Assembly: GCA_965287045.1 (NCBI GenBank)
Contig: OZ336877.1
Span: forward strand, 620,001 to 684,000
Source of the DNA: Carcharhinus amblyrhynchos
Lineage: Eukaryota
Length of the DNA stretch: 64,000 nucleotides
Direction of reading: 5' to 3'
The notes under the pieces are model-generated. The model was given only the letters and a program-made list of their open reading frames with translations, ran no database searches and was not told where the DNA came from. Positions 1 to 64,000 of the stretch are shown here, in pieces; within the stretch, counting starts at the first letter, position 1; the number at the start of each line of letters is the position of its first letter. The translations under genes and the position numbers were made by a program.

Positions 1-109
1 TTGGGCATCAGACACCAACTGTGCTGGATCTTAACCTGCAATAAGACAGAAAGGGAGAATGTAGGAAGGACTCGGATAGTAATGAAGTCTGGCATTCATG
101 GTAGGAACT

Positions 110-268
110 GGAAGGAGTTTCCCAACACCAGGTTAAAGTCCATTTGGTAGCGCAAGCTTTCGGAGTGCTGTCCCTTCGTGCTACCAAATAAACCTGTTGG
201 ACTTTGACCTGATGTTTTGAGACTTCTTAATGTGTTTTCCCCAATCCAACACTGACATCTCCACATCG
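110..268. mobile_element. Internally deleted copy of the palindromic PLE-type short element (fuller copy at 57937-58144)
   Basis: caacaccaggttaaagtcc...aagctttcggag and gctaccaaataaacctgttggacttt...catctccacatc match both arms and the tail of 57937-58144, with the hairpin centre deleted. Confidence 0.8.
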
Positions 269-454
269 TGTATAGCAGTAAATGGGGGGGGGGGGGTGGG
301 TGGGACGAGGAGAGGGGGACAGAGGTGATAAGGGTTGGGGAAGGGTGGCAGACCAAATGTCAGGGTCCGGTGAGGTGGCTGGACATGAGATCACTGTGTA
401 AGTGTGATTGGCGTGTTAATGGGTGTGGGTGGACGGATGAACAAGGTGATGCAG

Positions 455-550
455 CGTGACTGCCTGAAGATCATTCCTCTTCTCCCACACGCAGGATACC
501 TGTCCTCTTACACAGTGAGCTGCTGTTCACTAACGCTGCCACCACCTCCT
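455..550 (-). pseudogene. Harbinger-associated Myb/SANT-like domain relic
   Basis: Reverse strand reads approximately EVVAALVNSSSLCKRTGIL-WEKRNDL, a decayed version of the W..VA..VS....RT..QCRKK.NDL motif seen at 60820-60920. Confidence 0.55.
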
Positions 551-1279
551 ATACAGGGTTAATGAGCTTTGTCGCTAACTGTGTGCCCATGTGTAAGTAG
601 AGGAAATCAGGCCTCTGCTCCACCCAATCTAGAATCTTTATCAGAGGTCCCCAGGAGAATCAGAATGCTGTCTTCCCAGCCACCTTCCCTCTGACTGGAG
701 CCTGAATAAGTGCTACCAAAGTTTCCCCACCAATTGCTGACCTTATCTCCACTTGAAGGAAACTAATCCCAGGTTTTATGGTTTCACAGAACTGAAGTCT
801 CTCAAGCTAATACCTTTCTAATTAAACTTCTCTGATTTTTGTATTCCGCGATTACACACTGTTTAACAAAAGTTCAATCGCTAATTGGACAACCGGAACT
901 CAATAGATTCTGCATTCAACGAAGGAACAATGAGGACCAGAGTTAATATTCTGGTGCAAAGACGACACGGAGGGATGTTACTAACCAAAAACAATGAAGA
1001 TGATCCTTTTCTTTCATTTCTTCGACTTAATTTTTGAAACTATAAACGATAAATACAGTAACAGGATAACACACCAAATCAAGGTCAGTGAATTATGGAA
1101 AGGGTTACAGGGTTCACGCTGACAACTAAAGAACAAACAATGGCAGGAAAATCTTTACCTGTCGTTTCGTCAACCCAAGGGGAAATAACTCTTTCAATTG
1201 TTACAGAATAAAGATGACATTTTCGTCATCAAAACTGCAGAATGTATCTGCTCATTGGCAGAGAGCAGCAAAGATTCTT

Positions 1280-1282
<3 letters not shown>

Positions 1283-1310
<28 letters not shown>
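1283..1310. repeat. (GT)n microsatellite
   Basis: Perfect GT run directly upstream of a headless HE1 SINE. Confidence 0.95.
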
Positions 1311-1313
<3 letters not shown>

Positions 1314-1900
1314 GAGTGTGTACATGTTCCCTGTGTCTGCGTGGGTTTCCTTTGGGTGTTGCAGCTTCCTCCCACAGTCCAAACAATGTGCAGGTCGTGT
1401 ATATTGACCATGCTACATTTCCCTGTATGGTCTGAAGATATATAAATCTGGGGAATTAGCAGGGTAAATGTGAGGGGTTGTGGGGATAGAGCCTGTATTA
1501 AATGCCGTGTTGGAGAGTCAGTGTAGGCTCCCGTAGAACACAGAGTCCCTACAGCACGGTAGGAGGCCACTCGGCCCATCAAGTCTATGCCGACGACAAT
1601 CGCACCCTTGCTGTACGCCCCTATCGTCCCACACGTTTCCCCTGCTAATCTTCCTGACATTATGGTCAGTTTAGCGTGGCCAATCAATGTAACCTGTACG
1701 TCTTTGTGCTGTGGGAGGAAACCTGAGAATCCTGAGGAAACCCCCACAGACACGAGGAGAATGTGTAAACTCCGCACAGACAGTGACCAGAGGCCAGAAT
1801 TGAAGCTGGGACTCTGGTGCTGTGAAGCAGGAGTGCTAACCGCTGTGCCACCCTTAATGGGCTGAATGGCCTCCTTCTGCACTGTAGGGATTGAATTCTA
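1311..1900 (+). mobile_element. HE1-type V-SINE, 5'-truncated and split by a second HE1; its tail resumes at about 1856
   Basis: V-domain gtgtctgcgtgggtttcc...cctcccacagtccaaa. The CR1-type tail atgggctgaatggcctccttctgcactgtagggatt continues after the insertion. Confidence 0.85.
1535..1855 (-). mobile_element. HE1-type V-SINE nested in opposite orientation
   Basis: Reverse complement gives a tRNA-like head (ggtggcacagcggttagcac), the V-domain and the CR1-like tail. Confidence 0.9.
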
Positions 1901-2855
1901 TGTTGCTGGTTTATTAAGGAGATGTTTGTTTCAAGTCCAACATGGAAAAGCCAAAAAAGCCTGTAAATGTCTCTGTTTACATGAACACAGGTGACGTGAC
2001 GTTATACCAGCAGAGACGTAGTCACGTTAAATACCTAACGGTTCTGTCCATCCTTTAGGAATTCTTGTTCTTTTTATTTGTTTAATTGCTCCATGTCCCA
2101 ATCAAAGATCCAATAATTGAAATCTTACAGAGCAGTACTTTTGTCATTTCTACTCATCTCTCTGCTCTGATGGGAGATCTTGGTGGTATAATGGGTTGTG
2201 GAACTGATCATCAGTCAGGTACGTGGAATAGTCTGTGTTCAGGAGACATGTGCCCACCTGCTATCATGTTTATCATGTCAGTAAATCAGTTTGAAGAAAT
2301 GACCTGAGTCAGGCTGAGATAGGCCTTGTAACCAGCAGACAAAACAATTTCCTCCTCTATATTCCACGCACAATTCCACAGTCAATATTCCAACTCCACT
2401 TGCTCACAAATTCCTTCGTTTTAGATTTCAAATTGGTTTACAAGTCGGTGAGGAATGTTATAAAACCACAAAGAAAATATTAGTGCAATTAGTTTCAGCC
2501 AAAGAGAAGGGAAGTGTGAGGTTTGAGGGGTTACAGCAGAAAATCACTGAGGGAAATTGAGGAAGAGAGAATCCATTGAAATTATCGTCCAGAATTCTGC
2601 AGATGGATTTAGATTTGTGCTGGGGAGAAGCCATTTCGAACACAGAGACAGGTATAACACAGCGAGTTACACATCTACCAATTTTATATTCCTGGTACTG
2701 GAAATGGAATATGTTGGCAGCTTTTAATTCAAAATAAGATCACTGAAGAGGGAATTTAACTTCCCTGCAAGAATATTGCTGCAACGAGTGAACCGACTAC
2801 CACGGAGTAAACACCTGCACGGTCTGCTTTAGTATCTACAAATGTAACGGGTAGC

Positions 2856-3685
2856 CATAAGAACATAAGAAATAGGAGCAGGAGTAGGCCATCTAGCCCT
2901 TCGAGCCTGCCCCGCCATTCAATAAGATCATGGCTGATCTGTCGTGGCTCAGTTCCACTTTCCCGCCCTCTCCCCATAACCCTTAATCCCCTCTCTTACC
3001 AAAAACCCATCAACCCGCTTCTTAAAAATATTTAGCGAGGCAGCCTCCACCACCTCAACGGGCAGAGAATTCCAGAGATTCACCACCCTTTGAGTGAAGA
3101 AGTTCCTCCTCAACTCCGTTCTAAACCGCCCCCCCCTTTATCTTGAGGCTGTGCCCCCTAGTCCTACTGTCCTTTCTGAGCGGGAAGAGTCTCTCCACCT
3201 CTATCCTATCCATCCCATTCATCATCTTATACGTCTCAATGAGATCTCCCCTCATTCTTCTAAACTCTAACGAGTACAAGCCTAGTTTATCCAGCCTCTC
3301 CTCATAGTTCAACCCCCTCAACTCCGGTATCAGCCGAGTAAACCTCCTCTGCACTCCCTCCAAGGCCAAAATATCCTTGCGCAGGTGCGGCGCCCAAAAC
3401 TGCACACAGTACTCCAGCTGCGGCCTCGCCAGTGCCCTGTACGGTTGCAGCAAGACCTCCCTACTTTTATATTCAATCCCCCTCGCTATGAAGGCCAGCA
3501 TCCCATTCGCCTTCCTGACCACCTGCTGCACCTGCAAGCTGGGTTTTTGCGACTCGTGCACAAGGACCCCGAGGTCCCTCTGCACCGTCGCCTGCTGCAG
3601 TTTTTCGCCACGTAAGTAATAGTCCTTCCTACCGTTATTCCTACCAAAGTGGACCACCTCACACTTGCCAGCATTAAATTCCATC
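2856..3685 (-). mobile_element. CR1 LINE 3' fragment, young subfamily
   Basis: ORF 3121-3684 reads MEFNAGKCEVVHFG...RPQLEYCVQFWAP...SLEFRRMRGDLIETYK. It carries the 3' UTR and (ttcttatg)n tail and is nearly identical to 19833-20660. Confidence 0.95.
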
Positions 3686-3717
3686 CAAGGGCAGCTTGTG
3701 GGACCGTCCGACCGTCA

Positions 3718-3880
3718 CTTCATTTGATTTATTTTTGTCACACGTATTAGCACACAGTGAAAAGTATTGTTTCTTATGTGTTATACAGACAAAACACTGT
3801 TGGTAGAGAAGGAAAGGAGAGAGTGCAGAATGTAATGTTACTGTTATAGCTCGGGTGTAGAGAAAGATCAACTTGTAGGT
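3718..3880 (-). mobile_element. Rex1/Babar-like LINE 3' tail
   Basis: Reverse complement of the tail of the 46028-46895 element (atacttttcactg...gtgacaaaaataaatcaaat). Confidence 0.8.
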
Positions 3881-4874
3881 AAGGCTTCAGAAAACATGTG
3901 GGGAAGACTTTACAAATGAAGAAGTGTGGCTGCATTGTTTTTTTTGTAGGCCCTGGACAAGAATCCCTCCTACACCCCGATGAACAAAGGCAAGTATTTC
4001 TTAATTTGCCTTCATTCGTGAGACAATTGCTCGAGTCAGGCATCGTCAAGAGATCACAGGGTACAATCAGAACTCCAGCCTGCCACACAGAAGGAACATC
4101 AAACAGTGTCAAACTGACCAGCCCACCAAATCCAGCAGAAAGATCCAGAGCTTTCATCTTTCCCCCTTCCCTGTTCTCCATTACGTTCACTTTCGCTTGC
4201 AATTTTAAAGAAATGAAATGCAGCATCACGCAAATGAAATCCAATGTATTTTAAAAAAAAATCAGAAAATTTTTATGAGGACTGAAATATGAAGCAGGAT
4301 TGTGAGGACGTACGAGGTTAAAGTTTGACTGATGCAAGCCACGCATGATTGAATCAGCTTACCGTGTCCTATAACATGTGGGAGAAATGTTATAATTGTA
4401 AATGGCAAAATGTTTGCAGTCCAACTGAGCATTATGTGAATGATGTTTGAAATGTGTTGCTATTCTGGAGGGATGAGGATTTTTTTTAATGCGTTTGTCA
4501 TTAACAGATTTTGAATAAAGAATAAAACACAAAGGCCCTTTGAGCTGAAGTGGACTGGAATCTTAAATGTAGCTAACCGTAACCAGCATTTAAATGACTG
4601 CACGATGACACAACACGTCAAAGCCGTGGGGCATTTTCGATGATAATATAAAAGGCCGCTGGTGCAGAAACAAGGAATGTTGTTTAATAGTTAGGTGGTA
4701 CTGTTTAATGTTTTCTCCAGTGAACAGGAATAATGCATGTCAGAAGTTCTAAGTCACTGCTGTGGGCTCATGGCTGCACTTCACAGTTTGGTTCAATGTT
4801 CAACAAAGCACTGAGTTCCATTGGAAATATTCTCAAACTCAAAGTTTGTTTAAGATCAAAAATCCAACTCGGAT

Positions 4875-6488
4875 TTGAATAAGATGGAACCTCCTGCAGG
4901 CCGTAAGACCTGCGTCCACTCCCCACCTTTGACGGTCACCCAGCACTCCGAAAAATCAACCCCCATTGTCCAGAAATCGCTAACGCCGCTCTTTTAAATT
5001 TACTTGTAGATCTCCAGATCTCCCAACCTCCGAAGGAAAACCGTGACCTGGCAGAGACCCCGAGGACTTCAACACGTGGACCTGTGACATCAGCTCACCC
5101 ACAAACGCCACCCCAGAGACGACGTCCACTTAGTGGCCCTTCACCCATCCACCCCGGAGTGTGGCCTGGACATCCTCTCATCCCACCGCAGCTTGGCAGT
5201 TTACTGTCAAATAAATCGCTTGGACTTAAACCTGGCACCGTGAGATTTCTTAGTGAGTTTACCCCACTCCAACACCAGCATCTCCACATCATCCTCTGAT
5301 CACCAAAGCCAAACTGCGGCCCGGTGACACGGAGAGCGCTCGCACGTCTACCGATACAGGGACCACGAGCAAAGCGACTCATCCTCCATCCACGCACCCA
5401 ACAGAGCAAAGAACCTCCCTGGACACACCAATCCCCTCGATATCGCAAACTACTCTCACCATCTCCCAGGCCCCAAAAGCAGTGATCACGCTCGTAAGTA
5501 TAACAATGTGCAGGTCTGGAGGTGAGAGTGAAGAAATGTGGTCCCGCAGCCCCCCCAACCCCCTCCCCAGCTTCCTGCCCTCAAATGGCCGATCTCTGGA
5601 AAACCCGTCAGGTGAACTTAAAGCTGGACTGACTTTCCGAAGAGAACCGAGGGACTGCTGTACGTTCTGTTCCGCAGAGTCGTGGCTCACTCCTGCTTCA
5701 CCAGACTGTCCCCGACAACCAGAGGATTTCTCAACCCGCACTGTGGCCTCAGGCAAGACAGAGAGAGGTGGGGCCTGTTTCCTAATCGACACCTCCTGAT
5801 GCCTAGACATAGCAACACTGCTCCGTGGATGCAGAATTCCTGAAGCTGAAATGCCACCCCTGCTGCCTTCCGCGGGAGTTCACCTCTGTTATTCTGACAG
5901 CAGGTGATATTCCACCTCATCCAGATGTGAAAAGCTTTCTGGCCAAAATATATATCACCGCAAATAGCCTGGAGATGAAACATCCCAAAGCCTTGTACGT
6001 TGTGGTTGGGCCTTCAATCGGGCCAAGCTTCAGAGCATTGGACCGAGGTACCACCGACACGTCTGTTCCACTGGCGGGTCAAACCCCCTGGACCGTTGCT
6101 ACACCAATGTCAAACATGCCGAGCGCTCTATCGCCCTCCCGCACTTGGGTAAATTGAACCATGCACCCGGCTTACACGCAAAAACTGGAACTGTTCCCAT
6201 CAAACAAAGTCGTGCAGTGTTGGTCTGAGGAATCGGATGAGCTCCCACGGGACTGCTTAGAGTCAGGAGACTGCCCGGTATTTCAAAGCTCTGTAAGCAG
6301 CCTGAACGGGTCCAGCACGGCAGGAACGGACTGCGTCAGTGTGCGTGTAGAAGCAAATCCGTGTGTTTCCCGACTGGAAACCGTGGATGAACAGGGATAT
6401 CCAGATCTGAGGTGCTCAAGTCGGATGATCCTGACTTACACCAGGAAGCCTGATACGATCTACAGAGAATCATCAAAGATGCCTAAAG
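4875..6488 (+). mobile_element. Rex1/Babar-like LINE 5' half (5' region and APE endonuclease), decayed
   Basis: PLPSFLPSNGRSLENPSGELKAGLTFRREPRDCCTFCSAESWLTP, EFLKLKCHPCCLPREFTSVILTAGDIPPH and KVVQCWSEESDELPRDCLESGDC are Rex1-clade ORF motifs with frameshifts. Confidence 0.8.
5190..5293 (+). mobile_element. One arm plus tail of the palindromic PLE-type element, inserted in the Rex1 5' region
   Basis: caaataaatcgcttggacttaaacctgg...gtgagatttctt...ccaacaccagcatctccacatcat matches 58061-58144. Confidence 0.75.
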
Positions 6489-7240
6489 ATGTCCTGTGCG
6501 TCCGGACTGGCCAATATATTAAAGTTGACCTGGAACAGGCCCAGCGGGAAGTCTGGGCTGCGGGATTGCAGCCATCGCGGGGATGCCACAAGCTCAGGGG
6601 TCGATAGACTGCACCCACGTCACCCTCAAAACCCCGGTCAAGAACCCAGGAAGATTCTTGAACTGAAAGTGCTTCCGTTCGATAAATGTGCAATTGGTGT
6701 GCGACCGGACACTGGCAGCGTGCGTGCCAGCTTCGTATTGAGGAGATCTGATGTCCTGGAAGTCTTTTGAAGAGGAGGTCAATGTGCAGGAATGACTTAT
6801 AGGGGACATGGCCCACCTCGGACTTGGCAGGTGATACCTGCGCGGAGGCCTGAGGCTGAGGCGGAGACCCGGTAACGAGGAGGCCGGTGTTGCCACGTGT
6901 TCGATCGTGGAGCGGTGTATCGGGCTCCTGATTCCGCTGCCTGAATCGCTCTGGCAGGGTCCTCCAAAATAATCCCCTGATATCGTACCGCAATGTGACG
7001 AGCCCTACACGAGCTGGCAAGGCAGCGAGGAGATCTTTCGGAGGAGGAGGAGGTGACAGCTGACCAGCAGGAGGAGGAGGAGGAGGAACAGGAAGAGGAG
7101 GCGGAGGATGATGAGCGACACTACCCACACACTACACAGCTGGTGACTGCAAGAAACTGGCATGTGAGGGTGCCGACCGAGGCTGTCGTCACCAGGGAGC
7201 TGTGTCACCGCACGTGGGTCTTAACGAATGAACCCTGATC
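6489..7240 (+). pseudogene. PIF/Harbinger (HARBI1-like, DDE_Tnp_4) transposase relic
   Basis: Frameshifted motifs AAIAGMPQAQG.IDCTHVTLKTP, INVQLVCD, LIGD, EAETR.NE, IVERCIGLL and RCL.RSG..LQ, followed by an acidic (GAG)n tail typical of the family. Confidence 0.85.
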
Positions 7241-8448
7241 GTATTTACCGAATCCTTTAAGGGTGATGGGTGCTATTGTCTCAGTAAAATACCACAACGT
7301 CGTGTTAATAGCGAGGCAGGTGGCATCAAGATAAAGTGTGGGTACGACAGATTGAAGAGTTTTAGATTGTGCTGCAGGTCATAAGAAAACACAAAGAGAG
7401 ACTTTGAAGACTCGATAGAGACAGTGTTAAAGCAAAGTGCTGTGGAGCAGATGGATCGCTGATGGTGAGATTGTCAATACCGCACACGGAACAGCACAAC
7501 GAGAACCAACGCTGAGTATGTTAAGTCTTTACAGAATAGATCATTTGAATCTCACCTTTCGGAGATGTTGAGTGACGAGTGAGAGAGGAAGAGACAAATG
7601 AAAAAACAAAAACCCTCAGGAAAATCTAGCCACAGAAGGTTGTAATTGTAACAGGTGGCTTTGAGGGTTTCTGAAAAATAGATCGAATAAAAAACATAAA
7701 CTCAATTACTGCTGGGTACAAACCTGCCTCAACTTGTCTTTGGTTACAGAGCTTCAGAAAAGTGCGAGTAAATGACTACAGCGACTCTCATCTGAGGTAT
7801 TACAGAAAATCGATGCCGAGGGGTAGAAGGAACATTAACTTAATAGGGTGGATAAAATGGGTCGAGGTTAGCAGAATCCAAAGGTTAGGTATATTAACTG
7901 GAATCTCAAAATTGGTTATAATTTTGTGGTATGTAATTAGAGCCAAATGACAACAGACAAGAGCTTTAACGTGAGTTTTAATGATGCTGATGTGAACTTT
8001 GTCTTCATCGTGTTAATTACGTCAGATAATGATAGAATTGATTTATACTGCCTATTAGTGAACGTCTTAACCCTTCACCGCGTCTGTTTCACTGCTTAGT
8101 CATTTGCTGTCTGTATTTTACAGTCTCACCGACATCATTACCCATTGATTCCTTTCCTTTAATGATTGCGACGTATTGTTAGATATGACGCTTTGGATGG
8201 GTTACGATAAGACTCGAAAAACATTCTCAGACGACTGTTTCCTTAATAGCATCTAAAAATCCAACAGGAAATACAGGAGGGTCTCCTTCACCCAAGGAGT
8301 TTGAATGTGGAACATTCTAAACAAGGACTATTTGAAGAAATGAAAAAGAAGTAGATTTAAGAGAAAAATAGAAAAATAAAAGAGAAATAAAGGATTAGGA
8401 ATATTTACTAGGTGAAGCAAGGAAGGTTTAGAAGGGGGGTCATGTGGA

Positions 8449-8583
8449 ACAAAGAACAAAGAACAAAGAACAACCCAGCACGGGAAACAGGCCCTTCGGC
8501 CCAACGAGCCCGCACCGCCGCATCACCCTACACCTATTCTACCCTGCGTATCTACAAATAGAACCCCTGACTTAGCCAGATTC
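8449..8583 (-). mobile_element. Short (about 130 bp) element with CR1-type 3' tail
   Basis: Near-identical reverse complement of 33005-33130, ending in gggccgaagggcctgtttcc and (ttctttg)n. Confidence 0.8.
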
Positions 8584-8739
8584 AGGGGAGAATAGTGTCA
8601 ATTTGGTAAAACCAATCAGCCTAAGAGCACATCTTTGGGGTGTGGAGCGATCAGACTGAACCTGTTAGGTGGAATGGCTTGTTGCTGTACTGAAAACACG
8701 GTATAATTAAAAAAAACACTTAAGCCTTAATTCCTTGCA

Positions 8740-8945
8740 GGGGGCTGTGCCATCTCCAACTTCCCTTACCTTCACAAAGCCTAGGAATGTGGTCACCTCT
8801 GAAATCCATGCTGATCCCATTCAGCCCCTGTCCCAGTACTGAACCCTCTCTTAACAAACAAATGACATCCGCTGGAACGGTGACAAATGGAAGACACTCC
8901 ACTTTGTCCTTCTGAACCTGGCTGTAGCTTTTGACACGGTGGCCT
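8740..8945 (+). mobile_element. L2-like LINE RT fragment, old
   Basis: Decayed FSPCPSTEPSL..NDI...FVLLNLAVAFDTV resembles the L2 motif GFR..HSTETAL..TND...LLDLSAAFDTV. Confidence 0.6.
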
Positions 8946-8954
8946 CAACATCTG

Positions 8955-10230
8955 GGATAGTCAGCACGGTTTCCTGAGGGGAAAAGTCCTGCCTCACCAA
9001 TTTGATTGAATTCTTTGAGGAAGTAACTAATTGTGTGGATGAAGGTAGAGCAGTTGATGTCGTATACGTGGATTTTAGTAAGGTGTTTGATAAGGTTCCC
9101 CATGGTCGGCTCATGAAGAGGATAAGGAGGTGTGGAATAGAAGGAAATTTGGCAGATTGGATAAGTAACTGGCTGTCTCATTGAACGCAGAAGATGATGG
9201 TGGAAGGAAAATGTTCAGACTGGAGGCCAGTTACCAGCGATGTACCACAGGGGTCAGTGCTGGGTCCTCTGCTATTTGTGATTTTTATCAATGACTTGGA
9301 GGAGGGGGCTGAAGGGTGGGTCAGTAAATTTGCTGATGACACCAAGATTGGTGGAGTAGTGGATGAGGTGGAGGGCTGTTGTAGGCTGCAAAGAGACATT
9401 GATAGGACGCAGAGCTGGGCTGTAAAGTGGCAGATGGAGTTTAACCCTGATAAAGGCAAGGTGATTCATTTTGGTAGGACAAACTTGAATGCGGATTACA
9501 GGGTCAACGGCAGGGTTCTGAGGAATATGGAGGAACAGAAAGATCTTGGGGTTCATATCCACAGATCTCTGAAGGTTGCCACTCAAGTGGACAGAGCCGT
9601 GAAGAAGGCCTATAGTATGTTGGCGTTTACTAACAGAGAGATTTGAGTTTAAAAGCCGTGGGGTTGTGCTGCAACTGTACAGGACCTTGGTGAGATTGCA
9701 TTTGGAATATTGTGTGCAGTTCTGGTCACCTCACTATAAGAAGGATGTGGAAGCATTGGAGAGAGTGCAGAGGAGATTTACCAGGATGCTGCCTGGTTTA
9801 GAGGGTAAAGTCTTATGAGGAAAGGTTGAGGGAGCTGGGGCTTTTCTCTTCAGAGTGGAGGAGGATGAGAGGCGACTTAATAGAGGTTTATAAGATGATG
9901 AGAGGAATTGGTAGAGTGGACGTTCAGAAACTATTTCCTCGGGTGGATGTAGCTGTTACTAGGGGGCATAACTATGAGGTTGATGGTGGGAGATATAGGA
10001 GGGATGTCCGAGGTAGATTCTTCACTCAGAGTGGTTGGGGTGTGGAATACACTGCCTGCTGTGATAGTGGAGTCGGATAATTTAGGAACTTTCAAGTGGT
10101 TATTGGATGGGCACATGGAGCACACCGGAATGATAGAGAGTGGGATAGCTTGATCTTGGGTTTGGACATAGCTCGGCACAACATTGAGGGCCGAAGGGCC
10201 TGTACTGTGCTAGAATGTTCTATGTTCTAA
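8955..10230 (+). mobile_element. CR1 LINE RT and 3' end
   Basis: GKSCLTNLIEFFEEVT, DVVYVDFSKVFDKVPH, VPQGSVLGPLLF and KFADDTK, with stops and frameshifts. Tail gggccgaagggcctgtactgtgc and (gttctat)n. Confidence 0.95.
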
Positions 10231-10531
10231 CATCGTCCAAAGTATCTCCACTGTTATGCAACTAGATGGGGTTAAACTTGCCTGCTTTAGTTCTAAGCAC
10301 ATGTGGACACAGTAATATGGGATCAAGAGTAGGACATTGACCTTGTCGAGCCTGCTCTGCCATTCCGTACAATTATGGCTGATCATCTGCTTCAATGCCC
10401 TTTCCCCACATTATCCCCATTTCCCTTTAAGGTGACCCTTTGGCCCGTCGTGCCTCTCCTGAGCTCAGCTGGGTCTCAGATATTCCAACAAGCTAATGGA
10501 GTTCTGGGCCCTCAGCCAAGCCATAATGATA

Positions 10532-11082
10532 TGGAACGTAGAACACGACAGCACAAACAGGCCCTTCGGCCCACAACTTGCACCGATCGTATCCGTACCT
10601 ACTCGGTCATAGAACTATCTGTAACTCCCAATCCCATTAGATCCCATATACTCATCCAGAAGTCTTTTAAAAGACCCCAGCGAGTTCGCCTCCATCACCA
10701 CCGACGATTCCACTCACTCACCACCCTCTGAGTGAAAAACTTACCCCTGACATCTCCTCTGTACCTGCTTCCCCGCACCTTAAACCTGTGTCCTCTCGTA
10801 GCGACCGTTTCAGCCCTGGGAAATAGCCTCCGAGAATCCACCCTATCTATTCCTCTCAACGTTTTATAAACCTCTATCAGGTCACCCCCTCATCCTTCGT
10901 CTCTCCAGGGAGAAGAGTCCTAGTTCCCTCAACCTATCTTCGGAAGGCATGCCTCCCAGTCCAGGCAACATCCTTGTAAATCTCCTCTGCACCCTCTCAA
11001 TAGCTTCCACATCCTTCCTGTAGTGAGGTGACCAGAACTGCGCATAGTAATCCAAGTGGGGTCTGACAAGGGTTTTATCCAG
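10532..11082 (-). mobile_element. CR1 LINE 3' fragment; a short unrelated CR1 tail lies at about 10310-10430
   Basis: KTLVRPHLDYYAQFWSPHYRKDVEAIERVQRRFTRMLPG. Same subfamily as 55631-56301. Confidence 0.9.
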
Positions 11083-11096
11083 ACGCCCCTTAAATA

Positions 11097-11500
11097 TTGG
11101 ATTTGATTTCTTATTGTCACATGTGCTCATATACAATCTGTTTCTTGCACATCATACAGACAGATCATACCGTTCATAGAGAAGGAAATGAAAGAGTGCA
11201 GAATGTAGTGTTACAGTCATAGCTAGGGTACAGAGAAAGATCAACTGAATGCGGGGTAGATCTTTTCAAAAGTCTGATAACAGGGAAGTTAGTGAAGAAT
11301 CTGTTTTTGACTCAGTTGGTTCCTGACTTCAGAATTTAGTATCTTTTTCCCGACTGAAGGTGGGAGAGAGAATGTCTGGGTGTGTGGCCTCCTTAATTAT
11401 GCTGGTTGTTTTTTCACCACAGCGGGAAGTGTAGACAGCGTCACTGGATGGGAGGCTGCTTTGAGTGATGGACTGGGCTTCAATCACAACCCTTTTTAGT
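11097..11500 (-). mobile_element. Rex1/Babar-like LINE 3' fragment
   Basis: Reverse complement of about 46500-46895, including the (aaatc)n tail. Confidence 0.85.
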
Positions 11501-11689
11501 TGCTACTTAGATAGCGTTGTTTATTAAAATCAATTCTCTTTTGACAGGTCAAGTCATTAATGGACAAATTAACCAACAAATTCTTCTGAATAAGTGACAG
11601 AACGTGAGATGTGAATCTCCAGAACTTGCTGGTCAGTTTACACTGCTCTACATCTTGCAACATGCTGACATCTCACTCTTAGACTCCCT

Positions 11690-12025
11690 GTGGTGGCACG
11701 GTAGCACAGTGATGAACACTGCTGCTTCACAGCTCCAGGGACCTGGGTTTGATTCCCGGCTTGGGTCACTGTCTCTGCGGGGTTTGCACGTTCTCTTCGT
11801 GTCTGCATGGGTTTCCTCTGGGTGCTCTGGTTTCCTCCCACAGTCCAAAGATGTGCGGATTAGGTTGATTGGTCATGGAAAAAATTGCCCCTTAGCGTCC
11901 TGAGATGCTTAGGTTAAAGGGATTAACGGGTAAATGTGGGGGTAGGGCCTGGGTGGGATTGTGGTCAGTGCAGACTCGATGGGCCGAAGGACCTCTTTCT
12001 GCACTGTAGGGATCCGTGATTCTAT
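11690..12025 (+). mobile_element. HE1-type V-SINE, full length
   Basis: A-box-like tagcacagtg, B-box-like ggtttgattcc, V-domain and CR1-derived tail. Confidence 0.95.
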
Positions 12026-12560
12026 TTTAATTGTTTGGTGGATTTACACGTTAATTATCCATTTCTAAGATGCTTCATGAAGTTAGGCTGAGAATTAATA
12101 CTGTATTTGTTAATAATGTGATATTATTAATATAATGTCACTCACTTTTCTGGCTGGGCAAGTAAACAGTTTAAACTGTTCAGTTTCTTTCCTGCATGCA
12201 ATATCTCCTCAGAAGTTACAGTATTTTTTTAAACATTTTTGTCTTTTTTAACTTCCTCTGACTGTCTCCTTTTGTTCTCTCTCTCACTCCAAACTTTTTT
12301 TCCCTCTCTCGATTTCGCCTTCCCCAATCTTTTCTCCCCCCAGTTCCCATTGGTTAAGGTGTTACATTGCCACTCACTAAGGTCTCAGTCACATGGCCTT
12401 TGCCTTAAAATGTTCACCCACCGCTTCCAGGAACTTACCATTCAAAGTTTGTTTGAGTTGAAAAATGCAAGAACTGGCTTAACGAACAACGTGGATGACA
12501 ATGTGCCCAGCCCCAGCCAAACTTGTCCTGTATCTCAGGGTTCTTTATCAATGTCACCAC

Positions 12561-12672
12561 GGGTGGCATTTTATGGCCTCCCTCCAGCGAGAATGGAAAT
12601 TCCCGCACAAGGCGAATGGACATTCCCGTTGTGTGCCCCTCGCCCGCTCCGATTGGATGGCGGAATTCCGGC
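12561..12672. mobile_element. MITE-like element (probable Harbinger derivative)
   Basis: Ends gggtggcatttta and ggaattccggc. Internal cctcgcccgctccgatt is shared with 13229-13357. Confidence 0.65.
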
Positions 12673-13228
12673 AATGGTGTTGGGCGAAGGTTGTTTAGTC
12701 GCATTGTGGATTGTTGGTTGCAGACACACCCGGGGGATTTGAGACAGTCACCAGAATGACCCATTAAAGGAAAGAAATACCCCCAGGATGGTTTCAGGTG
12801 AAGGGTAACGACACCTAAATTACGAAATGTGTCATTTTATCCACTCAAGGCCGTGCGGTAGTTTTTGAATCCACAAATTAAGTCAGATGACTCTTGGTCT
12901 CACAGCCCATCGTTGTCCCTTATTAAAAAATGAAGCACCAGTTCCAGAAGATTCCGCATTGAGACCATTTTATGTTTTAAATGTTATGAATATGAAATAT
13001 CTTTACTGGGAATGACACTTTATGATGGATAGTCCTCGCTATCTTGTTTTCGTCTATGTTTGGCCCAAGGAATTACTAGTGATGTCGAAGCAGAATAATG
13101 TAAAACAGATAATGGAATTATATTTTCCTGAACTTCTCACCTCAATTCTCCTAATACTGACCTGGTACTTCGACATTAGGAAACGGTTCTGCCTGTTACA
13201 GAACTCAGCACACTGGCGAGAACGTCGA

Positions 13229-13357
13229 TGGTGGGATTTTACAGCTTTGCTCATCCCAAAGCCGTAAAATCCTGCCCGAGGTCAGCAGACCTTTTCCGTG
13301 GTCTATCCCTCGCCCGCTCTGATTCCTGTGGTGGATGGGATGGTAAAATTCCGGCCT
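13229..13357. mobile_element. MITE-like element (probable Harbinger derivative)
   Basis: Imperfect TIRs ggtgggattttac and gtaaaattccggcc, with an internal second gtaaaatcctgccc. Confidence 0.75.
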
Positions 13358-13479
13358 ATGTCTTTTCAAACTGTCCTCGATGCATCCATTCGCTGTCAAA
13401 ATCAGTAATTTTCTGTATGTGGATTCAAGGGTGGATTAGCACACCCTGAAACTACAATACTGACACGGTGACAAATACA

Positions 13480-13712
13480 CTGGAATTCTGCACACCGCGG
13501 GAGTTGGAGCAGGCAAGGACGGACAACGGGAAGGTCTGTTGGACTCGGTCGGGATTTTCCAGTCTGGGGTCGAGTGAAAGAACGATAAGTCAGTTCACTC
13601 GGTTACGTGCCGGAATTCTACCGCCTCGCTCACCACGGGATCAGAGTGGGCGAGGAGAGGGCGATGGGAGTGTCCGTGGACATCAGGTAGGATTTTACAG
13701 CTTCCTGCCCCC
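13480..13712. mobile_element. Two further copies of the same MITE family in the opposite orientation (about 13480-13590 and 13608-13712)
   Basis: gccggaattctaccgcctcgc...gggcgagg...ggattttac is the reverse complement of the 13229-13357 family. Confidence 0.65.
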
Positions 13713-14388
13713 TATTTGGAAAGAGGAATTGTGGAAAACCAGATGGTATTCCTCCCTATTCGTAAATTAGGTGTTGCCTGCTGAAAGACAGAACGCTAAA
13801 GAACAGCAGACGCAGAAGCAGTCGAAAGGAAAACAATACTTTTGTGTTAAGAACTGGAGGCTGTGACAATGTATGGACTGCAAGACCATTCCTTTTCAAG
13901 TCCACCAATACAGCAACGTAACTTTCTGGTGGCAGGACAAGTAACTCACTTTGTGACCTTCAGAAAGTCCTTCTTTTCAAAAGAATTCTGCAATAACTCT
14001 GAAGATCAACCTTGGCGATTGAGTTCACGTTGCTGTACTGCCGGAATGAAAATCCTTTCTTCGTCAGGTCTGCACCGTGCTTTTCACGATTATTTTGTTT
14101 ATGACTTGTAAAAGTTCACGATTCTCTTTAATGATATTTTCCTCAAGTGGGTGAGTGAGTGAAGTAACGTTAGATTTTCAAGCTGAACACGTGAATGAAC
14201 AATCCCCAAAATTTCAACACACACAGAGCTTGCTGCTGGTTTTTCAAATAGTCCAAACACTCGGAGATTAAGAAACACACAAAGCATCTTTTGGGAGAAA
14301 CACACAGAATACAGACGATAAGAAAAAGGAACAGTTAAATAGCTTTAACTGTTCCTTTAAATAGTAATCCCTCCGACTATTATTCCTA

Positions 14389-15183
14389 GCAAGTGTGAGG
14401 TTATCCACTTTGGCAGGAATAATACTAAGAGGGATTACTATTTAAAGGGCGAAAAGCTGCAGCATGCTACGGTGCAGAGGGACCTAGGGGTCCTTGTCCA
14501 TGAGTCGCAAAAACCCAGCCTGCAGGTGCAGCAGGTGGTCAGGAAGGCGAATGGGATGCTGGCCTTTATAGCGAGGGGGATAGAATATAAAAGCAGGGAG
14601 GTCTTGCTGCAACTGTACAGGGCACTGGTGAGGCCGCAGCTGGTGTACTGCGTGCACTTTTGGTCGCTGCACTTGTGTAAGGATATTTTGGCCTTGGAGG
14701 GAGTGCAGAGGAGTTCACTGGGCTGATACCGGAGATGAGGGGGTTGGACTATGAAGAGAGACTAAATAGACTGGTTCTGTACTCGTTGGAGTTTAGAAGG
14801 ATGAGGGGGGATCTTATAGAGACGTATAAGATAATGAAAGGGATGGATAGGGTAGAGGTAGAGAGATTCTTCCCGCTCAGAAAGGACAGCAGGACTAGAG
14901 GACACAGCCTCAACATGAGGGGGGGGGCAGTTTAGATCGGAGTTGAGGAGGAACTTCTTCACTCAAAGGGTGGTGAATCTCTGGAATTCTCTGCCCGTTG
15001 AATATAAATATATTTAAGTCACGGGTAGATAGGTTTTTGACAAAGGAATTAAGGGTTATGGGGAGAAAGCGGGAAAGTGGAACTGATCCATTTCAGATCA
15101 GCCATGATCTTATTGAATGGCGGGGCAGGCTCGAGGGACTAGATGGCCTACTCCTGCTCCTATTTCTTATGTTCTCATGTTCT
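14389..15183 (+). mobile_element. CR1 LINE 3' fragment, young subfamily
   Basis: KCEVIHFG, QRDLGVLVHESQKPSLQVQQVVRKANGMLAFI and RRMRGDLIETYKIMKG, with 3' UTR and tail. Confidence 0.95.
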
Positions 15184-16214
15184 AACAGTGGTTTCTCTCA
15201 TCCCTGTCCGTAGCCTGCCTGATTTTATGCTATACTCTATCTCGGCAGTGTGCTTTCATCTCTTCCCAAACCGTGCACCGATGTCTAAGTCTCACTCTTC
15301 ATATACTTCCTCGGAGCCCTCCAATAAAAAGCCTCCCGTGGAATTTCTGGACCAGGATTTTCATTTTCCGGTCGCTTGTTGAGTTTGACTAATTTCCTTT
15401 TTGTTGGCTTCTGAAAGCGTTCTTTGTAAATATGATGAATGTTTTTCGGCACAATGGGAGTAAATGATGCATTGTGTACGGTCTAGTGTGGCAGGCCTTG
15501 AACAAAACACCACTGCAGGAAGAAATCCTTAATCGTATCTCATTTCTCATGGGACTAATCTTACTAGCTTGTGTTGTCAGCCAGGAAGCTCTTCCATTGT
15601 CTGTTTTTATAGATATTTGGGCACTTGCCTGAAGAATAAGGCTGACCGTGATGGAGTGAGATGTAAAATCGCCCACCTGGTTAGTATTCATCTCCTCTCA
15701 TCTTCCGTTTTGCGTTCCGTGGTGAAATTTTAAAATAAACTGCCTCAAATACGAGGCACAACGTTAACATACTTTACAATTTTCCATCAGTTTCAGATGA
15801 TCAAACTCGTGCCAGTGATAGTGCGTTCCTGCACGTGTGAAGAATTCAGAGCTCGTTAGTGTGTGAGCGTGAGTTAGTGATGGGAACGCTTCACAGGACT
15901 GACAGAATGCATTTCCTTAAATGTCACACATAAATTATTCAGCAAACACTTCTTTGAAATTTAGAATCACACAAAACAACAACAATCCTTCCCATTGTTT
16001 CCATGCCAGTTTATCCTAATTATCCATAATTTTCGGTTGTTCTCTTCCTTTCCATTTTTTTGCCTCGCGCTCAATCGATTTACCCAGAATTAAACTAATT
16101 GTGATCTATTGAAGCAGAGGAGAAGCCGTTACAATCATCCATTAACAGTGTGGAGTTCTCACAATACAAATTTAGAGAAAAACGGACAATAAAATGATGA
16201 CTTGAATGAAATGA

Positions 16215-17652
16215 ATGATTCAAAAGAGAACAGAAAATACTTGGAATATTTGACGGATCGGGCCGCATTGGTGGAAAGGGCAACAGAGTGAATGGCTGGG
16301 ATTTTTCATCTCTTTATGTTGGTGGGGTCTTCCAGTCCAGCTGATGGTGTTCCCCCGCTGTGGGTTTCCAAGCGGTTAGGGGTGTATTTAACAAGAAACT
16401 TGGTTAACAATGGCAGGATCAGAAGATCCCGCTGCTGGCCGATGGTGGGTCATTTCAGGCAGTACGATGGCACAGTGGTTAGCACTGCTGCCTCAAGCGC
16501 CAGGTTTCTTTCCTATATTGGGTCACTGTCTGTGCGGAGTTTGTATGTTCTCGCCATGTCTGTGTGGGGTTCCACTAGGTGCTCTGGTTTCTTCCCACAG
16601 TCCAAAGATGTGCATGTTAGGGATTGGCCATGCTAAATTGTGCCTTAGGGTCAAGAGGGGTTAGCAGGGTAAATATGTGGGGATACAGGACTAGAGCCGA
16701 GGTGGGATTGTTGTCAGTGAGGATCAATGAAATGAATGGCCTCTTTCTGCACTGTAGAGATTTGATTATATCAGGAACTCTATACTTTTGCACTACATTG
16801 CATGGAAAATCCCACTCAATGTTTCAGGTCAATGATCTCCTCATCGGGGCTGAAAGAAGTTAAATATCTAACAGGTGGCAAATGAATACAGAGGTCGGGA
16901 AAACAAAGGGAGGGAGAAACAAAAAGGAAGGTATTTGATGGGATGGAAGGAAGGAGAGATTAAATGACTAAAGGGGTGATCGTGCGAGGCAAAGGAGATA
17001 TTAATGGAATAAGATGACTCCAGGGGAGGTGGAAATGAAAGTAGCAGAACCATAACCAACAGTCACCAACCAACCAAATATGGGCAGATCTTACAAACTG
17101 AAACCTTTGAATACTGTGTGAAGTCCCAAAGACAATAAATCAAAAGATGGGGTGCTGTTCCCTGAGCTTACATTGAGCTGCATTGACACAACTGCAGGGA
17201 ACAAACGGCAGAGCGGTCGGAATAGGAATGGAATGCAGAATAAAAATTACATAGTTAGATGTGAGGGTGAAACTTGTCACAGGCATCGTGATGTTCCTCG
17301 ATACCGTCACCCAATCTGTGTTTCGTCTCCTCGATGTTGAGCGAACTATATTGTGAGCAATGAACACAGTGTATTTAATTTAGAGAGAAAAGCTACAAGT
17401 GAACCACTCTTTCACTGGGAAAGAGTATTTGATGGCCAGAACAATGGGAAGGAGGGAATCAAGAAGACAAATCATTCATTTCCTTTGTTTGCACAGGAAG
17501 GTGCCACGGGAAGGGGATTGGGTGTTCGAGGTGATTAATGGGTGAAGCGGGTTGTCACATCGGGATTGTCCCTTCAGAATGCTGAAAGGGTAGGGGAAGG
17601 TGTGGCAGCATGTCGGAGGTGACAGCAATGGCTGAGAATGTCAGGGTGGGGG
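16215..17652 (-). mobile_element. Penelope-like element 3' part (GIY-YIG endonuclease, 3' region, hammerhead-like motif), interrupted at about 16292-16815
   Basis: Reverse strand IHCVHCSQYSSLNIEETKHRLGDGIEEH (about 17290-17375) is a decayed YCIxC..C...YIGETKRRLGDRFxEH. AAQCKLREQHPIF follows, and ccgatga..gacctgaaac lies at 16818-16849. Confidence 0.85.
16294..16770 (+). mobile_element. MITE-like fragment (about 16294-16455) followed by an HE1 V-SINE (about 16460-16770), both inside the PLE
   Basis: Starts ggctgggattttt. HE1 head tggcacagtggttagcactgctgcctca, V-domain and tail follow. Confidence 0.8.
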
Positions 17653-17657
17653 CTGAG

Positions 17658-18015
17658 TTCTCTTTAGCTTCACGTCTCCGTCTCTATTTCTCGGGGTTAG
17701 GTTATCAGCTCATATCCACTTTAAGCCCACAGACTCCCACAGCTACATTGAGTACACTTCCTCACACCTTGTTTCCTGTATGGGTTACATTCCGGTCTCA
17801 GTTTTTTCATTTCTGTCGCATCTGTTCTGACAATGCAAGCTTTCCTACCAGCGCTTCCTGAGCACCTTTCCTTTTCCTCGGCCGAGGATTAGTTGCCACG
17901 TCGGGCGACTGGGCCTTTGATAAAGTCTATTCTATTTCACGCACTCCCATTCTAACCCCTTCTCCCTGAAGCAGGGTAGAATCGGCCTTGTCCTCCCACC
18001 GCACCAGACTCCACA
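17658..18015 (+). mobile_element. Inverted 5' segment of the same PLE (RT C-terminal/thumb region)
   Basis: IHFKPTDSHSYIEYTSSH from 17714 and SQFFHFCRICSDNASF match the PLE RT motif YKPTDSHSYL...SQFLRLRRICS. Confidence 0.85.
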
Positions 18016-18867
18016 CGAAAAATCTGATACCAAGTCCATAAAATAACCTCTTCTCACTTTTCCTTCCCCAGTGTAAAACAAACATTTCAAGAAAACCTCT
18101 CGTCTGAGGAAAAATTTCAATTGATTGGAGAGAAGAAAAGCAGAAATGAAGGATATTGTGGTCTTATATATAAACAGCTCAGTAAAAATGAATGCATTTT
18201 AATGCTGATAGTTTAATATTTATGGAGCAGAATTAACAATTCAAATCTGAAGATACGTGACACCACACATATAAAACTTAATTTTCAGTGCTAGAGAGGT
18301 TATTTGGCAGCAATTAAGATTAATCGTGCCATTAAAAATTGTACTTAAACTGGAGTGGGCAAACCTTTACTCTCTGTATTGTGCTTAGTCCTTGCCTATC
18401 ACGCAAGGTCAGGTGCATCATGTCCCTCGACACATTAAAAAGGAACGCAGGCAGCGAGATGCCATTTTCACACAGATTATGAGTAACCACCTCCACATTC
18501 TCGTGTTTAACCTTGCCTCTGAGCTGGTCTTGAAGTTGCTATGCGACTAGTTCATCAATAAAAGTGGATGCCGTTGGTGTCACTATTAGTCTAACAGCAA
18601 ATACTGAGCACTGTCTCTGAAATGTTAATATATTATTGCTGAAGTACCTTGCAAAAGTACAAGTTATTGTTATAATATATTTAAAATACTATAAATCTGC
18701 CCAGGGATCACAAGAACGGAAAATTTGAGATTACTCTGGGTATTTTTTTCCTCTCATTTAATCCCACATTGTAATACTTGTGTCACAATGTCATAGGTTT
18801 ACTGAGGTTGTAATTTAAATATCTTTTTCTTTGGGCTGAGCAATTGGGATGAACTGTAACTCTTTTT

Positions 18868-19168
18868 ACAGAATCATAGAATCCCTACACTGCAGAAAGA
18901 GGCCATTCAGCCCCTCGAGCTTGCACCGACAACAATCTCACACAGGCCTTACTCCATAACCCCATGTATTCACCCTGCTAAAGGGCAATTTAGTGTGGTC
19001 AATCAATCTAATCTGCACATTTTTGCAGTGGGGGAGGAAATCGGAGCATGTGGAGAAAACCCAGGCAGATGCAGGGAGAATGTGCACACTCCACACTGTG
19101 TCCTGAAGCAGGAATTGAACCTGGGTCTCTAGTGCGGTGAGTGTTAATCACTGTGCCACCGTGCCTCC
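18868..19168 (-). mobile_element. HE1-type V-SINE
   Basis: Reverse complement has the tRNA head, V-domain and CR1-type tail. Confidence 0.9.
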
Positions 19169-19404
19169 CTATATTTCCTGTACCCATTCAGAACTTTCAC
19201 AGTTGATGGGCGTTATACATCTCAATACAGAGGAAGAGAATGTTGGGGGATTTGTAATTTGTGGCTAAATTCCAGAATAAGGGAATTGCTCACAAATAAC
19301 AAGTGACAAACACGATCCCTTGGTAAATCTCTTATGCATCTTTAAAACTGCAAATAATAAAATAAGAGCTGTATATGAGACATACTGATACCACGATGAC
19401 ATTT

Positions 19405-19720
19405 ACACCAAATTCCTGCTGCCGTTTAAGCCGGCAGGTTCTTACGATCCTGCCGATGGCGCATCCCCGTGGCAAATTTCTTTGTATCGAGGGGTGCAGT
19501 CAACAGCAAACCTTGCTGACGATAGTGGGATCCGTAAGATCCCTCCAGCAGCGAGTGGCACACTGCCTCCCACTGCCATGAAATATACCATGGACAAGGA
19601 GGAAAATCCCATCCAACCTTTCATGGAACGTCGGTGAAATGAACCCACATTTGTCTGCTTTCCTATCTGTCGCTTGGTCGAGAGAATGATGTCAGCAGAG
19701 AAAGTGGGAAGGGTCAATGG
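19405..19720. mobile_element. MITE-like / non-autonomous Harbinger-type fragments
   Basis: Similar to 16294-16455 (gtgggatccgtaagatccctccagc) and to the 12561-13712 family. Confidence 0.5.
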
Positions 19721-19832
19721 GAACTATGTCCACAGGGAGTTTTAATAGATAAATCAAAGAAAACAAAGAAACATTTGCTCAGATAGAATCTCTCAGTGTT
19801 TCACAAATGTGATCCTTTTGTCAGGAAAGGAA

Positions 19833-21035
19833 ATAAGAACATAAGAAATAGGAGCAGGAGTAGGCCATCCAGCCCTTCGAGCCTGCCCCGCCATTCAATA
19901 AGATCATGGCTGATCTGTCGTGTCTCAGTTCCACTTTCCCACCCTCTCCCCATAACCCTTAATCCCCTCTCTTATCAAAAACCCATCAACCCGCGTCTTA
20001 AAAATATTTAGCGAGGCAGCCTCCACCACTTCAACGGGCAGAGAATTCCAGAGATTCACCACCCTTTGAGTGAAGAAGTTCCTCCTCAACTCCGTTCTAA
20101 ACCGCACCCCCTTTATCTTGAGGCTGTGCCCCCTAGTCCTACTGTCTTTTTTGAGCGGGAAGAGTCTCTCCACCTCTATCCTATCCATCACATTCATCAT
20201 CTTATATGTCTCAATGAGATCTCCCCTCATTCTTCTAAACTCTAACGAGTACAAGCCTAGTTTATTCAGCCTCTCCTCATAGCTCAACCCCCTCAACTCT
20301 GGTATCAGCCTAGTAAACCTCCTCTGCACTCCCTCCAAGGCCAAAATATCTTTGCGCAGGTGCGGCGCCCAAAACTGCACACAGTACTCCAGCTGCGGCC
20401 TCACCAATGCCCTATACAGCTGCAGCAAGACCTCCCTACTTTTATATTCAATCCCCCTCGCGATGAAGGCCAGCATCCCATTCGCCTTCCTGACCACCTG
20501 CTGCACCTGCAAGCTGGGTTTTTGCGACTCATGCACAAGGACCCCGAGGTCCCTCTGCACCGTCGCCTGCTGCAGTTTTTCGCCCCGTAAGTAATAATCC
20601 TTCCTACCATTCTTCCTACCAAAGTGTACCACCTCACACTTGCCAATATTAAATTCCATTTGCCATTTCCTGGCCCATTCGCCCAGCCTATCTAGATCCT
20701 TCTGCAGACTCTTCACACCCTCCGCACAATTTGCCGTTCCCCCAATCTTGGTGTCATCAGCAAATTTCGACACCCTACACTCGGTTCCCTCCACCAGATC
20801 ATCTATATAAATGGTAAAAAGCTGAGGCCCCAGCACCGACCCCTGGGGTACTCCACTAGTCACCATCCGCCAATCCGAATAGCACCCGTTGACCCCGACT
20901 CTCTGCCTCCTATTTGACAACCAATCCTCTATCCACGCTAACACCCTACCCCCAACTCCATGTCCCTCGACCTTCTGCAATAACCTCTTGTGAGGTACTT
21001 TGTCAGACACCTTCTGAAAATCTAGAAAGACCACA
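19833..21035 (-). mobile_element. CR1 LINE 3' 1.2 kb with uninterrupted RT frame
   Basis: ORF 19925-21223 is open from VVFLDFQKVSDKVPH through VPQGSVLGP and KFADDTK to the natural stop. The first roughly 60 aa are read-through into flanking DNA. Confidence 0.95.
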
Positions 21036-21984
21036 TGAACCCTGAAATGTTGGCCAGGATTTTCCTGCCTCCTGGAAGGCTGAGTTCGAGCCTGGAGGAT
21101 GGCACGATTGTTGAAAATTGTTTTGGATCGGTTGCCCAATACAGTTTCCACGATTGGACATTTTACAATTGCAAAGAAGGATAGCGGCCAATTTAGAGGC
21201 ATTAAGGTCCAATTACGGGCCATTTTAGATTGTCAAAGGCAGGGTCAATTCTCCACAGATAATAGCTGACTATTGAGTATACTAGCATTCTCTGTTCCTA
21301 TTTCAGATTTCCAGCATCCGCACTTTCTTGCTTTTGGATCAATATTTGTGCAGTCTTTAGTCGACTGAACTGCTTTGGAGAAGGAAGGCAGAAAACCATC
21401 AAATTGATCAGTAATTATGCAGTTTAAGCAACATGGAAAAGTACCTTGAGATGCATCAACATTGGTTTGTTCTATTGGAAGAACATGTTTGAATTCCAGA
21501 ATGATGTGTCCAACAATTAAATAGTAATTTACTTGTCTGCAAAGTCACTTTAATTTTTGTCTGGAATGTTATGTCATACTGACCGGTTATTGATTCAATT
21601 GTATAGATTTGCATGTGCTAATTAAAAGTTTTGGGAGTTAGTTTTGACTTGTAATAAATCTTACTGAGTTTATCAAGAAGTGATATACGGTAGTCCAAGT
21701 TTCTTTAGAAGGTATTAATGCCAATTTTTTTATTTACCACAGCTAACTTTCACTTCACTTGACAAAAGCAGTATATTCGAGCTAAATATTGGAAAGGTCT
21801 GTTTGCAGATACAGGTGGTATATATCTTGCTATCTATTTAAAGTATTAAAATGATGCACGACATTTCTTGGAACAGATTTTTTTAATGTATGCAATTTAT
21901 TTTGCATACTGATCTTTGTTTTAAGTACAGTAATTGCAATATATAATTTGTTTGCACTCTATTCTGAAAAGTGTGAATCATGAT

Positions 21985-22275
21985 AGAATCTATATAGTAC
22001 ATAAGGACACCAAGAAGCCCACTGAGTCTGCACTGACCACAATCCCACCCAGGTCTTATTCCCATAACCTGTCATATTTACCCTGTTAATCCCCATGACA
22101 CTGAGGTTAACTGAGCATGGCCCATCAACCAAACCCCCACATCTTTGGACTGTGGAAGGAGACTCACACAGATGCGGGGAAAATGTGCAAACTCCACACA
22201 GACAGCCACCCGAGGTCGGAATTGAAGCTGGGTCCCTGGCGCTGCGAGGTAGCCGTGCTAATCGCTGTCGTGACA
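21985..22275 (-). mobile_element. HE1-type V-SINE
   Basis: Reverse complement contains the head (cctcgcagcgccagggaccc), a partial V-domain and the tail. Confidence 0.85.
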
Positions 22276-23229
22276 CCCACGTTCGTTAATAGAACAATAT
22301 ATCGAGGTGTATCATTTTGCAGCACTGGGTATTCTGCATTTTTGCATGGTGGAATATGCACACTAAAATCCTGTTAACATCTTTTTTGTACATTATTCTG
22401 TAAGAATGTAGTGGAAATATTACAACTATAAGATCTTGGAAGATGAAATGATGCTGCATCCGATAATAAAGCTTCAGAAAAGTGCACCGACTGGCTTCAC
22501 CGCAGTGCAGAAGATGCTTTTCTATCCTGACTTAGCCCCACCCCGCCCCCACCCCCCATCATCTCCAAATCTCTGCCAAAGACTCTCTCCCTTTCCCACA
22601 CAACCTTTCACTCTCCCAGATCATTCAAAGACCCAACCGATCACTCTCACAATTATTTCCTACTCGTGCAAAACATCCTTCCGTGTCTGAATCATTAACT
22701 GCTGTTCCGAACCACTCCTTTCTCCTACCAATAACTCCCTGCCTCTCTCAAACACTTGCTCTCTCTCCCAATCGCCATTTCTCTTTCTCCATTACTTTCA
22801 TCATCTCTCGATCACTCCTCTCTCCTTAACCGCCACCTTGCAATCCCTTATTAGAATGTAACCAGTGCCAACTTTGTAGCACGTGTAATGTGACCAATGG
22901 TAACAAGCTGTAATAAATAAGAACCTTTTGGGAATTGAGGGGAGCTTGGAATGGCCCAGGGCAAGATCCCACGTTTGAAGTAATGAAGTTTCTGTATGAA
23001 ACCCTTGCTTTGCTTTATAAGTTGGAATAAATTTTTTAAGTTGTTGGACTGTGCACGTCTGTCACGTACGGACACAGTTTTAGTAATAACTGGAATACAG
23101 TAAGGGGAACAGAGCCCGTCTTTGGTCAAATTACAGCATCATTAAAGAAGTTTTTTTGGGAAACAATCTTTCCCTGTCATCTTGTTCGATACAGACTGCA
23201 ATGCCGTAGCCGCCAGAACAGAGGAATCA

Positions 23230-24895
23230 ATGGTAACTCAGCTGTGCACCGGGCCAAATAGGACAGAAAGGCCCTCAAACAGAGACAGTTATGTTAATAA
23301 GTGTGGAAAACAGATATAACTGATTTGAAAGTGGAGAAAGACAACGCACTTGGGAAAGTGATAAAAGACGTTTACATCGAAGGAGTGCTAGAGGGATTAA
23401 GAATCGTTGTTTCCGATGCAATTTCCCCAAACCGCTACGTTGTAAACCGTCCAAAAAAAAACATTGGGTCTTTGAAACTACATGTGAAACAGAATAGGTG
23501 GAAACTGACAGTGACACAGAAAAGGATCAGGAAGGCATGGTTTTGGTGGCAGAAAAGTTGAGACTGAAAATGAACATCCTGACGATAGACTCAACCGTGC
23601 TGTTTTAGATAGAGGATATACATCCACTGTCTGTGGCCAAGATTGGCTAATTTGTTGTTTAGGGTCTCTTGATCACAAAGTCTGAAATAGAGCAGAAGAA
23701 CACGATAGTTCCATCTGTTTTAGATTTGGAGATGACAACACTTTAATGTCCTCCTGTAGGATTGTGGGAATCAGTTTATTCACAAGTATAGATGTAATTT
23801 CTATTGATATTAAGCAGGTCTGAGATGAAGAAAGCTCAGCTGAACATTAGTTTGAAATAGGATAAAGCCGTGGGATTTGGGAAAACTTTGCAACATCTGA
23901 TCATTATTGTCTTTTCTTAAGTGATCCAAAATTATCAGACCAAAGGATTTATGACCCATTAGTGTTGCTAACAGACAACAGCACGATGAACAAAAAGAAG
24001 ATTACTCTGAAACTCCATTAGCAGTTTGATCATCCGGCACCACAGAGACTGGGAGCACTGCTGCAGGAGACAGGTGGGCTGGATAAAGAATAAAGAATAG
24101 AATAATCTCATACAGCAAATATCAGCCCAGTATGAAATTTGCATAAAATATAGAAGGACACTCCCGCGTCCAGTTGTGAGTCTACCATTAGCACGACATT
24201 TCAATGATGTGGTGGTGATGGATATGGGACAAGGTCAAAGGCGTCTACCTATTGCACCTTGTGGACACGGCCACCCGGTTTAGCACATCCACAGCAATGA
24301 TAAAATTATAACCCACTGGATTGGAAAAGGTTTGGGGACACCATCTAAATTTTTGACAGTGGGTGCGAATTCGCAAATAATGAGTTGCAAGATATGTGCA
24401 AAAATTTAAACATGTTAATAATGTGCACTGCAGCAGAGATTCCATTCAGCAATGGTCTCTGTGAAAGGAATCACGCGGATATAGATAACACATTGCATAA
24501 AACTTTGGTGCATCAACCGGGCTGTAATGTCAGATTGCGTTAATATGGGCGGTGCAGGTTAAAAAGTCTTTGGAGATGGTGGGGGGCTATAGTCCATACC
24601 AGTCGGTATACAGGAGGAATCTAATGTTGTCATCAGTATTAATAGATGCTTCTCTGGCGGTAAAAGGGACAAGCATTCGCTCCATGTTTTCTGTGCGCTT
24701 ATACACTCTGCATGCAGGGAGAAAGGCCTTCATTAAAGCTGAGTATTCAGAATGGATCAGAAGAGCCCTAAAACATCACAGTGGAGGTATACTTTGTGAA
24801 AGGGAATAGGATCTACTATAAAAGAGAGGGCCAAAAGGAAGTATGAAACTTTTGGAAAGTTATTGTCTACTTTCGGGAGACAGCATTTTAAACTG
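23230..24895 (+). mobile_element. Ty1/copia LTR retrotransposon relic, GalEa-like (gag knuckle, protease, integrase)
   Basis: RCFRCN knuckle remnant at about 23405. Protease LNRAVLDRGYTSTVCGQDWL at about 23590, then FRFGDDN. Integrase KLH*QFDHPA, EICIKYRRTLPRPVVSLPLARHFNDVVVMD, EFANNEL...AAEIPFSNGLCERNHA and GYSPYQSVYRRN...ALKH. Protease is followed directly by integrase (copia order). Confidence 0.8.
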
Positions 24896-24929
24896 ATGAT
24901 TTAGGGAACATGTTGTAGCTTTAATCCGT

Positions 24930-24982
24930 TACACACACATGCAAGCAAGCACACACTCACACTCACACACATACACACACAC
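24930..24982. repeat. Imperfect (CA)n microsatellite
   Basis: Interrupted CA runs. Confidence 0.8.
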
Positions 24983-25094
24983 AGAGCACTCAGATTAGCA
25001 CAAGGAGGCTTGCACTGGGCACATATACACAGATCTTGCAAAAATAACCATCCAAATTAAAAAAAACTACAATTATCGATCATTGCAGAGAAAG

Positions 25095-25220
25095 TTTTCT
25101 CTGAAAGACGTGCCAGTTAGGTGCATTGACCTGAACAGGCGCCTGAGTATGGTGACTAGGGGAATTTCACAGTAACTTCATTGCAGTGTTAATGTAAGCC
25201 TACTTGTGACTAATAAATTT
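25095..25220 (+). mobile_element. 3' part of a V-SINE variant with the non-CR1 tail
   Basis: gaaagacgtg..ggtgcattg..gaacaggcgcc..ttcacagtaacttcattgcagtgttaatgtaagcctacttgtgactaataaa matches the tail of 52565-52838. Confidence 0.75.
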
Positions 25221-25690
25221 CAAAACTAGAAAGGAATGTGATCCCAGATCCTTGATTACACAGAATCACCCCATTGCTGATCAAGGTGACACTATCACAT
25301 GTTAATGTGTGTTTGCAGCTATCGTCTGTTTCTTCACATCAGCAGAAACAGCTACAACGTTTTGAAGGTGTAGTGGCAAGTTTTGCAAATACAGGTGACA
25401 AGAGGGAGAAGGCCTTATTTCCACACTGTGGAGGTAAAGATTGGAAAATATCTTGGAAACAGTTATGCCTCAGCAAAATGACTACAACACGGCAGAAAAA
25501 TGCATTAACAACCTATTTCACACCAAGAACACAATATACAAACCAATTTTCTTCCAATCTACTCAGCAAGAAGAAAACAAGAAAATTGATCAATGTTGTA
25601 CACGATTGAGGTCATGAAAACCACATATGACATTTGTTATTTTGAACAGGTCAAACAGGAAACAAAACACAAATAATCAAAGGTCTCTTA

Positions 25691-26340
25691 TGGTAATGTG
25701 GCCCCTTTGGGGGAGGGGGCGCTAATACTTCACAAACCACATGACAGGGCTAGAGCCAATGGAGCATCAACGTGTGAACCTGGGCCAATCGGGAGTCAGA
25801 GTGAGCGATCCCCGGGGCTGGAGGATGTCAGTTGAAGTTAGGGTACCGTTACCAGTAAACTTGAATTGTTGTGCAGTTAAACCCTTCATTGGTTTAGTTA
25901 CTCTTATTAATAAATCCTTTAGTTAGTTGTTTGCCAAAATGAATCACCTCAGGTTATTACAGTGGTGACACGAAGCTATGTGGGAAAGGTAAAGACAAGA
26001 TGAGCTGTGAAGGCGGATTGGGGACTTGTTTCACTGTACCACACATGGGGTGATGGACCCTACACCAGGAGTTACATGGTATCTATCCTGGCCAGAGTAG
26101 AATAAGGAGCATTGGATAGAAGTTCTGCCTGGTGGCCTGGCATTAACAGAGACATTGAAGGAATAGTTGGGCGGTGTGAAAGTGTCAGACTCAGCAAGTG
26201 TTACCATCTCCAGCGAGGCCATAAAATCCCATCCTATCTGCTCCCAGCTGTAACCAATGGAGATGAAGATTTCCTAATGTCACAAAACAGATGGAAAAGG
26301 AGCTTCCGTGTCTACTCGATCCTGACATTATTCAGGAAAT
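25691..26340 (+). mobile_element. Gypsy-type element B: LTR, PBS and heavily deleted interior
   Basis: LTR-like 25691-25961 with CCAAT boxes, aataaa and a ttattaca end, then a tggtgac PBS-like start. RSSAWWPGINRDIEGIVGRCES matches the integrase zinc-binding region. Confidence 0.65.
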
Positions 26341-26944
26341 TGGGAATAAGTCTACTGTTTCGGTAACGTCTTTCCAATTTGTCGAGAAATCCAGGAACAA
26401 GAACTAGCTTATCGGTGTTGATGTGCGATCAGCAGACGAATTCATACAATGACAGAAACATTTAACAATCGATGATGTTGTAAAGAAAGTGGATGGCACT
26501 AAACACTTCCTTAACTTCACCTCAATGCGGGCTGCCATCAGATGGAGCTCGTAAAAGAATCAAGATCTCTTGCAGTTTTCTCCACTCACGTTGACTCTGG
26601 CTCAACTTTGGAGACGATTTAACAGCTGAGGTATTTCAACACATTATCCCCACTGCAATTCCAAAACTAGAAGGAATATCAGTGATGATATTCTCAACCT
26701 CATTCTCAATTGCATTGAAAGAAAACTTGCTGCGTACATTCCTCCGACATTCTGAGGAATGGAACTTCCTCTTGAACATGTTCTTGTTCAATGAACGAAG
26801 AATTGAATTCTTTGGTCACAGCTGTGAAGAAGTATTATCTAATCCACACAAGGTTTAAGCCGTTACAAATGATACGGGTCCTAGAAACGTACAAAGGACT
26901 AAAACAATTCACTACACTATCCTCAGCAGCTTTACGTACCACGC

Positions 26945-28430
26945 CTGTAACCACACAGGTAACCACCAGGACCTGGTGAACTTGAATCTGCATTTAACAG
27001 GTTTGAGCTTCAACTATGTGATCCTGACTCTGTCCAGGGCCAAGCATCGATGTGCATCATGTTCTTGCATTGTCCAACCCAAGACCAGGATGTCGTCAAC
27101 AATGATTTCACGAGGTTACTCTGCAAAGAGCAGTTCTATTGACCGTTGGAAAACCTCACTACCAGTTGAGATGCCATGGGGCAGGTGGAGGAACTGTATC
27201 TGCCCACCAGATACATGAAGGTAGTGAGCTACAAAGATGCGATCCAATGAGATTTACCAAAATCTGCACTTTGCATCCAGGATGCTAAACATCTGAGCAT
27301 TGGGTATGTCAGCTATGACCTGCTCGACTCTCTTCATAGGATGGGGCCAGGGTGGGTGTGCAATTCTCAGAGAGCTTTATATTGTTGAAATGTGTCAGTG
27401 CAGATCCTGGCTGCAACCTCTCTTTACTGTCGCATGAACCCACTTGTCTATGGGGGCTATAGGGGATATTCAAGTTATTGACTACCTTCTGCTTCAGCAA
27501 AGGGGCACTAGTCCTGGATCACAGTCATCCAGCCTCATGCAATATATGACAGGCTGCTTCCCAATAAAATCACATTCAAACAAGTCTTTGTACGCCACTT
27601 GTTCCCCTGATAAAGTCAACATCTTCACAGTAGAATGTTTAAAGGTGTTTGATACCTCAGTTGCTCTGTTTTACCTCCAACTCATTCACTTTCATCACGT
27701 TTTGAACCTTGGAGGGGTACCCAGCAACCTGGCAATCAGTTCTGATAGTGGCAAGTTGCTGTGGCTTTGATCCGCAACACTTGGCAAAGTGATTCCATTT
27801 GCCACAGTTATTGCAACGCTTATTAAATGCTTCTTTGATGTGGATGCTGCCTGCTGCAGTTTGAGCAGGATGTGTTCTGAACCAAGAAAAGTTCTATTTC
27901 TTTCCTTAATTGCATCCCCCTTTCAGACTGCTCTCTTAGCACGCAGATACTCCTGGTCGATTCTTATGTGAAGCTTTCTCTGGAGCAACTGCTTGCACAC
28001 AGAATCATTGCGTATTCCACACACTATGTGGTAACTTATGAGTTCGTTAGTAAGAGTATATGCACGTTTTTGCCAGAATTATCAGTGTTGAGGATACGAT
28101 TATACAGATTGATCAGGTTTCTGATGAGTGTTGAAAAGCTATCTGGCCGTGATGACTTTTTTTTTACAGACATGCATATCTGTTCACATTTTTTTAATAA
28201 TACTTCAGGGTTCTCTTGGTTTTCCTCCACTTGGAAGATGAAGGATGCTGCTGCAAAGTGTAGGAATAATGGCAAAGGATGACAACCTAAATTCTCAATT
28301 ACAAGATCTTCAGCAACTCATGCTTATAGTTAGACTGGTGACTCCCATGCCACTGATACATTACTTCCTGTGTGTAAGTCATGGTGATATATACATTCTA
28401 CACTGATCTCACTGTGTCATCTGCCCCCTA
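26945..28430 (-). mobile_element. Ty3/gypsy element C (gag and RT relic) inserted antisense into element A
   Basis: Reverse strand: gag ENPEVLLKKCEQIC...IVCGIRNDSVCKQLL, CCHC knuckle CNNCGKWNHFAKC (about 27775-27820), and RT FSILDAK, LPHGISTGSEVFQR, IIVDDILV, LKLKPVKC. Confidence 0.8.
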
Positions 28431-28871
28431 CATGATCTGACAAAAGGGATCACTAAATGGGTGTGGACCACATCACACAACCAACTGTGCACCAGATCAA
28501 ACAACGGTTATCATTAATTGCACAAATGCCTATTTCAACCCTGAGAAAACGATCCAGCTAGTCGTGGATAAAAGCCTGCTGGGTTTGGTGCAGCTCTTTT
28601 GCAGAGAACCAAAATGGTTACCCCCCAATTATTGAGATGGCAAGAAGATCACTAATGCCCATAGAACAACATCTTTCACAAACAGATAAAATGCATTCCC
28701 AATCACATTGGGCATCTTAAACTTTACTTGCGTAGAAGGAAGTTTAAAGTATTAACTGATCGTAGAACCCCGAGTAAGCTTGTTCATCAATCCACGCGAC
28801 TGATTGTACTTGAATACAGATGTTGGATACTCAAACCGTAAGAGTAGGATTTCCATGTTGACTGTCAACCG

Positions 28872-29635
28872 GGCAAGTAACATTCACATCACGTAAGTGC
28901 CAGGCAATCACTCTTCAATAAGAGAGAATCTGATAATATACCTCTGACATTCATTGGCATTATCGTAGCTGAACTCCCCACTATCAACATCCTGAGGGTT
29001 TCCATTGACCAGAAACTAAACTGAACAAGTCATATAAATACTGTGGCCACAAGAGCAGCTCAGAGACTGGGAATTCTCTGGACAGTAATTCACTTTGACT
29101 TTCCAATGCCTGTCCACCATCTACAAGACTCAAGTCAGGAGTGTGATGCATAAATCTCCACTTCCCTGGATGAGTGCAGTTCCAACAACACTTAAGGACA
29201 ATGCAGCACACTTCACTCAAATTCCATTCACCGCATTGAACATCCGCTCCACCACCAATGGTATACAATAGCAGCAGTGTGCACCACTTACAAGAAGCAT
29301 TGCGGTAACTTACCGAGGCTGCCTCAACAGCTTCTTCCAAATTTGTGACTTATAAGATTTAAAAAGATAAGGGCGGTAGATATGTGGGAACAGCACCATC
29401 TGCAAGTTCGCCTCCAACTCACACACCATCCTGACTTGGAATTACACTGCCGTTCCTTCACTGACACAGAGTTAAAATTGTGGAAGTATCCTCCTAAGCA
29501 GCATTGTGGGTGTACCTACATCACATGGACTGCAGCAGTTCAAGAAGGCAGCTCACCACCACCTTCTCAGGGGCAATGGGATAAGCAATACAAGTGTTCA
29601 CTTATCCAGTGACATCCACATTCATTAAATTTTTT
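28872..29635 (+). mobile_element. CR1/L2-superfamily LINE 3' fragment (distinct from HER1-like CR1)
   Basis: Decayed KCQAIT..NKRES, PTINIL.VSIDQKLN*TSHINTVATRAAQRLGIL and STIYKTQVRSVM motifs, with a 3' UTR ending in an A/T-rich tail. Same family as 58790-59710. Confidence 0.8.
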
Positions 29636-31039
29636 GATTAAAAACTCAAATCAGCAGACTGTTTTTCATGACATTCATTGTCGACAGTCAGTCTGACAAC
29701 TTCTTACCATTTAAGTCTAAAAATGGTGCCAAAATCACTAAAATTAGCTGAGATCAAAGTGGCAAAAGAACAAGATGAGACATTGCAGCGACACCTGACA
29801 GCTGTGGAAGCACGAAATGTGAAAGATGTGATCAGAATATCCACACTCTCACATTTCAACATCTTCACAACCTTCAAAATGAGCTCACCGTTACAATCAA
29901 CTCAGATCTTGTGTTATGCAGCAATTTGTTTTATCGTTCCACACTCATTGTTGCAGATACAGCGCAGCGATGTTCCAGGAAATTGACAAAGTCAAACAGC
30001 TCCTTCGGGAATGATACGGTCAGCAGAGATTGGTCGCATTATAGAGCACGACATCAATCAGTGCTTGGCGTGACAAACAATCACAACGTTAAATCTTTGT
30101 GATCCTCTCCGGATGTCTGAACTACCTTGAATCCCATGGATTGAAGTTAGCATTGATTTTACAATTCGCCAACAGGTGGACAACTGCTTGTTGTCACTGA
30201 TGGTGAAAGCAGATACCCCAGTTATGGGAATAGTTACACACGTACCTCAACAAAAGCCATCACCCAATATCGAGAGCTGATTGTTACATTGTTTGGAGCC
30301 CCTCAGATGGTGACGTATGACGATGGACATTGACCCCCCACCTCAGTCCCAATCCCTCCAATTCAATAGCAATAAGTTCAAAGAATTACCTGGGTTTTGC
30401 TCACCAAATATTAACACACTCTTAGCCAAGATCTAAAGGTGGGGTCGCCAGATGTGCGCACGCCTTGAAAAATGTGGCATGTACAGTTTCAGCTGGGAAC
30501 AAGTCGTGAAAGAAGGAATCGTATCACTTTCTTTGCAATTATGGAGTAATTCCTGATTCGAGGCCTGGAAATGATCCAGCTGCACTCACGTCCTTCTGCA
30601 CTAACCTGAGTTACCCTGCACAATTAATGCTCAACATACATACAAACTCAATCGAGCACAGAGAAATCAAATGTAGAACAAAATGTGAAATTTAAAGCTA
30701 CAATGACTCTCATTTACCAGATGTGGAGTGGGAGGGGAATCAGACCACAAGATTTCAACAGACCTTATCCATTTTCCTTGAGTGTTTACACCTCATTTAT
30801 AATTTTATGGTTCACACATTGAGGCCCCTGTGAGAGTGAAGACTTGTTTGAACTCAGCACTAATGTCAAATAGCCCAGCTGAGTCCAGCTTTCCCACCTC
30901 TGTGAATAACATTCCACTTCTTTCCCCCTTCCAACAAAAAGGGAATCTTTTCAAAATGGGGGAGGGACTTCCACATCTGGATCCCGCTGCCCATTTTTAG
31001 ACTCTTCCAGATTTGACCAATTTCTCATGGAAATCCAGC

Positions 31040-31400
31040 CTTATGCTTTTTATCCAGTTTTAGACTCTCCATTGGTGAATACAACCTCTCAACATCTACC
31101 CTTACAATTCCTCGAAGAATGTTATACAGTTTAATGAGATCACCTCTAATTCGACCAAACATTAGATAGTAAATGCTAAGATTGCTCATCGAACTTCATG
31201 GGGCAACTCTCTCGCTCCAGGAATCGACCGAGTGGACGACCGTTGTGTCGTATCCTCGACTAGTAAATGTTGAGGTTAAAAGATCAAAAATGTGCACAGT
31301 ACCCTAGTTGTGGTTTCACTAAAGCCATGTTTAATTGCAGCAAGACTTCCTGACTATTAAACGTCGAGTGAGAAAGGCTAATTTCTTGCTGGGTCTAAAT
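31040..31400 (-). mobile_element. Old CR1 fragment
   Basis: Decayed atgagatcacctct, aaaatgtgcacagtaccctagttgtggtttcact and gcagcaagacttcc. Confidence 0.65.
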
Positions 31401-31825
31401 GTCTTACTGCCATTCATGCATCTAAAACTTCAGGGAGATATTTATACCTTCTGCCAATTTATTTTGCTGCTCTGTCTCACAGCCAGGTGATTATTATTAG
31501 CCAGAAAGTTTGCAACCTTCAGGTATTGTCCAATGTTTAAAAATAATGCTGAGTTGTAATCGGCAGTAATTCACTTAAAAGATTTATTTAGTTAGAGTGG
31601 TCATTCCAGTGATTGACAGGCAGGTTTTATGGAATGGTTTATGTTTCTACAATAAGCGCAGTCAGTAATTTCAGAATGGTTAGCCCTTGAATGACAACTA
31701 ACTCTCTCACTTTAATGCAGATTTTCAAAAGAAATGATGATCGTTCTATGTTATTGCAATAACGGTCTGTTCAGAAATCTTTTCAGCACAGTTAAATAAT
31801 TCCTCATGATTTAGGCTCGACTGGA

Positions 31826-32152
31826 TCATAGAAATCCTACAGTGCAGAAAGAGGCCATTCGGCCCATCGAGTCTGCACCGACCGCAATCCCACCCAGGCC
31901 CGACCTCCACATATTACCCGCTAATCCCTCAAACCTACACAAATCAGGAACACTGAGGGGCAATTTTAGCACGGCCAATCAACCTGACCCACATATCTTT
32001 GGACTGTGGGAGGAAACTGGAACGCCCGGAGGAAACCCACGCAGACACGAGGAGAACGTGCAAACTCCACAGACAGTGACCCGAGCCGGGAATCGAACCC
32101 AGGTCCCTGGAGCTGTGAAGCAGCAGTGCTATCCCACTGTGCTACCGTGCTG
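31826..32152 (-). mobile_element. HE1-type V-SINE, well preserved
   Basis: Intact B-box (reverse complement ggttcgattcc), V-domain and tail. Confidence 0.95.
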
Positions 32153-33004
32153 CTGTGTTTATTACTCAGACACCAAAAGTATAACAGCTATTCTGATTAC
32201 ACAGTGGATTCATCAACCCGGTTTCTTGCAGACCCAAGATGATCAAACACGGCCTCTGTAGATGTTGAACTGTCAATTGTCGTGCATTATATTGAAACTA
32301 GTTCCTTCTCACCCAAAACTCCAGGTTCGGCATAGCTGCTGCCTCGATGGTTTAACTGTTAAGCAGATAATATTGCAAAAGTACAGGATGATCGAAACAA
32401 TCTCAAATGTTTACATGATACTCCTTGGGAACTTCCATTGTTCGCCGTACATGGGATATAGCCAACATGTCTGTTATTTGCTATTCCCACTGTTCTAACT
32501 GTTCGTTCACATTGTTACTCTGGGCCTGAAACAAGGTATGGAGATGCCGGTGTTGGAATGTGAGACTTCTTCCTCAACAAGGACTGAGGTGACCAGAGGC
32601 AATGGGATTGCCAGGGCCAACAGTAAGTCGGGAGCAGTAGAGGCAGTAATAACAGTAGTCAGGGAATCAGGGAGAGAGGCTCAATTTCACACACATTACT
32701 ATCTCAGGAGGCAGTGGGCAGAATTTTATGACAAAAGTTCCAAGTGTCCATCTGGCACGAAAATGGGAGAGTTGCAGATCCGTTTTTGGGGTGAGTTTCT
32801 ATTCCCAATCTGACGCACAGTGTATTAAAAAGCATTGTAGCCAAACAGGCCGTCTAAAATGGCATTTTGTAAAGCACTCTGGGACAACCGGGCAAGAAAC
32901 TAAACCGACAGGCTGCAGTTTAAAGACAGACAAACAGGCTGCAACCCTGATGAGTGAATACACAGGATATGGGCCATCTCCAGGATGAAAGAGACTTTCT
33001 GGCT

Positions 33005-33130
33005 AATCTGGCTAAGTCAGGGGTTCTATTTGTAGATACGCAGGGTAGAATAGGTGTAGGGTGATGTGGCGGCGCGGGCTTGTTGGGCCAAAGGGCCTGT
33101 TTCCCGTGCTGGGTTGTTCTTTGTTCTTTC
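33005..33130 (+). mobile_element. Short element with CR1-type tail (second copy)
   Basis: Near-identical to the reverse complement of 8449-8583. Confidence 0.8.
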
Positions 33131-33193
33131 TGGTCACACTGGGTTGTGTACCAGACAGAGCGGCATCGTGAATCCTTATTTAGGAGGAAGGTA

Positions 33194-33766
33194 TGTGACC
33201 TATGTGTCTACAACACATACAGGCATGGCCACCGGGGACACACCCAGAGATCGGTGTGGTAGCACCTGATTGGACTCTTATCGATCAGGGTGATCAAGTC
33301 CTGATCAATTGATTGGCAATGGCCAAAAAAGGGGCGTGAAACCAAACGGGGTATAAAGGATGCTGCACAACCAGGAATCTCTCTCTCTCTCTGATCCCAC
33401 GAACGAGCTACAACAATGGTGAACATCGCCAGCAAGAGGACAGCCACCACACCCGAGAAGGAATAAAGAGAGACTACAGCCAGAATGCCAGACCAGAGCA
33501 AAGGACCAAACTACACAGACAACTACCCAGACCAGCACACAGATACAGGCCAGTATCTGTTTGGGTATTTGTCAGTCACGCAAAGTTAACTCAAGGTCTT
33601 ATATTGTACTTGAATTCTGGTATTTCCTGTAAGATAACTTATTTTTGGTCGGGTGGGTGATTATCGATTGTGTGGGTTTAAATAGATATTGTTTGTACTA
33701 ATAAGACGTCTACTCAAAGTTATTTGTCCGCTGTATAAGGGTTAAAACAGACTGATTTTTACAACA
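33194..33766 (+). mobile_element. Candidate solo LTR
   Basis: TGTGAC...TACAACA termini, two gattgg boxes, ggggcgtg, a TATA-like ggtataaagg at about 33351 and aataaa. No clean TSD. Confidence 0.55.
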
Positions 33767-33800
33767 GCATGCTGAACGGCTCCTATCTTCTCCAGGCAGT

Positions 33801-33840
33801 GGGCGGGGCTAAATTTACTAGCTAACAGCAGAGGGCGCTA
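33801..33840 (+). promoter_or_regulatory. GC box plus CTCF-like motif
   Basis: gggcggggc at 33801, and aacagcagagggcgcta at 33824-33840 close to the CTCF core CCASYAGRKGGCRS. Confidence 0.45.
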
Positions 33841-34639
33841 TTACACCTATGCGGACCTCAGTGTCTGCACGTGCGCAATTCCAGCAGCAGAGGCCTGACA
33901 CAGAGAGGAATCTGTCAGGCCTTTGCTATTGCAGCCAATGTTAATCCAGCACCCCTGACATCTCCTCCGCCAGCCACAGGTGTTATGTCCCCTCCCCCAC
34001 TAATCATACTTTTCCTTTCATCACCGCTCATTGGCAGAGTGGGAGCAGGACCCCTCCTCTCCCGCCGATCACCTGCAGAGTGGTAGTGCCCTCTCCACTG
34101 CTCCGGCTTTAGGGTTAGGGTTAACGTTAACCCGAACGCAGAGTGGCAACGCTCCCCTCGGTCGGACTGCTCTGGCCTGGCCTCACCCTCTTTCAGGCCC
34201 TCCCCTTCAGCCCCCTCCTCACCCATTCAGACCCCATCTCTTCAGACGCCGCCCCATAGGCTCTGCCCCTTCAGGCTCTGCACTGGTGGGCAGTACCGGG
34301 GTGCCTGGTGGGTGATGCCAGGCTGGCACCGCCCAAGGAGCACTTCCCTTTTCCCTCAGCCTCCCCAGGTCCTCAATGGCCTACCGGTGAGGACAACGCA
34401 AATGTTCCCCCACGTGAGGCACACTAAACGTATGGAAATTATGTTTTACGTAAATTTAAATAATTTATTCAGCCTTTTTACAAAAATGGGCAAGTAGCTG
34501 ACCGTGACAGAAATCCAATTCCAGTCAGGTCGTGAGAGCTGGGAAATCGGGCACAGTCCTGATTTCTTGGCTCTCAGGCAAATTTACTGGCTTACTCTGC
34601 CAGGCAAATCAGTAAAACCACAACCAGTGTGTCACACCG

Positions 34640-35745
34640 GTTGGTGTTTGACTTTTGAAGATGCTGGATCAAGATCTATTGCCGACTGGAGCTGTGGGCC
34701 ACCCATTCAGTCAGATCCAATGCTGCCACAACGGTGCACTGTGCCGTCAGTACATTGCAGGTTTCCTGCTGCTGCTCTAGAGGTTTCCTGTGCACTGATT
34801 TGTCCCCTGGGGTATAACGTTAACATCCAGTTGGCAGCACTTGAAAACTCTTGTGACCTCTGACAAGAACTCCTCGCTGCTGTCTCTGACTCCACCATCT
34901 GTTCTCGTGTACTTGTGAAGTGTAAATCACCGTGTGAAAAGTCAAATATCCTTCAAAATTCTTGCACTGAGGTGTAAATATCTGAGCTGGTGATTATCTG
35001 TATAAACTCTGGGTGAGTGAAACTTCAGAGGGAGTGTCTGATAGTGACCGAGACCACTTCCTGGTCAGTACACAAAGACCCTGTGGAAGAAATGTCAGGG
35101 TAAGAAATTTGAAGTTGCCTTATTTCATAATCAAATCAAACCAACATGCTCTGTGTCCTGTGGCTGGCTAATTATTTCATCCTGACACCAGATCCACCAG
35201 CCTGACGTGTCAACTCTCTCCTGATATCTATCACCTGCTCCACTGAAGGAGAAATGGAGAATTTCCTCTGGTTCTCTGTTCCCGTTGTACGTACTCCTCT
35301 TCTCCGAGGAAAGAAGGTAGATCCCTTGTGATCGAGAACCATGGCATGTGTTCGCCGGATAGACGGAGTATATTTGTTGAGGGAGAAACATCACATTGAA
35401 GAGTGAGGGCATGTCAATGATAGACAGGGACAGATGAGGATAAAATGGAATACGTAAGATAGAGGGAAGAGTGTGCCTGCAAAAGGATACTGAAATGCTG
35501 GAGCAGGCAGAGTGAGGGCTGGGGGTTACTGGCACATTCAAGCGTTCGGTCAATGTGCCTTTTTGTTCACCTTTCCTACCTTGCTTATGATCATCCCAAG
35601 ATTGCAAGAACATTGATCCACAATCCTGCTCCAACTGTGCTGTATTTGTTTCTCCTGCAGGCTTTTTCTTCCCGTCACAGGGGAAGACCATTTCTCTCTA
35701 GCCCTTACAGCCTCGAACAGAACATCCAGCAAAGATGGAACTGAA
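34640..35745 (-). pseudogene. Harbinger Myb/SANT-like gene relic
   Basis: Frameshifted LDVLFEAVRARE / MVFPCDGKKKPAGETNTAQLE at 35560-35740, and a downstream TSSDIYTSV motif resembling PSTSTDTHTS at 61530. Confidence 0.65.
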
Positions 35746-36800
35746 ACTGGGTGCAGACGTTGCCCATGTCAATGCTATTCCAGCAGCTCTGTGTCTCACC
35801 GTCACACTCTCAACACCTTCAACTTGTATATTTGGAGAGGCCCTTTAAATGTGGAGTTGAAATGATATTGTACACGTTGTGGTCACACACTGACACTAAT
35901 TGGATAGGAAATTGTGAAAGAAATTAATAATGAAGTGCTTCAGTTAAAAAGCTACTGGCAGACATACCACAATCTCTTCGAGGTTTCTCGTGTACAAACA
36001 GCCCCGATGCCACCGTCACCCCACTGCGCCCCTCCCCCTCCACCCCCCCACACCGACACCCCTGTTCCTAACAGACCGACACAATTAAAATCCAACCTCT
36101 AAGTTCGTCAGTTGCTTTTCAATCCATTTCCTTTGTTTGCAGCCTAATTTCAGAGGAGCTGAGATAAGATATTGAGTTCTGTTTGATGTGCGAGTCAGTT
36201 TATTAAAACAAACATTTTTTTTCCACCTTCAAGATTTGTCATCTCTGAATTGAGCTTGCAAAGCTCAAATAATATCATGTTGATCTCATATTTTAATCTC
36301 GATCAATAATAAATCGATGTTCTGATAGCATTACTCTCCAACTGAAGAAAGGTATTATGAGCCTATATCATTTGATGGAATGTAAATTTTTGCCTGCAAT
36401 TTTCAATGGCTATCTGTTGATCTATTTTAGTCTCAATGAGAAAACACCATCAGTGTATTATACTCTCCTGTGTGCTTCTTAAAAATCTTATTCTTCGGCA
36501 GGTTTCTGTTGGAGTATAAAAAGTAACCCGGGGGAGCTAAATTGTATAGTTGCTGAAAATGGGCATGGGGATGGCAATGCATAATGATTAACAGGCAGAT
36601 TTCCAGCCAACTTTGTGCTGCCAACTCATTAGAATGATTTCTGCAGGCAGCCAGCACTAACTGCACACATCAACAAACTCTTCAAATTGTAATTTCTGAG
36701 CACTGCTTAAAGCTAAACCATACCTCTTCAAATAGGGGCATGTTGTGGCTGATGCTAGAAGTTAAGCACAAATTGAATCTGTCCTTGGAAATGGTGAGAA

Positions 36801-37035
36801 ATGGCACAAAACGTGAGAGAGTGGGTTCCAAAGTCTTTAGACTCGATGCTGGAGATCTTGTTGGAGGATATGGAAAGGCCGAGATGTCGTCGGGACCCAG
36901 AAATCTCTCCAGACACACGATCAAAAGGCAGTGGGGGCAGTCAAGTGTGAATGTGAACAGCAGAACTCAAGCCTCATTGACCTGCACGCAGTGTCCCAAG
37001 AAGTTCAAGGATCTCACAAGTAGTCCAGGTCAGTG
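36801..37035 (+). pseudogene. Harbinger Myb/SANT-like first-exon relic
   Basis: MAQNVREWVPKSLDSMLEILLEDMERPR, then SRHTIKRQWGQ...LTCTQCPKKFKDLT, followed by a cag/gtcagt donor-like site. Confidence 0.7.
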
Positions 37036-37449
37036 AATCCTGCCAGCTGCACCACTAGCCTCAGCCGTTGCTTAATTTGCCAAGCACTGCTGCTGATCAG
37101 AAATGCAGAAACAGTTGTATGTGCACACTCTGGCAGCCTGTGGCCACCAGTTCATGGGCAACTGGTTCTGACATCAACGGCATTTAACTAAAGGGGCAGT
37201 TGCATCAACAGAAGCACCATATAACCCACACAGAGCACCGATTAATTTACCACAATCCATCATAAAACAGACAACGAGGATAAGCAAATTAAATGAGTTA
37301 CTGAAATGCTATTTTTGCCTCAACATGGTATGTTTTGTACAAGGTACAAGTGGACCAACCTGCCCTCGGCTATTCTCTGGCAAAAAAGGAATGAAATGCC
37401 CTGGCTTGTGATGTCCACACCCTTTGAATGAGTAATAGATAATTTAAAA

Positions 37450-37850
37450 AGTTAGCTGTCTCTCAATACAGAGACCTCAGTAACCTCTCCTACCCAACAG
37501 TGGATGGCAAACTGTGAGATGAGACAAGTAGCTGCACTTTCATTTTGAGAGGATCCAGAGCCATAAAATCCCATTGGCGAGATTGCCTTTAAAGTTACCA
37601 GTAACGTGGTGCTGTACTTCCCCTCCTCTGGAATTACACTCATGGCCACAGCAGTGACGGCTGTCACTGAGGCTTTTTTATTGAAGTGGAAATGTCTTAT
37701 CCATTGTTTCTCACTCAGATTCAGGCAGGAGAATTGGTCCCTGCACATACTTATTGGAAATGACCTCCTGCTGAGAGTCGTGGCCCCCCTCACCCTTTGT
37801 CCGTCATCTAACACCTGCTCCATGCAGCCTCTGCTCATGATTTCAGCCAA
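37450..37850 (-). pseudogene. PIF/Harbinger transposase N-terminal relic
   Basis: RDQFSCLNLSEKQWIRHFHFNKK...FYGSGSSQ...CLISQFAIHCWVGEVTE resembles the HARBI1-like N-terminus (FYASGSFQ...ISQ..V..CI.EVT). Confidence 0.8.
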
Positions 37851-39464
37851 ATGGAAATGATTACTCCGTTACTACTGAATGCAAAAACATTGAGGCCTTT
37901 CGCATCTTCTCCGCTGCTCCAGACTTTTACAGATTGAAACAACTAGCAAACTAACAAACGTTTGTAGCAACAACCAGACATAATATAGCAACAACTAAGC
38001 CATAAATAGCTCATGATTCCTTTAAATAAAATTGGTATTATTGGTTTGGATACGTGCAAATTTTAGTTAGGTTTTTGTGAGCACCCTCGCTAAAATGATA
38101 GATATCGTTTTGAAACTCCATAGATGAATGTGGCACGAGACAACTGCATTCGATTTAGCATCTATAGAATTTGATCAGATTTTGGTGTCTTCCTCAACCT
38201 TGTACTGAATCAGTGCTGCTGCTATCTCTAGAAATCTAATGTAGGCTGATGTACAATATTGTGAATTCCACAAGACAGCCTCATTTACATTAATTATAAG
38301 ACAGCACATTATCACAAATCACAAAAGCAGCTCTGGGCTCAGAACAATTTTTAAAACAATTATAAATGAGCAGATAATCTGGGAATTGAAAGAATTGTGA
38401 GGATTTGCCAAATGTAGAGTTTTGAAGGGTGATTAGTGCATTGAAATGTATGCGTTCCTTTACCTTTGATGTCAAAGCTAGAACACAACACAGATTAATG
38501 AGATTAAAGATTTCCCACTGAAGTGAATTTGGACAATCCTCATCCAGTTCCCAAATAGTAATGTACCCGTGCAAGAAAAAAAACTTTTATTTCCACATCC
38601 ATTTGTGTTGAACCAGTAATCCCAATCGCAGGAACCACACCAGTAAAGATTTGGGGTGAGAATGTAACTGTGGGTACATTGAAACAATAAGGCCTGGACT
38701 TTCACAGACTTGTGGAGATACCATTGTTATTGGACAACAAATTTGACGAAATTGGGCACACAAAATGGAAGCAGACTAAAGCTATCCTCAGAGCCTCTCC
38801 ACTAAAATCACAAAGTAACATACACCGATCAGGAGGCAAGAGCATGCTTTTAGAGTGCAAATGAGGGCTAGCACATAAGGGAAGCTGGACAGGATGGCAC
38901 CGACAGGAACTAAATCCCCACCCCATCAAAACCAGCACCGTTAAAACAGTCAAACAACCCATGGAGGCCCCTAAAATTAGCATCGTTAAGGAAACATTCC
39001 TGGCCCCTCAAAACCTCTTTTGAGATCAATGACACACCTATGGTTCAAACCCCTAGAGATTCCAGCCCATTGATAACCAACCAGACAAAAACAATTAACA
39101 CACACTTCAAACAATTGTTCCCACACTCGAAAACATCGAAACAGGACGGCTGAAGTCAAATACTGTAAATAAAGGATTAGCATTTGAAACGCAAAGTTCA
39201 GGTATAACTGTAGCCCGTTGCGGGGGATTCTTTAGTGCACTTTCGGGACAGTCCGATTGTACGTCCTGACTGCACCTCCGTCAACGTAAAAGAACATAAA
39301 GCTGTGCCGTTATTGAACTACACCCTGAGTCCGTAGTGGTCGTTTCACCCACTCGCGCTAACACTGTGGCTTACCCAAAATGGCAGGTGGACGCAAGATC
39401 TGGGTGAGTTACTCCCCTTTCTGACAGATCCTATTTTCACCAGGGTCGGGACACAGGGATGGAA

Positions 39465-40496
39465 TGTGACTCTTACATGTCAGAAACCCAAACTCAGCAG
39501 GGCCTTTTCCAGAAATGTGAAATTAATTTGTTCCGGACAGGTGCTAAGAATTCTATTTCCTGGTGGAGTACAATAGTGTGATCGGCCACGCTTTCTCATC
39601 CCGTCGTTCAGTCGGTATCGTGGCAGAGATCACCAGACTGCCTGCATAGAGATGGTGGAATGAAAACCCAAAGATGGGACCTGTGGTTACTGGGTGTGTT
39701 GTAAGGTTGCTGATGAGGATTGGGGAAGCAAAAGTATTGCTGCTGTTAAGCTTCAGGTAATGAGGGCCAGGAGAAGGTCTAGTGAGCCAAGGGAACGTGG
39801 AAGGTTTCTAGATCAGTGTTGGAAAGCGATATAGCTCAGGATAAGCCCTTAAAGCCGTTTATAGCTTGTTTTACCTGGAAAACTGGAGTGCAGAGAAACC
39901 CAGGAGCAATGCCAGCTTAGTGAAGTGAGCAGTCTGCTAACACCTAAAATTGTGCCAGTAACCAGATGCTGGGATGCAGTTTTGCAAATCCTGTGGAAGG
40001 TAGTCTCGGAAGAAGAGATTGAACTATCTGGAGGTTTATTTTTATTGAGGCATCCCACATTAGAGCAGCTTTTGCGGGAATTCGGAGGCTAAATCTTCAA
40101 AAGTGGAACTTCCAATCTCCCAGAATAGAAATATATTTTAATGAGATTGTGTAAAACACCTTGGACGCTGATATCAGTGTAAGGTGCTCAGAAACCCTTG
40201 GGATCTGTCTTACTGTGTAGTTTTGTATCTTCAACTGCAGTTTGTGTGTTAATTCATGTTTACCTTGTTAATTCTTAACATTAGAACATAAGGTAGTTAT
40301 TGTAAATTGTTTTACTTTTCTGAATTTTTAAAGTTAATTTGTTTGGTTATAAATGTGGAACCACGTGGCTTTATTCTCTTACCAAATACCTGCAACTTAG
40401 ACTTTGTCTACTTCAAACAAAAATTTACTAACTGTATGAAAAACAATCGCTTCAACTCACTGCTGAGTTCCAACAGATCCCATTTTTACTACAACA
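39465..40496 (+). mobile_element. Candidate solo LTR (about 1 kb)
   Basis: TGTGAC...TACAACA termini flanked by ggaa and ggac (4-bp TSD with one mismatch), with a T-rich U5-like 3' half. Confidence 0.45.
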
Positions 40497-41094
40497 GGAC
40501 TTCATCCTATGATGTGTGAGTTTTGATTTTCAGAATAGCCGTAAAGGTTCATAAAGGTTGGATAAGTATGAAACTGTCAAGATGTCAAGTGATTTAAATA
40601 ACTAGTAATTTAAAAATTGATTTGACTACCCGTCTGCATCTTTAAGTTGAAAAAAATCGGCTTTGCTTCTCCAATAGGTCTTTGTTAACATAAATATAAG
40701 TGCTAACTCTCTAATTTTATCAAATCATGAATGTTTTTCACAACCTATCATTATCACAGTGGGGGCTGTAAATTTACAATCTGATTGACAGTTTAAAGAG
40801 CTTCTTAAAGGATTGGCTGGCTTGATGTGAATTATGAATATAAATGTTTATTTTATAAGAGATTGAGTATTTGAGGGGATTTCAATGTACTGAATAAGTT
40901 CTCATGAATGAGTGCTCTTTTCATTAGTGAAGTCTGTAATAAAACTTGTTATTTCATCCCATCATGGCTGCTGAGGTCTGCCCATGGTAAATACTGGGGA
41001 ATTGACTTTGAGGAAGTAAGGAGGGCACGAGTTGTATAAGTTAGCACTGAGTGGGTATAGGGGCGACAGAGGTCATGGGTTAGCGTGAGGTGGT

Positions 41095-41856
41095 ATTTTG
41101 ACCAATCGGCAAAACTAGCCATTTCACACTGCTCCTATGCAGTAGCAACACAAGGGGTATTCTCCACAAACGTGACGCTGCTGTCAAATCAAAAGTATAT
41201 TATGCCAATCACACAGATGAGTATTGTGTATTTGAATCCGGTGCGGTGCGATGTTAGTTATGTAGGTTGTATGTCCCAGTGACGTGTCGATCATATCAAA
41301 TAGCACGTCCCTTCCACTGTTCAGGCAAAGTACTGACTATGCTCGACCAGCCTGAGCTTGCAAAACTCACAACCTAATGTCTGGCATTAGATGTAATTCT
41401 CTGATTGGGTAACGCTTGCTAAACAATCTTGATGGTGTTAAAAAATTTGCTGACAATCGAGTTAAGATTATTAGTTGGGTTCGCTGTATAGGTCACTTAC
41501 GTGTGCCAGAAGCTACATATATTCATACACAGGATCCTGTCCTTTATGAGCAGAAAGAGCGTGCCCACACATTATGCCTTTTTTTCAATTAAACAATACT
41601 TGGTGAACAGCCATTCCCTGGTTTATTCCCCAAAGCAATGCCACGAACAATCAAATTGACCTGTTGAGTTTGAATTTAAACAAAAGCTTGTTAGTCAAAT
41701 ATTTCCTGGTGTATCCTGCATAACGACACCTCGACCTATTAGAGGCCAATCAATCAGCTCTCTCTTCTCATGCGGTGTAAATCGTTGTTCCTCTTCGATT
41801 TGGTATTCTTGCAAATTTGTCTCGATGAGCCCAAGACGAGAAGCTGTGACAGCATG
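41095..41856 (+). mobile_element. Penelope-like element 3' part (GIY-YIG region and hammerhead-like terminus)
   Basis: PITQMSIVYLNPVRCDVSYVGCMSQ resembles VVY.F.C.CD..YVG.TSQRL, followed by LLNN...FADNRVKIISWVR. Terminal tgtc-tcgatga-gcccaagac-gaga-agct-gt-gaca. Confidence 0.8.
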
Positions 41857-41985
41857 GTTGGGATTTGTATGGCCTCGCTCATCCCCAAACCACAAAGTCC
41901 CACCTGACGTCAATGGACCTTCCCACGGTCGGCCCCTGGCCCAATCCGATTCCTGACGTGGGCAGGGTGGTAAAATTCTGGTCCG
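41857..41985. mobile_element. MITE-like element of the 13229 family
   Basis: Ends ggttgggattt and ggtaaaattctggtcc, with a shared internal ctcatccccaaa...ccgattcc. Confidence 0.7.
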
Positions 41986-42494
41986 TGTCACTTATTTTCA
42001 GCAATATTATGACATTTCAATTAATCACGCCAGCTATACTCATGTTTCTTTAATTGAATTTAACAATTCTTGATGTTGAATTGATCCAAATCGTGGAAAT
42101 TGTTACAATTTGATATTTCTGTGTTGTAACCATGAGTTTAATGATTATACACCAATAGAAGATTTAATAATTTCACAGTCACAAACAAAGAGAACAATAT
42201 CAAATCAGACAATTGTCTACATTCTGATTTCTCCCTTTCAAACATGATATTCAGCACCAACTTAGTAACTTTCTTAGTTGAATATAAATTTCCCGAACGT
42301 ATTTACTGGTGCCTACGTACTGTCAACCATAAATTTTATCTTACATTCCTGGAACAAACAGACCTCCCACTTATCTATTTTACAAAGAAAGAACAACTTA
42401 CGTTTATAAAATACCTCCCACAACCTTAGATATCCAAAATGCCTCACAACCAATAAATCATTTCTTAAAGTACTGTTGCTGTAGGAGTTTTTTT

Positions 42495-43512
42495 GAAATA
42501 TAATCTATCACAGGATGTGGAAATAGCGAGAAAGACAGCATTTCTTTCATATCCCTGGTTATCTTTGAACTGAGTGACCATTTCAGAGGGCAGTTAGTAT
42601 GGGTCTGGGGTTACGGGTAGGCCAACCTAGGTAAAGATACCAGAACAATAGGGAGTGGGAGAGCTTGATCTTGGGTTCGGACGTAGCTCGGCACAACATC
42701 GAAGGCCGAAGGGCCTGTGCTGTTCTATCACCTTCCCGAAAGGACATTAGTGAACAAGATGGGTTTTTACAACAATCAATGATAGTTACATTGTCAACGT
42801 TACTGAGACTTGCTTTATATTTGAGAATTGTTATTCATTGAATTTAAATTCCACCAACTGGCATTGTGGGATTTGAGCACATGCCCCCAGAGCATTATAG
42901 AGTCATCGAGGTTGACAGTGTGGAAACAGGCCCTTGGGTCCAATTTGTCAAAGCCACCCTTTTTTTTTGAAACAACTAAGTTGGTCCCAATTTCCCACAT
43001 TTGGTCCGTATCCCTGAAAACCCATCTTACCGATGTAACTGTCTAAACACACTTTAAAAGACAGAATTTTACCCACCTCTACTACTACCTCTCACAGCTC
43101 GTTCCAGACATTCACCTCTCTGTGTGAAAAAAATTGCCCCTCTAAACCCTTCTGTATCTCTCCCCTCTCACCTTAAACCTATGCCCTCTAATTTTATACT
43201 CTCCTACCTTTGGGAAAAAGTATTAACTATTTAGCTGATCTGTGCCCCTCATTATTTTATAGACCTCTATAAGATCACCCCTAAGCCTCCTATGCTCCAG
43301 GGAAGACAGACCCAGACAATTCAGCCTCTCCTTATAATTCAAACTATCAAGTTCCAGTAGCATTCTATTAAATCTCTCTGGACTCTTTCTAGTTTAATAA
43401 TATCCTTTCAATAATAGGGCGGTCAGAGCTGTACACGGTATTCCAAGTGTGGCCTTACCATGAGCCTGAACCTCTAGATTTCTGGTCCAGTAACATTACC
43501 ACCATCACTCCA
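42495..43512 (-). mobile_element. tRNA-derived SINE with LINE-like tail, split by CR1 pieces
   Basis: Head (reverse complement ggtggtaatgttactggaccag) at about 43460-43512 continues at about 42895 (taatgctctggggg...caaatcccacaatgccag). Same family as 62185-62315. Confidence 0.7.
42897..43460 (-). mobile_element. CR1 3' fragment; a separate plus-strand CR1 tail lies at about 42645-42728
   Basis: acctctataagatcacccct and gtacacggtattccaagtgtggcc are CR1 RT C-terminus in reverse. The 42645-42728 piece matches 10130-10215. Confidence 0.8.
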
Positions 43513-45214
43513 CAATGTTGGAAACACAGTAGGAAATTGGTACACAATAAGTTCCCAACAAATAGTGATATAATGGTCACACAATCTGATTCCTTTGTGA
43601 TGAGGGTTGAGAGATAATGATTGGACAGGCAATCAGGAAACGATGATTTGTTCTTCTTCAAAAGAATGCTGTGGGTTTTTTTGAGAGCACCTCAGAGAGC
43701 AGACAGGGTCTCATCTCAAAGGTCACATGTGTGATCGTGGTGCACTTACTGAGTACCGTACTGAACGTTAAAATTCCATCACCCATTAATTGTTAATAGC
43801 CCATTTAAATTGATGTTTTTCAAGAGAGAAAAACTAAATCCATAAAAGCAAGGATAGATTGGATAAACGCCTGATTGGAGAAGACAAACTTATATTGTGT
43901 AAGAGTTAAACAAATACAGATACTATAAATAATATGCTAGAGATGACGTGTATTATGAGGAAAGATTGGTACGAGGATGTGTGGAAGATGGATAGCAGTG
44001 GTAAGAGATTAGCTAACGTAATTAGTGATCCCTGAACTCACAGATATTCCCCATATATTCCAGTTGGTTATAATGACCCATATTAGCCGGCAGTTGTTCT
44101 GGTCCTACTTTCACTGATAAGATACAGTCACAGTGAAGAGGATTCAGCAGGACTGTGCCAGAAGGATCTGAGCTTCCTTGAGCTCAAGAGATAGAATATA
44201 GTTAAATCTGACATTAAACAAATGTTCTCATTTTGAAACAATGATAGCTCCAGTATCTTGTCGACAAACTTTGGCAAATATGAATAATTTTTAGCTGTTA
44301 GGTCAAAAGTTAATGTAATTACTTTTGTGAAATAAGAAATGAATCCCAAAATGCCTAACATTGTGTAAACCAAATGTGTTTCTCATTCACGCCTCAGAAA
44401 AATCTTTTTCAGATTTTTTACTGTGTAGCACAATTGTTCATCTCTTTTGAAACACATTATTCTAAGGTAATTTACTATGGTTTGTCTCCGTGTGTTTTTT
44501 CAAGGTGACATATGCTCACAGATAGCATTTATCCCCCAGAAGCTGCAGAGAAATGAGTTCAGGCACATTTCCCCTTTACGCATTGGAAAATATTGTGTGC
44601 AAGCATTGTGGCAGTTGTGTCCGATTGCCCTTCCTACAGTAATTATGGATGATAGCAATACGTGTGCCCTTGGCAGCTGGGTGAACTTGTTTTTTCTCTG
44701 CACTGTCCTGGTTGCCAGCCCCCACCATCTGTCTGTCATTGTTGCTTTTTCACAAGCCAGCTGTAAATACCATGCAGTGTTGTCATGTTGTACAGGATGC
44801 AACATCGAACTAAGTATTCACAGGCCTTCCTCGCATGCTCATCATCTGCCATCTGTGAAATTTAAGCAAGAATTCTCTGGCTACACATTGCACTTTATTT
44901 GCTTCGCTTTTGAGGACTCGGATTTGGACATGAGTTTAATAAACTTTGTCATCTGAAAAGCAGAGACAAATAAACCAACGACATTGCTTTCTGCTGACTG
45001 ACGTTTTGTAGCTAGTTATATCGGTATTTGTATCTGTAATCCACTTGACAAGGCCGGAATTTGTGAAGCAAATTAACTAACGGGTAATAGAAGGTAAATT
45101 GATGGACACTTCCATTCATGGCAATATTCTGGAAAACAGACAGTACAGGCACATCTCCAGAAAGAGAACTTCTTTCTGTTGAATCAATAATACAGGACAA
45201 ATTCAAATTAGCAA

Positions 45215-45365
45215 CATTACTCCAGAGTCAGAAGATCATGGATTCAAAATCCACTCAAAACAGAAGTTGTAATCTTGGCTGAAGATTACACTCTGAAGGA
45301 GTGTTACACTGTCAGAGGTGATAGCTTCACATGACATGTTGTACTGATGCAAAGGGCTGTATTTT
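45215..45365 (+). mobile_element. Decayed SacSINE1-like 5' head
   Basis: gagtcagaagatcatggattcaaaatccactc...gaaggagtgttacactgtcagaggtg resembles the tRNA-derived head of the same family. Confidence 0.55.
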
Positions 45366-45396
45366 ACTGACCTCACATCACCACCTCCACCCCCCC

Positions 45397-45400
<4 letters not shown>

Positions 45401-45427
<27 letters not shown>

Positions 45428-45428
45428 T
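45401..45428. repeat. (CA)n microsatellite
   Basis: Perfect CA run. Confidence 0.95.
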
Positions 45429-46027
45429 ACGGGCAGTGACTCTCCGATTGCGACACGCACCTTTTCTTGCCGGTCGCAGTGGGAGACACATGTCTGCGAC
45501 CTTGAAGAAGGATTTATGCATTCACCGGGAATGCAGGCACATCTCCCAGAGCCGGTGAACAGTCACCAGGCAGACCACACTGGAAAGCGGCAGGAAAGTG
45601 ATTTCAATCTTTGTTACGTGTATTTTAAATATGTATACATGTTCATTATCAGGACCTTTCAGGGGTTTCGATTGAATCTCCCACCTCTCCAGAAGTACTT
45701 CATTCTGGCACAGACTAGAATAGCTCCCCACATTCCGGGAACTTGCAGGAGACTGGAATGAAAGAGGGGCAATCGGGACCCCACAAGGTGTTGGGTGGTG
45801 GGGGGAGGTTCCCCCTGGACATGATACCCTGGCAGTGCCAGCCTGTACCCCCTGCCACTGCTCAAGGGGCAAAGTGCCTCTGCCCAGGGGACAACTTTGC
45901 ATCGCCCATCAAGCGTCGGGCAGTGCCAAGAGGACAGGACCTATTGTGGGTGGGGTCTAGGGGTGATCGGTGGGGATGGGGGGAGGTCTACTGGCAGGAT
46001 GGGCTGGGATGGAGGGAGGGCAGCGAT

Positions 46028-46895
46028 TTTCCTCCAGCTTGATTTTTAAGTTTGCTGATGACCTCATTGCAGTGGGTCAGATCTCAAACAAATGTTGATA
46101 CAGAGTATAGGAATGAGATAGAGAATCTGGTGAATTGGTGCGGCAACAATAATCTCTCCCTCAATATCAAAAAAATGAAAGAGATTGTCATCGATTTCAG
46201 GAAGGGTAGAGGAGAACGTGTCCCTGTCTACCTCAATGGGGGCCAAGTAGAAAGACGAAGTTGAGAGCGTCATTTTATTAAGTGTCCAGAACACCAACAA
46301 TCTGTCCTGGTTCCCCCCCCCATGATGACACTATAGTTCAGAAAGCCCACCAACGCCTCTACTTTCTCAGAAGATGAAGGAAATTTGGCACGTCAGCTAC
46401 GACCCTCAGCAACATTTACAGATTACCAGAAAAAGCAGTTTTTCTGGTTGTATTACAGCTTAGAACGGCTCCTGCTCTGCCCAAGACCACAAAAAATTCT
46501 GAAAGGTCGTGAACGTAGCCCAATCCATCGCTCGAACCAGACTCCCGTCCATTGACTCTGTCTACACTTCCCACTGCCTCGGAAAGACAGCCGGTATCAT
46601 TAAGGACCGCACACACCCCGGACATTCTCCCTTCCACCTTCTTATGTCGGGAAAACGATACAAAGGTTGAGGTCACGTATCAAACAACTTAAGATCAGCT
46701 TCTTCCCTGCTGCCGTCAGACTTTTGAACGGACCTACCTCGCATTAAGTTGATCTTTCGCTACACTATAACTATGACTGTAACACTATACTCTGCAGTCT
46801 TTTGTTTCCTTCTCTATGAACGGTATGCTGTGTAGCATGCAAGAAACGATACTTTTCACTGTATGTGACAATAATAAATCAAATCAAATTAAATC
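46028..46895 (+). mobile_element. Rex1/Babar-like LINE RT C-terminus and 3' tail
   Basis: KFADD, EYRNEIENLVNWCGNNNLSLNIKKMKEIVIDFRK and KAHQRLYFLRR, ending gtgacaataataaatcaaatcaaa. Confidence 0.9.
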
Positions 46896-47495
46896 AGTTG
46901 AGGATCTGGATGACTAACCCCCCCATTGGGCCTGCTAAATCCTGTCAGTGGTCTGCTTAATTGCCTCATCCTGTTTCCACCACTTTTTACCCTTTCTAAT
47001 GGAGGCCTGCACCAAGAAGGTGGCTCAGAGGCTTTCACAGTGTTAGTTGATGCTGGGCAAGAGTGAGGTGAAATTTCCTTTGTGGGTCTCTTGTGCCCAG
47101 AGGTGACTCCTGCAAAGTCTTAGCCTTCACTCCTTTAACCCTCAGCCCTCGACCTTCAAACCCAGCCCCAACCTTCCCACCTCTCCTGCCATTCTGATGA
47201 CAATTCAGACTAACCTGAAATCTCATCTCCATAACCCCTTCTTGACCCGAGAGTCCCAGCAGTGGCCCGAACGTGAATCAGGTGCTTGCAATCAGATTGG
47301 TGGGAAGCCCTCGGAAACAAGATTTATTCTGCAGGACGTCTAACCCTGAGCCAATTAACGATCTGCCAAGGGTAAAGTGGCAACTGGCATTTGGTGGGCA
47401 CTCTCAATGGACATTTTAGTCGAGGGGTGGTGGGGAATACAGAACCCATAAATACCAACCCCAAGTCTGTCCAATCAGCTGGAATGAAAGGATTT

Positions 47496-48240
47496 CTAAG
47501 TACACTGTAGATTATTTAACAAATGTTGTCCAATCACAAAATCACATCTAATGTTGGACACTGTGTTTTGAGTTTTGCAAGCAAGGGCTGGTGGGGTACA
47601 GTCTGTATGTTTCCTGTTGAAAACAACACAAGGGGTATGTTTGATACAATCTGCCAGTCTTTGGGATCCTTGGTCTACGATGTTAGGTATGTAGGCCATA
47701 CATCCCAAAGACCGGTGGATCTTATCAAACAACGTGTCCCTTCTGCTGTTTGCAATGAGCAAGGTGCAGGTTGTACCGAACTAGTCCGTGCCTGCAAAAC
47801 TCACATCTCATTCTGCATTGAGACAATTTTTGCTGAATAATCCTCAGTTTGCTAAAATTATGCTGACAGCTAATTGGTGCATTTCTCTGTACTCAAAGTC
47901 ACATATATTAATACACAGAGTACATGTTCACACATTGTACCTGTTTCAAATAAACAAATCAAATGACTGCCATTCACTGATACATTCCTCACGCCAATTC
48001 CTTGGTCAACTAGGATCAATCTTCCTGGTTTAAATTTCAAACAATGCTTGTAAGTTAACTGTCAGTCACCGTCAACTGGTGCATATGCCACGACAATGCT
48101 TTACCAATTAGAGTCCACTTGCCAATCAATCAGCATACCGCTCTGATACAATATAAATTTGTTTTTTCCTCAAGTTGGTATTCTTCTGAATTGCTCTGAT
48201 GAATGCAAGACAGCAAGATTCAACAAAATAATGTCTCTTC
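47496..48240 (+). mobile_element. Penelope-like element 3' part with an inverted GIY-YIG segment at its 5' side
   Basis: Plus strand from about 47678: DVRYVGHTSQRPVDLIKQRVP...ACKT. Minus strand 47496-47670: SQRLADCIKH...ACKTQNTVSNIRCDFVIGQHLLNNLQC. ctgatga at 48196. Same family as 41095-41856. Confidence 0.85.
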
Positions 48241-48559
48241 TGTGAAACTGATGTGTCAGAGTCATCTGCAAAACTAATAGAGCATTTGGAAAATCTGAGG
48301 GAAGATGCTACTCTTTTCATTATAAGCAACAGGGTGTCAACCAACTGAGTTAGCCTCCTGTGCTTGACTGACTATCCACAATTAGACAATCCAAAAGTGA
48401 TGCAGAGATGTAATGTATTCATTTTATCACCTGATAAAATATTATCATTTTATGTTTATTTTCATAACAACTTAATAATGCATCTCAAATGAGTACGATT
48501 GCAAAGTTGTTATTTATGCATCTGACGGATAATTCCAATAACATAAAATACTTGTTACT

Positions 48560-49140
48560 AGTCGTGAACAGCATGAAGGGTGATTTTATAATCTAACACT
48601 ATTCACTGATGATACGAACCTCCTGTGGCCTTGTGATGAGAAAAGTCAGGAAATATGATGAAGGGTTATAGTATTCGGGAAGAGTTTCTGGGTGAAAGTC
48701 ATCTTACGCCGTGGCATATAAACAAATTCACAGACGGTTTCCCACTCTGCCAGATGTGAAACAGACTAATGGTCTGCTGACTTCTTATCATCCGTTTTGT
48801 GATGCCTCCCAAGAAGAATTTCACCCTCCACGAGCCCAGAGGTTGTCAGTTTTGGGAAAGTGCTGACAATACACTCACGTTGCAGATTCCTGTTAGTTTT
48901 ACATATCCAAGCCCATGAAAGATTGCTTACTATATATGAACAGTACGAAGGATGATATTTGTAATTTACACAATTTACTGTGATACCAAGCTTATGTGGC
49001 CTTGTGATGAGAAAAGCCAGAGAATCAGGTGAAGTATTCAAAGATTCAGGAAGAGTTGGCAGGCTTCTTTGGCTGACCACAGAGTTTTTTGAGCTAAACT
49101 GAACTATAGAAGAGAAATGCAAAGGTGCTTTCATCAGCTT
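48560..49140 (+). mobile_element. Two tandem ancient CR1 RT fragments
   Basis: Repeated tgtggccttgtgatgagaaaag at about 48625 and 48995, each preceded by a FTDDT/KFADDTK-like stretch. LQEEL and KCKVLH-like remnants follow. Confidence 0.55.
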
Positions 49141-49192
49141 TATTGAAACAATATGTCAGTGAAGTCACATTGCTTTATCATTGTCTGGTAAT

Positions 49193-49500
49193 CGTGACGA
49201 TTATCACTTTAACAATAACAGGACAGAGTCAGCAAGCTTAAAGGAACACTTGGAATGAGAATGGTTGCTCACCCCAGGGTCTGAAGTCCCCCCCTGGACT
49301 GAAGACACGTGGAAGATATACGTGGATCACGACTGCTGATCGGCTGCTCTAGGGCAGCCGGGGATTGTTTGGGGGAGGGGGGGGAATGTGGAGTTTGTTG
49401 CTGGCCTTTGTACAGTTTTTCTTATGAATAAATATATTTTGTGTTCCTAACAAAGTCTGTGAATACGCATCATTACACCTGGCGACAAGGATGGGATGGA
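49193..49500 (+). mobile_element. Gypsy-type LTR with PBS
   Basis: aataaa at about 49427, end cattaca at 49477, then tggcgacaagga (49480-49491), a common gypsy PBS-like sequence. Confidence 0.6.
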
Positions 49501-50095
49501 TTATGGTGACACTGCCTCTGGCCTGACATCGGTGAGTATCCGGTTTTAATCGTCGTCTGAAGAAAAAATATCGATCTGACTGCCTCTCTTTGGCCGAGTG
49601 GACCCAATTGAGATGGTGAGATATTGTCAGAGCCGAAGGGACAGACATGGAATGAGCCTGGATTGGCCCATACAGTCAAGAGTTTAGAAACATATAGACA
49701 AAAAGAGAAAATAAATCTCAGAAGCAAGATCTGTGATTTTAAGGAAAATTGGAGTTGAAGAAAAGAGAGAAGAGAGCACAGAGAGTAGTGGTTGAGTGAA
49801 AAAGAATGAATTCTCTAACTAGCTGCAGTGAATTCTCCAGAAACATGGAAAACTGAGAAGGCTGAAAATCCAAGGCTCCCAATAGGAGCAGAGCCTGCCC
49901 TGGCAGCAATCACTGCACTAAGTTCTGGGGAGAAGAGAAGTCCTCAACATGATTAAAAACAAAGTTATGAAAGTAATGGCCCTTAGACCTCAAAAACATT
50001 GGATCTTAAATGAACTCGATAAACAGAAGCAGGACATCAAATGAAGAGGGGAAGTGATCTCCAAATGGTCTGAGGAAAGAAAGAGCTGCAGAGAT

Positions 50096-50405
50096 CACTG
50101 CCTCACAGCTCCAGGGACCTGGGTTTGATTCCCGGCTCGGCTCACTGCCTGTGTGGCATTTTCACATCCTCCCTGTGTCTGCGTGGGTTTCCTCCGGGTG
50201 CTCCAGTTTCCTCCCACGGTCCAAAGATACGCAGATTACGTTTATTGGCCACGCTAAATTGTCCATAGTGTCCCGGAAGTGTCGGTTAGAAGGATTCACA
50301 GGGTAAAAGTGTGGGATCGTGGGGAAAGGGCCCTGGGTGGGATTGTTATCGGTGCAGACTCAATGGGCCAAATGGCTTCCTTCTGCACTGTAAGGTTTCT
50401 ATGAG
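50096..50405 (+). mobile_element. HE1-type V-SINE
   Basis: cactgcctcacagctccagggacctgggtttgattcccggc, V-domain and tail. Confidence 0.9.
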
Positions 50406-51647
50406 GGAACTTTCCAATGAAATGTTAGAAGTTTTAAAATGTTTAAAAAAGGAGCAGTCAGGTTCACGCCAAAATGTCAAAAACACAGGAAAAACAAAGA
50501 GAAGTTGTTAAAATCTCAACAAAAAAAAATTACTGTCTCAAAGTGGTAATGCATTTAAAGAGGTAATACAATGTTCTGAAGGCAGCAACCACAAGAAGAG
50601 AAGCAAGTGATAAAAGACTGGAAAATTGGAGAAGAATAAAGATAGAGGACAACTCTCAAAAAAGGTCCATAAGCAGTGAAGACCCCAGGGTGGATGCAGC
50701 GGAACACCCCAGAAAGGTGGCAATGAAAGAACCCAGAAAGAGGGCAACGTAAGACAATAAATGCCCAATCGATGAGCAATGAGAGAATTGCAGGATGGAA
50801 ACAAGTTAACATTTTCCTCTGAGGCAGACCTGATCAGTGAAGCCAAAAGGGTCTGACTGAAGATAAGATAAAGAGAAATGTATAAAGGGAATCTGTAGCC
50901 GCTTGGGATACATCTGTGTGTCATGAACTGGGAGATACCACACAGGTCACCCTTACTGTCCTGGAATCATCCACTTGCACAGAAATTCAGAGTGGCCGTG
51001 GGTTTAAGTGTAACAGGGAGTTGGTGTCCTCCCATTCCACGTGGTACCAGCTTTTTGCAGGGTCTGGCAGAGATGCAGAGTTTGCCCCAACAAACGCAGC
51101 CTTTGACAGCGCTGCACCTCTGATATCTGTAGGTGTGATAACCAACATTGGATAACCCTCGGCTGGTACCGAAACCTCTACTGTGCTGCTCCGGAAGAGT
51201 GACAGGACAACATTCCCCTCCTAGCCCGATGCTGTGGCATGTCCAGGTCTCTGTTGCTGCTGTGTGCCAATGGGTAGGATAGCCAACTCAACAGCATCAA
51301 TGATTCTCCAGACAGAGAACATAGAAAACTACAGCACAAACAGGCCCTTTGGCCCACAAATTGCGCTGACCGTGAGAATCTGGTCCTTATAGACCAGAAA
51401 AGAAAACCACAGTGAGTTACAAGGGTCTGTGAGACAGTCCCAACCCTTCTCTCTCAATCCATCTGGCACTACCATCAAATGGCAGCGCACTCAGTTGATG
51501 TCTCAACACCATCCCTCACACCCTCCTCTCAGACGCTATCGCCCATTTCTACACTGGTCCCTGTCAACTCCAGTAGGATGCAGTGTGTGGACTCATCAGG
51601 ATTTCAGTAATACCCAAGTCCCCACAAAAAAACCTGGCATCGCACAG

Positions 51648-52560
51648 AAATATAGAAAATAGGTGAAGTAGGCCATTCGGCCCATCGAGCCTATACAACC
51701 CTTCAATATGTTCATGGCTGATCATGCACTTTCAGTTCCAAATCCCTTTCTTTCCAAACCCCTTGATCCTTTAACCGCGAGGGCCATGTCCAGCTCCCTC
51801 TTGAACATATCTAACAAACTGGCCCCAACGACTTCGTGTGGGGGAGAATTCCACATTTCACAACTCTCTGAATGAAGAAGTTCTTCCTCATCTCAGTCCT
51901 GAATGGCTTACCCCTTATTCTTAAAGCGTGGCCCCTTGTTCTGGACTTCCCCAACACTAGGAACATTCTCCCTGCATCTAGCCTTTCCAGTCCTAACAGG
52001 ATTTTATGTTTCTATGAGATCCCCTCTCGTTCTTCTCAATTCCAGTGAGTACAATCCAGTCGATCCAGTCTCTTCTCAGACGTCAGTCCCACCATTCCGG
52101 GAATCAGTCCGGTGAACCTTTGCTGGATTCCCCCAATAGCAAAAATGTCCTTCCTCAGACTAGGAGACCAAAACTGCAGACAGTACTCAGAGTGTGGCCT
52201 CACCAAGGCCCTGCGTACCTGCAGCAAGACATCCTTGTTGCTACACTCAACTCCTCTTGTTATGAAGGCCAGCGTCCGTTAGCTTTCCTCGCTGCCTGCT
52301 GTACCTGCATGCCAACCTTCAGTGACTATTCCACCATGACACCCAGATCATGTTACACTTTCCCTTTGCCTGAATTGCCACCATTCAGATAGTAATCTTC
52401 CTTCCTGTTCTTGCCAACAACATGGATAATCTCACATTTATCCACATTATAATGCATTTGCCAAATATTTCTGGACTCAGCTAGCCTGCCCAAATCAGCC
52501 TGCAACCTCCTCAGAGCACACACTGCCAGCCAGCTTAGTGTGCTCTGCAAATTTGGAGAT
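51648..52560 (-). mobile_element. CR1 RT C-terminus and 3' end
   Basis: LQADLGRLAE...WQMHYNVDKCEIIH and ALVRPHSEYCLQFWSP, with 3' UTR. Confidence 0.9.
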
Positions 52561-52564
52561 ATTG

Positions 52565-52838
52565 CAGTGGGTAGCACTGCTGCCTCATAGTGCCAGGGAT
52601 CTGGGTTCGATTTCTGGTTTGGGTCACTGTCTGTGTGGAGTTTGCACATTCCCCCCATGTCTGCATGGGTTTCCTTCAGGTGCTCTGGTTTTCTCCCACA
52701 GTCTGGAAGACGTGCTGGTGAGATGCATTGGCCATGCTAAATTCTCTCTCAGTGCACCTGAACAGGCCCAGAGTGTTGTGATTCAGGGATTTTCACAGTG
52801 ACTATATTGCAGTGTTAATGTAAGCATACTTCTAAGTA
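52565..52838 (+). mobile_element. V-SINE with HE1-like head and V-domain but an alternative 3' tail
   Basis: HE1-like up to ggccatgctaaatt, then ctctcagtgcacctgaacaggc...ttcacagtgactatattgcagtgttaatgtaagc. Confidence 0.85.
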
Positions 52839-52844
52839 ATTAGG

Positions 52845-55442
52845 ACATAGAACATAGTAAAGCCTACAGCACAAACAGGCCCTTCAGCCCACTAGTTGCG
52901 CTGAACATCTCTCTACCTACTAGGCTTACCTAGAACCCGCTATCTTACTAAGTCCCATGTACTCATCCAGAAGTCTCTTAAGAGACCCAATCGAATTTGC
53001 CTCCACCACCACTGCCGGCAGCCGATTCCACTCACCACCCTCTGAGTGAAAAACTTACCCCTGACATCTCCTCTGTACCTACTCCCCAGCACCTTAAACC
53101 CGTGTCCTCCTGTGACAGCCATTTCAGCCCTGGGAAATAGCCTCTGAGAATCCACTCGATCAATACCCCTCAACAGTTTATAAACCTCTATTAAGTCACC
53201 TCTCATCCTTCGTCTCTCTGAGGAGAAAAGACCGAACTATCTCAATTTATCTTCATAAGGCATGCCACCCAATCCAGGCAACATCCTTGTAAATCTCCTC
53301 TGCACCCTCTCAATAGCTTCCACATCCTTCCTGTAATGAGGCGACCACAACTGCACACAGTACTCCAAGTGGGATCTGACAAGGGTCTTATAAAGCTGTA
53401 GCATTATCTCCAGACTCCTAAACTCAATCCCTCAATTGATGAAGGCCAGTACACTGTACGCCTTCTTGACCACATCCTCTACCTGTGAAGCCGATTTGAG
53501 AGTCCTATGAACCCAGACCCCAAGATCCTTCTGATCTTCCACACTGCTAAGAGTCTTACCCTTAATATTATATTCCTTCATCCTATTTGAACTGTCAAAA
53601 TGAACCACCACACACTTATCCGTGTTGAAGTCCATCTGCCACTTCTCCGCCCAGTCTTGCATCCTATCTATGTCACGCTGCAATTTCTGACATCCCTCCA
53701 GACTATCCACAACATCTCCAACCTTTGTGTCATCGGCAAACTTACCAACCCATCCCTCCGCTTCCTCATCCAGATCATTTATAAAAATCACAAAGAGCAA
53801 GGGTCCCAGAACAGATCCCTGGGGCACTCCATTGGTGACTGACCTCCTTGCAGAAAAAGACCCATCCACAACCACACTTTGCCTTCTGTGGGCAAGCCAG
53901 TTCTGGGTCCACAAATCAACTTCCCCTTGGATCCTATGCCACCTCACTTTCTCAATAAGATTTGCATGGGGGACCTTATCAAACACCTTGCTGAAGTCCA
54001 TATAAACCACATCTACCATTCTTCCTTCATCAATGTGTTTAGTCACATCTTCAAAAAAACTCAACCAGGTTCGTCAGGCATGATCTGCCTTTCACAAAGC
54101 CGTGCTGACTATTTTTGATCATGCTATACTCCAAATGTTCATAAATCCTGTCTCTCAGGATCTTCTCCATCAACTTACCAACAACTGAGGTTCGACTCAC
54201 TGGTTGATAATTTCCTGGGCTATCTCTACTCCCTTTCTTGATTAAAGGAACCACATCCGCAATCCTCCAATCCTCCGGAACCACTCCCGTCTCCATCGAC
54301 GATGCAAAGATCATCGTCAGGGGCTCTGCAATCACTTCTCTCGCCTCTCGCAGTAACCTGGGGTACATCCCATCCGGTCCTGGCGACTTATCTACCTTGA
54401 TGCTTTTCAAAACCTCCAACACATCCTCTTTCTTAATGTCCACATACTCAAGCTTTTCAGTCTGCTGCAAGCCTGCAGTACAACCACCAAGATCCTTTTC
54501 CACTGGGAATACTGAAGTAAAGTATTCACTGAGCACCTCTGCTATATCTATTGGATCTATACAAACTTTCCCAGCGTCACATTTAATAGGTCCTATTCCT
54601 TCACATCTCATCTTTTTGCTCTCAACATTTTTGTAGAATGCCTTGGAGTTTTCCTTAATCTTACCCGCCAAGGCCTTCTCATGACCCCCTTCTGGCTTTC
54701 CTAATTTCCTTCTAAAGTTCCTTCCTCCAAGCCGCATACTCCTCTAGATCCCTAACATTACCCAGCTCCCTGAACCTTTTGTATGCTTTTCTTTTCTTTT
54801 TAACTAGATTCGTTACAACTTTCGTGCACCATGGTTCCCGTAACCTACCGAAACTTCCCTGTCTCATCAGAATGTTGTCGTGCAGAACTCCAGATGAGCA
54901 TTCCTTGAAAATCTGCCACCTTACTTCTGTACATTTCCCTGAGAAAACCTCCTTCCAATTTATGCCTCTAACTTCCTGCCTGATGGCTTCATAATTCCCC
55001 TTACTCCAGATAAACACTTGCTTAGCTTGTCTGATCCTATCTCTCTCCAATGCTAGCATAAAGGAGATAGAGTTATGATCGCTATCCCCAAAATGCTCTC
55101 CCACTGAGAGATCTGACACCTGTCCAGGTTCATTACTCAATACCAGATCGAGTACAGCCTCTCCTCTTGTAGGCTTATCCACATATTGTGTCAGGAAACC
55201 CTCCTTAACACACCTAACAAACTCCTCCCTGCCTGAACACCTTACCCTAAGGAAATTCCAATCAATACTTGGGAAATTAAAACCTCCCATCATGACAACT
55301 CTGTTATTATTACATCTCTCCAGGATCTGTTTCCCTTTCTGCCCCTCAATATCCCTGTTACTGTTAGGCAGCCTATAGAAAATACCCAGTTAAGTTATTG
55401 ACCCCTTCCTGTTCCGAACTTCCACCCACAGAGACTCGGTAA
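52845..55442 (-). mobile_element. Long CR1 LINE (2.6 kb: APE C-terminus, RT, 3' end)
   Basis: ESLWVEVRNRKGS, GGFNFPSIDW, PTRGEAVLDLVL, SDHNSISF, KSPGPDG, QHGFVKGRSCLTNL, VPQGSVLGP and KFADDTK in consecutive frameshifted ORFs. Confidence 0.95.
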
Positions 55443-55444
55443 CC

Positions 55445-56660
55445 TTTTTACAGTTAGAATCAGGTGAATTCATAATGGACAACAAAGAAATGGCAGAGCA
55501 GTTGAACAAATCATATGGATCTGTCTTCACTAAGGAAGATACAAATAACCTTCCCGAAACACTCAGAGACAGCTTATCGTGCATGGAAGGGGAACTGAAG
55601 GAAATCCTTATGAAGAGGAAATTGTATTAGAACGTAGAACATAGAACACTACAGCACAAACAGGCCCTTCGGCCCACGAGTTGCGCCGATCACATCAACA
55701 CATACCAATTTATAGACCTATCTATAACCCCCAATCCCATTAAACCCCATATACTCATCCAGAAGTCTTTTAAAAGACCCCAGCGAGTTCGCCTCCACCA
55801 CCACTGACGACAGCCGATTCCATTCACTCACCACCCTCTGAGTGAAAAACTTACCCCTAACATCACTTCTGTACTTGCCTCCCCGCACCTTCAATCTGTG
55901 CCCTCTCGTAGCGACCATTTCAAACCGGGGAAATAGCCTCTGAGAATCCACCCTATCTATTCCTCTCAACATTTTATAAACCTCTATCAGGTCGCCTCTC
56001 AACCTTCGTCTCTCCAGGGAGAAGAGACCCAGTTCCCTCAACCTAACTTCATAAGGCACGCCTCCCAGTCCAGGCAACATCCTTGTAAATCTCCTCTGTA
56101 CCCTTTCAATAGCTTCTACGTCCTTCCTATAGTGAGGCGACCAGAACTGCGCACAGTACTCCAAATGAGGCCTGACCAGGGTCTTATAAAGTTGCAGCAT
56201 TACCTCCCGATTCCTAAACTCAATCCCTCGATTAATGAAGGCCAGTACACCATACGCCTTCTTGACCACATCCTCCACCTGCGAGGCCGATTTAAGAGTC
56301 CTGTATTTAGGAAACTGCTGGGATTAAAACTCGCTAGGTCCCCAGGACTTGATGCTCTGCATCCCAAAATACTTAAGGAAGTGGGTCTAGAAATAATGGA
56401 TATATTGGTGATCGTTTTCCAGCATTCTATAGACGCTGGAAGAGTTCCATTGGATTGGAGGTACCTAATGTAACCTTTGTGAAAAAGAAGGGAGAGAGAA
56501 AACGGGGAATTATAGACCAGTTAGACTGAGATCAGCACTGGGGAAAATGCTGGAATTAATTATTAAGGACGTAATAACTGAGCATTTGGAAAGTGGTGAC
56601 AGAATCAGTCCAAAGTCACCATGGATCCGCTAAAGGGAAACGGTGCTTGACAAATCTTTC
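55445..56660 (+). mobile_element. CR1 internal fragment, interrupted by 55631-56301
   Basis: NKEMAEQLNKSYGSVFTKED...KLLGLKLARSPGLDALHPKILKEV...GNYRPV...KGKRCLTNL. Confidence 0.85.
55631..56301 (-). mobile_element. Young CR1 3' fragment with TSD
   Basis: Open ORF 55718-56278 (186 aa to the natural stop), flanked by tgtattag (55623-55630) and tgtatttag (56302-56310). Confidence 0.95.
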
Positions 56661-57744
56661 GACTATTATATAATCTCAACAAATAATTATTGATTTATTT
56701 TCATCCATACCAGAATGCAAAATATTCAAATGCTTGTTGGAAACTATAAAAAGTGAAACTAAATGCTTAGGAAGCTTTCCGTTCCTCATATTCATAATGG
56801 TGAGATCTAAGAAATGAGCAGAAAATTGTATAAACTATATATTAAAAGGATTGGGTCCGGTGTATGGCTATTGTGTTGTACGCGTGGCAAGGAGGAATGT
56901 GCTAATATATTATGAATAGCTGGGAGGCAGAAAAATTATAAACACGCAAAATTTCTAATGCATTTAGAGAATGTGTCCTCAGAGTGTGTTACCACAGTGA
57001 TTACTTTTCATGGTAGTGTATTTTCTCTTGCTCCAGTTTGTAACTAGATTGGGAAAAGGCTTGGCTAGAATATAAACACCAGCACAGAATAAACTGTATC
57101 AGCTCTGCAGATTGGATGAAAACATTCAAAATGTATTTTTAAAATGTAATTTTAACAATCAGCTTTCACACAAGTATTATCTTTCATGATTTAAAATGTT
57201 GATTAAGTTCCATCCATGCATTTAACATTCAAACCTTTATCACATTATCTCGTCTTACCTACACTGCTCCCAAGCTGCATTGCCTTGTTTCTTACAAATT
57301 GTTCTGCTAAGTGTAATTTTTAATGTTAAACTGATCTTTGATATATTACAATTTGGCAAATTTTCCCATGGAAAGAATTAATTTACTGAACCCAACCAAG
57401 CTCAATTAAATCCTGCACCTAGTAGAAAATTGTTTCTGCATTGTATTCCATGGTTACCATAGAAACGTGACTCTGCTTCAGACTTATTCACAAGTAATGT
57501 TTCCCTATTTTTCTCACCTCCGGTTAGCCAATGTGTTCGTACTGCCTGCCAGGATCGGAAGGATGTGATGGTCTAACATTCAAATAATTCGATATACATT
57601 GTTACTGAAGTTGACCAATTCTATCACGTTCAGTAACAGTCCCATGAACTCAATTATAATTTTAGGCGTTCTCAAAATCTCCGCCTTTAGAATTTCCCAC
57701 AGAACAAAGTGACAGGAAAAGCCTATCCTAGTTGCCATTGTTAC

Positions 57745-57880
57745 AGAATTATAGAATCCCTGACAGTGCAGAAAGGGGCCATTCAGCCCATTGAATTGAG
57801 CCTGCACCAGCAGCAATCCCATCCAGGCCCTTTTCCCGTAACCCCACACGTTTACCGCGCATATCTCCCTGACACCATGT
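57745..57880 (-). mobile_element. HE1 V-SINE 3' fragment
   Basis: agaatccctgacagtgcagaaaggggccattcagcccatt is the reverse complement of the HE1 tail. Confidence 0.8.
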
Positions 57881-57899
57881 TTCAGGAAGACTGTAATTG

Positions 57900-58600
57900 T
57901 TCAGAAACGAGTGCAGAGGAGGTTTACAAGAATGGTCAGTAACAAGTCTGACAACACCAGGTTAAAGACCAACATGTCTATTTGGTAGCACAATCTTTCG
58001 GAGAGCTGCAGCTTCTTCAGGCGAGTGAAGGAGAAACAACACTCCGAAAGTTTGTGCTGCCAAATAAACCTGTTGGACTTTAATCTGGTGTCGTGAGACT
58101 TCTTACTGTGCTTATCCCAGTCCAACGCCGGCATCTCCACATCATTATAAGGGGCTTGTCAGGACAAGAAAAGTGTAGCTTTGAGGAAAACTTGGATAGG
58201 TTGTGATTATTTTCCTTGGAACAGAGAAAGCTGAGAGATGACTTTGTTGAGGTGTACAAAATTACGATGGGAAGAGATGGAGTGGACAGGATAAAGTTTG
58301 TGCATGGGGCTGCTACCGAATGTGGTAGAATTGGTCGACTTCAGTAACGATGTATATTGAATTATTCGAATGTTAGACCACCTCATCCTGAAATACGGTG
58401 ACCAGAACGACACAAAATCCTTCAGTTGTGGCCTCACCGGTGTTTTATACAATTCCAATATTATATCCTGACTTGAATATTCTATACCTCTGCCAATAAA
58501 GGAGTGCATTCCATGTGCCTTCTTTATAATCTTACCTACTTGAACTGCTACCTTTAGGGACCTGTATACTTGTATACCAAGATCTCTCACTGTGCTCTAC
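57900..58600. mobile_element. Old CR1 fragments: plus strand 57900-58300 (split by the hairpin element) and minus strand 58375-58600
   Basis: RVQRRFTRM and LFSLEQRKLRDDFVEVYKI on plus. RDLGIQVYRSLK...ELYKTPVRPQL on minus. Confidence 0.75.
57937..58144. mobile_element. Palindromic PLE-type short element with hammerhead-like cores
   Basis: Arms 57937-58021 and 58026-58108 are imperfect reverse complements. Minus strand CTGAAGA-agctgcagctctcc-GAAAG. Tail cccagtccaacgccggcatctccacatcat. Confidence 0.8.
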
Positions 58601-58789
58601 ATACAGAACATTGGTAGAAGTACAGAAGCTGAACTTTGCTCCACATATAACACAACCTCAATAGAAATCATTTCTACATTATATACTCATGGACAAATGT
58701 GTCCAGATATTGGGTTTTCGGATTGAATACCCTCTTCATCTGAATGGTAATAATATTGGCAGATATGGCCCCTTTCATGCTTTGGTTTA

Positions 58790-59710
58790 CTCTTTCATGG
58801 GGTATTAATGTAGCTAGCTTTTATTGCCTATGACAAGAGATACCTTCATAGTGCTTTTAGGGATGGATTTCCAAGATTTTGATCAGATAGCAGGGAAGGA
58901 ACAATGATATAATTCCAGGTCAGGAGGGTGTGTGATTTGGAGGGAAAATTGCAGGTGACTTTGTCTTTCTCGGTGATAAAGGTTATGGTTTTCGAAGGTG
59001 CTGTTGAAGGAGGCTGGATGAGTTGCTGCAGTGCATCTCGTACTTGGTATACGCTGCTGCTATGGTGTGCCAGCGGTGGAGGGAGTGAATGTTTAACATG
59101 GTGGATCGAGTGTTCAGCAAGCAGGCTGTTTTATCCTTTGTGATGTTAGGCTTCTTGTGTGATGTTGGAATTGCATTCATTCAGGCAAATGAAGAGTATT
59201 CCATCATATTCCTGACCTTTACCTTGTAGATGGTGGACAAGATTTAGGGAGTCAGGAGGCAAGTTTTTTTGCCACAGAATTCCTTTGCTTCTGACCTCTC
59301 TTGTAGACATTTACATCGATGATCCATTCATGTTTCTGGTTAATGATAACACCCCCACACAAAAAAAATGTTGATGGTGGGAGATTCAGTCATGGAAATG
59401 TTATTGAATGTTATCTGGTGAGATTCTCCCTTGTTGGAGATAGTTATTGTCTGACATTTACATGGCACAAATGTTACTTGCCACGTATCAGTTCAAGACT
59501 GAATGTTGCCGAGGTCTTGTTGCCATGCAGACGTGGACTGTTTCAGTGACTGAGGGTTTATGCAATCATCAGTGAACGTTTCCACTCTTCCTGAAGAAAA
59601 GATGATTGATGAAGTAGCTGAAGATTGTTGGGTCTGGGACAGTACCCTGAAACAATATCCTGGGGTTGAGGTAATGGGCACCCAGCAACCACAACCGTCT
59701 CTACGCAATA
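58790..59710 (-). mobile_element. CR1/L2-superfamily LINE 3' fragment, same family as 28872-29635
   Basis: Reverse complement aligns by eye to 28872-29635 (ttgtccaccatctacaaggtaaaggtcagga, ccacaccctcctgacctggaatt-like stretch). Confidence 0.75.
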
Positions 59711-60679
59711 TCACTCATTCATACTTAAAACCAGGACTCGGAGCAGCTATTTTAGCATTCAAAGGGAAATAAATCTGCTCGAAACACAAAACATGTGTCA
59801 GAAAAGGCCTGCTGAGTTTTTCCAGCATTTTCTGTTTTGATTTCAGAATGGACCTGTTACTTTTAACCCCCTTTTTTGCCTCAAGTGTATTATACCGGTA
59901 TATGGCTCGGAGCTGAGAATCTCCCACCTCTGCTTTGCTTAGAGTTGACAGACCAGCATTTGTGCCATCTCTCTCCCTTCATGCCATCGAGAAGTGCACA
60001 GAAAACAATTTTTATTCAGTTAATTCACCTTGTCTTCCTTGGCTAGTCATTGCTACCTTTCAGAACGAGTTTGGTGAAATTATTTCCTGGGATAAACCTG
60101 ACAGTCAAACTTAGATCTCTCAGTTAAGAGTCCAGTGCCCTAGGGTTAAAACAACCTCTTCAGAACACATACAAAATTAACTGGATCACATATTCAATCG
60201 TAAAATAACAAAACTGAAATCCTGACAAGAAGGTTTTTGTTCAAAATTGCAATTCTGTGAATACCAGACTGAGTTAATATTTCCTCTTGAACGATTTACC
60301 TGCTTGGACCAGGCTGAATGGGAGTGAAAGAGACAGGAAAACACTGAGAACCTTCCTTCACAGTTCAACCAAACTTACTGGGAAAATAAACAAGAGCAGC
60401 ACAGATGGTAATTATGGAAATGGCAATGGTTTTGACTTAGCAATGGGCCAAATACTGATGAAGGAGGCCGTTAACAGTAAGGGCAACATTTTCCATTCTG
60501 CATACTAAGTGCAGAGGCTGGCATGGAAAATGACATTTTTCCTGCCGGCTGCAGTGGTGTATTTTCAGGCAATGTCATACACTTGAGAGCTAATTGAATA
60601 TTCATCGACGTGAACCTCACCCGGTTGCCAGCGGGCAATGTGACCTCACTGCTTCCTCACTCTGGGCACCATTTTTTTA

Positions 60680-61560
60680 AGACACGCCAGAGAAAAGCTT
60701 CTTTCATGTTTGCAGACCAGGACTGCTCCAGGCGAGAGATTGTCCAGAAATTTAGTGATGCCTCGAGGAATATTCTCCACCCCACTGAAGACTGCAGGTC
60801 CACCAATCTCACCACTCCAGCTTGGGAGACTGTAACAAAAGTGGTCAGTGCCAACTTCACTCAGAAGAGATCTGCCATCCAGTGCAGGAAGAGAATAAAT
60901 GATCTCATCCGTGCCACCAGGGTAAGTCTATCATTTCATTACTCTTAACTCACAAACCCACCAGCCCAAATATTCACATTCATCTCACACGCTGCCAGCC
61001 CCAAGCGACATCAGCACTCACTCATCCACACACCTTCACAACACCAAGAAACTCATAGCCTCCAGAGCTCTGGTCCTCACCTACTTCATGACTCCACTCA
61101 TGACACACATGAACCAGGCAGCTCTTCATCTCTGTTAATGAAAGACAAGATCGTCCAAGGAACAGGGAGAGGTTTTAGAGCTGGAGTGGAGTGTGGCCGA
61201 CATCATGCACCTCACTCCCTTTGAGGAGTGTGCCAGTACACTGGCTGGCAAGGGTGTTGACCATGCCTATGAGGATGGTGAGCTGGGCAGTGCACACCCA
61301 AGTGAGGATCCTGAACAAGTCCATCCAATAGGCAGTCACACGGGGAGTGCTTTGTCATCTTTTCAAGTCCTTTACCGCGCACTGATTTTCACTACGCTTG
61401 TTCACGAGTGCCTCTAGAAAGTTCCCATGGCCACCCGCAAGCAAGGCCCTCAGCCTGAGTCTCAGGGACACCTTGGATAAGGAAGCTGAAGCCAGCACAT
61501 TAAAAGTGTCATCACAGTGCTCACTCATACCTTCCACCAGCACAGATACACACACCTCAG
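60680..61560 (+). pseudogene. Harbinger Myb/SANT-like gene relic with exon-intron structure
   Basis: KFSDAS...TTPAWETVTKVVSANFTQKRSAIQCRKRINDLIRATR followed by a g/gtaagt donor at about 60922. Second block VADIMHLTPFEECASTLAG and PSTSTDTHTS. Confidence 0.8.
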
Positions 61561-61739
61561 CGGAACGGAGAGCTGCGAAAATTTACAAAATGAAGAAGGA
61601 GAATTTAACGAGACAATGGAGAATAAGCTGAACTCCAAGAAAAGGCAACTAAAAAATAAGAACAAGTCCAGTGGAGAAATGTGTCAGGAGATTAAGAGCT
61701 TGAAGAAGGGAAACATGGCAATGAGAAGTTAATCAAAAT

Positions 61740-62170
61740 ATTATTTCTACCAAAGTGGATAACCTCACATTTGCTAACATTATATTCCATCTGCCAGGTC
61801 CTCGCCCACTCACTCAGCCTATCCAAATCTCTCTGCAGACTTTCCACACCCTCCACGCAATTTGCTTTTCCACTCATCTTTGTGTCATCAGCAAATTTCG
61901 TTACCCTACACTCAGCCTCTTTCTCCAGATCATCTATATAAATGGTAAATAGCTGAGGCCCCAGCACCGATCCCTGCGGCACTCCACTAGTCACCAACCG
62001 CCAATCCGAATAGCACCCATTGATACCAACTCTCTGCTTCCTATTAGACAACCAATCCTCTATTCACGCGAATGACTTACCCTCAACTCTGTGCACCCTA
62101 ACCTTCTGTAGCAAACCTTATCAAATGCCTTCTGGAAATCTAAAAACACCACATCCACCGGTTCCCCTCT
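61740..62170 (-). mobile_element. CR1 internal RT fragment, young subfamily
   Basis: NRKQRVGINGCYSDWRLVTSGVPQGSVLGPQLFTIYIDDL...KFADDTK...KCEVIHFG. Confidence 0.92.
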
Positions 62171-62184
62171 GTCTACAGAATCTG

Positions 62185-62315
62185 TAATTCCACATTTTTA
62201 CTGATTTCAAAATTCTCCAGCCGCCATGACAGGATTCAAGCCCACGTCCCCAGGTCTTTCCCTGAGGGCTTTGGCTTTTTAGTCCAGTGAAAATGCCACG
62301 ATAGCACTGCCTCCC
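62185..62315 (-). mobile_element. tRNA-derived SINE head
   Basis: Reverse complement ggggaggcagtgctatcgtggcattttcactggacta...tgaatcctgtcatggcgg. Same family as 42495-43512. Confidence 0.65.
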
Positions 62316-62852
62316 CTTGGAAAGAAAGTTGTCTGGGTGACAGGGAACAAAAACACAGTGGTGATTGGTTGTTTTCTGGACTGGAGGAATTTGCTGTTCC
62401 GACCACAGCAAACATGATCTGCTCGACAAACCAAATCCCAGAGGCAAAAACTTGTCTTACTGATCAGAACCGAAAAAACTACTGATCCCAGAAGCATTCA
62501 TTCCAGTCACACTTTGGTGATTTTTTGGTTAAAACTATTATTTTAAAAAATATCTGAATTATTTGATAATGAAGAAATTTGACATTCAACAAATCTAAAA
62601 TTAGCTTCAGTTCGGTCTAATGAAGGTATTGAATGGTAATTATGAACTTACAGCGTGCTATTAAAAACCCAGCTATACTTCACTCAACAAGGCAGGATTT
62701 TTTGAAGGATTTTTGAAGCGAGGTTAGAAGCAGAAAAGGACAAGTTCTGTTCAGTTCAGTAATTTCTTCTTGATTACAATTTGGGGGATAGGCAAAGGTA
62801 CATCCTACTGAGAAACACAAAATCATTTACAGCAGCTTCTGGATATCCCAGG

Positions 62853-63115
62853 GGTGGCACTGCTGCCTCACACTGCTGGGACCCGGGTTCAATTCTGCCC
62901 TTGGTGACTGTGTGGAGTTTGCACATCCTCCCAGTGTCTGTGTGGGTTCCCTCTCACAGTCCCAGGTTAGGAGGTATGGCTATGCTAAAATGCCCCTTTG
63001 TACCAGGGAGATGAGCAGGGTAAATATAAGGGGGTAGGACCCGAGTGGGATTGTTGTCAGTACAGGCTTGATGGGCAAAATGGCCTCCTTCTGCACTGTA
63101 GAGATTCAATTTTAT
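62853..63115 (+). mobile_element. HE1-type V-SINE (internally deleted)
   Basis: gcactgctgcctcac..gggacccgggttcaatt, partial V-domain and tail. Confidence 0.85.
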
Positions 63116-63159
63116 GAACACCTCCTAACTACACATGTGTAGGCTCAAGAACCGCTGTT

Positions 63160-63220
63160 ACAAGAAACAACACATTTCACTGCATATTAATACATGTGAC
63201 AAATAATCAAATCAAATCTA
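63160..63220 (+). mobile_element. Rex1/Babar-like terminal tail
   Basis: caagaaacaacacatttcactg...acatgtgacaaataatcaaatcaaatc. Confidence 0.7.
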
Positions 63221-64000
63221 TTGCTGTTTTGTTGAAGACAAGAGGTCTATTAACAATTTCTAAATTAATCAAAACTTGGCTGTCTGGAATTAGCTTTCCA
63301 TACAAAGTAATTGTGTTATTGCTGGTAGGACAAAACTTCCCTGTATGAGTTAAACTCCTTCAATAGATCTTGTTCTGATCCTTATTAAACAAATGAGATC
63401 TGCATTAGCAAACCAAATAGACCCAAGAATCAAATTAAATTCATCATCCAGCCTCATCACAATAATTAAACTGAGCTGCAGACACAAACCAGGCTTCCCA
63501 CATCATTTCAACAGTCAGGACCTTACCAATGTTGCCTGTACTGGGGCCCACGGGTGAATCCAAGACATACGGGGAGCAAGACTCCAGAAGATGCATCCCA
63601 GCTTCAACGACTCCACATGACATGTTTCTCAAGTGTGTATTCTGTTCGAGGCAGCTTAGGGGCCAATACCTGTGAATGTAAAAGAGTTTAACAATCTGAC
63701 CTGAATAAGCACAGATTTCAATATTGAAATGAAACCTGAGTATGGTTCGCTAATAAAATGTGTCGCACCAATTTAGCAGTTATCTGAATGCCTGTGTGGA
63801 TGTGCTGAACAACCTGTACTCTGCCAACATGGATATTATTACACACATATTGGGCCTATAAAAAGTTAAACCCATGTTTTTATGCCTATAAAATTCAGTG
63901 ATTCAGTTCTTGAAAAACGTGGAGCAACATTCTTTCATTTTAAAAAGTGTTATTGAGTTTGCCTTCAGAATAAATTAACAAATACAGTAAAACCTGACCA

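Follow-up and report, generated by a model that had tools for sequence, protein, structure and literature searches.

A tailed hairpin in the genome of the shark Carcharhinus amblyrhynchos is very probably a pair of head-to-head Penelope-like terminal repeats

Positions 57937–58144 of the 64,000-nucleotide stretch of Carcharhinus amblyrhynchos DNA analysed here (the window) hold a 208-base non-coding palindrome with hammerhead-like sequences in both arms, which raises the question of whether it is a small mobile element in its own right, a viroid-like RNA in genomic form, or part of something larger. Our analysis indicates that it is very probably two head-to-head terminal repeats (pLTRs) of a Penelope-like element (PLE), one of them tailed, likely left by one target-primed insertion into a CR1 fragment. 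The imperfect hairpin and 36-bp tail described in an earlier note on this DNA are confirmed by fold, arm alignment and sequence. Either strand of 57937–58108 folds into one rod, at -101.4 and -109.4 kcal/mol (z -11.2 and -12.4; 0 of 200 shuffles were as good), the arms match each other at 69 of 86 aligned positions, and the tail is placed outside the inverted repeat (Table 1). The sense arm contains an AATAAA at 58063–58068.

The target-site duplication (TSD) of the window copy is decayed: the flanks match directly at just 7 of 14 positions, and the automatic TSD score is 3. Both flanks align in register to one position of CR1-type copies at other loci, which implies a 14-bp duplication; judged by this register, the window copy was likely flanked by a TSD. 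Junctions resembling that at 58026–58028 are also found in different subtypes of the family. The antisense of the hammerhead's 5' edge (window 58018–58026) reads CAG/GTGAGT in most copies, with a GC variant in the window copy. We take CAG/GTGAGT at this edge to be a consensus splice donor, and inverted arms inside introns could serve as cryptic donors.

Table 1. Features of the hairpin locus and related pieces in the window.
Feature	Positions	Strand	Basis or remark
Second hairpin-plus-tail insertion, same family	112–268	+	blastn; inverted arm, sense arm and tail
Sense arm and tail	5204–5292	+	blastn; without hammerhead and without adjacent inverted arm
Minimal remnant: tail and 12 nt of inverted arm	32537–32571	-	blastn
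Left copy of likely 14-bp TSD	57923–57936	+	inside CR1-type LINE RT fragment
Inverted tail-less pLTR arm	57937–58028	-	PLE sense on minus strand; starts 36 nt short of tail end
Minimal type I hammerhead, decayed	57989–58023	-	sequence, arm fold
Second copy of same hammerhead, truncated and decayed	58025–58056	+	sequence
Arm-to-arm junction	58026–58028	.	TGA common to both arms (microhomology), at hammerhead's 5' edge; alignment with 29 other copies
Sense pLTR arm, 5'-truncated element end	58026–58108	+	same arm downstream of RT/GIY-YIG ORF in 28/30 coding copies
PLE tail, 36 nt	58109–58144	+	ORF start codon directly next in full-length copies
Right copy of likely TSD, diverged	58144–58157	+	register with CR1-type copies

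Three further pieces of the family lie in the window, as the earlier note had reported for 110–268, 5190–5293 and about 32537–32560; blastn recovered all three (Table 1), the tail match of the last covering 32539–32563 on the minus strand (E 0.003). This remnant is bracketed by AACAAGG direct repeats (32530–32536 and 32576–32582). The first piece was said to keep the palindromic sequence, and GAAAGCTT is indeed present on its minus strand, but its CUGA box is absent. The window has 41 ORFs of at least 120 aa, six of which match LINE-type RT or endonuclease families, and none of the 41 is a PLE frame adjoining the hairpin. CR1/LINE-type fragments with RT or endonuclease Pfam matches lie at 2857–3685, 9185–10031, 14380–15183, 19828–21232, 52921–55389 and 61692–62063, and many SINE-like repeats are present. 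The GC-rich stretch at 4900–5900, around the arm at 5204–5292, has several overlapping stop-free frames of 130–180 aa, for which there was no Pfam match.

The family is abundant. A first look at the 2.9-Gb genome gave 5872 candidates for the hairpin element. The last 29 nt of the tail have 4487 exact genomic copies (reversed control, 0), a 19-mer from the arm was counted 10,898 times, and both 15-mers are exact in 432 short hairpins. Nine arm matches in 94,342 bp of flanking DNA suggest, as a rough extrapolation, that arms number on the order of 10^5 genome-wide. In contigs of two runs nothing beyond a dispersed repeat was seen, its 3' boundary being identical in the two; as contigs are unable to show strand, ends or circles, this weighs neither for nor against expression. 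For family-wide counts we took the first 100 loci on contig 1 that match the tail exactly, chosen by tail alone; leaving out three segmental duplicates (L102–L104) and a non-anchoring copy (L128) gave a set of 96, which exact tail matching biases toward young copies. L101–L104 (C1:5.34–5.52 Mb) are four near-identical hairpin insertions with identical flanks, about 55–76 kb apart, and represent a tandem segmental duplication.

A coding element with RT and GIY-YIG domains ends in this arm and tail, and the tail abuts the ATG of its ORF. Among 30 copies picked by an ORF fragment, the arm lies downstream in 28, and an inverted arm lies upstream within 1.5 kb in 13. When copies were chosen by the tailed arm alone, the arm-to-arm distance ranged from about 15 bp to 1.4 kb, the longer ones running into coding sequence. 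At the other side of the tail, half of the loci picked by tail-plus-ATG (15/30) extend 27 nt or more into the ORF. L205, L214, L215 and L222 run on from the tail into the ORF N-terminus, and over its first 78 aa L205 shares 49% identity with the N-terminus of P0005, a homolog of 881 aa. L205 is a partial tandem in which a GIY-YIG end, a pLTR and a tail are followed by the ORF start, and L214 and L222 show an inverted truncated copy, a pLTR and the ORF; both layouts have been described for PLEs (PMC8557442). No full-length intact copy was among the loci retrieved. The earlier note had traced the hairpin to retro-inserted PLE terminal repeats with a minimal hammerhead, and this origin is borne out by the arm adjoining the RT/GIY-YIG ORF and by the pairing of stem II described below; the autonomous PLE that it expected to share the arm is the element found in those 28 of 30 ORF-picked copies.

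The coding copies carry the expected domains to differing degrees. L088:805–2376 is a natural 524-aa frame with an RVT_1 match (E 8e-8), and RVT_1 is also matched in L087 (E 4.5e-10). GIY-YIG scores above the cut-off in L078 (E 5e-5), under it in L088 (E 0.012), and has no match at all in L068. L087 and L082 show a DKG motif, and C-x4-C-x2-C lies upstream of YLIRCxKGC...WYIGE in L068, L078, L081 and L088; judged by these motifs, the linker appears to be of the Neptune/Nematis type. Homologs with 81–89% identity were found in Heptranchias, Mustelus and Scyliorhinus, and others at 41–46% identity come from turtles and alligator. A PDB sequence search with L088 returned just bacterial RTs at E 0.36–0.65. 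A GIY-YIG family search of the genome led to three loci (L031–L033; C4:23537175, C9:81621367 and C2:41541943) that we rejected as the source; they belong to a second PLE family, whose GIY-YIG match is canonical and whose terminal sequence differs and lacks the shared arm.

Two further arrangements were seen among the coding loci. In the copies L066, L069, L071 and L079 the tail is on the inverted upstream arm and absent from the downstream arm, so either arm can carry it. L203, L216, L218 and L220 are short tandems in which the ORF's first 40–90 nt are followed by pLTR sequence again, as if short 5'-end templates had been copied repeatedly.

We examined the size and boundaries of the hairpins in the 96 tail-selected copies. 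Their tailed arms vary continuously in length between 34 nt and more than 1 kb, 84 being under about 390 nt and 12 at least about that long. In 57 copies an inverted tail-less arm lies adjacent; 27 lack one by the test used, although some of these have a more distant or interrupted one. The outer end of the inverted arm lies 30–39 nt from the tail end in 48 of the 57. A TSD score of at least 8 was reached by 44 of the 57 hairpin copies versus 19 of 1500 mismatched pairs, and a TSD was seen in merely 4 of the 27 copies without an adjacent inverted arm. Among the 30 copies closest to the window copy, 18 have a TSD versus 6 of 870 mismatched pairs. Family TSDs are 8–16 bp long with a mode of 12–14, measured lengths that may take in 1–3 element bases.

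The junctions between the arms indicate how these hairpins arose. Just six of 1596 hairpin pairs have both breakpoints in common within 3 nt (permutation mean 4.2, P=0.23), and these six are mostly of differing subtype. By eye, the centres of 50 listed short hairpins are heterogeneous. The junctions that recur among the 30 closest copies sit at TGA/TCAC microhomologies. Since recurrence does not exceed chance, hairpins are built anew at each insertion and not copied from a small master, a statement that leaves a small self-amplifying subfamily beyond the reach of n=57. The two arms of one copy are related to each other: their lengths correlate (rho 0.55, p 1e-5), and they usually have the same subtype and private variants, the partner from the same copy ranking within the top tenth in 22 of 33 cases. 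In a few young copies the two arms differ in subtype (L150, by a 7-nt indel; L187, in stem II). We had considered that the arms generally come from different templates, an idea left mostly unsupported as arms usually share subtype.

The hammerhead motif was described in the earlier note as a core on both strands, with CTGAAGA-N14-GAAAG on the minus arm and a decayed equivalent on the plus arm. Both sequences are there, but in 30 plain pLTRs the core was found 14 times on the sense strand and never on the antisense strand, so its presence on both strands is the product of inverting one sense motif. In the minus arm, CTGAAGA (58020–58014) and GAAAG (57999–57995) are separated by 14 nt, and the predicted cut falls between 57992 and 57991. 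CUGAAGA and GAAA persist; pairing in stem II fails beyond the first pair, the AGCU dimer palindrome reads AGAU, and the arm folded alone has a stem II probability of 0. The plus arm reads GTGAAGG...CTCC GAAAG at 58025–58050 and has lost C3, A9 and the 5' strand of stem I; its AGCU reads AGUU, and its stem II is broken, with 2 of 4 pairs left. Both motifs of the window copy are thus decayed and predicted to be inactive. A search with hammerhead models, as the earlier note had suggested, came back empty around the element: there was no Rfam hammerhead match at the gathering score over the whole window and none at E≤10 over 57700–58400. The MIR841 and MIR447 matches from Rfam (40 and 30 bits versus a cut-off of 200) are generic miRNA hairpins and were set aside.

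At the family level the minimal hammerhead is real, with a covarying stem II. The 261 arms that we compared, truncated ones kept in, were found in the fetched loci by a pattern demanding the core letters, so the stems alone are independent evidence. Stem II has at least 3 pairs in 190 of these arms (73%) versus 7% of shuffles, with G-C/A-U swaps at pairs 2–4 and a near-constant G-C first pair. The arms have an extra A after the core, 196 of 261 have the AGCU palindrome, and every hammerhead feature is intact in 68. Subfamilies differ in a hypervariable stem II and loop II, with pairing preserved, and at least three subtypes also differ by 6–7-nt indels just past the cut site.

Given these observations, we weighed what else the 208 bases might be. 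A viroid-like reading would make them an ambisense RNA, a rod with an active hammerhead per polarity that circularises and replicates as RNA. The rod fold on both strands invites it, as do the 19 of 57 hairpins with the core on both arms and the intact motifs counted above. Each strand, however, has a single site, so that self-cleavage alone cannot free a circularisable unit-length monomer, and in either polarity the ribozyme is preceded by its antisense copy. In 16 of 16 equilibrium folds of eight hairpins the probability of stems I and II is 0.0, whereas among five sense arms folded on their own, both stems form at about 0.95 or above in two, and only in part or hardly at all in the other three; the rod is thus predicted to sequester the ribozyme if transcribed. 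The two motifs are one sense motif duplicated, and both cores are damaged in the window copy. Minimal PLE hammerheads are moreover reported to be inactive as monomers (accessible part of PMC4209133), and one of them needed the PLE protein (accessible part of PMC11167929). We regard this reading, floated in the earlier note as a resemblance to viroid-like RNAs, as very remote, with one site per strand that is predicted to be buried in the rod.

An ordinary MITE of a DNA transposon would likewise be short, non-coding, palindromic and very numerous. It would not be expected to have 36 nt outside its inverted repeat, TSDs that vary from 8 to 16 bp, or sequence running into an RT/GIY-YIG ORF. It is excluded by the variation in TSD length and by a tail on one side only, and we give a MITE hardly any credence; the fixed-length TSDs that the earlier note had named as the mark of one were not seen. 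Closer to our own reading is the earlier note's main proposal of a distinct small element, that is, a non-autonomous PLE derivative, SINE- or retrozyme-like, that re-amplifies from its own transcripts and is mobilised in trans by the PLE protein. The hairpins do keep the tail and both putative priming sites, such hairpins are common (those with both 15-mers exact), a small number of junction types turn up more than once in the 30 closest copies, both arms end 25–50 nt upstream of the cut in 9 of 57, and pLTRs are said to suffice for trans mobilisation (accessible text of PMC3846280). Against this stand the chance-level sharing of junctions by pairs mostly of different subtype, the heterogeneous centres, the position of the recurrent junctions at microhomologies across subtypes, and the long coding copies, which form the same tail-less inverted arm. 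With arm sizes in a continuum with the autonomous element, the proposal is not supported, and we consider it improbable. Two head-to-head PLE terminal repeats, one tailed, are the reading that we adopt.

How would such a pair be made? In the anole PLE, according to the accessible part of PMC11167929, both target strands are cut and extended, two RT start sites delimit the tail, and the hammerhead, which depends on the protein, is not required for insertion. By analogy, the shark element's protein may nick both target strands about 12–14 bp apart, and a cDNA may be primed on each strand, one starting at the tail end and the other 36 nt upstream. The two cDNAs would stop early and be joined, often via a few common bases, leaving a hairpin. 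The window copy would then reflect a single target-primed insertion into the CR1 fragment with decay since, and a ribozyme on both strands would be a by-product of inverted joining. Given the PLE identity, such twin priming on both target strands is, by this analogy, the mechanism that we moderately favour.

The second arm may instead come from fold-back self-priming on one strand, a possibility within the PLE identity that we consider less likely. The correlation of arm lengths fits fold-back, and it speaks against fully independent priming, which would not predict it. That arms mostly have private variants in common also fits, as it does one source locus copied by twin priming, and self-priming has been proposed for such palindromes (accessible text of PMC3846280). 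However, of 57 copies, 30 have the tail-less arm extending further 5' and 11 the tailed arm, and in 16 the two end within 5 nt of each other; a snap-back of the tailed cDNA cannot yield a longer tail-less arm without later deletion. The subtype differences between the arms of L150 and L187, and the extension of both strands by the anole PLE from its two tail-delimiting start sites, also weigh against fold-back.

The positions at which arms end add a mildly new observation. Tailed-arm ends peak 31–40 nt upstream of the predicted hammerhead cut (17 of 45 arms reaching that far), before which the stop rate is about 0.08 per 10 nt; the p value of 4e-8 applies to a bin selected once the data were known. 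That bin also holds the peak for inverted arms (8/57) and for copies without an adjacent arm (6/27). The window copy belongs to the class of copies ending 31–40 nt upstream. The copy at 112–268, whose sense arm begins at about the predicted cut (178), had suggested that 5' ends might lie at the cut itself; just 5 of 141 arm ends lie within 2 nt of it, and we dropped this idea. The arm ends thus pile up at the hammerhead's 5' edge, which is possibly the RNA start.

Tentatively, the stubs could be paired run-off cDNAs, akin to 'strong-stop' products, that end at a transcript start just upstream of the hammerhead. The PLE protein would prime on both target strands, using the tail-region copy that the 5' UTR contains, some 130 nt from the transcript start, and on reaching that start both cDNAs would fall off. 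Run-off at the RNA start would explain both the pile-up 31–40 nt upstream and its absence at the cut. The pile-up could alternatively stem from microhomology at the near-palindromic core or from alignments that end at points of subtype divergence; of the junctions, 28 were inspected by eye, and some have 8–14 unassigned bases. If the run-off account is true, the ribozyme would be mostly uncleaved in the template RNA, and the many thousands of hairpins in sharks would preserve a fossil record of where the PLE starts, where priming takes place and how far apart the nicks lie.

The arrangement itself has been published for PLEs, as far as the accessible parts of the sources go (PMC4209133, PMC8557442, PMC3846280). 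An inverted pLTR with tail and TSD is standard PLE anatomy (PMC8557442); Pen2a_Av has an inverted pLTR, a 31-bp tail and a 9-bp TSD (PMC3846280), and pairs of minimal hammerheads 100–700 bp apart on opposite strands were attributed, probably, to truncated PLEs (PMC4209133). The EN+ PLE insertion units, in the available descriptions (Pen2a_Av, PMC3846280; PMC8557442), resemble the shark family in having an inverted tail-less beside a direct terminal repeat, a 30–40-nt one-sided tail, variable TSDs, heavy 5' truncation and partial tandems. Unlike Pen2a_Av-type units as described there, the shark stubs have the body between the arms reduced to nothing, and stubs are the commonest form. The shark tail ends at the ORF's ATG, whereas the pLTR and tail of Pen2a_Av and anole PAc are reported to overlap the ORF start, and shark TSDs appear longer than those of the Pen2a_Av type (12–14 versus 8–10 bp, the former possibly including 1–3 element bases).

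The shark motif also agrees with the metazoan PLE minimal type I hammerheads in the accessible part of PMC4209133, in CUGANGA, the extra A, G10.1-C11.1, a variable stem II, the GAA-AGCU palindrome and a short stem I; the shark family is unmentioned in that part, and the window copy's two motifs are damaged. Poseidon PAc of Anolis carolinensis, as described in part by PMC11167929, is of a different clade, without the linker Zn finger and with start sites inside the ORF. It is alike in its two RT starts delimiting the tail, in both strands being cut and extended, and in a protein-assisted hammerhead unneeded for insertion; inverted products are not the subject of that study in its accessible part. 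Non-LTR retrozymes (accessible parts of PMC7229834 and bioRxiv 10.64898/2026.07.22.740005) are likewise non-coding, carry a type I hammerhead and are related to PLE pLTRs. They are described as head-to-tail tandems with at least 2 same-strand ribozymes releasing circular monomers, whereas the shark hairpin is head-to-head with one site per strand. PLEs are reported in all vertebrates surveyed (PMC4350176, in part), and a PLE expansion has been noted in whale shark (10.1101/443036, in part). Our literature search, thin on subscription journals, found no published description of the shark family, which may well be catalogued in Repbase or Dfam.

The window copy itself, a decayed stub in a LINE fragment, matters little. 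For screens directed at ambisense ribozyme rods it carries a caution, as these will call such stubs viroid-like. The family is the more useful object, because the formation of inverted PLE ends is still described as unresolved (PMC8557442). Sharks provide a very large sample of junctions with measurable ends, TSDs and subtype marks, with which twin priming, fold-back and run-off can be compared computationally.
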